From positions 1 to 32,142 of the forward strand of contig CAILDB010000006.1 of the NCBI GenBank assembly GCA_903832855.1: DNA of 32,142 nt. The letters run 5' to 3'. The notes under the pieces were generated by a model. It was not told where the DNA came from and did no database searches. It saw nothing but the letters and a program-made list of their open reading frames with translations. Within the stretch, counting starts at the first letter, position 1, and each line of letters opens with the position of its first letter. The stretch is from an uncultured bacterium. Its GTDB lineage: Bacteria; Patescibacteriota; Minisyncoccia; Phycocordibacterales; GWA1-40-21. Both the position numbers and the translations under genes were made by a program. Positions 1-32,142 of this stretch are shown here, one piece after another.

Positions 1-45
1 AATGACTATCCAGAACAGAATTTTCAAAATGTCCTGAGTGTTCAC
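1..45 (-). CDS. 5' end of a gene running off the left edge (MNTQDILKILFWIVI...)
   Basis: GTG at 45-43 preceded by SD-like AAGAGGTGA and a TTGACT-17-TAACAT promoter (134..106); frame open to the window edge. Confidence 0.5.
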   Translation of the reverse strand, partial: MNTQDILKILFWIVI

Positions 46-149
46 TAGTCACCTCTTTCTTTTTGAAATGTTTAAGAACAAAACGAAACCTAAATTCCAT
101 CTACAATGTTAGCACAAAGAGATTAGAAAGTCAAGGTTTTGAAAATTAG

Positions 150-509
150 CTAAATAATTGTTGAAGTTGAACACTCTTCCCCGTCTGATATTGTATCTGC
201 AGAACAAGTAGTAATAGTGCAATCTTTTTCACCAGTTTCGCAGATTAGCGGATCACAACCTTCTACTGCTGGGTCACAAAGTTCAATATTAAAAGCTTTC
301 TTTTCTATCTTTTTATAATAATCTATCTGGGCAGGACAGTCAGTGCCTTCGCAAGGTGCATAGAAACAACTTTCTGTTTGTGGGTCACATTTTATTTGAG
401 CAAACACCAAATAATCTTTTTTGATTACATATTTGTGAAAAGTCACACCAATAGAAATGACAATCAAAACGCCAAATATCCAAAACAAAATTTTTGATTT
501 TTTATTCAT
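150..509 (-). CDS. Membrane-anchored Cys-rich hypothetical protein
   Basis: N-terminal basic plus TM segment, then repeated CDP..C motifs; directly follows the peptidase gene. Confidence 0.75.
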   Translation of the reverse strand: MNKKSKILFWIFGVLIVISIGVTFHKYVIKKDYLVFAQIKCDPQTESCFYAPCEGTDCPAQIDYYKKIEKKAFNIELCDPAVEGCDPLICETGEKDCTITTCSADTISDGEECSTSTII

Positions 510-512
510 ATT

Positions 513-1172
513 TTACTTTAATGTTTCAACAAAATTTTTCTCAATATCTTCTAAGCTTTTGTTGAAGACACTCAAAAATAACTTATCAAAAGCATTGCAA
601 GAATAATTTGACTTGAGTTTTTTAACTAGCTCAACAACCTTATTCAAGGAATATTTATTTATTAAAAAATCCACAAACAAACAAGAGTAGGCGTATGCAC
701 TATAATTTGAATACTTATTCCAGCCATATTCAGTTGATATTTTTGATAGATAATCATTTTCTACAAAAATACCTTTATCCCTGTATTGTGTCATTTGGTC
801 TGCAAGATACATCGATAATCCTTCATTTAACCACATTGGTATCATTTTTCCATCAGAGATTTTATTTATGTAAATATGAGATATCTCATGTTTCAATATT
901 CTTGGAAAATCATCTCTTGGATGTGAGCTGTATTTTTCAAAAGAGTCCTCGTGAATAATATCTATCTCATTTTTATCAGATGTATTTCCAACCTCCCAAT
1001 CAGAAGTTTTCCTATTCAGTTGTTTATCAAAACTTTTTCTCGTATCGTGTAATCTAACTTTTATTAAAAAATCGGTAGATATTCCTAATCTACTTTCAAT
1101 ATCTGGGATTATTTTATCCAAAATAATCTTTGTATTTTCTATATTTTTTCCTAAAACCTGTACTTTACTCAT
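513..1172 (-). CDS. Zinc metallopeptidase, peptidase MA-like (HEISH...WLNEGLS)
   Basis: HExxH plus downstream P-x-W-x-x-E-G motif; start reassigned to ATG 1172, 6 nt after TGCTATCAT. Confidence 0.75.
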   Translation of the reverse strand: MSKVQVLGKNIENTKIILDKIIPDIESRLGISTDFLIKVRLHDTRKSFDKQLNRKTSDWEVGNTSDKNEIDIIHEDSFEKYSSHPRDDFPRILKHEISHIYINKISDGKMIPMWLNEGLSMYLADQMTQYRDKGIFVENDYLSKISTEYGWNKYSNYSAYAYSCLFVDFLINKYSLNKVVELVKKLKSNYSCNAFDKLFLSVFNKSLEDIEKNFVETLK

Positions 1173-1199
1173 AGTGCAATGATAGCATAAATTTAAAAT

Positions 1200-1237
1200 A
1201 AAAAAAGGAGTAACGGTGATATTCTCACCACTACTCC
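1200..1237 (-). terminator. Intrinsic terminator after the precursor peptide gene
   Basis: GGAGTAGTGGTGA-loop-TCACCGTTACTCC followed by a T run on the minus strand. Confidence 0.75.
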
Positions 1238-1258
1238 CCCGGGCAACCCCGTCTGGCT

Positions 1259-1432
1259 TCATTTGTTGCAGCCAGTGTTCTGACAGGAAACACACTGCTG
1301 GCAGCCCCGACAGGATTGTGCCAGGACTCCATCCATGATCCTCACAGGAGTGTTTTGCTCACTCCTGTCAAAACCACGGTTGAGGAGCTCATGTGTATCC
1401 GCAAAGAACTCAGATACCAGGTCCGTTTTCAT
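1259..1432 (-). CDS. Putative RiPP precursor peptide, 57 aa, Cys-rich C-terminus
   Basis: Hand-translated MKTDLVSEFFADTHELLNRGFDRSEQNTPVRIMDGVLAQSCRGCQQCVSCQNTGCNK*; SD AAGGAG 7 nt upstream; 34 nt downstream of the radical SAM gene; terminator follows. Confidence 0.8.
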   Translation of the reverse strand: MKTDLVSEFFADTHELLNRGFDRSEQNTPVRIMDGVLAQSCRGCQQCVSCQNTGCNK

Positions 1433-1466
1433 GTTTTTTCTCCTTTTTTAGGTTTATCTTACTGCA

Positions 1467-2795
1467 TCAATTACTAACTTTCTTCACCTCCTTTCTTTTA
1501 ACTATCCCAGAAAAAACCAACTTCTGTATCACAGGTTCGAGCATCTCTTCTGTGTGTCCAGTCTTTTTCGCTAATAAACCGAGAGAAAAGCTCTCGAACT
1601 GTTTAATGAGCGAAACAAAACCAAACCCCTTCGAAGTAAGATACTCTAGCTTGCCATATACAGATACAACATACCCGTTCTGTTCCTCTCTGATTATACA
1701 ATGTTTGTTGAATTCAAACAAGTCGTTTGCGTCCAACAGAACTGGACATTCTCCTCGTGGTAACAGGGCCACTCTTTTCGGATCAGATATTGGTTCTGTC
1801 ATATACATGTCTTGCCCATTGTATAATCCAGTGGTAGTTCTCGCTGACATGCGACATCCACCTTCACACACCATAAGGGCATTACATTTTATACATTTCT
1901 CTGGAAGGATTGACGGCGATGACCATTCCTTCATTTTTTCCCAAACATCCAGAAACTTATCTGGCAACACATTACCGTATAACACATCAGAGTGTATACA
2001 CGGTCTCATATCACCTCTAGATGAAATGGCACAAGAAGAAACAGCCGCCGAGCACATTCTATTACCAAAAAAACGTACGAACTCGTTCTCATCTTCTGGT
2101 CCAAAAAGGCATCTCGCCAAGGGTTCAAGTACATCTACAGTAAGGGTCAGTTCTGAACTAATCCTTATGAGCTCCCTCAAGCAAACCTTGCATTCCTCCG
2201 CCGATAAACATAATGGAATGTTTGATTTACAAGACGGTACGATTGGTCCAGAACAAAAGTTTTTTACACCAATGTCTTTGACCAACTTAGCCGTATCCCA
2301 TAGAGAAGACAGACTGATCTTTGATACTGGCATATTGACTGCAACATCAATTCCAGCATCAAGGAGGTTTCTAATCCCGTCAATCGTTTTGGCGAAACTA
2401 CCTCCTGGTCCAGCTATAGAGTTATGTACTACTTCCGGTCCAAGAACAGAGATCAGGGCATGGTTCAAACCACGCCCAGCCAGAGTCCTGGCATCCTCTT
2501 TTTCGATGAGTACGCCGTTACTGTTTAGACCTATGTCTATATCAAGCCGGTGTAGCTCAGACACTAAGTCAAACAAGACCTTCTTCCGTAACATTGGCTC
2601 TCCACCAGTGAGCGTAACGGAGCCAACTTTCGCAGAATGGATTTGTCTGACAATCGTTATGAACTCGGCTGTACCAAGTTCATCATTGGGCGGATTCTTA
2701 TCCTTTCTCCAATAATTGTAACAATGCCGGCAAATCTGATTACAACGCTCAGTCAATTCAATCTGGACATCTAACGGAGACGATAGCCTATTCAT
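1467..2795 (-). CDS. Radical SAM/SPASM domain peptide maturase with C-terminal PqqD/RRE-like extension
   Basis: CNQICRHC (CxxxCxxC), LTGGEP, SPASM cysteines CSAAVSSC...RPC...CIKC...CEGGC; SD-like GAAAGGA. Confidence 0.9.
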   Translation of the reverse strand: MNRLSSPLDVQIELTERCNQICRHCYNYWRKDKNPPNDELGTAEFITIVRQIHSAKVGSVTLTGGEPMLRKKVLFDLVSELHRLDIDIGLNSNGVLIEKEDARTLAGRGLNHALISVLGPEVVHNSIAGPGGSFAKTIDGIRNLLDAGIDVAVNMPVSKISLSSLWDTAKLVKDIGVKNFCSGPIVPSCKSNIPLCLSAEECKVCLRELIRISSELTLTVDVLEPLARCLFGPEDENEFVRFFGNRMCSAAVSSCAISSRGDMRPCIHSDVLYGNVLPDKFLDVWEKMKEWSSPSILPEKCIKCNALMVCEGGCRMSARTTTGLYNGQDMYMTEPISDPKRVALLPRGECPVLLDANDLFEFNKHCIIREEQNGYVVSVYGKLEYLTSKGFGFVSLIKQFESFSLGLLAKKTGHTEEMLEPVIQKLVFSGIVKRKEVKKVSN

Positions 2796-2860
2796 GATTT
2801 AGTTCCTTTCGTGGTTTGTAAAAGACCTTCATCTTAGAACACCTAAGACATCTGTTGTAA

Positions 2861-2888
2861 AGACTAGCAAGCTAATAGTAAATGTCAA
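2861..2888 (-). promoter_or_regulatory. Sigma70-type promoter of the rSAM operon
   Basis: TTGACA-16-TAGTCT with extended TG. Confidence 0.55.
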
Positions 2889-3220
2889 GGACGGTCAATT
2901 GTTCCTCATACTATGCTAGTTGTAGACTCAGTAGACATACCCAAATCCTCTAGTTCTTTGATTGAAAGCTTGATATCGTCACTATGTTGAATAAGTTCGG
3001 AAAGCCAGTATAATGGGTCACAATAAAGAAAAAGACTGGACTGCTCCAGTCTTTTTCTTTATTGTGAAAGCGCAGTGATATTTTGTCAGCAGACAAAATC
3101 ACGAGCTGGGGTCGCAAACACTTACACATTTTGAAATTAATTAATTTAAAAATGTTTAGTGATTTGTGACTACATAATTTATGAATGCGAAGCATACGAA
3201 AATCTGCTATAATCAAAAAT

Positions 3221-3946
3221 ATGGAAGTTGTTTTCCTGTCAATTTTAACTTTTATTTCCACCGCACTTGGCGGGCTTTTTTCAATTAAACAGAAAGATAA
3301 TCTTCACAGAATAATGGGCTTTACTGCAGGAGTGCTTCTTGGAGTCGTGTTTTTTGATATTTTCCCTGAAATTATAAATTTGATTAAGGAAAATAATTTT
3401 AGTTCAAATGGAGTTATGATTGCTCTTGTCCTTGGATTTTTGGTTTTTCATATTTTGGAAAAGACGATTTTGATTCACCATTCACACGAGGATGAATATG
3501 CAGACCACAAACATCCACAAGTTGGTGTCGCTTCGGCACTAGCACTCGTAGTTCACAGTTTTATGGATGGTGCAGGTATTGGTCTAGGTTTTCAAGTAAG
3601 TAACGAAGTTGGAATTTTAGTGGCAATCGCTGTCATAGCTCACGATTTTACTGATGGGATGAATACTGTTACGTTAATGCTAACCCACAAAAACAGTTTG
3701 TTGAAAGCAAAATGGTTTTTATTACTAGACGCACTGGCACCGATTCTCGGAGCTATATCCACATTATTTTTTAAAGTTCCAACGAATTTCCTTGTTTTGT
3801 ATCTTGGATTTTTTGCCGGCTTTCTCCTCTACATTGGTGCAAGCGATATTTTACCTGAGGCACATAGTAAAAATAGTTCACTCAAAACAATTGCTTTAAC
3901 CATTGCTGGAGTAATTCTTATTTTTATAATTACTCGTCTAGTCTAA
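3221..3946 (+). CDS. ZIP family divalent metal (zinc) transporter, ZupT-like
   Basis: Multiple TM helices, His-rich loop HHSHEDEYADHKH, HSFMDG and AHDFTDG motifs; start set at ATG 3221. Confidence 0.9.
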   Translation: MEVVFLSILTFISTALGGLFSIKQKDNLHRIMGFTAGVLLGVVFFDIFPEIINLIKENNFSSNGVMIALVLGFLVFHILEKTILIHHSHEDEYADHKHPQVGVASALALVVHSFMDGAGIGLGFQVSNEVGILVAIAVIAHDFTDGMNTVTLMLTHKNSLLKAKWFLLLDALAPILGAISTLFFKVPTNFLVLYLGFFAGFLLYIGASDILPEAHSKNSSLKTIALTIAGVILIFIITRLV

Positions 3947-3982
3947 GTTGATTAAATTTCAATTTTAGATTACTCTTCTAAT

Positions 3983-5170
3983 ATGATTATTTTAGGTATT
4001 GAAACATCCTGCGACGAGACAGCAATAAGCACTTTGGATATTGAAAAAATTGGAGAAAAAACGGTTATAAAAGTTCTGGGAAATCAACTTTTTTCACAAA
4101 TTGCAATACACGCACAATACGGCGGGGTCTTCCCTATGATGGCCAAAAGATCTCACGCAGAAAATATTCTTCCGTTATTTTCGGAATGTTTGAAGGAAGC
4201 AGGACTTTATAATGAAACTCGAACTGAATTGTCGGAAGAAAAAATTCAAAAGACAAAAGAAATTTTAGAAAGAGAATTTGAACTTGCAGAAAAAGTTGTG
4301 GAATTTGCAAAAAATGTTTCTGCTCCGAAAATTGATGCAATTTCCGTCACACAAGGTCCCGGACTTGAGCCAGCACTTTGGGTTGGACTCAACTTTGCAA
4401 AAGCAATTTCATATCTTTGGGACATTCCGCTCATTCCCACAAATCATATGGAGGGGCACATTTTTGCAGGGCTTATGCAAAAGTCTGAAAGCGGTTACGA
4501 AATCACAAATCCAGAAATGCCAGCAATTTCATTGCTTATTAGCGGTGGTCACACACAGCTCGTTCTCTCAAAATCATTACAAGAATATGAGGTTGTGGGC
4601 GAAACAAGAGATGATGCCGTGGGTGAAGCATTTGATAAGGTGGCAAGAATTATTGGACTTCCCTATCCTGGTGGACCGCAAATTTCTAAACTTGCTGAAA
4701 AAGAAAGAATGGATTGCTTCGCAGAGCTCGCAAAGACAGAAGAGAAAAAATGGAATTTCCCTCGCCCAATGATTCACTCAAAAGATTTGAACTTTTCTTT
4801 TTCTGGATTAAAAACTTCCATACTTTACACTGTCAAAAAAATCCCTGAAATGACAGAAAAAATAAAACAAGAAATTGCGCGAGAATTTGAAGACGCTGTA
4901 GTAGAAGTCCTCACACACAAAACAAAGGATGCGATAGAACAGTATGGAGCAAAAACCCTCATACTCGGTGGAGGAGTAAGTGCCAACAAAGAAATTCGAA
5001 AGAAACTGGCCGAGCTCGCAGACTCGCTCGGCGTCTCTTTCTTCGTCCCAGAAATCAGTGCCTCAACCGACAACTCTCTCATGATGGCGGTCGCTGGGTT
5101 TTTTAATTTTCATAATCAAAAACCATATTCCGGAGAAACTCTCAAGGCTGATGGCAATTTGACTTTGTAA
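3983..5170 (+). CDS. tsaD: tRNA threonylcarbamoyladenosine transferase TsaD
   Basis: ILGIETSCDET, GPGL, NHMEGH, SGGHT, TRDDAVGEAFDK, FSFSGLK motifs. Confidence 0.97.
   Translation: MIILGIETSCDETAISTLDIEKIGEKTVIKVLGNQLFSQIAIHAQYGGVFPMMAKRSHAENILPLFSECLKEAGLYNETRTELSEEKIQKTKEILEREFELAEKVVEFAKNVSAPKIDAISVTQGPGLEPALWVGLNFAKAISYLWDIPLIPTNHMEGHIFAGLMQKSESGYEITNPEMPAISLLISGGHTQLVLSKSLQEYEVVGETRDDAVGEAFDKVARIIGLPYPGGPQISKLAEKERMDCFAELAKTEEKKWNFPRPMIHSKDLNFSFSGLKTSILYTVKKIPEMTEKIKQEIAREFEDAVVEVLTHKTKDAIEQYGAKTLILGGGVSANKEIRKKLAELADSLGVSFFVPEISASTDNSLMMAVAGFFNFHNQKPYSGETLKADGNLTL
4710..4740 (+). repeat. Palindromic repeat copy inside tsaD
   Basis: TGGATTGCTTCGCAGAGCTCGCAAAGACAGA matches copies at 14729-14759 and 18207-18237. 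Confidence 0.85.
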
Positions 5171-5193
5171 AAGTCTTTTGCTAATCTTTATGA

Positions 5194-5325
5194 ATCGCCA
5201 CCAGTCCGAACTTTGCGGGATTGGGAGTTGATCAAGGACATACAGGTGGTTCTCTTTCCGGAAGAGGACTGCAGTAAAGCCGACACAGCAAGGGTAGTTG
5301 TTCTCCTTCCAGGAGGTGACGACTA
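5194..5325 (+). ncRNA. Candidate rod-shaped small RNA (6S-like?)
   Basis: Promoter TTGACT-17-TAATCT (5159-5187), end-to-end pairing, terminator at 5327; no credible ORF. Confidence 0.45.
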
Positions 5326-5326
5326 C

Positions 5327-5356
5327 GCCGTACCTACACGTGGGTACGGCTTTTTT
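5327..5356 (+). terminator. Intrinsic terminator
   Basis: GCCGTACC-8nt-GGTACGGC-TTTTTT. Confidence 0.8.
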
Positions 5357-5670
5357 ATTTCCCAAAAAACATTATTTTTGCTATTATCAACGCAGTAACC
5401 GACGTGAAGGATTTCTCTCATCCAAAAGTCGGTGAGGCGGTCGCGCCCGAGAGATCGTCTGGTTTGGCAACTCACCACACTTATCGGACTAAAGAATAGG
5501 AGAGAATTAAAGCGAACTTGTACACAAGCCAAGATTCCGCTTGCCACCCTGACCTGAGCCCGCATCTTTCCTTATTAGTACGAATCCTAGGTTCGCAACG
5601 AAAAGGAGAAATGACGAAGCGGGGGTGGTTTTTCTTTGTCTAAATATCATTTATTTGCTATTATTTACCC

Positions 5671-7842
5671 GTGAACGACAAATTTTTAAAACCATACAAT
5701 CCGCAAGAAACTGAGCCAAGAATTTACAAAGAATGGCTAGATAGCGGTTTTTTTAATCCTGATAATCTTCCGGAAAGACACAAGATTCCATACACTATAA
5801 TGATGCCTCCGCCAAATGTTACGGGGATTTTACATATGGGCCATGCAATGATGCTTACCGTGGAAGACATAATGATTCGTTATCAAAGAATGCTTGGCAA
5901 AAAAACTCTCTGGCTCCCAGGCACAGATCACGCCGCCATCGCCACTCAAGCGAGAGTTGAAAAAGATATTTATAAAAAAGAAGAAAAAAACAGATACGAC
6001 CTCGGCCGAGAAGAACTTTTAAAAAGAATTGATAAATTTGCAAAAGAAAGTCACGATACTATCACCTCACAAATAAAAGTGCTGGGTGCTTCTTGCGATT
6101 GGTCTCGAGAGGCATTTACTTTGGATGAAAAAAGAAATCTCGCAGTCCGCACCGTCTTCAAAAAAATGTATGATGACGGACTTATTTATCGTGGAAATAG
6201 AATTATAAACTGGGACCCAAAAGGTCAGACGACTATTTCTGATGATGAAATCGTCTATGAGGAAGAAAAAACAAAATTTTATTATTTTAAATATGGTCCA
6301 TTTGTAATCGGAACTACTAGACCTGAAACAAAATTTGGCGATAAATATGTCGTTATGCATCCAGATGACAAAAGGTATTCCGAATACAAACATGGACAAA
6401 AGATAGATCTTGAATGGATAAACGGACCAATCACTGCAACAGTAATAAAGGATAAATCCATCGACATGGAATTTGGAACTGGCGTGATGACGATTACTCC
6501 TTGGCACAGCAAAGAGGATTTTGAAATTGGAGAGAGACACAATCTAGATAAGGAACAAATAATAGATAAGTATGGGCGACTTTTACCGATTGCTGGAGAA
6601 TTTTCCGGTATGAAGATAGCAGAGGCCAGATTAAAAATAATTGAAAAATTAAAATCAAAGGGTCTTCTTGAAAGAGAAGAAGATTATATACACAACACCG
6701 CGACAGCGGAAAGAACAGGAGGAAAAATTGAACCTCAAATAATGAACCAGTGGTTTGTCGCAGTGAATAAAAAGTTCACACTTCCCCACTCAGAAATAAA
6801 TGGCATCTCAAGTGGCGCAGAAACTACATTAAAAGAAATAATGAAAAACGCCGTGGAAGGTGGCCTAGTAAATATTATTCCTGATTATTTTTCCAAAACA
6901 TATTTTCATTGGATAGAAAACTTGAGTGACTGGTGCATTTCAAGACAAATTTGGTATGGTCACAGAATTCCAGTTTGGTATAAAGGTGAGGAAATTTATT
7001 GTGATATTGAAGCACCAAAAGATGACGGCTATGTACAAGACGAAGATACACTAGACACATGGTTTTCATCCGCACTTTGGACTTTTTCTGCGCTCGGTTG
7101 GCCAGAAAAAACAAAAGATTTGGAACTTTACCATCCGACAGACGTGCTAGAAACTGGGTATGGAATTATTTTCTTTTGGGTTGCTAGAATGATAATGATG
7201 TCAGGATACAATCTCGGCACGATTCCATTTAAAAATGTTTATTTCCACGGCACAGTCAGAGATGCAAAAGGCAGGATAATGTCAAAATCTCTCGGAAATG
7301 GTATGGACCCACTGGAAGTTGCCAAAAAGTTTGGAATGGATGCTGGCAGAATGGCACTCATTGTAGGCATCGCTCCAGGCACAGATACCAAAATTGCAGA
7401 AGATAAAATAAAAGGCTACAAAAACTTTGCAAATAAAGTTTGGAATATTGCAAGATTTGTTTTTTCAAATACCGAAGATGTAAAATATGACCCAACGTTT
7501 GAGGACTACAATATTTCTGATAAAGAACTCATAGACGAGAGACGAGCAGTTTTGGAAGATATTACCGGAGAAATGAATGAATACAAAATTTACATAGCGA
7601 GCGAAAAATTGTATCATTACATCTGGCACAGATTTGCAGACATTATTCTAGAAGAAAGTAAAAAGATTTTTGACAGCGGAAAACCAGAAGAAAAAGTTTC
7701 TAGAAAGCAGTTTTTGTTGAAAACTTTTGATGAAATACTGCACGCTTTACACCCATTTATGCCATTTCTTACAGAAGAAATCTGGAGTGAAATGCCAATA
7801 GACAACAAAAAACTTTTGATGATAGAAAAATGGCCAATTTAA
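5671..7842 (+). CDS. valS: Valine--tRNA ligase, lacking the C-terminal coiled coil
   Basis: PPPNVTG-LHMGH, GTDHA, DWCISRQIWYGH, DTWFSS, MSKS. Confidence 0.97.
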   Translation: MNDKFLKPYNPQETEPRIYKEWLDSGFFNPDNLPERHKIPYTIMMPPPNVTGILHMGHAMMLTVEDIMIRYQRMLGKKTLWLPGTDHAAIATQARVEKDIYKKEEKNRYDLGREELLKRIDKFAKESHDTITSQIKVLGASCDWSREAFTLDEKRNLAVRTVFKKMYDDGLIYRGNRIINWDPKGQTTISDDEIVYEEEKTKFYYFKYGPFVIGTTRPETKFGDKYVVMHPDDKRYSEYKHGQKIDLEWINGPITATVIKDKSIDMEFGTGVMTITPWHSKEDFEIGERHNLDKEQIIDKYGRLLPIAGEFSGMKIAEARLKIIEKLKSKGLLEREEDYIHNTATAERTGGKIEPQIMNQWFVAVNKKFTLPHSEINGISSGAETTLKEIMKNAVEGGLVNIIPDYFSKTYFHWIENLSDWCISRQIWYGHRIPVWYKGEEIYCDIEAPKDDGYVQDEDTLDTWFSSALWTFSALGWPEKTKDLELYHPTDVLETGYGIIFFWVARMIMMSGYNLGTIPFKNVYFHGTVRDAKGRIMSKSLGNGMDPLEVAKKFGMDAGRMALIVGIAPGTDTKIAEDKIKGYKNFANKVWNIARFVFSNTEDVKYDPTFEDYNISDKELIDERRAVLEDITGEMNEYKIYIASEKLYHYIWHRFADIILEESKKIFDSGKPEEKVSRKQFLLKTFDEILHALHPFMPFLTEEIWSEMPIDNKKLLMIEKWPI

Positions 7843-7846
7843 AAAA

Positions 7847-8632
7847 ATGCATATTAGCACACAATTAATTACTACTTTATTCTTTGCATCTATCGGTGGT
7901 TTATTACCTGTATGTATTTGGCTTTATTTTTGGCTTAGGGAAGACAGGCTCTGTCCAGAACCAAAATTTTTAATTTTCTTAACTTTTCTCGGTGGTGCAA
8001 TCGGAACAGTTGTTGCTTTGTTTTTAGAAAAATTAGTTTATTCAGTAAATATTTTATCATTCTTTTCTTCCCAGCATCTTTCACAAATAAATGATTTTAT
8101 CAGAAATTCAATGCAATCGGGAGTGACTCTGGAAAAATTATTGATGGTTGCATTTTTTGCTCCCATAATAGAAGAACTTGTTAAATTTTTCTTTGCGTAT
8201 TTTATTGCTATGAGAAATAAAGCAAATGATGAGCCAATCGACCCAATTATTTATATGATTACGGCAGCACTTGGATTTGCTGCTATTGAAAACTTATTCT
8301 TTCTCATAGATCCACTTACTAAAAATAACCTTATTTTTGGCCTTCTTACTGGAAATATGAGATTTATCGGAGCTACACTTTTACACACGGTTTCTTCTGC
8401 CGTTATTGGAATGTTTCTAGGATTTACATATTTCAAAACGAGAGGAAAAAAGTGGTTTTATACAGTCGCGGGAATTATTTTTGCAATCCTCTTGCATTCC
8501 GCCTTTAATTTTTCTATAATTATGAAAGGTGAAAATAATGCGATGCTTTCAATGGAAAGTATTTGGATCGTCGTAGTCATTATTCTTTTGCTTTTTGAAA
8601 AAATCAAAAATATTAAACTTAATAAAATTTAA
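7847..8632 (+). CDS. PrsW-family intramembrane glutamic protease
   Basis: APIIEELVK, GFAAIEN and two conserved His in TM helices. Confidence 0.88.
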   Translation: MHISTQLITTLFFASIGGLLPVCIWLYFWLREDRLCPEPKFLIFLTFLGGAIGTVVALFLEKLVYSVNILSFFSSQHLSQINDFIRNSMQSGVTLEKLLMVAFFAPIIEELVKFFFAYFIAMRNKANDEPIDPIIYMITAALGFAAIENLFFLIDPLTKNNLIFGLLTGNMRFIGATLLHTVSSAVIGMFLGFTYFKTRGKKWFYTVAGIIFAILLHSAFNFSIIMKGENNAMLSMESIWIVVVIILLLFEKIKNIKLNKI

Positions 8633-8635
8633 TTC

Positions 8636-8724
8636 ACCCTAAAAAATTTTTACTGTCGCATTCGCTTCAAGCGAATGCATGGAAAATTTGAGAAAATTTT
8701 CTAACAGTAAAAACTTTAAAGGGT
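8636..8724. repeat. Composite inverted-repeat element
   Basis: ACCCT..TTTTTACTGT / ACAGTAAAAA..AGGGT arms enclosing GCATTCGCTT-C-AAGCGAATGC and GAAAATTT..AAATTTTC hairpins. Confidence 0.6.
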
Positions 8725-8734
8725 AAACAATATT

Positions 8735-9190
8735 ATGAAAAATAAAAGATCTCTTTGGCAAAAATTGACAGGCTCATCAAAAGACGATGATGATTTTGAT
8801 GTAGAAAATGAAAAAGATAATGATACAGACGAAACTGAACTTATGGAACAAGACGAGGAAGAAGGTCAGCTTGCGATAGATATGCATCAGACGCCAAGCG
8901 AGATAATCGTCAAAACAATTGTCGCTGGAGTAAGGCCTGAGGATATAGATATTTCTATTGCTCGAGATATGGTCACAGTCAAAGGCAGGAGAGGAGAAAA
9001 TCATGATATTATTGGCGAAGATTATTTTCATAGAGAATTATATTGGGGTGCTTTTTCCAGAACCGTCATCTTGCCTACCGAAATAGATGTGGATGAAGCG
9101 GAAGCAATAAATAAAAACGGGATGCTTATCATCAGACTTCCTAAACTTGATAAAAATAGACAGACGAAATTAAAAATTAAAACAACGTAA
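8735..9190 (+). CDS. Hsp20/alpha-crystallin small heat shock protein
   Basis: ELYWGAFSRTVILP...NGMLIIRLPK. Confidence 0.93.
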   Translation: MKNKRSLWQKLTGSSKDDDDFDVENEKDNDTDETELMEQDEEEGQLAIDMHQTPSEIIVKTIVAGVRPEDIDISIARDMVTVKGRRGENHDIIGEDYFHRELYWGAFSRTVILPTEIDVDEAEAINKNGMLIIRLPKLDKNRQTKLKIKTT

Positions 9191-9199
9191 AATTCTGTC

Positions 9200-9316
9200 A
9201 AAACTCCTTCATAAAATGCTTTTAAACTGCACGGATATTTTTTTGCTAAAAAATTCCTCGTGCTCGCGCCGTCGCGCTCCCAAGTCAGTTTGAAAGCATT
9301 TTATTACGGAGTTTTT
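9200..9316. repeat. Inverted-repeat element with CTCGCGCCGTCGCGCTCC core
   Basis: ~30-nt arms AAAACTCC..ATAAAATGCTTTTAAACTG / CAGTTTGAAAGCATTTTAT..GGAGTTTT; core shared with 14660 and 18694. Confidence 0.7.
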
Positions 9317-9336
9317 TATGTTACACTTTTTGCATT

Positions 9337-9408
9337 GCCCTTGTAGTTCAATGGATAGAACAGGCCCGTCCTAAGGGTCTGATGTCAGTTCGATTCTGGC
9401 CAAGGGCA
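9337..9408 (+). tRNA. tRNA-Arg(CCT)
   Basis: Acceptor GCCCTTG/CAAGGGC, anticodon arm GGCCC-GTCCTAA-GGGTC, T loop TTCGATT. Confidence 0.9.
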
Positions 9409-9502
9409 CACCACTCACAAAATTTGACTAAAATTAGGCCCTGTGTTACCATGTCTGAGGAAGTTTGGATACTCTATACAACAACATACACAGGAGCAGA
9501 AA

Positions 9503-9862
9503 ATGAAATTGAGAGAGCTGAAAGCGAAAAATGTTCTCGGATGCGTAGTGGGTTTGTCGCTTGTCGTTTTGTTCGTCTTGATGGGGCTGGCACACATAAA
9601 AACTGATGGACAGATGGAGGTCATCCTTGCGGGGATAGTGACCTTAATTCTTCTCATGGGAACGACTGTGGGCTACATGAGGTCAAACCGGTATACTATG
9701 AGAGAAATGTGGCGAGTGAAATCTTTGTATTATTTTCACATTTCATTTGTGGAACAGAAACTTCTGCAAATGTCTGTCATCATGTCAGTCTCTGGGATTA
9801 TCCTCGTAGCCATTAAAAAGGCACCGAAAGTTTGGATGCTGATTATGGCACATTTGAACTGA
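9503..9862 (+). CDS. Hypothetical membrane protein
   Basis: SD AGGAG before ATG 9503; promoter TTGACT-17-TACCAT (9424-9452); about three TM segments. Confidence 0.7.
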   Translation: MKLRELKAKNVLGCVVGLSLVVLFVLMGLAHIKTDGQMEVILAGIVTLILLMGTTVGYMRSNRYTMREMWRVKSLYYFHISFVEQKLLQMSVIMSVSGIILVAIKKAPKVWMLIMAHLN

Positions 9863-9880
9863 TTGCCTATAAATGTCTTC

Positions 9881-9912
9881 GGCCTCGTCGCGAATCGCGA
9901 CGAGGTCTTTTT
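9881..9912 (+). terminator. Intrinsic terminator
   Basis: GGCCTCGTCGCGA-A-TCGCGACGAGGTC-TTTTT. Confidence 0.8.
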
Positions 9913-9942
9913 TATTTATTTTTGTGATATAATATTTACAAT

Positions 9943-10164
9943 ATGGAAAATGAAAAATTGTTAAATCAAATACTAGAAAAAGTTGAAGAAAACCACAGAA
10001 TCCTCGTGAAAATGAGACGGGCTTCTTTTTGGGGAAATGTTTTTAGAATTTTTTATTGGGCAATAATAATACTTTCAGCTATCGGTGCATACTGGCTGAT
10101 ACAGCCATACATAGACACTTTAAAATCAGTTTATAGCGGAATATCAGGTGGCTTATTTAAATAG
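9943..10164 (+). CDS. Small single-TM hypothetical protein
   Basis: 73 aa; TGATATAAT 9 nt upstream of ATG. Confidence 0.75.
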   Translation: MENEKLLNQILEKVEENHRILVKMRRASFWGNVFRIFYWAIIILSAIGAYWLIQPYIDTLKSVYSGISGGLFK

Positions 10165-10248
10165 TTTGAAAAATCTCATCAGATAATCACCGAAGTTATC
10201 CACTTATATTTTATTGCATATATGAACCCACGATGCTATACTCTATGT

Positions 10249-10962
10249 ATGTCATTAAAAGAACGAACCATCTCCTTAAGAAAAACTGGTCTCAGCTATA
10301 ACGAAATAAATAAAATCCTGAATGTACCAAAATCAACACTCTCTGGTTGGTTAAAAAATATCAATCTTTCAAAAAAGGCTAAAAGTAGATTGACAAACCG
10401 AGTAAGAATGGGTTTATTCAATGGGTTAATAAAAAGAAATATAGCACAAACTGCAATAGCACAAAAAAGAGTCACAAAAATTCGAATTGAATCATCAAAA
10501 GAGATCGGTAAGTTTTCCGAGAGAGATTTATTTGTTGCTGGTATTGTCCTATATTGGGCTGAAGGGTACAAACGTGTAATAATTAGAGACGGGAGAGAAC
10601 GAACATGTCATCCAATTTCTTTAACTAATTCTGATCCGTTTGTAATTAATAGTTTTATATTTTTTCTACTCAAAATAATGAAAATTCCTAAAGATAAAAT
10701 TAGGATGGAGCTAAGATTGTTCCCAACAATGAACGCTCAAAAAATGATAGGACATTGGAGTAGAGTTACTAAGATTCCAGCTTCGCAATTTGATAAACCT
10801 ATGTTTGTGATAAGTAAATCAAGCCAAGGTATTCGCCCTTTTAACCGCTTACCACACGGTATTGCTCAGGTCAGAGTTCTAAACACAAACGAATTTTATA
10901 GACTACTGGGTTGGATTGAAGGCGTTAAAAAATCACTTGATATTTTAATTAAAAAAAGATAG
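10249..10962 (+). CDS. HTH plus LAGLIDADG-like endonuclease-domain protein
   Basis: N-terminal HTH (GLSYNEI..LNVPKSTLSGWL); AGIVLYWAEG as degenerate LAGLIDADG helix, followed by LTNSDP; very basic. Confidence 0.6.
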   Translation: MSLKERTISLRKTGLSYNEINKILNVPKSTLSGWLKNINLSKKAKSRLTNRVRMGLFNGLIKRNIAQTAIAQKRVTKIRIESSKEIGKFSERDLFVAGIVLYWAEGYKRVIIRDGRERTCHPISLTNSDPFVINSFIFFLLKIMKIPKDKIRMELRLFPTMNAQKMIGHWSRVTKIPASQFDKPMFVISKSSQGIRPFNRLPHGIAQVRVLNTNEFYRLLGWIEGVKKSLDILIKKR

Positions 10963-10991
10963 AATAATCAGGTCAGTAAAATAGAGAATAT

Positions 10992-11296
10992 GCCGAGGTA
11001 GCTCAGTTGGTAGAGCATTTGCCTGAAAATTCGGGCCTTTATTCAGAAATGAATATCGAAAATTGGGTGAATTCGGGGAAGGCCTTCAATTAAATATTGA
11101 TTGATAATCCCGAGCCGAGCTAGGAAGGGTTTAAGTTTCCTAGAAGGTGTAGAGACTAACAGGTGAGTCCCAACAATAATCCTGTAATAGCGCCCGATAC
11201 CCTTAGGGGTAATGAGATAGTCCAAATTTATCTAATGCCAGACATTTGATAAACAGGAAGAGCAAGTGGTCGGCGGTTCGAGCCCGCCCCTCGGCA
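10992..11296 (+). tRNA. tRNA-Phe(GAA), intron-containing (exons 10992-11024 and 11257-11296)
   Basis: Joined exons give a 73-nt cloverleaf with anticodon arm TTTGC-CTGAAGA-GCAAG. Confidence 0.92.
11025..11256 (+). ncRNA. Group I intron (IC3-like), 232 nt
   Basis: P1 GCCUGAA/UUCGGGC with U.G at the splice site; P AATTCGGGGAA, Q AATCCCGAGCC, R GTAGAGACTA, S GAGATAGTCC; P3 TTGGGTG/CGCCCGA; terminal G. Confidence 0.93.
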
Positions 11297-11485
11297 CAAA
11301 AATAAAATCTGTGAGAAATTTTTTCTCACAGATTTTATTTTTGTGCCGAGGAGGAGTGAACTGCTTCACTCCGTGGCAGGCTCGAACAGCGGAACTATGT
11401 TTTTCTAGCAAGAAAAACAAGTGAGCTGGTGCCTAGACTTTTCCGAGCGACGGCGAGGAAAAAGTCGAAGGAGAGACCCCGCCCC
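11289..11485 (+). repeat. tRNA-3'-attached structured repeat element
   Basis: Long hairpin including an inverted copy of the tRNA end, then shared modules (TTTTTCTAGCAAGAAAAA, GAGCTGGTGCCTAG, GAGCGACGGCGAG). Confidence 0.7.
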
Positions 11486-11493
11486 TTTACTTT

Positions 11494-11727
11494 CTATATC
11501 CCCATCATCCCCCTTATCTTCTCTTCATCAAATCCTACTACCATTTCATCTCCAATGTAGATAACCGGAACACCCATTTGCCCGCTCCTTTCTATCATTT
11601 CTTTTCTCTTTTCCAAATCAGCTGATACATTATAGACCTCATATTTTATTTTATTTGCATCAAAAAAATCCTTTGCTAAATTACAGAAGTGACAAGTCGG
11701 CGTCGAATACATTATTACTTTTTTCAT
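11494..11727 (-). CDS. Glutaredoxin-like protein (NrdH/YruB type)
   Basis: YSTPTCHFC, SGQMGVPVI, VGFD; start ATG 11727. Confidence 0.92.
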   Translation of the reverse strand: MKKVIMYSTPTCHFCNLAKDFFDANKIKYEVYNVSADLEKRKEMIERSGQMGVPVIYIGDEMVVGFDEEKIRGMMGI

Positions 11728-11853
11728 ATTTATATTGTAGCACAAAAAAGAAAAATAAAAAAAGACCCTGTAGCAAAGTGGTTTAAAGTGTCCCTGTCCG
11801 GACTTGGGACACTTTAGGCCACTTTGTGGAGGGGTTTTTATTTTTCTTTTTTG

Positions 11854-11924
11854 TGCGGGTGGCGGTAATCGAAACCGCGTATCAACCTTGGGAAGGTCGC
11901 ATTCTGCCACTAAATTACACCCGC
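11854..11924 (-). tRNA. tRNA-Gly(CCC)
   Basis: GCGGGTG acceptor, CGACC-TTCCCAA-GGTTG anticodon arm. Confidence 0.93.
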
Positions 11925-11925
11925 A

Positions 11926-12300
11926 TTATTGAAACCAACCTAAAATCTTGCTCCAAAAACCACCGCCGGAAACATTTTGACCATTTGTGCTCGAATTCTT
12001 CTCATCCACAATCACAATATCAACTTCCCCATTTTTAGCAACATTATATTTGCTTCTTATTTCTGCCTCAATCCCCTCCTGCGTTTTCAATTTATTTATA
12101 CTTTCTGTCAAAACATTTTTTCTATCGGCCAAACTTTGATATTCTTTTTTCACCTCTCCAAGATTATTTACACTACCTCTCGCTTTGATAAAAATTCCTA
12201 TCGCACCCTTTGCAAGAAAAATTAAAACAATAAGCAATATCACCAAAGTCACCTTCGAATACAAAACATTTCTAACTTTTCTTTTCTGTTGAAAATCCAT
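11926..12300 (-). CDS. Septum formation initiator FtsB/DivIC-like protein
   Basis: TM helix, coiled coil, IEAEIRSKYNVAKNGE motif. Confidence 0.8.
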   Translation of the reverse strand: MDFQQKRKVRNVLYSKVTLVILLIVLIFLAKGAIGIFIKARGSVNNLGEVKKEYQSLADRKNVLTESINKLKTQEGIEAEIRSKYNVAKNGEVDIVIVDEKNSSTNGQNVSGGGFWSKILGWFQ

Positions 12301-12347
12301 AAATTAAATGCTAGTATTATTCTAACAAAAACATTAACAAATTCACA

Positions 12348-12452
12348 ATGCTTTTTGATAAAAGAACCAAAAAAATAGTGAAAAGAGCTTGGATTGTCGT
12401 CGGGGCCTTACTTATCTTGGGTATGATTGCTCTCTACGCACCTCTTTTCTAG
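12348..12452 (+). CDS. 34-aa single-TM small protein
   Basis: MLFDKRTKKIVKRAWIVVGALLILGMIALYAPLF*; fills the ftsB-lepA gap. Confidence 0.6.
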   Translation: MLFDKRTKKIVKRAWIVVGALLILGMIALYAPLF

Positions 12453-12453
12453 C

Positions 12454-14244
12454 CTAATCGCTCTTTACCATCTTCAAGAACACATCCTGAGGAATATTTA
12501 CTCTGCCCGTTGCCTTCATCCTTTTCTTACCTTTTTTCTGCTTTTCTCGGAGCTTCATCTTTCTGGTAATATCTCCACCATACAAATAATCCGTAACATC
12601 TTTTTGCATTGCGGACATTGACCTTGAGGCTAAAATTCTCCCCATTGCAAACCCTTGAATCTTGAAACTAAACATTTGTCTTGGCAAAACAGAGTGAAGC
12701 TTTTTCACCAGCTCATCAGCTTCTTCCTGAGCCCTTCTCCTAGAAACAACTCTAGAAAATGCTTGCACAGGTTCGTCCGCTACAAGAATATCAAGTCGCA
12801 CGACATCCGCCTCTTTCAAATCCATAATCTTGTAAGAAATGGAAGCATATCCAGAAGTAATACTTTTTAATTCATTAAAAAAGTTTCTCATAAGTTCGCG
12901 AAGTGGCATATTAATTGTAAGAGAAGTTCTGTTATCGCCAAATGTTTCTGTGGTTTCTATTGAGCCCTCGTGATCAAAAAGCTTCTGGATAATATCTCCG
13001 ATGTATTGACTTGGCGTGATAATTTTTACCAAAACCCAAGGTTCGTAAACTTTTGTAATCTGGTGATCATCAGGAAAAAGTGACGGCGAATAAATCATTT
13101 CTGTTTTTCCGTTTTTGTATTCAATTTTATAGGTAATACTCGGCAGGGTGACGACAAGATGTAAATTAAATTCTCTCCTAAGTCGCTCCACAATAATTTC
13201 CAAGTGAAGCATTCCCAGAAATCCGCAACGAAATCCTCGTCCAAGTGTTCCGGAAGATTCTTCTTCATATGCAAAAGACGAATCAGAAAGTCGAAGTCGT
13301 CCGAGGGCCTGTTTTAATTCGTCAAAATCATCTTGACCTTCAGGATAAACAGAAGCCCAAACCACAGGACTTGGTGTGAGATACCCAGGAAGTGCTGGCG
13401 TAGGATCTTTTGCAAAAGAAACAGTATCTCCGACAGATGCAATACCTGGCTGTTTGATACCCGTCACAATGTAGCCAATCTCACCACTCGAAAGTGATTC
13501 CATCGGAACATCGGATGGAGAAAAAATTCCAACTTCAACTGCATTGAAAGTTTCGCCAGCAACTTTGAAAATGAGCGGAGTATTTTTACGAACCTCGCCA
13601 TTAAAAACTCTGACGTAAACAATAACCCCGCGATGATTTGAATATTGAAAATCAAAAACAAGTGAGCGAAAAATTTTCGTATCCAGAAGTTCTGAAGTTG
13701 GTGGAGGAACTCTTTTGATAACTTCATTTAAAAGATTTTCCACACCTTCGCCTGTCTTTCCAGACACTTCCAAAATCTCGCTTTCATCAATTTCCAAAAG
13801 CTTTGCAATCTCTTTTTTCACCCCCTCAACCATGGCCAAAGGAGAATCGATCTTACTCACAACGGGGATGATTTTTAGGCCCTGATCTTTCGCCATATTT
13901 AGTGTAGTTAATGTTTGAGCTTGGACACCCTGAGTCGCATCCACGAGCAAAATTGAGCCTTCCACGGCCTTTAGAGCCCTAGAAACCTCGTAGGAGAAGT
14001 CAATATGCCCTGGTGTATCAATGAGGTTTAAAATGTACTCCTGACCATCGTGAGACCATTTCATACGCACCGGTTGCATCTTTATCGTGATCCCCCTTTC
14101 CCTCTCCAAATCCATACTATCCAAAACCTGTTCACACATTTTGCGCTTTTCAATTGTGTGAGTTATTTCAAGCATCCTATCAGCAAGTGTGGATTTGCCG
14201 TGATCTATATGAGCGATTATGCTAAAGTTTCTGATATTCTTCAT
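12454..14244 (-). CDS. lepA: Elongation factor 4 (LepA)
   Basis: [45 protein letters not shown]. Confidence 0.98.
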   Translation of the reverse strand: MKNIRNFSIIAHIDHGKSTLADRMLEITHTIEKRKMCEQVLDSMDLERERGITIKMQPVRMKWSHDGQEYILNLIDTPGHIDFSYEVSRALKAVEGSILLVDATQGVQAQTLTTLNMAKDQGLKIIPVVSKIDSPLAMVEGVKKEIAKLLEIDESEILEVSGKTGEGVENLLNEVIKRVPPPTSELLDTKIFRSLVFDFQYSNHRGVIVYVRVFNGEVRKNTPLIFKVAGETFNAVEVGIFSPSDVPMESLSSGEIGYIVTGIKQPGIASVGDTVSFAKDPTPALPGYLTPSPVVWASVYPEGQDDFDELKQALGRLRLSDSSFAYEEESSGTLGRGFRCGFLGMLHLEIIVERLRREFNLHLVVTLPSITYKIEYKNGKTEMIYSPSLFPDDHQITKVYEPWVLVKIITPSQYIGDIIQKLFDHEGSIETTETFGDNRTSLTINMPLRELMRNFFNELKSITSGYASISYKIMDLKEADVVRLDILVADEPVQAFSRVVSRRRAQEEADELVKKLHSVLPRQMFSFKIQGFAMGRILASRSMSAMQKDVTDYLYGGDITRKMKLREKQKKGKKRMKATGRVNIPQDVFLKMVKSD

Positions 14245-14251
14245 GATAAAT

Positions 14252-14359
14252 TTAACTAACTTTTTCAAATGTTACCACTTCTCGCCCCGTAGTAAGAAAT
14301 TCTGATTTCTTTACTACTGGGGTGTGGGCGATAATACTAAAATTCCTGATATTTTTCAT
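14252..14359 (-). pseudogene. Duplicated lepA 5' fragment / uORF (MKNIRNFSIIAH plus 23 unrelated aa)
   Basis: First 12 codons encode the same peptide as the lepA start with synonymous differences. Confidence 0.85.
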
Positions 14360-14376
14360 TTTGACTCATCATACCA

Positions 14377-14513
14377 CCCCGTAGTGAAATTTGCCATTGG
14401 TTTTTTAAAAAACCATAAAATAGGAATAAGAGATGGAATATTTGAAATGAAAATTTAGAAAAGTTGTATATAAAAAATTGTCTAGTTTTTTAATGGCAAA
14501 TTCTACTACGGGG
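14377..14513. mobile_element. MITE-like element, 137 bp
   Basis: Terminal IRs CCCCGTAGTGAAATTTGCCATT / AATGGCAAATTCTACTACGGGG flanked by direct repeat TACCA. Confidence 0.8.
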
Positions 14514-14609
14514 TACCAGAAATTCTAAAAAAACCCAGCAGAAAAAATAGGGACCGAAAATTTTGTTAGGGGTGGCGATCCTGTTACTTTTGAAATGTCT
14601 TGATCTTTT

Positions 14610-14800
14610 TGTCATTCCCGTGAAGATGTGAGCTTGGGTTGGGACCCAAGCGCAAGATCGGAGCGCGACGGCGCGAGATGGGCCCTGCAGGCTTTTCAGC
14701 AGAAAAGCACTGTGGGGAATCCATCCCCTCTGTCTTTGCGAGTGAAACGAAGCAATCCAAAGAATCAGAACTGGATCCCCGCATACGCGAGGATAACAGA
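14610..14800. repeat. Cluster of nested palindromic repeats
   Basis: GTCATTCCC..GGGAATCCA, GTCTTTGCGAG..CGAAGCAATCCA, TGGATCCCCGC..GCGAGGATAAC and GAGCGCGACGGCGCGAG modules. Confidence 0.8.
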
Positions 14801-14853
14801 AAAAACAGATTGCGAAGCGCTTTAGTGAAAAGAGGGTCCTACTTTTTTTATTT

Positions 14854-15711
14854 TTATTTTTTCGGTGTTTCCAAGGATTTCAGTCTAGTTAAAATCGACA
14901 TAAAAACAGTATCGTTCCTAACATCCGCCAAATCAATTGGAGTGAAATGTCGGTCAGCAATTATTTTCTCAATTAAAGTCAATGTCTTTTGATAAATTTC
15001 AGCCAATTTTGATTGATTAACCTCGGTCGCAAAATCTCTAAATTTTTCCAATTGCACTTTTATTTCTTCTAAAACAATTGCTCTTAAAATATGTTCCTTT
15101 AATTCTGCATTTTTATTTCCTACCCATTTATCAACTGCATCCAAAATAGTTTCCTTGTTTGCACCAACAATTACTCGTGGGACATTACTTACACTTCCTT
15201 TGAAATGAAGATGCTCAGAAATGAAATATTTTATATTTGTTAAATGACCATTCTTTATATCATTAATAATCTCATCAAATTTCTTTTGAGAATTCATCGT
15301 AGTGGTAATATCCACAGCCAAAGCCAAATGAGAAGAACTCATCGGCCCAGTTTTTATTTCTGCGATAGCGTCCACTTTATTTTTAATATCGTCATACTCG
15401 GATGTTTTTTTAATTTCCGTCCCGTGCCCAAACCATTCATTTGTTCCAATCTGTTCTATTATCAATGCTTCAAAGACCTTTGCTAAGACCCTCAGAAATC
15501 TTTGCTCGTGATCGTCATTTTCCATATCCTCCTTAAACTTCGCCTTCATCCTTTGAACATATTCAATATCGGCAGGAGTATCTGCATAATTAAATTTATT
15601 CATATCAATTTTTTCTCTTTCAAATACCGGTATGGCCTTATCAGCCCACTCTGCCATCCGCACCTCATTATCTATCTGTGCTATTGCAGGACTTTCCTTC
15701 ATATTTATCAT
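14854..15711 (-). CDS. Hypothetical protein
   Basis: 285-aa ORF with genome-typical composition; no family recognised with confidence. Confidence 0.8.
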   Translation of the reverse strand: MINMKESPAIAQIDNEVRMAEWADKAIPVFEREKIDMNKFNYADTPADIEYVQRMKAKFKEDMENDDHEQRFLRVLAKVFEALIIEQIGTNEWFGHGTEIKKTSEYDDIKNKVDAIAEIKTGPMSSSHLALAVDITTTMNSQKKFDEIINDIKNGHLTNIKYFISEHLHFKGSVSNVPRVIVGANKETILDAVDKWVGNKNAELKEHILRAIVLEEIKVQLEKFRDFATEVNQSKLAEIYQKTLTLIEKIIADRHFTPIDLADVRNDTVFMSILTRLKSLETPKK

Positions 15712-15749
15712 AATAATTGTATTATCTCACTAATCAAAATTAAAACAAG

Positions 15750-15786
15750 ATAACGGCCCCGAAAATCGGATTTTCGGGGCCGTTAT
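15750..15786. repeat. Perfect 18-bp-arm palindrome (terminator-like)
   Basis: ATAACGGCCCCGAAAATC-G-GATTTTCGGGGCCGTTAT. Confidence 0.75.
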
Positions 15787-15802
15787 TTTCTAATTTTTTT
15801 AC

Positions 15803-15844
15803 AAAAAAAAGGGGCTGGAATTTGCATCGTGCAAACCCAGCCCC
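15803..15844 (-). terminator. Intrinsic terminator of the 17272-15876 operon
   Basis: GGGGCTGG..CCAGCCCC then T8 on the minus strand. Confidence 0.75.
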
Positions 15845-15875
15845 AGCTACTCAACCGTCAGCAAGCAATGAACCC

Positions 15876-16958
15876 TTATCCTCCATGACTCGGTAAACCA
15901 TAATACCGATGGAAGGCAACCCACGGCCCCGATACGTTATTCGACGGTTTCGGGACAATCGTCACGACGACTTTCCCGACGTTTTGACTAAACGTATGAA
16001 CTCTGGTCTGTGACCAGTATTGCCCGGAAGTACTATCGTCCTTCAACGGTAGCAACGGCATATCGCCATCGCTACTCGTAGCTGACTGAACGTAAACATC
16101 GTACTCGCCGTTCAACACGATTTCCAGAGCGCCCGGTCCAACATCGGCAAATATTACCTTGCCCAAAACATTAGAACCGCCGTTCATTGGAACCGAACAG
16201 TCAAAACTGATCGAAGGTACCGAAGCCCAACACTCGACGCCATCAGGTTGTGTAAATTCCACTCCCTGAACATTGCCGATGTATGAAAATCCCACATAGG
16301 CATTGTCTGGCGTGACCACACTGTGGAAAGGCTCCAGCCATCCCTCGCCAATCACCATTCCATCACTCCGACGCCGGAGGATATAGTGGTAACTTCCACC
16401 GACGGGCGACATATAGACGTAAAACTTTCCATCAGTTACGCCCCAGCCGTATCCCTGATTGTATCCCTCGATCGTGAGATCGAGATCGTTTCCATACTGG
16501 GATACATCAATCGGGATTTCCTGCCTAATTTCAGCCGGACTAATCACGACCTTGAGGCTATCGCCTTTCGAAACGCTTTGTAGATAGAGATAACCGCTAC
16601 CGGCATACTCCCCACCCTTGGTCATCGCGTTCATGTTCAGCCAAACATTACGCATCAGGCCCGCATCGCCCATCGGAATTCCGTAAATCGGTTCCGGTAA
16701 TGCGATTTGGTTTCCATTGATTGCGAGGTTCGTGATGGCGAAATCGCCACGCATGGTAAACGACATGTTCATCATTTGCCACGAATTGCTCACCAGCATC
16801 TCTCCAGCCATTTGGCATTGGAAACTCGCCGGCGTCTTCAAGGCGAAAGCCCTGGCGACGTTAAGCGGGTTAATGTTGGTATCGGTCTGCGCCTGCACCG
16901 GAGTGCAGAGGCCGACGATGATTGCGAACAGAACTGCGAACATGATTGTCTTTTTCAT
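15876..16958 (-). CDS. Secreted beta-rich hypothetical protein
   Basis: Signal peptide MKKTIMFAVLFAIIVGLCTPVQA; SD AAGGT; GC-richer than flanks. Confidence 0.8.
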   Translation of the reverse strand: MKKTIMFAVLFAIIVGLCTPVQAQTDTNINPLNVARAFALKTPASFQCQMAGEMLVSNSWQMMNMSFTMRGDFAITNLAINGNQIALPEPIYGIPMGDAGLMRNVWLNMNAMTKGGEYAGSGYLYLQSVSKGDSLKVVISPAEIRQEIPIDVSQYGNDLDLTIEGYNQGYGWGVTDGKFYVYMSPVGGSYHYILRRRSDGMVIGEGWLEPFHSVVTPDNAYVGFSYIGNVQGVEFTQPDGVECWASVPSISFDCSVPMNGGSNVLGKVIFADVGPGALEIVLNGEYDVYVQSATSSDGDMPLLPLKDDSTSGQYWSQTRVHTFSQNVGKVVVTIVPKPSNNVSGPWVAFHRYYGLPSHGG

Positions 16959-16990
16959 TTACTTACCTTTCCTACTTTCTTGTTTACTGT

Positions 16991-17272
16991 TTACTTTCTT
17001 TTCGCTGACACACTGAACGAGTTACTCATAGAAAGGCCCAAACGATTCAGGTCCTTCTCCGTGGCAGTCCGCCGATCAACCACCTGGTCAACCGACGCAT
17101 TTGTCTCCACGATTTCCTGCTCCGGCACTCTTGCCGAAACTGGAGGAGCTAGTTTGTGTGAGCGACTCGGCTCACCAAACTCAATGTGTCCGTTATTCGT
17201 CGTGCTGATTATCATCCACGATAGGACAACGGCCACGAAACACACACCAACCACGATCAGTGTCTTTTTCAT
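16991..17272 (-). CDS. Small membrane-anchored hypothetical protein
   Basis: MKKT plus hydrophobic helix; promoter TTGACT-17-TAACAT at 17380..17352. Confidence 0.7.
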   Translation of the reverse strand: MKKTLIVVGVCFVAVVLSWMIISTTNNGHIEFGEPSRSHKLAPPVSARVPEQEIVETNASVDQVVDRRTATEKDLNRLGLSMSNSFSVSAKRK

Positions 17273-17383
17273 TTTTCCCTTCTTTTTTTGCTTGCTTATT
17301 CGGTTCTCAAACTACGAAACAAGGGCGTTAGCCCTGTTTTTCCTATTTACAATGTTAGCATATCTGATATTAAAAGTCAAGCC

Positions 17384-18598
17384 CTAAAAATAGATTCTTT
17401 TGATAAGAGGGTTAATTCTGGTCAAAAACTCATATGTAGAGCCGTCAATTAGACTTGAGAGATAGTCGGCAGAGACCTCTTTTTTACTACTTTTTCCTAT
17501 TAAGGTGACTTCATCCCCCACTTTCGCTCCTTTTACATCTGTGGCATCAATCATAATAATATCCATACAAACTCGTCCGAGAATTTTGCAAAAAATGCCA
17601 TTTACCAAAACTTTTCCGATACTAGAGAGTGCCCTGGGATAACCATGCCAATACCCCACCGGTATCACAGCGACCACAGAATCTCTAAACAAAGTTTCCG
17701 TGCAATCATATCCGACCTTCGTTCCTTTTTTTAATTTTTTGATTTCGGCAATAACTGTCTTCCAAGACAAAACTGGTTTGAGAGAGATTTTACCTTCACA
17801 ACATGCCTGCGATTCTTTTGATGGCCAAATTCCGTAAAGACTAATTCCGACTCGGACCATATCAAAATGCGCTTCCTTAAAAAGTAATGTTCCGGAAGTT
17901 GCAGATGCATGACAGATAGGTTTTAAACCTGCTTTTAGGAAAGCTGTTCTCCATTTATTAAATTTTTCTATTTGAGAATTTGTGTAGGAAGGAAAAGCTG
18001 GATTTTTTGCCATTGCAAAGTGAGTGAAGAGTCCCTCAACAATAATATTTTTATTATTTTTTATTTCTTTCAAAACTTTTGTGATTTCGTCTTCGGAAAA
18101 TCCATGACGACTCATACCAGTGTCCACTTTTATGTGAATTCTAATTTTACCGATGTCATCCCCGCCTTTCCTTCTGTCATCCCGGCGGAGGCCGGGATCC
18201 ATCCCCTCTGTCTTTGCGAGCCACGCGAAGCAATCCAGTTTTTTAATTTCTGCAAGCGTCTCAAAACTAGAAACCGAAATACTAATATCTTTTTTAACCG
18301 CTTCTTCCAGCATTTCAGGTAAAGTGTAGCCGAGAACGAGAATAGGAATTTTAATTCCCTCTCTTCGCAAAGCGAGCGCCTCAATAACAGAATCAACCCC
18401 AAGAAAATCTGCACCATTTTTTTGCATTTCTTTTGCAAATTCAAAAAGATTGTGACCGTAAGCATTTGATTTTACCACCGCAAGCATTTTGCATTTCGGC
18501 GAAATAAGCGAACGAAAAACATCATAATTGTGTTTTATGGCTTTTCTGTCTATTTCTATCCAGGTTCGCAAACCTTTTCTTCCCGAGCTTTTTATCAT
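17384..18598 (-). CDS. alr: Alanine racemase
   Basis: AVVKSNAYGH PLP-lysine motif, KVDTGMSRHG, GRVCMD; start ATG 18598. Confidence 0.97.
   Translation of the reverse strand: MIKSSGRKGLRTWIEIDRKAIKHNYDVFRSLISPKCKMLAVVKSNAYGHNLFEFAKEMQKNGADFLGVDSVIEALALRREGIKIPILVLGYTLPEMLEEAVKKDISISVSSFETLAEIKKLDCFAWLAKTEGMDPGLRRDDRRKGGDDIGKIRIHIKVDTGMSRHGFSEDEITKVLKEIKNNKNIIVEGLFTHFAMAKNPAFPSYTNSQIEKFNKWRTAFLKAGLKPICHASATSGTLLFKEAHFDMVRVGISLYGIWPSKESQACCEGKISLKPVLSWKTVIAEIKKLKKGTKVGYDCTETLFRDSVVAVIPVGYWHGYPRALSSIGKVLVNGIFCKILGRVCMDIIMIDATDVKGAKVGDEVTLIGKSSKKEVSADYLSSLIDGSTYEFLTRINPLIKRIYF
18155..18238 (-). repeat. In-frame palindromic repeat insertion in alr
   Basis: Encodes LDCFAWLAKTEGMDPGLRRDDRRKGGDD; near-identical to intergenic 14716-14759 and 26298-26324. 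Confidence 0.9.
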
Positions 18599-18618
18599 AT
18601 TTAAATAATACATTAAAA

Positions 18619-18777
18619 TCGGGCTAGGCACCAGCTCGTCCGAAACATTTGTGGTCACAGGTATTTTTCTGCTGAAAAATCCCGCGACCCCGCCTCGCGC
18701 CGTCGCGCTCCGGCTCGCACACTGTAAAAGAAAATCGCCCAAGATTAATGGGCAATTTTCAATTATTTACAGTGTGC
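18619..18777 (-). repeat. tRNA-3'-attached structured repeat element
   Basis: GCACACTGTAAA..TTTACAGTGTGC hairpin, then GGAGCGCGACGGCGCGAG, GGGGTCGCGG..CTGTGACC, GAGCTGGTGCCTAG. Confidence 0.7.
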
Positions 18778-18856
18778 GCCGGGTTGGACTCGAACCAACG
18801 ATGCCGTGAGGCCGGAGATTTACAGTCTCCTGGAATAGCCGCTATCCGACCGGCGC
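18775..18856 (-). tRNA. tRNA-Tyr(GTA)
   Basis: GGAGA-CTGTAAA-TCTCC anticodon arm, long variable arm. Confidence 0.93.
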
Positions 18857-18897
18857 ATATTTGTGACTTATAGAGTGTATCAGATTTAAAATTTCTA

Positions 18898-21573
18898 TCA
18901 AGAGACGGCGACCTCCCTCTCCACAAGAAACCCTCTCCTACCCCTTTTTACATCAAGAGAAATTCCCTTGCCTTTCATATCAATTACAATAGAACCGCCT
19001 TTCATTATGCCTCCGGAAATTATGAGTGATGCAATAGGATTTAAAATTTTATTTTGTATGAGACGCTTGAGAGGTCTAGCACCATACTGTGGATTGTAAC
19101 CTTCCTCAGCAAGATATTCGACGGCTGATTTTGAAACCTCGAGGGTAATTTCTTTTACGGACAATCTTTCGCGAACTTCATCAAGCTGAATATTTACAAT
19201 TTTTTCTATTGCTTCTTTGCTCAAAATATCAAAAATAATTATGTCATCAACTCTGTTGAGAAATTCTGGTCTAAAAAAATCTTTCAAGCTTGCCATCACT
19301 TTTTCTTTTACTTGCACATATTCGTGTTTGTCATCTCGAGAACTTGCAAAACCAAGTTGTTCCATTTTGTCTATGTATTGAGCACCGATATTTGAAGTCA
19401 TTATGATAATTGTATTTTTGAAATTCACCACACGGCCTTTTGAATCCGTAAGTCTCCCACTATCCAGAACCTGCAAAAGTAAATTAAAAACTTCCGGATG
19501 TGCCTTTTCTATTTCATCAAAAAGAACTACAGAATACGGACGGTGCCTTACCATCTCGGTCAAATTTCCTCCTTCTTCATACCCCACATAACCCGGAGGT
19601 GAACCGATGAGTTTGGAAATTGAATGTCTCTCCATCATCTCGGACATATCCACTCTGATGAGCGATTTCTCATCATCAAACAAAAATTCTGTAAGTGCCT
19701 TTGTGAGCTCTGTTTTTCCAACGCCTGTTGGACCAAGAAAAATGAATGAGCCGATAGGTCTATTTGGGTCTGCAATCCCCGCACGAGATCTTTTAACCGT
19801 TTCAGAAATCTTTTTCACAGCATCACTCTGGCCGATAATTCTTTTTTCCAGTTCCTCCTCCATCCTGTTTAATTTATTTGCTTCGCCTTCAAGCATTTTT
19901 GAAATAGGAATTCCCGTCCATCTGGAAACAACATTTGCAATATCTTCCTCGGTAATTTCTTCCTTCAAAATTCTTCTTGAGCCCTGAAGTTTTTTTAATT
20001 TCTTGGATTTTATATCCAAATCCTTTTCAACTTCCGGAATTTTGCCATAGCGAATTTCGGCCACTTTTGAGAGGTCGGCTCGCATTTCTGCGTTGTCTGC
20101 TTCTATTCTGAGACTTTCAAGCTGTTTCTTGTCAGTCTTAATTCCATTGATTGTTTCTTTTTCTGTTTTCCATCTTATCTCTACGTCAGATGTCTTTTCT
20201 TTCAGATCGGCAATTTCTTTTTCTATAACCTTTACTCGAGCTTCTGTCTCTTTTTTCTTGCTTCCGTTTGCTTCTTTTTTCAACGCTTCTTTTTCTATTT
20301 CAAGTCTCATCACCTTTCTGTGCGTTTCTTCGAGAACCGGTGGCATATTTTCCAAAGAAATTTTGAGAGATGAAGACGCTTCATCAATAAGGTCTACCGC
20401 TTTATCCGGCAAAAATCTATCCGCAATATATCTTGCACTCAAATTTACAGCTGACAAAATAGAATTATCTGTAATTCTAACTCCGTGAAAAAGCTCGTAT
20501 TTTTCTTTCAATCCTCGAAGTATCGCGATCGCATCCTCAATGGACGGCTCGCTCACAATCACCGGCTGAAAACGACGCGTCAAGGCAGGGTCTCTCTCAA
20601 TCCTTTGATATTCCTTCAGCGTAGTCGCACCGATAGTTCGAAGTTCGCCTTTTGATAAAGCGGGCTTGAGCATATTTGAGGCATCAAGCGAACCCTCGGC
20701 AGAACCCGCACCAACAATAGTATGCATTTCATCTATAAAAAGAATTATTTTTCCTTCCGACTTTTCTATTTCTTTTATAATTCCTTTCATTCTGTCTTCA
20801 AATTCTCCTCTATATTTTGTACCGGCAATCAAAAGCCCGAGGTCAAGAGAAACTAGTTCCTTGTCTTTCAAAGATTCCGGGACATCACCCACTGCAATGC
20901 GGGTAGCAAGCCCTTCCACAATTGCTGTCTTTCCCACACCAGCTTCACCTATCAAAACCGGATTATTTTTTGTGCGTCTAGAAAGTATTTGAATTACCCT
21001 GGAAATTTCGCTATCTCTGCCGATGACTGGATCCAATTTATTATCCCTCGCCATCTTTGTCAGATTTCTCGTGTATTTTGAAATTGATTTATATTTTTTC
21101 TGGGAATTATCCGTCTGCCAACTTTTGTCCGTCTTAAATTCATTTACAAGTTTTATTACTTCTTCTTTTTCTATTTTAAATTTAAAAAGCAAATCGCGCG
21201 CATTACAAGAAACATTAAAAATCGCAAGGAAAAGATGCTCAGTGGAAATAAAACTATCTTTGAGCTCACCTGCCACTTTTCCGGAACTATCCAGTATCTG
21301 CGCAAGGTCAGGTGTTAGATAAAGCTGATACGAAGATGCCACAGCAGAAGTACTGCCAGTCACTTCAAGTGCGTCAAGAACATTTTCGGTAAGTAGCATT
21401 ATATCCACATCGAGTCTTTCAAGAATTGATGAAACAGGACTGTCTTCTTGCATAATCAAAGAGACAAGCAAATGCAAAGGATTTACATGATTTTGCCCAC
21501 GCTCAATAGCCAGCTCGTGCGCCCTCTTTATCGCCTCTTTGGCCTTTGTTGTAAAATTATTTATTGGTGGCAT
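18898..21573 (-). CDS. clpB: ATP-dependent chaperone ClpB
   Basis: Clp N domain, two AAA+ modules ([16 protein letters not shown]), long coiled-coil middle domain. Confidence 0.93.
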
Positions 21574-21644
21574 TACGGTGATTATAAATCATATCAGCAA
21601 AGAATCAAGCTTGACGAAATTTAACCATTTGCTATACTCTTAAG

Positions 21645-21708
21645 TACACATTGGCCATCCGTGCAAACGGACAGTGCCTCCGAGAAAGCCCGCTTCACGG
21701 CGGGTTTT
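21645..21708 (+). ncRNA. Candidate ~60-nt small RNA
   Basis: TTGACG-16-TATACT promoter, TCCGT-GCAA-ACGGA hairpin, terminator GCCCGC..GCGGGT-TTTT. Confidence 0.35.
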
Positions 21709-21781
21709 TGTTTTATCAACTTTAGCAATGGCAAGGACCGTCCTTGATATTTGCTCAATATTTTTTTTAGGATATATTAAT

Positions 21782-22015
21782 TTAGAGAAGAAAAGTAAAA
21801 ACAAATAGAATAATTGAAGCTAATGACAGATACATCCAGATAGAATAATTCTTATTTTTTCTCATTCTAATAATCCATACTATAGAAAATATCGGAGAAA
21901 TTATATAAACAAAAAATAGTGGGTGTGGGTTATCAAATACTAATCCGAATAAAAGGCCATAGTAGGCTATTATTATTTGTATCAATAAAACTATAACTGC
22001 AGATATATATCCCAT
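21782..22015 (-). CDS. Small hydrophobic membrane protein
   Basis: Three hydrophobic segments, very AT-rich; TGATATACT 8 nt before ATG 22015. Confidence 0.65.
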   Translation of the reverse strand: MGYISAVIVLLIQIIIAYYGLLFGLVFDNPHPLFFVYIISPIFSIVWIIRMRKNKNYSIWMYLSLASIILFVFTFLL

Positions 22016-22079
22016 ATTTAAAAAGTATATCATTGTTTAGTTAACCAGCAAGGGTGACACTGTGGATAAGAACCACCTG

Positions 22080-22143
22080 ATATGGCAAGGTCTGACCTTG
22101 CCATATTGAAAAGATGGATTCCGTTCTTCAACGGAATGACAGA
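22080..22143. repeat. Two adjacent palindromic repeats
   Basis: ATATGGCAAGGTC-T-GACCTTGCCATAT and TGGATTCCGTT-CTTC-AACGGAATGAC. Confidence 0.75.
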
Positions 22144-22168
22144 GAAGCTGGAATTACATTCAAAAATG

Positions 22169-23008
22169 TCATTTTTTTAGGGCAGAAATAGCGGTTTTTA
22201 CAAAACTGGTTGGAGCAAAAAGATTGGTGAGATCGTTTGAAGGAATGACGGTTTTGATACCGACTAGGTCGCCGGAAAGATTGAAAATTGGGCTACCAGC
22301 GAGAAGACTACCAGAAGAAAAATTGGTTTGAATGTAGGAGACAGGATTGTCGGAAGGTGTGGAAGTGCTAGTCGTATCGGAATTGTCCACTCCAAGACTT
22401 GAAACGATACCTACAGAAACAGTATTTTTTGATTGCCCGCCAACAAGGATGACTGTCTGACCAAGCTGTACATCTTCTGAACCTAAAGTGAATTTGGATA
22501 ATTTTGTACTTGTGGCAAGATCGCTAACTTTAAATAAAGCGACAGGATTTGAAGAGGAAGAATATGCGAGATCCAAAGTATGCATTTTGCCGTCGGATAA
22601 AGTAGCGAGATATTTTCCACCGTTAATTACAAAATTATTATCTGTTGCAATAATTCCATCATTTGAGACTAAAGCTCCTAGGCCAAGAAAAGCATTATAA
22701 TTTTGTGCATCTGTATCGGAAGTTTTAATAATATATAATCTGACTACATTAGATTTATTTTTATCTACTGCTTCTACTGTACGATCACCTTCAGTGACTA
22801 CAACTGTCTCTATAGTCCTCGTGGTGGTAGCTGCTGGAGCCGACACAACTGTCTGAATAGTTTTTTCTACAACTCTGTTTATGGTTTGAATTGCTGTCTG
22901 AGGTGCTTGATTCATAAGAGCCACGGTAACAATACCCGTCGCGATAGAAGTAATGAAGCTTACAAGAAGTGTAAGCAAAACGATTTGTTGTTTATTTAAA
23001 TTTTCCAC
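22169..23008 (-). CDS. Membrane-anchored trypsin-like (HtrA/S1C) protein, catalytic residues degenerate
   Basis: GLGALVSNDGIIAT, LGQTVI, GSPIFNLSGDLVGI; lacks TNxH and GNSGG. Confidence 0.8.
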   Translation of the reverse strand: MENLNKQQIVLLTLLVSFITSIATGIVTVALMNQAPQTAIQTINRVVEKTIQTVVSAPAATTTRTIETVVVTEGDRTVEAVDKNKSNVVRLYIIKTSDTDAQNYNAFLGLGALVSNDGIIATDNNFVINGGKYLATLSDGKMHTLDLAYSSSSNPVALFKVSDLATSTKLSKFTLGSEDVQLGQTVILVGGQSKNTVSVGIVSSLGVDNSDTTSTSTPSDNPVSYIQTNFSSGSLLAGSPIFNLSGDLVGIKTVIPSNDLTNLFAPTSFVKTAISALKK

Positions 23009-23015
23009 ACAAGTA

Positions 23016-24239
23016 TTATATCAACTTTTGCAAAGACTTCAATAGTTTTTTAATATCACTTGATTTAGTGCTTCTGCCGAGAGAAAAACGCAGGGAACCT
23101 TCAGCTCTTTTGGATATCTCCTCTTTTGTGGCATCACTTTTTGAAGCAATGATTTTCACTACACGAGAAGAACCGAGGTCGGACTCGCAAGCACTAGCTG
23201 AGGAGCAAATAATTCCTTCTTCATCAAGTTGCAAGACCATAAATTCTCCTGATTTTCCGGGGATTGAAATGTTGATATTGTTTGGGAGGCGGTTTGAGAG
23301 AGGGCCGTTTATAATGGCGGAGGGGACGAATTTTTTGAGCTGCTCAAAAAATTCGTCTTTCAGCTTCCCCACTCTTTTCGCTTCTTTTGTTGTCGCCAAG
23401 GAGAGACCTTTTTTCAGATTTAAGGTCTCACCTTTGCGACAAATTTCAATTGCTTTTGCAAATCCAGCTATCAATGCCACATTTTCTGTCCCGGCTCTCA
23501 TTCCATTTTCTTGTCCTCCACCAAAAATCATAGGCTTTATTTGAATTCCGTCTTTTACAAAAAGCGCACCGACACCTTTTGGCCCGTACATTTTCTGTGC
23601 ATCAAGTGTGACCAAGTCTACCCCAAGCTCCTCTACATTCATATTTAAATATTGCCCTGCCTGACTTGCATCGATATGAAAATACGGATATCTGTTTTGA
23701 ATTCCCAATCCTTTTCTCGCGTGACGAATTTCTTTTGCAATTTCTCTGACTAACTGAACTGTACCGATTTCACTATTTGCATATCCGACAGTCACAAGCG
23801 CTGTATTTTTATTTATTATTTTTCTCAAATTCCTTGGCTCAACAAGTCCCTCGGGAGAAACAGAAAGATATTTTATCTTCACACCTCTTTTCTCCAATTC
23901 TTTCAAACATTCCAAAACAGAACTATGTTCTATTTCTGTTGTTATGATTTCTATTTCCTCTGGTTTTCTTCCATCATCAATCAGCTTCTGCACAGTTCCA
24001 AAAATTGCCAAATTATTTGCCTCGGTTCCTCCTGATGTGAAAATAATTTCTTTACTACGAGCATTCAAAAAACCCGCAACAACTTTCCTCGCATCTTCAA
24101 CAGCATTTTTCGCTTTCACACCAAAACTATGTATGGAACTTGGATTTCCAAAATCATTCAAAAACCACGGCTTCATTGCCTCAAAAACTTTCTTATCTGT
24201 GGGCGTGGTTGCCGAATTGTCTAAAAAAATCTTGACCAT
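23016..24239 (-). CDS. iscS: Cysteine desulfurase (IscS/NifS type)
   Basis: FLDNSATTP, FGNPSSIH, FTSGGTEANN, KMYGPKGVG, RAGTEN, SSASAC. Confidence 0.92.
   Translation of the reverse strand: MVKIFLDNSATTPTDKKVFEAMKPWFLNDFGNPSSIHSFGVKAKNAVEDARKVVAGFLNARSKEIIFTSGGTEANNLAIFGTVQKLIDDGRKPEEIEIITTEIEHSSVLECLKELEKRGVKIKYLSVSPEGLVEPRNLRKIINKNTALVTVGYANSEIGTVQLVREIAKEIRHARKGLGIQNRYPYFHIDASQAGQYLNMNVEELGVDLVTLDAQKMYGPKGVGALFVKDGIQIKPMIFGGGQENGMRAGTENVALIAGFAKAIEICRKGETLNLKKGLSLATTKEAKRVGKLKDEFFEQLKKFVPSAIINGPLSNRLPNNINISIPGKSGEFMVLQLDEEGIICSSASACESDLGSSRVVKIIASKSDATKEEISKRAEGSLRFSLGRSTKSSDIKKLLKSLQKLI
23391..23441 (-). repeat. In-frame 51-nt hairpin repeat in iscS
   Basis: TGTCGCCAAGGAGAGACCTT-11nt-AAGGTCTCACCTTTGCGACA; exactly 17 codons. 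Confidence 0.7.
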
Positions 24240-24296
24240 GATTAAGAATCTAACATTTTTTGCAAAATATTAAAAGTGTAGTATAATCTAACAATT

Positions 24297-24758
24297 ATGG
24301 TATTAAACGATTACATTCTAATAGGTGCCCTTGCTGTTGCACTGATTTCTCTACTTTGGGCTATCAGACTTGAAATAAAACTTCGAAAAATTCTGGGACA
24401 AAAAGGCACAAATCTAGATGAGGCAATTATTTCTATGAAAAAGGACACTGAGCACCTAAAAAACTTCGCCAGAAAATCCGCAGAAAATTTTGGTGTGATT
24501 TCTAAAAAATTAAGAAAGACAATTTCAGGCGTTGAGACAATTAGATTCAATCCATTCAAAGGCACTGGTGCTGGAAACAACCAAAGTTTCGCCACGGCAT
24601 TTGTAAATGAAGATGGAGACGGGGCAATCGTCTCAAGTTTGTATTCCAGAGAGCATGTCAGCATTTTTAGCAAACCAATCAAAAATATGAAGTCAGAATA
24701 TGAATTAACCGCCGAAGAAAAGGAGGCCTTGCAAAAAGCCAAAGAAAGCATAAAGTAA
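24297..24758 (+). CDS. DUF4446-like membrane-anchored protein
   Basis: N-terminal TM; IRFNPF..QSFATAFVNEDGDG..SSLYSRE..KPI..L..EE motif. Confidence 0.8.
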   Translation: MVLNDYILIGALAVALISLLWAIRLEIKLRKILGQKGTNLDEAIISMKKDTEHLKNFARKSAENFGVISKKLRKTISGVETIRFNPFKGTGAGNNQSFATAFVNEDGDGAIVSSLYSREHVSIFSKPIKNMKSEYELTAEEKEALQKAKESIK

Positions 24759-24796
24759 CAAAGTGAAACAGACATTCACACATTTTAATACAAGTC

Positions 24797-26287
24797 ATGA
24801 TTACCAAGGACAACAAAGGCATATTGGAGCGTCCACCCGTTATTTGCATAATGGGGCATATTGATCATGGTAAATCGACTCTTTTAGATTACATTAGAAA
24901 AACAAACATTGTTGACACAGAAGTTGGCGGAATTACTCAAAGACTCTCTGCATATGAGGTAGTTCACAATAATAAAAAAATAACTTTCTTAGATACTCCC
25001 GGCCACGAGGCTTTTGGTGCGATGCGCTCTCGCGGAGTAAATGTCGCGGATATTGCTGTGCTTGTAGTCTCTGCAGAAGAAGGTGTCAAAAAGCAAACTC
25101 TTGAAGCTTACAAAAATATTAAAGATAGTGGTGTCCCATATATTGTCGCAATAAATAAAATTGACCGCCCAGACGCCAATGTAGAAAAAACAAAAAATAG
25201 TTTGGTTGAAAATGAAATTTATATTGAAGGATACGGAGGTTCTGTCCCCTGCCTTCTTATTTCTGCAAAGACCGGTCAGGGTGTAAATGAACTTTTGGAT
25301 ATGATGCTTCTCCTCGCCGAAATTCAAGAACTCAAAGGTGACACAAATAAAGATGCCGAAGGTGCTGTAATAGAATCTTTTCTTGACCAGAAAAAAGGTA
25401 TCACCGCCACACTTGTCATTAAAGATGGAAAAATAAAAAGTGGAATGTATGTAGCTTGTGGATGTAGCATTGCCCCAACAAGAATGATGGAAGATTTTTT
25501 GGGCAAAAAAATTACAGAAGCCACTTTCTCATCCCCTATAAAAATAATCGGCTTTGATAAACTTCCTGAAGTTGGAAGCGATTTCAAGATTTTTGAAGAT
25601 AAAAAAGATGCCGAGGAATATTGCTTGATGCAACAAAAAGCTTGTAACAAATTTGAGAAATGTAATGTAGAGGAAGAAAATGAAGGCCACATAAATGTAA
25701 TAATTAAGGCCGAGGTTTCGGGAACATTGGACGCCATCAGTCACGAAATTAAAAAAATAAAAAATGACAAGGTCAAAGTTCGTGTGGTTAGCTCCGGAAT
25801 TGGAGATATTTCAGAAAGTGATGTAAAGACGGCTTCAGCTAAGAAAGGTGCCGTAATACTTGGCTTTGATGTGAAAGTGGCACCAACCGCCGTGAACCTT
25901 GCCGACAGAGACAATATCCCAATAAAAATATTTAACATAATTTACAAACTCACAGAATATCTCGAAGAAGAAATTAAACTTAGGACTCCAAAAGAAAAAG
26001 TTGAGGAAATCACCGCAAAAGTAAAAGTCCTAAAGATTTTTGGAACAGTAAAAGACAAGCATGTCTTCGGTGCAAGAGTTGAAATGGGTGAATTATCGCT
26101 CGGAGATGAAGTAAAAATAATGCGAAGAGAAGAAGATATCGGTAGAGGAAAAATAAAAAACTTACAAAAAGATAAGAAAGAAGTAAAAGAAGTTACAGAA
26201 GGTATGGAATTTGGTTGTCAGATACAAAGCGTTATTCCACCGGCACCAGGAGATAAACTGGAAGTATTTAAAATTGTTGAAAAATGA
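24797..26287 (+). CDS. infB: Translation initiation factor IF-2 (no N-terminal extension)
   Basis: [37 protein letters not shown]. Confidence 0.97.
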
Positions 26288-26297
26288 CAATTCTGAT

Positions 26298-26324
26298 TGT
26301 CATCCCCGCGAAGGCGGGGATCCA
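26298..26324. repeat. Palindromic repeat between infB and rbfA
   Basis: TGTCATCCCCGCGAAGGCGGGGATCCA. Confidence 0.85.
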
Positions 26325-26337
26325 GTAAAAAAATATT

Positions 26338-26670
26338 ATGGACAACAAAGAAGAAAAAATAAGTAATCAAATAAAAGAGCTCGCCGCAAAGTTTATTCAA
26401 AGAGAATCAAACGGCCTTTCGCTTATTACCATTACCAATTCACAGGTTTCAAAAGACGGAAAATATGTTACTATACTTTTTACGGTCTTACCCGAGGACA
26501 AAGAGTCAGATGCTTTGGACTTTACGAAAAGGAAAAGATCGGAATTTAGAGATTTTGTAAAATCAGAATTAAGACTCGGAAGAATTCCAACTTTTGATTT
26601 TGAGATAGACTACGGCGAAAAACACCGACAAAAGATAGACAAAATTTCTATAGAAAGTAACAAGGCCTAG
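26338..26670 (+). CDS. rbfA: Ribosome-binding factor A
   Basis: Follows infB; ITIT..VSKD, LRLGRIPTFDFEID. Confidence 0.9.
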   Translation: MDNKEEKISNQIKELAAKFIQRESNGLSLITITNSQVSKDGKYVTILFTVLPEDKESDALDFTKRKRSEFRDFVKSELRLGRIPTFDFEIDYGEKHRQKIDKISIESNKA

Positions 26671-26735
26671 TTGCTAAGTGGTAAAGCGACGGTCTGCAAA
26701 ACCGTTATGCGGCAGTTCGATTCTGCCCTAGGCCT
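26664..26735 (+). tRNA. tRNA-Cys(GCA)
   Basis: GGCCTAG/CTAGGCC acceptor, ACGGT-CTGCAAA-ACCGT, U73. Confidence 0.94.
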
Positions 26736-26771
26736 CACTAAAACAATAGATTGTTTTAGATAAAATAAAAT

Positions 26772-26855
26772 GCCCGAGTGCTGAAATCGGTAGACAGCCC
26801 TGACTTAAAATCAGGTGGTCGTAAGGCCGTGTGGGTTCGATTCCCACCTCGGGCA
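26772..26855 (+). tRNA. tRNA-Leu(TAA)
   Basis: CCTGA-CTTAAAA-TCAGG, variable arm. Confidence 0.94.
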
Positions 26856-26891
26856 CAAAGGTGATTGATACGGTTTTGAAAATTAAATAAT

Positions 26892-26964
26892 GCGTCCATA
26901 GCTCAGCTGGTAGAGCAGGTCCCTCTTAAGGACAAGGTCGTAGGTTCGAGCCCTACTGGACGCA
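26892..26964 (+). tRNA. tRNA-Lys(CTT)
   Basis: GCGTCCA/TGGACGC acceptor, GTCC-CTCTTAA-GGAC. Confidence 0.93.
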
Positions 26965-27202
26965 CAGTGCTGTTTCCTTGAGGATAGACGTATCCTCAAG
27001 GAGACCTACCGCGGGAAGTGATGACATGAGCAGGGAAAATTATGTCATTAACTCCGCGTCCGAAGCACTTTTATTGCTGCACATCTGGTGACCCCAGATT
27101 AAGGTATGCGCTAGACACGTGACGCATGCAAATAGCGAAGAGGATACGGGTAATTCCGTATTAGCGGTATGGAGTCAGATCCCTGTCTGATTCCATTCTT
27201 TT
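26965..27202 (+). ncRNA. Unidentified multi-hairpin structured RNA in the tRNA cluster
   Basis: Six hairpins plus long-range TACCGC/GCGGTA pairing; many G.U pairs on the + strand. Confidence 0.5.
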
Positions 27203-27203
27203 C

Positions 27204-27284
27204 GGGCGAGTGGTGAAATGGTAGACACGCATGCCTTAGGAGCATGTCCCGCAAGGGATGGAGGTTCAAGTCCTCTCTCGCCCA
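27204..27284 (+). tRNA. tRNA-Leu(TAG)
   Basis: CATGC-CTTAGGA-GCATG, variable arm. Confidence 0.94.
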
Positions 27285-27460
27285 CTGAAAAACTTAAACA
27301 AAATGCGATTGAGCATTTTGTTTTTTGTTTTTGGAGCGAGAGAGGACTTGAAAGACGGAAGCAAATTTTTCAGCAGAAAAATTTGCTGAGTCGGGGTCGC
27401 GGAAATTTGCGAGTGGCGACGAGAAAATTATCTGTGACCAAGTCCTCTCCCCTCGCCCAC
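27285..27460 (+). repeat. tRNA-3'-attached structured repeat element
   Basis: Inverted tRNA end (GAGCGAGAGAGGACTTGAA), shared modules, then direct tRNA-end copy AAGTCCTCTCCCCTCGCCCAC. Confidence 0.75.
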
Positions 27461-27595
27461 AAAATTCCCTTATTTATAGCCATATATTAGCAGATGGTCT
27501 TTTTTGCTTGACTTTTAGAGTGAAAGGTGCTATCATTGTATTGTGTTCTTTTGAAATGAATTTACGTCCGAAACCAAGGCAAAAGGAGAAAAAAC

Positions 27596-27760
27596 ATGGG
27601 TTGCAAAAGCAAACGGAACAGCGACGATCGTAAGTTGAAGGGAATGGACACAAAGCGCCAAAAACGGACCCGCAAATGGGTCTTCTACGGTCTAGCGTTC
27701 GTGATTCTTGTCATCATCGCCGCTCTTGGATGCGCCGATATCCGGCTAACGAAATTCTAA
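27596..27760 (+). CDS. 54-aa basic single-TM small protein
   Basis: MGCKSKRNSDDRKLKGMDTKRQKRTRKWVFYGLAFVILVIIAALGCADIRLTKF*; promoter TTGACT-17-TATCAT (27508-27536), SD AAGGAG, terminator. Confidence 0.75.
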   Translation: MGCKSKRNSDDRKLKGMDTKRQKRTRKWVFYGLAFVILVIIAALGCADIRLTKF

Positions 27761-27770
27761 ATCGACAACA

Positions 27771-27810
27771 AAAATGGCCCGCACCTTCCTAGGTGCGGGC
27801 CATGTTTTTT
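27771..27810. terminator. Likely bidirectional terminator
   Basis: ATGGCCCGCACCT-TCCT-AGGTGCGGGCCAT with A and T runs on both sides. Confidence 0.8.
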
Positions 27811-27830
27811 TCTTTTTTAAAACTTCCCCA

Positions 27831-30113
27831 CTACACTATCTCGCACACCCCACCTACGCAAGCCAATTCTTTTTTTGCATCACTATTATCTTGTTTTTCA
27901 TAAGTCATAATTTTTGAGAAATCAATTGTTCCAAGTTTTTTTACAAGTTCGTTATATTTTTCTTCATTTATCTCCTCATAAGGAGCAAGCTGATAGACAT
28001 GGTCATTGCGAGGCAGAAATGCTAGCCCACCAATAATATCCCAATTATTGAAAACCCAATTTGCCACTTCTATCCATTCATTTTCTCCGACATAAACCGT
28101 GATTGAAGGATTGTGTTCGGTATAATGAATTTTTACTGTCTTCCAATATTCAAGTTGTTCAATCGCAGTCAAATCATTCTTGAAAACGGAATTCTTTGGT
28201 GCCTTGATAGGAAATTCAAAAACAAAAGTTGTAGCATTTTCTTTTGACTGCCCTACTTCCGGAAGATAAGGAACTCCTTGATCTCGCAACATTTTAAATA
28301 ATGAATCGGTGCCAGTAATTCTAATTCTTCTGATATAGAATGGAGCATATCTCGGATGCATTCCGGAGGCACAGTCCACTGTTTGCGAGACAGTTCCCGA
28401 TGGCTTTACTGATGTCGCACAAGTAGAAGGATTTATTTTAAATCTTTTTGCGTAAGTTTCATTTGTTTTCAAAACCTCTTTTCTCATTTTGTCCAAAACT
28501 TTTGCATCACGAACAGCCGGACAATCCCATTGACCCGTAATAGAAACGCCAAGTAATCTTTCTTTTTCACAATTAGCTTTCCATTCTTTTGATAAATAAT
28601 CAAATTTAGTCAGAGTCGCTTGATATGTTCCCAAAATTGTTGCGAGTTTAATTTTTCTCAATAAACTTTTTTCATCATCTTCTGATCTCGCGACCACTTC
28701 TGAAAGATTACAAAACTGTTTTGATTGCAAAATAACTTCTCCACAAGGATTTGAACCGAGGTTACCTACATATCCTCCCAAAACTTTAATTCTTCTTTCC
28801 GGCAAAGTCTTCAAAAGTCCACTCCTGTTAAAAATACCTCTTTCTCCCGAACCGCTTTTCATTAGAGCCACCCATTCGTCCATAAATTCTGCAGAAGTTG
28901 GTTTAGTCAGATAAACTGCAGAGTTATTGGCAATGCTTCTCTGTGGTTCGGTGATATAAAACTGACCTTTTTTGGCATCTCTCATTGCATCATCATCTAA
29001 ATCTGAGAGAGAAATAAGCGCGCTTCTTCTGACGCCTCCGGAAACTACACAATCTCCAATACAACAGACAATATCGTGCACATCTATGTTTGTAAGTCTC
29101 TTTCCCTGCCTTGATAAAACTTTCTTTTTGGCAATAGCAAGCAATCTGACAAGAGGATCAGGTCCTGATGATTTTCCTCCCATTGTTTTAAGTCGAGCAC
29201 CTGCAGGTCGAAGTTGTGAAATATCAAAATCAACATCATTTCCGTCATACCAAGTCTTCAATCCAAAAGTTAATGCATCTGCCCAACCTTCTTTACTATC
29301 CGGCACAACAAAAGTTGGTATTTTTTTCCCACTTTGAAATTTTATTTGTGGAAGTGATTGCGCATTTTGACTTTCAACAGAAAATCCTACTCCGGTTCCA
29401 CTCATTGATAAATACATTATCTCCGCAAAGTCCTGAAGACAAGATGGCGCGATAAAAGAACAATTGTAAGCGCAAACATTTGATCTCTCAACAGCAGGAC
29501 CTGCAAATTGCAAGAGTCGCATAGAAGGCATAATTTCTTGTTTCAAAATCGCTTCTCTAATTTCTTTGTACTCGGAATCTTTTAATGACTTCCCGAGTTT
29601 ACCTTTCATAAAATTAATATATCTGTCCACTGTCTCTATCCATGTCTCTCTTCTGCTTTCTTCTTCTATCCATTTTGAATAGGTTCTGTAATAAACAAAT
29701 TCACCAAGTTGATTTTTGAAATATTTTTTACTTTCTTTTTCTAAATCCTTAACTTTCTGAGGAACACTTACGCCGATTTCTCTTAATTTATTTCTTTCCT
29801 GTCTGTAAATAATGTATTCCTTTGCAGTCTTTACATATTCGCTTAAAATAAGCTCTTTTTCGACAATATCTTGGATACCTTCAACTGTGGGAATGAAGTC
29901 TTTGAATTTTTTTACAATACGAATAAGCTCTGCGAGAACTTTATTTGCCACCATTTCTGCTTCATCATAACTTCCCTCACCGGTAACGGTCATCGCCTTG
30001 TTCACGGCTTCAGTAATTTTTCTAACGGTAAACGGAACAAGTTCACCTTCTCTCTTTCTTACAGTTTTTATAAACTTATTTCCGAAATTTTCTGTCTCTA
30101 CTGTTTTTACCAT
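27831..30113 (-). CDS. nrdJ: Adenosylcobalamin-dependent (class II) ribonucleotide reductase with N-terminal ATP cone
   Basis: VRKREGELVPF ATP cone, YNC, GGVRRSALI, NPCGE, VKPSGT, C-terminal CVGGVCEIV. Confidence 0.92.
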   Translation of the reverse strand: MVKTVETENFGNKFIKTVRKREGELVPFTVRKITEAVNKAMTVTGEGSYDEAEMVANKVLAELIRIVKKFKDFIPTVEGIQDIVEKELILSEYVKTAKEYIIYRQERNKLREIGVSVPQKVKDLEKESKKYFKNQLGEFVYYRTYSKWIEEESRRETWIETVDRYINFMKGKLGKSLKDSEYKEIREAILKQEIMPSMRLLQFAGPAVERSNVCAYNCSFIAPSCLQDFAEIMYLSMSGTGVGFSVESQNAQSLPQIKFQSGKKIPTFVVPDSKEGWADALTFGLKTWYDGNDVDFDISQLRPAGARLKTMGGKSSGPDPLVRLLAIAKKKVLSRQGKRLTNIDVHDIVCCIGDCVVSGGVRRSALISLSDLDDDAMRDAKKGQFYITEPQRSIANNSAVYLTKPTSAEFMDEWVALMKSGSGERGIFNRSGLLKTLPERRIKVLGGYVGNLGSNPCGEVILQSKQFCNLSEVVARSEDDEKSLLRKIKLATILGTYQATLTKFDYLSKEWKANCEKERLLGVSITGQWDCPAVRDAKVLDKMRKEVLKTNETYAKRFKINPSTCATSVKPSGTVSQTVDCASGMHPRYAPFYIRRIRITGTDSLFKMLRDQGVPYLPEVGQSKENATTFVFEFPIKAPKNSVFKNDLTAIEQLEYWKTVKIHYTEHNPSITVYVGENEWIEVANWVFNNWDIIGGLAFLPRNDHVYQLAPYEEINEEKYNELVKKLGTIDFSKIMTYEKQDNSDAKKELACVGGVCEIV

Positions 30114-30350
30114 GGCGATTAAAATTAATAACTAATAATATTAAATAGGTACTAATTTTACAACAGTTTTTAATTTAAAAAAAGCGAAATGCAAACTTTT
30201 TTGAAAGAGAAAAATGAAAAGTGGGAAGTGTAAAGGATAAATAATTTCTTGCCTAAAAAGTGACTAGTAATATAGCAAATCTAGGTACGATTTTAAGGTT
30301 TTTGAAAAGAGGCATTTTTTGTTTTTGCGGCAAAAACAAAAAATGCCTCT

Positions 30351-30896
30351 TTATTCTCCCAAATCTGCTTTATCGCCTACTTTTATCACATTCATATCCG
30401 CAAAACCTGCATTCACTTCCAAAACATATTTTGAAACAAACTCCTCACCAAAAATTTCTGGATATGTGCTCGTCGCCAAACTTCTTTCTACTCCAACCAC
30501 CTCCAAATTTTCATTTAAAAAAATAATATCAATCGGAAAATTCATATCCTTCATCCAAAATCCGTGGCTTCCTACTTCATTAAAAACAAAAAGCATACCT
30601 TTACCATTTTCCAAACCTGTCCTACCCGAAAGTCCGATCATCATTTCTTCCGGTTTACTTTTTTCCTCCACTAAAATAGTACTACTTGCAAAAAAAATAC
30701 TTTTCAAATTATTTTCTACGACAGTTTTATTACAAAAATCTTTTGGTACAATCCCAAGTAAATTAAAATTTGTCAGTATTCCTTTTTCTCCGCACAAAGT
30801 TTTATCTTTCTCATCAATTACGGTTTTTGAAAATAAAAATATAAAAACACAAAAAATAATTATTCCAAAAAATATTTTTGTCCCTTTCTTTTGCAT
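30351..30896 (-). CDS. DUF192 family protein
   Basis: GLSGR..GMLFVF..FWMKDMNFPIDIIFL..YVLEVNAG..IKVGD. Confidence 0.9.
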   Translation of the reverse strand: MQKKGTKIFFGIIIFCVFIFLFSKTVIDEKDKTLCGEKGILTNFNLLGIVPKDFCNKTVVENNLKSIFFASSTILVEEKSKPEEMMIGLSGRTGLENGKGMLFVFNEVGSHGFWMKDMNFPIDIIFLNENLEVVGVERSLATSTYPEIFGEEFVSKYVLEVNAGFADMNVIKVGDKADLGE

Positions 30897-30911
30897 AGTT
30901 TATATTATACC

Positions 30912-30942
30912 AAAAAGAAAAGCCGAGTGTATGTCCTCGGCT
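30912..30942 (-). terminator. Intrinsic terminator
   Basis: AGCCGAG-8nt-CTCGGCT then TTTCTTTTT. Confidence 0.7.
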
Positions 30943-30943
30943 T

Positions 30944-31285
30944 CTACTTCTTCATGTGTTTGAAAAAGCAAATTTCTTCTCCCCCTTCCACTTTTTTCGT
31001 GAAAACCACGACCGGAAGATTTTTGTACCAAAGATAGACATCCTTGGAATTTCTCGCCTCCTTAAGGCCGAGATCTTTGGCAAACCTTTCAGCATCAGGA
31101 AATGCCACTCCAGAAAAGAAAATTATTTTGATGCCCGAGCTGTCTTCCCTCAATACATTAATGGAAAACTCTCCATGAGCATACATCAAAACATAATCTT
31201 TTCCAGAAAGAACCTCAAGAAGGTTTTCCGTATTAATGGATACCGCACTCGTAGCAATACTACATACTTTATCAATTGTGCTCAT
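30944..31285 (-). CDS. Hypothetical protein
   Basis: SD GAAAGGAGG before ATG 31285; upstream TGCTATAAT; terminator follows. Confidence 0.75.
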   Translation of the reverse strand: MSTIDKVCSIATSAVSINTENLLEVLSGKDYVLMYAHGEFSINVLREDSSGIKIIFFSGVAFPDAERFAKDLGLKEARNSKDVYLWYKNLPVVVFTKKVEGGEEICFFKHMKK

Positions 31286-31401
31286 CTTGAGCCTCCTTTC
31301 TTTATATTTGAAAATTGTGTACTTCCAGTGGCTATTATAGCACAAAATCACCTAAAAAGCATTGTCTTATGGTCAAAATTAGTGTATCTTTTATGAAGCA
31401 C

Positions 31402-31488
31402 GGAGGGTTCGCATAGCGGTCGATTGCGCATGCTTGGAAAGCATGTAAGGTGTCAAAGCCTTCGAGGGTTCGAATCCCTCACCCTCCG
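31402..31488 (+). tRNA. tRNA-Ser(GGA)
   Basis: CATGC-TTGGAAA-GCATG, long variable arm, G73. Confidence 0.94.
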
Positions 31489-32142
31489 CATAATTTGGAA
31501 ATCGGATTCCGAAGCAGACAAGTGGTCGCGCCGAAGGCGCGACTGTTCCCGATTCCCCCCAAAAAAATCAGAATCCGAAAGGGTTTTCCACGCTCCGCGG
31601 GGCTCAAAAAGGAGCGTTCGATCTTTAATAAAAAAGTTCGAACCGACTTTTTGGAACAAATGAAGGTTTTCTTCATTTGTTCGTTCATTTGCCAATTCCA
31701 CATTGGTAATATTGGTTTTTAGGAATCTGTCCGTAAGTTCGAACCGATTATGAGATTTTTTCTCAAAAGCGGATAATTTCTCTTTGAGAAGCTGTTTTGA
31801 GTTAACCAGCTTGTTCTTAGACTCGCGATATTCTTCCAGTGATAAAGCGTTCTCTAGATACAAAGTCATCAGCTTCTCAATTTTAGAATCCAAAAGAGAA
31901 ATTTCCGCTTTTGTTGAATCTGAAAAAATCTCACTCGATTGGATTTCTGTTGATTGGTTTTTTTGATTTTCTTCAATCATCCATTTAGCCCAATCGAGAG
32001 GCAAAGAAACTTTTTTGATATTTTCCTTGATTTCAGAAGTGATGATTTCTTCACGAACATATTTTTGCAAACAAGGATTTTTCCTTTTGGTGCAACGGAG
32101 ATAATTGTGACCTTTTTGGGTTTCGGTAGTTATAAAACAACC
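31453..32142 (-). CDS. C-terminal part of a large serine recombinase (zinc ribbon plus coiled coil), 5' end outside the window
   Basis: Frame open from the edge: GCFITTETQKGHNYLRCTKRKNPCLQKYVREE, then a coiled coil; ends inside tRNA-Ser. Confidence 0.8.
   Translation of the reverse strand, partial: GCFITTETQKGHNYLRCTKRKNPCLQKYVREEIITSEIKENIKKVSLPLDWAKWMIEENQKNQSTEIQSSEIFSDSTKAEISLLDSKIEKLMTLYLENALSLEEYRESKNKLVNSKQLLKEKLSAFEKKSHNRFELTDRFLKTNITNVELANERTNEENLHLFQKVGSNFFIKDRTLLFEPRGAWKTLSDSDFFGGNREQSRLRRDHLSASESDFQIMRRVRDSNPRRL

Follow-up and report, generated by a model that had tools for sequence, protein, structure and literature searches.

A predicted RiPP-type cassette of a radical SAM/SPASM enzyme, a Cys-rich peptide and a zinc peptidase in a patescibacterial genome

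The closest described systems in which a radical SAM (rSAM)/SPASM enzyme acts beside a small peptide are those of the ranthipeptides/SCIFF (CteA-CteB) and freyrasin (PapA-PapB), of the sactipeptide maturases SkfB, AlbA and StsB and of mycofactocin (MftA/B/C/E). The RiPP recognition element (RRE) of CteB is N-terminal, MftE belongs to a peptidase family different from the zincins, and the cofactor precursors MftA and PqqA retain an invariant reactive end. SkfB and CteB are each described as carrying an auxiliary cluster that leaves a coordination site open for substrate Cys (PMC8326336), and PapB is described as joining Cys to Asp or Glu (PMC9413430).

The window analyzed here is a whole stretch of 32,142 nucleotides (contig CAILDB010000006.1 of assembly GCA_903832855.1, positions 1 to 32,142 of the forward strand) from an uncultured bacterium of the Patescibacteriota, and the features of the locus under study are given in Table 1. 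An earlier note on this DNA had described a self-contained unit of promoter, rSAM/SPASM gene, short open reading frame (ORF) and terminator at 1200-2890. The coordinates confirmed the rSAM/SPASM gene, as did its Pfam matches, and the short ORF with its AAGGAG, and the stem and T-run of the terminator were also recovered. The short ORF begins 34 nt past the rSAM stop codon, and the enzyme gene has a ribosome site (i.e., AAGGAA) 7 nt 5' of its ATG. The proposed promoter stood in part: its -35 hexamer is perfect, but its -10 hexamer matches the consensus at only 3 of 6 positions, because of which the site was not called by the consensus scan; as read from the sequence, it may function as the promoter of the unit. 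Terminator-like sites in the region numbered 7, compared to 1.7 expected from shuffled sequences, and an Rfam search of positions 1..8000 returned no family at the gathering score. Reading of the ORF at 3185..3946, upstream of the enzyme gene, also revealed a candidate ZIP-type metal transporter gene.

Table 1. Coordinates of the features of the cassette locus in the window
Feature	Position	Strand	Basis
Candidate promoter	2888..2861	-	-35 TTGACA 2888..2883, 16-nt spacer, -10 TAGTCT 2866..2861
rSAM/SPASM enzyme gene with C-terminal RRE, 442 aa	2795..1467	-	Pfam, NCBIfam, AF2, Foldseek
CxxxCxxC radical SAM cluster motif (C18, C22, C25)	2744..2721	-	Invariant in 19/19 aligned homologues
SPASM auxiliary-cluster region	2111..1854	-	Seven invariant Cys, alignment of 19 homologues
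RRE, PqqD/MftB-like winged helix, ~residues 355-435	1733..1491	-	MftB model in homologues and Foldseek
Shine-Dalgarno AAGGAG	1445..1440	-	7 nt ahead of precursor ATG, read from sequence
Precursor peptide gene, 57 aa and stop	1432..1259	-	Conserved beside maturase, coding signal, profile match
Putative leader part, residues 1-39	1432..1316	-	F-F-x7-N-R motif, F10 and R19 invariant (12 precursors)
Putative core part, residues 40-57, 5 Cys	1315..1262	-	Alignment of 12 precursors
Intrinsic terminator between precursor and peptidase genes	1240..1194	-	16-pair stem 1240..1204, then T-run
HExxH zinc peptidase gene (Peptidase_MA_2), 219 aa from ATG at 1172	1172..513	-	Pfam E 8.7e-12

The 57-aa ORF is a real gene, with signals far above chance. 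Its frame is the only one open in all 7 homologues compared, with codon-position identities of 0.56/0.67/0.38; the precursor profile has a single match in the genome, which is this ORF (E 5.8e-20), and the peptide has 30 homologues at E<=0.001. Its length of only 57 aa and the lack of a matching protein family might suggest a frame that is open by chance in the 3' untranslated region of the rSAM gene. Such an origin is contradicted by these homologues, by the coding substitution pattern and by the conservation of position and residues; we give it practically no credence, and it is refuted as far as the comparative data reach. The precursor had no match in Pfam, and neither the window peptide nor 7 related precursors matched any NCBIfam family at E up to 10, in a library that presumably includes the SCIFF precursor model, in keeping with the earlier view that the core is unlike SCIFF. 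A search of the ESM Atlas with the peptide returned one unnamed cluster with a score of 0.81, which is under the level that the tool treats as meaningful. The peptide had been called unannotated, which holds in that it is nameless and without a Pfam family, but the identical 57-aa protein is already in a public protein collection, where it occurs on 29 contigs.

Alignment of 12 precursors bore out the division into a leader-like part and a Cys-rich core, for which we place the putative boundary after residue 39. The Cys of the core are spaced C-x2-C-x2-C-x2-C-x4-C, i.e., five Cys exactly as the earlier note had read them. Among these precursors, C41, C47, C50, C55 and N56 are invariant and C44 and N52 are at least 90% conserved; the core invariants are therefore four Cys and one Asn, and aromatic residues are not conserved. 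Directly after the enzyme gene, 52 of 69 evaluable loci, with the window counted among them, carry a short Cys-rich ORF, defined as one of 25-100 aa that starts at -60 to +250 nt from the enzyme stop and has at least 4 Cys among its 30 C-terminal residues, compared to 106 of 4368 small ORFs (2.4%) that have the same Cys-richness in the background. These 69 loci remained from 81 (80 plus the window) after 2 without an intact enzyme ORF bearing the motif, 6 with enzymes shorter than 400 aa and 4 with less than 250 nt downstream were dropped. Re-inspection of 24 loci by eye revealed a candidate in 18 once the rules were relaxed or a different gene order was allowed, and no candidate peptide in the remaining 6.

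Within a clade, the precursors keep the leader motif and the Cys; from one clade to another, their cores vary widely in length, spacing and composition yet remain rich in Cys, which is the one core feature common across clades. Many cores end in Cys-x-Lys/Arg, and those of many relatives are rich in Asp/Asn. On a tree of the enzymes, five precursor classes required 5 changes (minimum 4, shuffle mean 29.6), the classes being defined by regular expressions that left 46 of 101 tree rows unlabelled (33 "other," 12 "none" and 1 Pro/Cys-rich), with some of the automatic "other" picks being spurious ORFs. The tree kept 101 of 128 sources (127 loci and the window), the 27 others having no enzyme ORF of 400-520 aa with the motifs. 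The window's precursor class corresponds to one clade with a support of 100, while a clade of 13 related enzymes had no convincing precursor (8 with no candidate and 5 whose best picks were not Cys-rich). The precursor types track the enzyme clades, i.e., enzyme and peptide have co-diversified. Together, the comparisons support the assignment of the enzyme and the small ORF as a conserved RiPP-type enzyme-substrate pair.

The enzyme matches the Pfam families Radical_SAM (E 1.3e-23), Fer4_12 and SPASM, the last at residues 248-305 with E 2.7e-4 and 21.6 bits against a cut-off of 21.5; SPASM was also found by Pfam in 19 of 19 homologues, with a best E of 4.2e-7. The invariant Cys of the SPASM region (C229, C248, C266, C301, C304, C310, and C314) fall into patterns that include C-x12-G-x4-C and C-x2-C-x5-C-x3-C. 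In the AF2 model (pLDDT 89.3), the fold is most similar to SkfB, anSME, PqqE, SuiB and CteB by Foldseek, and SkfB is the best PDB match both by fold and by sequence (E 6.4e-15). The enzyme scored above the cut-off of no NCBIfam model, its bit scores including 119.5 for AhbD (cut-off 500), 106.4 for NirJ2, 105.1 for NirJ (cut-off 515), 101 for WgkB, 79.5 for MftC (cut-off 265), 75.9 for PqqE, 66.8 for StsB (cut-off 625), 64.8 for SkfB (cut-off 300) and 55 for AlbA (cut-off 850). The SCIFF maturase model TIGR03974 gave 15.4 bits against a cut-off of 425 and aligned to the SPASM region only, and PapB was absent from the 25 best NCBIfam models. The AhbD, NirJ, GeoRSP, WgkB and MftC models outscored those of the sactipeptide maturases; by HMM score, the enzyme is nearer to non-thioether or uncharacterized SPASM families than to thioether formers. 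A role as a heme/cofactor enzyme was rejected, because AhbD and NirJ are far under their cut-offs with their best stretches confined to the N-terminal rSAM half, and because the genes conserved beside the enzyme encode a peptide and a peptidase. A defence system was rejected as well: PADLOC gave the enzyme only a generic rSAM-domain similarity to viperin models (residues 10-117) and had zero matches for the peptide and the peptidase.

The last ~100 residues of the enzyme form a PqqD/MftB-like peptide-recognition (RRE) domain with four strands, three helices and a conserved R-x-E-x-F-G-like motif, in which RxE is invariant. Of 20 C-terminal domains from homologues, 12 match the MftB model of NCBIfam (best E 2.8e-7); the domain encoded in the window gave no MftB match at E<=1, and Pfam detected no PqqD match in 19 full-length homologues. 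When the domain was modelled (pLDDT 89.6), the top Foldseek matches were PqqD, the microcin synthetase McbBCD complex, the PbtF RRE, MccB, TruD, TbtB, TigE and a lasso B1 protein. Their E values are weak (5.6e-3 to 0.12, none <=0.001), while the best PDB fold matches are almost all RiPP recognition elements. A comparison of its sequence profile with the PDB returned only weak winged-helix matches (best SelB, E 0.018) and no RRE.

It is very improbable that the small ORF encodes an unmodified metal-binding (i.e., metallothionein- or ferredoxin-like) peptide and that the rSAM enzyme acts on something else. The motif C-x2-C-x2-C-x3-C, which resembles a 4Fe-4S motif, is found in part of the clade, and the candidate ZIP-type gene lies upstream. 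The Cys spacing varies between clades, however, the ZIP gene is not a conserved neighbor among the 81 loci, and neither a leader/core layout, a fused RRE nor co-diversification would be expected of an unrelated neighbor.

The unit proposed in the earlier note extends beyond its terminator, in that the conserved HExxH peptidase gene is assigned to the enzyme-precursor unit by its recurrence at homologous loci. The earlier note had mentioned neither this gene nor the C-terminal RRE domain. The Peptidase_MA_2 match scores 45.7 bits against a cut-off of 32.4, and the ORF contains HEISH and, later, NEG, which supply the HExxH motif and the downstream Glu of the peptidase MA clan (gluzincins). Homologues of the peptidase adjoin the maturase in 39 of 81 loci, and 65 of 81 have an HExxH ORF of some kind no more than 700 nt away, compared to 16 of 275 ORFs at greater distance. 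Beyond the enzyme and HExxH clusters, no neighbor cluster was common to more than 4 of the 81 loci, and no exporter/transporter or immunity gene was conserved among them. The peptidase is the predicted leader peptidase. In the window, a strong terminator separates its gene from that of the precursor, and the GC contents are 0.428 for the enzyme gene (GC3 0.407), 0.51 for the precursor gene and 0.296 for the peptidase gene, where the genes of the window average 0.373 (sd 0.045) in GC and 0.322 (sd 0.075) in GC3. Given that the GC of the peptidase gene is far below that of the enzyme gene, the two may not share a history or a transcript here. From the C-terminal RRE and the conserved peptidase beside the enzyme-peptide pair, the locus is therefore very probably a RiPP-type cassette of three genes, i.e., an rSAM enzyme with an RRE, a Cys-rich peptide and a zinc protease.

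The same parts list equals that of the mycofactocin system, and the product could be an intracellular peptide-derived cofactor or metal chelator, made by mycofactocin/PQQ logic, instead of a secreted natural product. Consistent with this are the lack of an exporter among the conserved genes of the 81 loci and the N-terminus of the peptidase, MSKVQVLGKNIENTK, in which no hydrophobic stretch is evident by reading. We consider it improbable, given that the cores diverge strongly between clades, in contrast to the invariant reactive end of MftA and PqqA, that no additional cofactor-tailoring genes are conserved and that the MftC score is far below its cut-off.

For the RiPP-type cassette, we propose that the 57-aa precursor would dock via the F-F...N-R motif of its leader onto the PqqD/MftB-like domain at the C-terminus of the enzyme, which would cleave SAM to give a 5'-deoxyadenosyl radical and modify the Cys-rich core. 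The likeliest products would be intramolecular thioethers from the five Cys to carbons of neighboring residues, with the conserved Asn/Asp positions as the most promising acceptors; the adjacent zinc peptidase would then take off the leader. Taken as a whole, this account (cassette, leader docking, thioether core, and leader removal) is reasonably likely to be right, while thioether formation specifically is held tentatively, at slightly less than an even chance. The same cassette might instead perform another chemistry, such as C-C/C-N cross-links, epimerization, oxidation or decarboxylation, of the kind carried out by its nearer relatives in sequence MftC, PqqE and WgkB, with the Cys serving another purpose, such as metal binding or disulfides. 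Scores of the MftC, PqqE and WgkB models on the enzyme that equal or exceed those of the sactipeptide maturase models, the MftB type of the RRE and the Cys-x-Lys/Arg ends of many cores, which could mark a C-terminal modification, speak for such a chemistry. We regard it as unlikely, as the core invariants include no conserved aromatics and as Cys-richness, the sole core feature shared across clades, points to the Cys as the residues that are modified or that react.

The genomes of CPR/Patescibacteria are very small, and the group is usually called poor in secondary metabolism. The only CPR products reported in the available portions of the sources are azoline peptides, a lanthipeptide, a terpene cluster, YcaO-related clusters and graspetides (PMC7298704, PMC12153355, PMC8939145). 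The earlier note had held such biosynthesis to be unexpected in a CPR-like genome, which our survey does not sustain: 244 relatives were found in species-representative genomes, and among the 80 that were retained, 52 bear names of the Patescibacteria group. The distribution is patchy, with 19 of 401 genomes in the phylum sample matching at E<=1e-40; of the 18 besides this one, 7 span the whole model, and the 20 genomes listed for its own order or class gave no match. The cassette family is centered on CPR and recurs across the phylum. The deviating GC and the patchy distribution hint only weakly at horizontal transfer. Retention of this compact cassette in many lineages with genomes <1 Mb, together with the diversification of cores and enzymes, suggests that the peptide, which is probably cross-linked, matters for the lifestyle of these bacteria. 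As the cassette consists of three small genes, with no further partner conserved, co-expression of enzyme and peptide is practical, and the many natural enzyme-core pairs provide a ready set for learning substrate rules. Because the precursor families are matched by neither Pfam nor NCBIfam models, they are probably overlooked by genome-mining tools built on such models.

The cassette family corresponds to no curated family, and no paper on it was found in the main texts searched; supplementary lists of biosynthetic gene clusters and rSAM compendia may hold members under generic labels. It is conceivable, if doubtful, that the locus is a founding member of a large undescribed CPR-centered RiPP class with its own architecture (i.e., an rSAM-SPASM enzyme that ends in an MftB-like RRE, cores that are hypervariable and rich in Cys/Asp/Asn/Pro, and a zincin peptidase dedicated to the system) and with a chemistry or role unlike that of known sacti- and ranthipeptides. 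If so, one possible role would be that of a peptide by which ultrasmall episymbionts act on or signal to host cells.

Compared to known systems, the RiPP-type cassette shares with the ranthipeptides/SCIFF and freyrasin an rSAM/SPASM enzyme with an RRE beside a short precursor whose C-terminal core is rich in Cys, and the Asp/Asn-rich cores of many relatives recall the links of Cys to Asp/Glu described for PapB (PMC9413430). It differs from these systems in including an HExxH peptidase, from SCIFF in a precursor matched by no NCBIfam model and an enzyme score far below the cut-off of TIGR03974, and from CteB in the C-terminal position of the RRE. SkfB, AlbA and StsB likewise act beside a Cys-bearing precursor, and SkfB is the best PDB match, whereas the scores against these families are far under their cut-offs and the domain order and precursor family differ. 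Among the uncharacterized Cys-rich peptide systems delineated in silico, GeoRSP (109.7 bits), ScmE (86.8), and ACGX (86.5) rank with the highest-scoring NCBIfam models and each aligned over ~320 residues, far below cut-offs of 400; the GeoRSP, ACGX and SynChlorMet ScmE/F models lack the stretch of the C-terminal RRE, their matches ending near residue 330, and they supply no mechanism for the cassette. Mycofactocin has the same rSAM/SPASM enzyme, MftB-type RRE, small peptide and peptidase, while in the cassette the RRE is fused to the enzyme, the other Mft genes are not conserved, the cores are Cys-rich and variable, and the peptidase is a zincin.

The radical SAM/SPASM gene and the short Cys-rich ORF behind it were both found as the earlier note had described them, with AAGGAG 7 nt ahead of the ATG of the short ORF, five Cys residues spaced C-x2-C-x2-C-x2-C-x4-C in its core, and the claimed terminator picked up by the scan (see the table). 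The observation of the locus is thus confirmed, with a weak point at the promoter, where the -35 element TTGACA (2888..2883) is perfect but the -10 element matches at only three of six positions and was not called in a consensus scan.

Features of the cassette in forward-strand coordinates
Feature	Position	Strand	Basis or remark
Radical SAM/SPASM enzyme ORF, 442 aa	2795..1467	-	ORF reading
Precursor ORF, 57 aa	1432..1259	-	starts 34 nt past the enzyme ORF
Terminator, 16-pair hairpin and T-run, 3' of the precursor ORF	1240..1204	-	terminator scan
HExxH peptidase ORF	1172..513	-	Pfam Peptidase_MA_2

Relatives of the enzyme were sought in one genome per species; 244 were found and 80 loci kept. 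With the window counted, 69 loci offered a full-length enzyme ORF and 250 nt or more of downstream sequence. In 52 of them a short Cys-rich ORF follows, the rule being a length of 25-100 aa, four or more Cys within the last 30 residues and a start -60 to +250 nt from the enzyme stop; among the remaining small ORFs at these loci, the rate is 106 of 4368. Visual inspection of 24 loci that the rule missed or that were broken yielded a candidate precursor in 18, by looser rules or in other gene orders (3' of the peptidase gene, or upstream), and none in the other six. Twelve precursors of the window's clade share the leader motif F-F-x7-N-R, with F10 and R19 invariant, and the invariant core residues C41, C47, C50, C55 and N56. 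In seven homologues the identities at the three codon positions are 0.56, 0.67 and 0.38, and the precursor frame is the only one open in all seven. A profile search found a single copy in the window's genome. A public protein collection contains the identical peptide, called on 29 contigs, and 30 relatives (E<=0.001); none bears a name beyond "hypothetical protein" or a Pfam family. By these comparisons, the small ORF is a real gene linked to the enzyme. In the closest relative (L082, 75% identity), another SPASM gene ends upstream of the cassette, and a further Cys-rich short ORF, unlike the first, is also found there (29..401); two such systems may stand side by side.

The earlier note drew a self-contained unit at 1200..2890, which proved too short. 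Clustering of every ORF with 90 or more aa in the 81 loci gave HExxH proteins as the only widely shared neighbors, in five clusters (39, 16, 11, 6 and 5 loci); no other cluster was shared by more than four loci, and no exporter or immunity gene is conserved. The 39-locus cluster includes the window's peptidase (Peptidase_MA_2, E 8.7e-12). In 65 of 81 loci the enzyme gene has an HExxH ORF no more than 700 nt away, compared to 16 of 275 ORFs farther off; of the 16 loci lacking such a neighbor, several are truncated. Given these shared neighbors and the order enzyme-precursor-peptidase kept on one strand in 14 loci of the window's clade, the cassette extends to 513. Joint transcription with the peptidase gene is only putative, because a strong terminator intervenes and the peptidase gene has a much lower GC content than the enzyme gene (0.296 vs. 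0.428). Directly downstream of the peptidase gene lies a 119-aa ORF (150..509, -) that is hydrophobic near its N-terminus and rich in Cys toward its C-terminus (14 Cys); it is not among the conserved cassette neighbors. Elsewhere in the window, 5200..5650, between tsaD-like and valS-like genes, has a raised GC content (0.46-0.49), no long ORF and no Rfam family at gathering score, and a 360-aa ORF (15879..16958, -; GC 0.51, GC3 0.58) is the clear compositional outlier (gene mean GC 0.37).

Such biosynthesis had been thought unexpected in a reduced genome of the Patescibacteria group (CPR). By record titles, however, 52 of the 80 kept loci bear names of this group, 15 are unnamed bacteria, and 13 have other labels, several out of automated binning, including two archaeal labels of Nanoarchaeota type and one Vulcanimicrobiota genus. 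When genomes were sampled evenly across the phylum, the enzyme profile matched 19 of 401 (E<=1e-40); seven of the 18 besides the window's cover the whole model, and no match came from the 20 genomes listed for its order or class. The cassette is thus typical of the phylum, yet patchy, and the expectation in the earlier note does not hold, although its retention by such small genomes (the window's is 746 kb, 98.8% complete) remains notable. The loci L050 and L059, from bins labeled Nanoarchaeota or "archaeon," encode the enzyme together with a Cys/Asp-rich precursor and make up a clade apart (support 100), reflecting either CPR-DPANN transfer or mis-binning.

The enzyme matches Pfam Radical_SAM (E 1.3e-23), Fer4_12 and SPASM, the last at 21.6 bits, barely over the 21.5 cut-off. 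CxxxCxxC and seven more Cys, including C-x12-G-x4-C and C-x2-C-x5-C-x3-C, are invariant across 19 aligned homologues. Every NCBIfam model stayed below its curated cut-off; the top scores came from AhbD (119.5 bits), GeoRSP (109.7), NirJ2 (106.4), NirJ (105.1) and WgkB (101), with MftC at 79.5, PqqE at 75.9, StsB at 66.8, SkfB at 64.8, AlbA at 55 and the SCIFF maturase at 15.4 (cut-off 425). The AlphaFold model (pLDDT 89.3) resembles SkfB, anSME, PqqE, SuiB and CteB, and a sequence comparison with the PDB likewise puts SkfB first. The window's genome contains a second rSAM/SPASM gene resembling peptide maturases (contig C1, L130 979..2310, -; 443 aa), whose best NCBIfam matches, all short of their cut-offs, are FibroRumin maturase at 121.5 bits (cut-off 400), PapB (91.9), QhpD (88.3) and the SCIFF maturase (76.7); immediately upstream is a 62-aa ORF (2413..2601, -) without a family match.

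While the rSAM/SPASM assignment of the earlier note stands, a C-terminal recognition domain had gone unseen. The final ~100 residues are predicted to form four strands, then three helices. MftB is a PqqD-family chaperone in mycofactocin synthesis, and its NCBIfam model matched 12 of 20 homologous C-terminal domains scanned on their own (best E 2.8e-7), though not the window's own (E<=1). Folded alone (pLDDT 89.6), the domain has as best PDB matches PqqD, the microcin synthetase McbBCD complex, the PbtF RRE, MccB, TruD, TbtB, ThcOx, TigE and lasso-peptide B1 proteins, at TM-scores of 0.5-0.6 and E-values of 5.6e-3 to 0.2, none <=0.001. Combined, the MftB matches and RRE-like folds mark the C-terminus as a fused RiPP recognition element (RRE). 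In L002 (3001..4317; 73% identity), with precursor and then peptidase in their usual places, the RRE is a separate 85-aa ORF starting 19 nt past a 346-aa enzyme ORF, owing to gene splitting or a frameshift.

Cores in other clades differ (Cys/Asp-rich, D-G-N-P-C type, alternating Cys, Gly/Cys/Asp-rich and Pro/Cys-rich), each clade having its own short hydrophobic leader motif. On a FastTree phylogeny of 101 enzymes, the five precursor classes required 5 changes (minimum 4; shuffle mean 29.6; 0 of 200 shuffles as low), which shows clustering of enzyme and substrate types and not independent co-evolution events, because related rows inherit labels by descent. The window's class is one clade (support 100), sister to the D-G-N-P-C class. 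In L037, L046, L048 and L069 (about 5040..5340 each), the candidate precursor lies 3' of the peptidase gene and has PPPPC-type Pro/Cys-rich repeats behind a conserved leader motif, strongly unlike the window's core. A 13-enzyme clade (L063 and L106-L117; 24-31% identity to the window's enzyme) lacks a convincing Cys-rich ORF nearby, with eight loci having no candidate and five only non-Cys-rich best picks, and may work on another substrate.

The locus is probably a cassette for a ribosomally made, post-translationally modified peptide (RiPP). The RRE would bind the leader, a 5'-deoxyadenosyl radical from the rSAM core would modify the core peptide, and the zincin would cut off the leader. Cys-richness alone is common to the cores of all clades, which makes Cys the best candidates for reacting residues. 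SPASM enzymes acting on Cys-rich peptides are known to form thioethers. Thioethers specifically are a tentative assignment, somewhat short of an even chance; against them counts that the enzyme is not close by score to any thioether-forming enzyme. PMC8326336 describes, for both SkfB and CteB, an auxiliary cluster whose open site is for the substrate Cys, and according to PMC9413430, PapB joins Cys to Asp or Glu; the conserved Asn/Asp adjoining the last Cys residues of window-clade cores would fit PapB-type acceptors.

Neither the enzyme nor the peptide is named by a curated Pfam or NCBIfam model, and full-text literature searches yielded no description of this family, although supplementary tables may list members under generic labels. 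The CPR RiPPs reported in PMC7298704, PMC12153355 and PMC8939145 are of other types. Although rSAM/SPASM RiPP systems are already known as a kind, the precursor families are new, and the set that appears to distinguish the present system is an rSAM/SPASM enzyme with a C-terminal MftB-like RRE, these precursors and a dedicated zincin.

Follow-up and report, generated by a model that had tools for sequence, protein, structure and literature searches.

Where, and in what form, does this genome encode its tRNA-Phe? Positions 10992-11296 of the window (the whole 32,142-nucleotide stretch of DNA that was analyzed, which is contig C6 of the assembly) were left empty both by ARAGORN with default settings, which reported eight tRNAs elsewhere in the window, and by a scan with the tRNA model RF00005. 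A first-pass annotation had placed there a tRNA-Phe(GAA) gene interrupted by a group I intron between nucleotides 33 and 34, and had cautioned that the intron, which itself begins with GAA, might mislead gene scanners. The caution proved justified: besides the two blank scans, ARAGORN with introns allowed set a 232-nt intron after nucleotide 37, from which the anticodon loop would read CUGAAAA. According to excerpts of its published description, tRNAscan-SE 2.0 was not designed for group I intron detection (PMC8450103).

Overall, we consider it highly probable that 10992-11296 is the sole tRNA-Phe(GAA) gene of this genome, and that in its precursor U33 and G34 are separated by an ORF-less group I intron of 232 nt.

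The split tRNA-Phe gene and the fold of its intron

On the forward strand, the 5' exon occupies 10992-11024 (33 nt, nucleotides 1-33 of the tRNA, with U33 last) and the 3' exon 11257-11296 (40 nt, nucleotides 34-73, with the anticodon GAA first and no encoded CCA), exactly as the first-pass annotation had drawn them. Joined by coordinates, the exons give 73 nt for which ARAGORN returns the canonical cloverleaf of a tRNA-Phe(GAA), and anticodon and isotype agree once the 232-nt intron is removed in silico. In BLAST comparisons, the 5' exon was 97% identical to the 5' halves of intronless tRNA-Phe genes of relatives, and the 3' exon was 98% identical to that of relative G023. A promoter-like site (TTGATA-17 nt-TAGAAT, 10937-10965, forward strand) lies 26 nt before the 5' end of the tRNA and matches the consensus at 10 of 12 positions; with two such sites in the region against 1.5 expected, it counts as a consensus match only. 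Downstream, a long, near-perfect, terminator-like hairpin with U/A runs (11283-11357, no strand assigned) includes the tRNA 3' acceptor strand in its outer arms and was not called by a simple terminator scan. Matches to microRNA families at 11274-11363 on both strands come from this hairpin and were discarded as spurious.

The intron (11025-11256, 232 nt, forward strand) was identified by its match to RF00028 (Intron_gpI) and by covariation over 21 homologs. The match runs from 11015 to 11245 (model positions 1-253) and scores 56.1 bits, 6 bits above the gathering score of 50, with E = 1.2e-13 in a 501-nt scan (10900-11400) that used laxer filters and 4e-14 in a whole-genome scan. When the whole window was scanned with Rfam at the gathering threshold, seven tRNAs were found and the intron was missed, which we attribute to filtering since the 501-nt scan with laxer filters detects it. 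No homing-endonuclease ORF is present in the intron, the sole overlapping ORFs being of 60-62 aa on the minus strand. The structural features of group I membership are present, namely a P3-P8 core with its P, Q, R and S elements, a U·G pair in P1, a terminal omega G and a P10 pairing; the canonical core, the U·G pair at U33 and the omega G at 11256 had all been foreseen in the first-pass annotation.

We assigned the helices from the agreement of the Rfam alignment, an unconstrained energy fold and the comparison of homologs; all are on the forward strand. In P1 (11021-11026/11031-11036), exon GCCU and intron GA pair with UCGGGC. The exon part, GCCU at 11021-11024, faces GGGC at 11033-11036, with the wobble U11024·G11033 at the 5' splice site, while UUC at 11030-11032 has two possible partners, the GAA of the intron or the GAA of the 3' exon (P10). 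P2 is a hairpin with a GAAA (GNRA-type) tetraloop (11040-11045/11050-11055), in which both bases have changed in 6/6 pairs and 98.4% of the alignment cells are paired. P3 (11062-11069/11191-11198) comprises eight pairs, five invariant and two compensatory. P4, formed by the P and Q elements (11073-11078/11108-11113), is 100% paired and nearly invariant, and encloses P5 (11086-11090/11096-11100), which comes from the energy fold only, the alignment being gappy there. P6 (11114-11116/11146-11148) is found by both the homolog alignment and the energy fold, and in P6a (11120-11126/11137-11143) all seven pairs change on both sides; the loop L6 starts with GGG (11127-11129).

P7, which in group I introns is the site of guanosine binding, is built from the R element GUAGAGACUA (11152-11158), of which 11152 and 11154-11158 pair with 11218-11223, and from the S element ..AUAGUCC (11218-11223); the six pairs of P7 are invariant in 21 sequences and match the RF00028 consensus. 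Between P7 and the 3' strand of P3 lies an extra, P7.1-like hairpin (11159-11163/11181-11185, spanning 11159-11185) with a conserved 17-nt loop. It represents a 30-nt insertion relative to the RF00028 model, and four of its five stem pairs show compensatory changes. P8 is a 4-bp hairpin with the loop UUAG (11199-11202/11207-11210), paired in 71% of cells of a MAFFT alignment that is gappy here. P9 (11227-11232/11248-11253 and 11234-11237/11243-11246, spanning 11227-11253) is predicted by the energy fold only. The final intron nucleotide, the omega G at 11256, is G in 21/21 aligned homologs. The unconstrained fold recovers P1, P2, P3, P4, P5, P6, P6a, P7.1 and P8; the folding energy is unremarkable (z = -1.92, with 11 of 200 shuffles folding as well) and was not used as support.

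To evaluate covariation, we used an alignment (A1) of 20 homologous tRNA-Phe introns and the present copy, together with a 54-pair structure written from the present copy. The 54 pairs were paired in 92.9% of cases across the 21 introns, compared with 79.2% in shuffles and 31-53% when partners were slid. Changes on both sides occurred in 27 of the 54 pairs and the covariation score was 0.424 versus 0.161, with 0/500 shuffles as high, counts that are inflated by the relatedness of the sequences. P4 and P7 are uninformative in this comparison because they hardly or never vary. The U·G pair at the splice site was found in 21/21 homologs. The pairing between exon and guide co-varies, with GCCU:GGGC in 2 of the 21 introns, GCCCU:GGGGC in 13, G(G)ACU:GGUC(C) in 5 and GGCU:GGCC in 1, and P10 tracks the 3' exon, which reads GAAGAG or GAAAAU/C. 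Despite the relatedness, the way in which P1 and P10 change together with the exons is, as judged from the alignment, what would be required of a functional group I intron. The present copy has four exon pairs in P1, versus five in most homologs, and a P10 (GAA:UUC) of 3 bp; in the 20 homologs P10 measures 3-6 bp, with 19 of them at 4-6 bp. Since most homologs have longer P1 and P10 helices, splicing of the present copy could be less efficient.

Genome context, splice junction and competing explanations

The genome is a 29-contig draft of 746,192 bases, 98.81% complete with 1.36% estimated contamination. The first-pass annotation had argued that splicing would be essential if this were the only tRNA-Phe. 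No second tRNA-Phe was found in the 29 contigs among 42 ARAGORN tRNAs, among 41 RF00005 tRNAs or by BLAST with the exons. The 42 ARAGORN tRNAs include none for Phe, Asn or Asp, and outside the 23S rRNA region of contig C14, RF00028 matched the genome at three places, in the split genes for exactly these three tRNAs. The tRNA-Asn(GUU) gene (C12:53711-53960, 80.3 bits) holds a 247-nt intron and the tRNA-Asp(GUC) gene (C9:23861-24084, 49.6 bits, just below the cut-off) one of 207 nt, each cut after U35. RF00028 also matched inside the 23S rRNA region of C14; a tRNA-like element in the 23S insertion was found in none of 60 relatives.

Since no other tRNA-Phe gene was found, splicing presumably must work in vivo, and from the gene content it would be essential for tRNA-Phe, tRNA-Asn and tRNA-Asp, all of them single-copy and split. 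Decoding of three amino acids in the 746-kb genome would thus depend on self-splicing ribozymes. Standard finders report this 98.8%-complete genome as being without tRNA-Phe, tRNA-Asn and tRNA-Asp, although it has each of them as a split gene; calls of missing tRNAs in very small genomes should therefore be checked for group I introns.

Could the intron instead have decayed and ceased to splice, leaving a pseudogene in a cell whose tRNA-Phe is encoded by a second gene missing from the assembly or is taken up from its surroundings? The short P1 (four exon pairs) and P10 (three pairs) of the present copy and its modest RF00028 score of 56.1 bits would suit such decay, but all core positions invariant in the 21 homologs are intact in it and every helix of the family can form. 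A second gene would have had to escape ARAGORN, RF00005 and exon BLAST in a genome that, despite being a draft in 29 contigs, is 98.8% complete, and tRNA-Asn and tRNA-Asp are equally single-copy and split. To our knowledge, no import of tRNAs has been established in bacteria. We therefore regard a pseudogene as improbable, and a functional, intron-bearing gene as much the better reading.

A repeat complicates the exact placing of the splice sites, since the intron and the 3' exon each begin with GAA. Because of this repeat, cuts from 33/34 to 36/37 give one and the same product. Among these equivalent cuts, 33/34 alone has a U before the 5' splice site that is paired to G (U11024·G11033) together with an intron-final G (G11256). 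The predicted spliced loop, CUGAAGA, is the same as the intronless tRNA-Phe loop read in 47 of 60 relatives (25 + 3 + 19 genomes, the three having genes cut by contig ends with the loop still readable). Since every intronless tRNA-Phe loop read in the relatives is CUGAAGA, the first-pass prediction of the product, with the junction ...UUUGCCU/GAAGAGC..., appears right as far as the sequences can tell.

A real intron excised at another junction, for instance after nucleotide 37 as ARAGORN places it, would yield the loop CUGAAAA with A37, the usual residue of bacterial tRNA-Phe, and the equivalence of 33/34 to 36/37 created by the repeat also lends it some plausibility. At that site, however, the preceding base is A rather than U and has no G partner in P1, whereas U33·G and the omega G occur in 21/21 homologs; moreover, all 47 intronless relatives read have G37, and only junctions equivalent to 33/34 reproduce their loop. 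We judge such a shifted junction to be very improbable, and retain U33/G34.

Likewise very improbable is an artefact of assembly or binning, in which the split gene would belong to another organism or to a chimeric join: although contamination is estimated at 1.36% and metagenome bins can hold foreign contigs, a single contig of a possible source run covers the whole 701-nt stretch, a lake-metagenome contig from a different study covers 10990-11172 with three differences and two gaps and has the same exon-intron junction, the exons match tRNA-Phe from their own family of genomes at 97-98% identity, and the eight other tRNAs of C6 complement the genome and are not duplicated elsewhere in it, which argues against a mis-binned contig. 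None of the sequencing runs listed for the stretch is an RNA run. Some DNA contigs appeared to contain joined exons, as an intronless allele would; they were rejected, having other letters between the two sides and deriving from other tRNAs.

With splicing at U33/G34, the reaction would follow standard group I intron chemistry. The intron would fold into its P3-P8 core, and P1 would form as its guide sequence (11030-11036) pairs with the last nucleotides of the 5' exon, placing U33·G11033 at the splice site. A free guanosine would attack after U33. The anticodon GAA in the 3' exon would then base-pair with the UUC of the guide (P10), the omega G11256 would enter the guanosine site, and ligation of the exons would produce a tRNA with the loop CUGAAGA.

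Distribution and origin of the intron family

We searched 60 nearest relatives, comprising genomes of the same genus, family and order. At E <= 1e-5, RF00028 matched in 30 of the 60 (31 of 61 counting the present genome), and none of the matches in the 60 coincided with a tRNA-Phe gene. Those that could be typed lay in tRNA-Asn, tRNA-Asp, tRNA-Thr(UGU) and tRNA-Met, and in a genome of the same genus (G001) tRNA-Phe is intronless. Two candidates for a further Phe intron were rejected: a BLAST match in relative G026 proved to be a tRNA-Asn intron, and an apparent intron at L026 consisted of two tandem tRNA-Phe genes.

Beyond these relatives, BLAST with the intron detected homologs in 31 of 400 genomes sampled from the phylum. 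In 20 of 29 loci, the intron interrupts tRNA-Phe(GAA) at U33|G34 and ends in an omega G; five others are tRNA-Asn and one is tRNA-Thr, the remaining three having hosts that were ambiguous or cut by contig ends. In a sample of 400 genomes from the class, the family occurred in 30 genomes and 10 of 11 typed loci were tRNA-Phe; it was absent from the same-order genomes listed in that sample. In the phylum and class samples, about 5-7% of genomes carry the intron family.

In a collection of species genomes, at least 119 loci matched a degenerate motif that runs across P7 and the extra hairpin. Among the matches listed, 91 of 119 had tRNA-Phe(GAA) as their host, U33|G34 as their site and an omega G, 12 lay too near the end of the locus, and 16 had other or ambiguous hosts. 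The omega G of these 91 loci is not independent support, because the typing test required a G. Intron length in the 91 tRNA-Phe loci among the matches listed ranged from 200 to 439 nt (median 231). Among 80 titles of the loci listed, most refer to lineages of candidate phyla or of Patescibacteria, 11 give "uncultured Gammaproteobacteria" or "Bdellovibrionales", and some say just "bacterium". Taken together, the sequences place the intron in a large family found mostly in the tRNA-Phe of Patescibacteria. A Phe host was regarded in the first-pass annotation as falling outside the classical cases; this stands, but rarity does not, given the 91 of 119 listed loci in tRNA-Phe at the same site. By these counts, Phe is a host outside the four textbook cases yet common in the phylum.

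How did the intron reach the present lineage? The best intron matches, from the phylum and class samples and the motif loci listed, are 81-82% identical over 137-201 nt. The exons resemble those of their own family of genomes (97-98%) and are unlike the exons of the intron's closest homologs. The spread of the family appears patchy, and because the intron was found in the tRNA-Phe of none of the 60 nearest relatives, lateral gain is favoured over retention, this being the weakest step of our argument. Vertical descent with repeated loss seems less likely, intronless tRNA-Phe having been read in 47 of the 60 relatives.

Relation to known introns and the periphery of the family

Known bacterial tRNA introns provide the closest comparison. 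The classical types, Leu.3Ug, Arg.5Ug, fMet.2Ug and Ile2.5Ug, all belong to subgroup IC3, and site 2 denotes the position between nucleotides 33 and 34 (Williams 2020, bioRxiv 10.1101/2020.01.27.920355). This survey bears out the first-pass statement that the classic hosts are Leu(UAA), fMet, Ile and Arg tRNAs and that 33/34 is the fMet site; in its scheme the present intron would be named Phe.2Ug. The same study raised the number of host/site types to 21 and reported that metagenomic assemblies of unnamed phyla contain 0.49 split tRNA genes per genome; in its running text, as distinct from Table 1, Fig. 3 and the supplements, "Phe" occurs 0 times (Williams 2020). Among the papers open to our literature search, none was found that names a bacterial tRNA-Phe group I intron. 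In general terms, the kind of intron is already known, since group I introns have been reported in some tRNAs of circularized candidate-phyla genomes, according to excerpts of Lui et al. 2021 (PMC8172020), and in tRNA genes of Patescibacteria by a preprint of Nakagawa et al. 2025, as cited in PMC12641178.

The cyanobacterial tRNA-fMet intron (fMet.2Ug) is similar in lying in the anticodon loop at 33/34, after U33, and in ending with an omega G (Williams 2020). It differs in its host, an initiator tRNA of cyanobacteria rather than tRNA-Phe(GAA) of a Patescibacteria-type genome, and the extra conserved hairpin between P7 and P3' sets the present intron apart from it, the likeness being one of description only. 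The IC3 introns of tRNA-Leu(UAA) in cyanobacteria and plastids, of Azoarcus tRNA-Ile and of Agrobacterium tRNA-Arg are likewise small, ORF-less and located in the anticodon loop, but they interrupt their hosts at 34/35 (Leu) or 36/37 (Ile and Arg) rather than at 33/34 (Williams 2020). The present intron resembles these IC3 tRNA introns in building P1 and P10 from nucleotides of the anticodon loop and stem. The IC3 periphery consists of P2 and P9 with GNRA loops and is not known to include P7.1 or P7.2, and we know of no IC3 intron featuring a P7.1-like hairpin with a conserved 17-nt loop. Here, L2 is of the GNRA type, the P7-P3' hairpin is conserved, and P9 is absent from most homologs in alignment A1.

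Further counterparts are the tRNA-Phe(GAA) introns of public Patescibacteria MAGs (for example loci L132, L068 and L216), which share the host, the site U33|G34, the omega G, the core and the P7.1-like hairpin, with the 81-82% identity over 137-201 nt given above. The present copy differs from them in having a P9 hairpin, which most of them lack, in its shorter P10, and in belonging to an order in which 0/60 sampled relatives were found to carry a tRNA-Phe intron. Group I introns in the T-loop of tmRNA are also bacterial, reside in a tRNA-like gene and mostly lack a homing endonuclease, and their description likewise mentions a "P7.1 region" (PMC11915505); they occupy another gene and another loop, and are likened here by description only.

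By itself, the tRNA-Phe locus is a well-supported example and adds no new principle. More interesting are the triple dependence on splicing and the periphery and spread of the family, which, being patchy and without a homing endonuclease over many lineages, offers a natural system in which to study how introns move and persist. We tentatively put forward, as a possibility we hold to be rather doubtful when all its features are taken jointly, that the tRNA-Phe introns form a distinct and so far undescribed lineage, wide across Patescibacteria. Such a lineage may have spread without a homing endonuclease by re-targeting its guide to anticodon loops that contain U33 or U35, which fits the occurrence of the family in Asn, Ser(UGA), Leu(UAA) and Thr genes as well. 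It may have become fixed in tiny genomes, with the decoding of Phe, Asn and Asp coming to depend on RNA self-splicing; if so, splicing would be a possible GTP-sensitive control point for translation.

The lineage may also have a periphery of its own, in which the conserved 17-nt loop of the P7-P3' hairpin kisses L6. In the present copy, CCC in this loop (11169-11171) can pair with the GGG of L6, and compensatory changes were seen in two of the three pairs, in one sequence each, which we take as a lead only. In part of the family, finally, the 3' tail of the intron may copy the 5' strand of the anticodon stem. Here the tail CAUUUG (11243-11248) can pair with nucleotides 40-45 of the 3' exon (11263-11268). 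Averaged over 92 introns, the longest helix between tail and 3' exon was 4.72, compared with 3.87 for swapped exons and 4.11 for shuffled tails; one subfamily contributes most of this signal, relatedness confounds it and, in the present intron, the pairing competes with P9; it too serves as a lead only.

Introns in the anticodon loops of other tRNAs

The position immediately after U33 was found to host group I introns in several tRNAs besides tRNA-Phe (loci L133, L166, L038, L049, L059 and L095). Both tRNA-Leu(UAA) and tRNA-Ser(UGA) are interrupted at this site, and their introns carry the same family motif as the tRNA-Phe introns, a degenerate pattern spanning P7 and the extra hairpin between P7 and P3'. 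Across the relatives and phylum genomes, tRNA-Thr(UGU) and tRNA-Met(CAU) also hold group I introns after U33.

Outside the window, the same genome (G000) contains two tRNA genes split after U35: tRNA-Asn(GUU) (contig C12, 53666-53984, minus strand), with a 247-nt group I intron scoring 80.3 bits against the Rfam group I model RF00028, and tRNA-Asp(GUC) (contig C9, 23852-24130, plus strand), with a 207-nt intron scoring 49.6 bits. Genome-wide, these are the only genes for tRNA-Asn and tRNA-Asp. The tRNA genes at C29, 3040-3113, and C9, 23575-23803, bear on the reading of AUA: the genome encodes a tRNA-Ile(UAU), and its CAU tRNAs number just two, which suggests decoding of AUA with no lysidine-containing tRNA-Ile2.

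An interrupted 23S rRNA gene

On contig C14, the 23S rRNA gene is broken (about 150700-155030): matches to the large-subunit rRNA end at ~151301 and restart at ~155031. Between or around these ends lie four RF00028 matches (65.5, 25.6, 23.7 and 23.2 bits) and open reading frames of 175-213 amino acids. The multi-kilobase insertion that splits the gene contains a 95-nt tRNA-like element (C14, 153940-154034, equivalent to 1451-1545 of locus L006), which scores 50.5 bits against the Rfam tRNA model RF00005, has a long variable arm and an encoded ACCA, and gave no BLAST match in the 60 relatives. A group I core follows directly downstream of it, as does a fragment of 23S exon.

Exon and flanking sequence of the split tRNA-Phe

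The usual residue 37 of bacterial tRNA-Phe is A. Here, in a comparison that draws on loci L009-L037 and L228-L247, it is G (window position 11260; loop CUGAAGA), as in all 47 relatives whose tRNA-Phe was read, and A37 (GAAAAU) occurs in many other intron-bearing hosts of the phylum. The 3' tail of the intron (11243-11248) is a repeat of the anticodon stem's 5' strand and can pair with the 3' exon (11263-11268). In several homologs in the alignment of tRNA-Phe introns (A1), the tail sequence tracks that of the exon; the aggregate signal is modest.

The tRNA-Phe gene is followed by a long, near-perfect hairpin (11283-11357). Matches to microRNA families at this site were dismissed as spurious, drawn by the hairpin itself. 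Since its outer arms take in the 3' acceptor strand, the trailer is able to base-pair with the 3' end of the tRNA itself. Such a hairpin also lies downstream of tRNA-Asp on C9.
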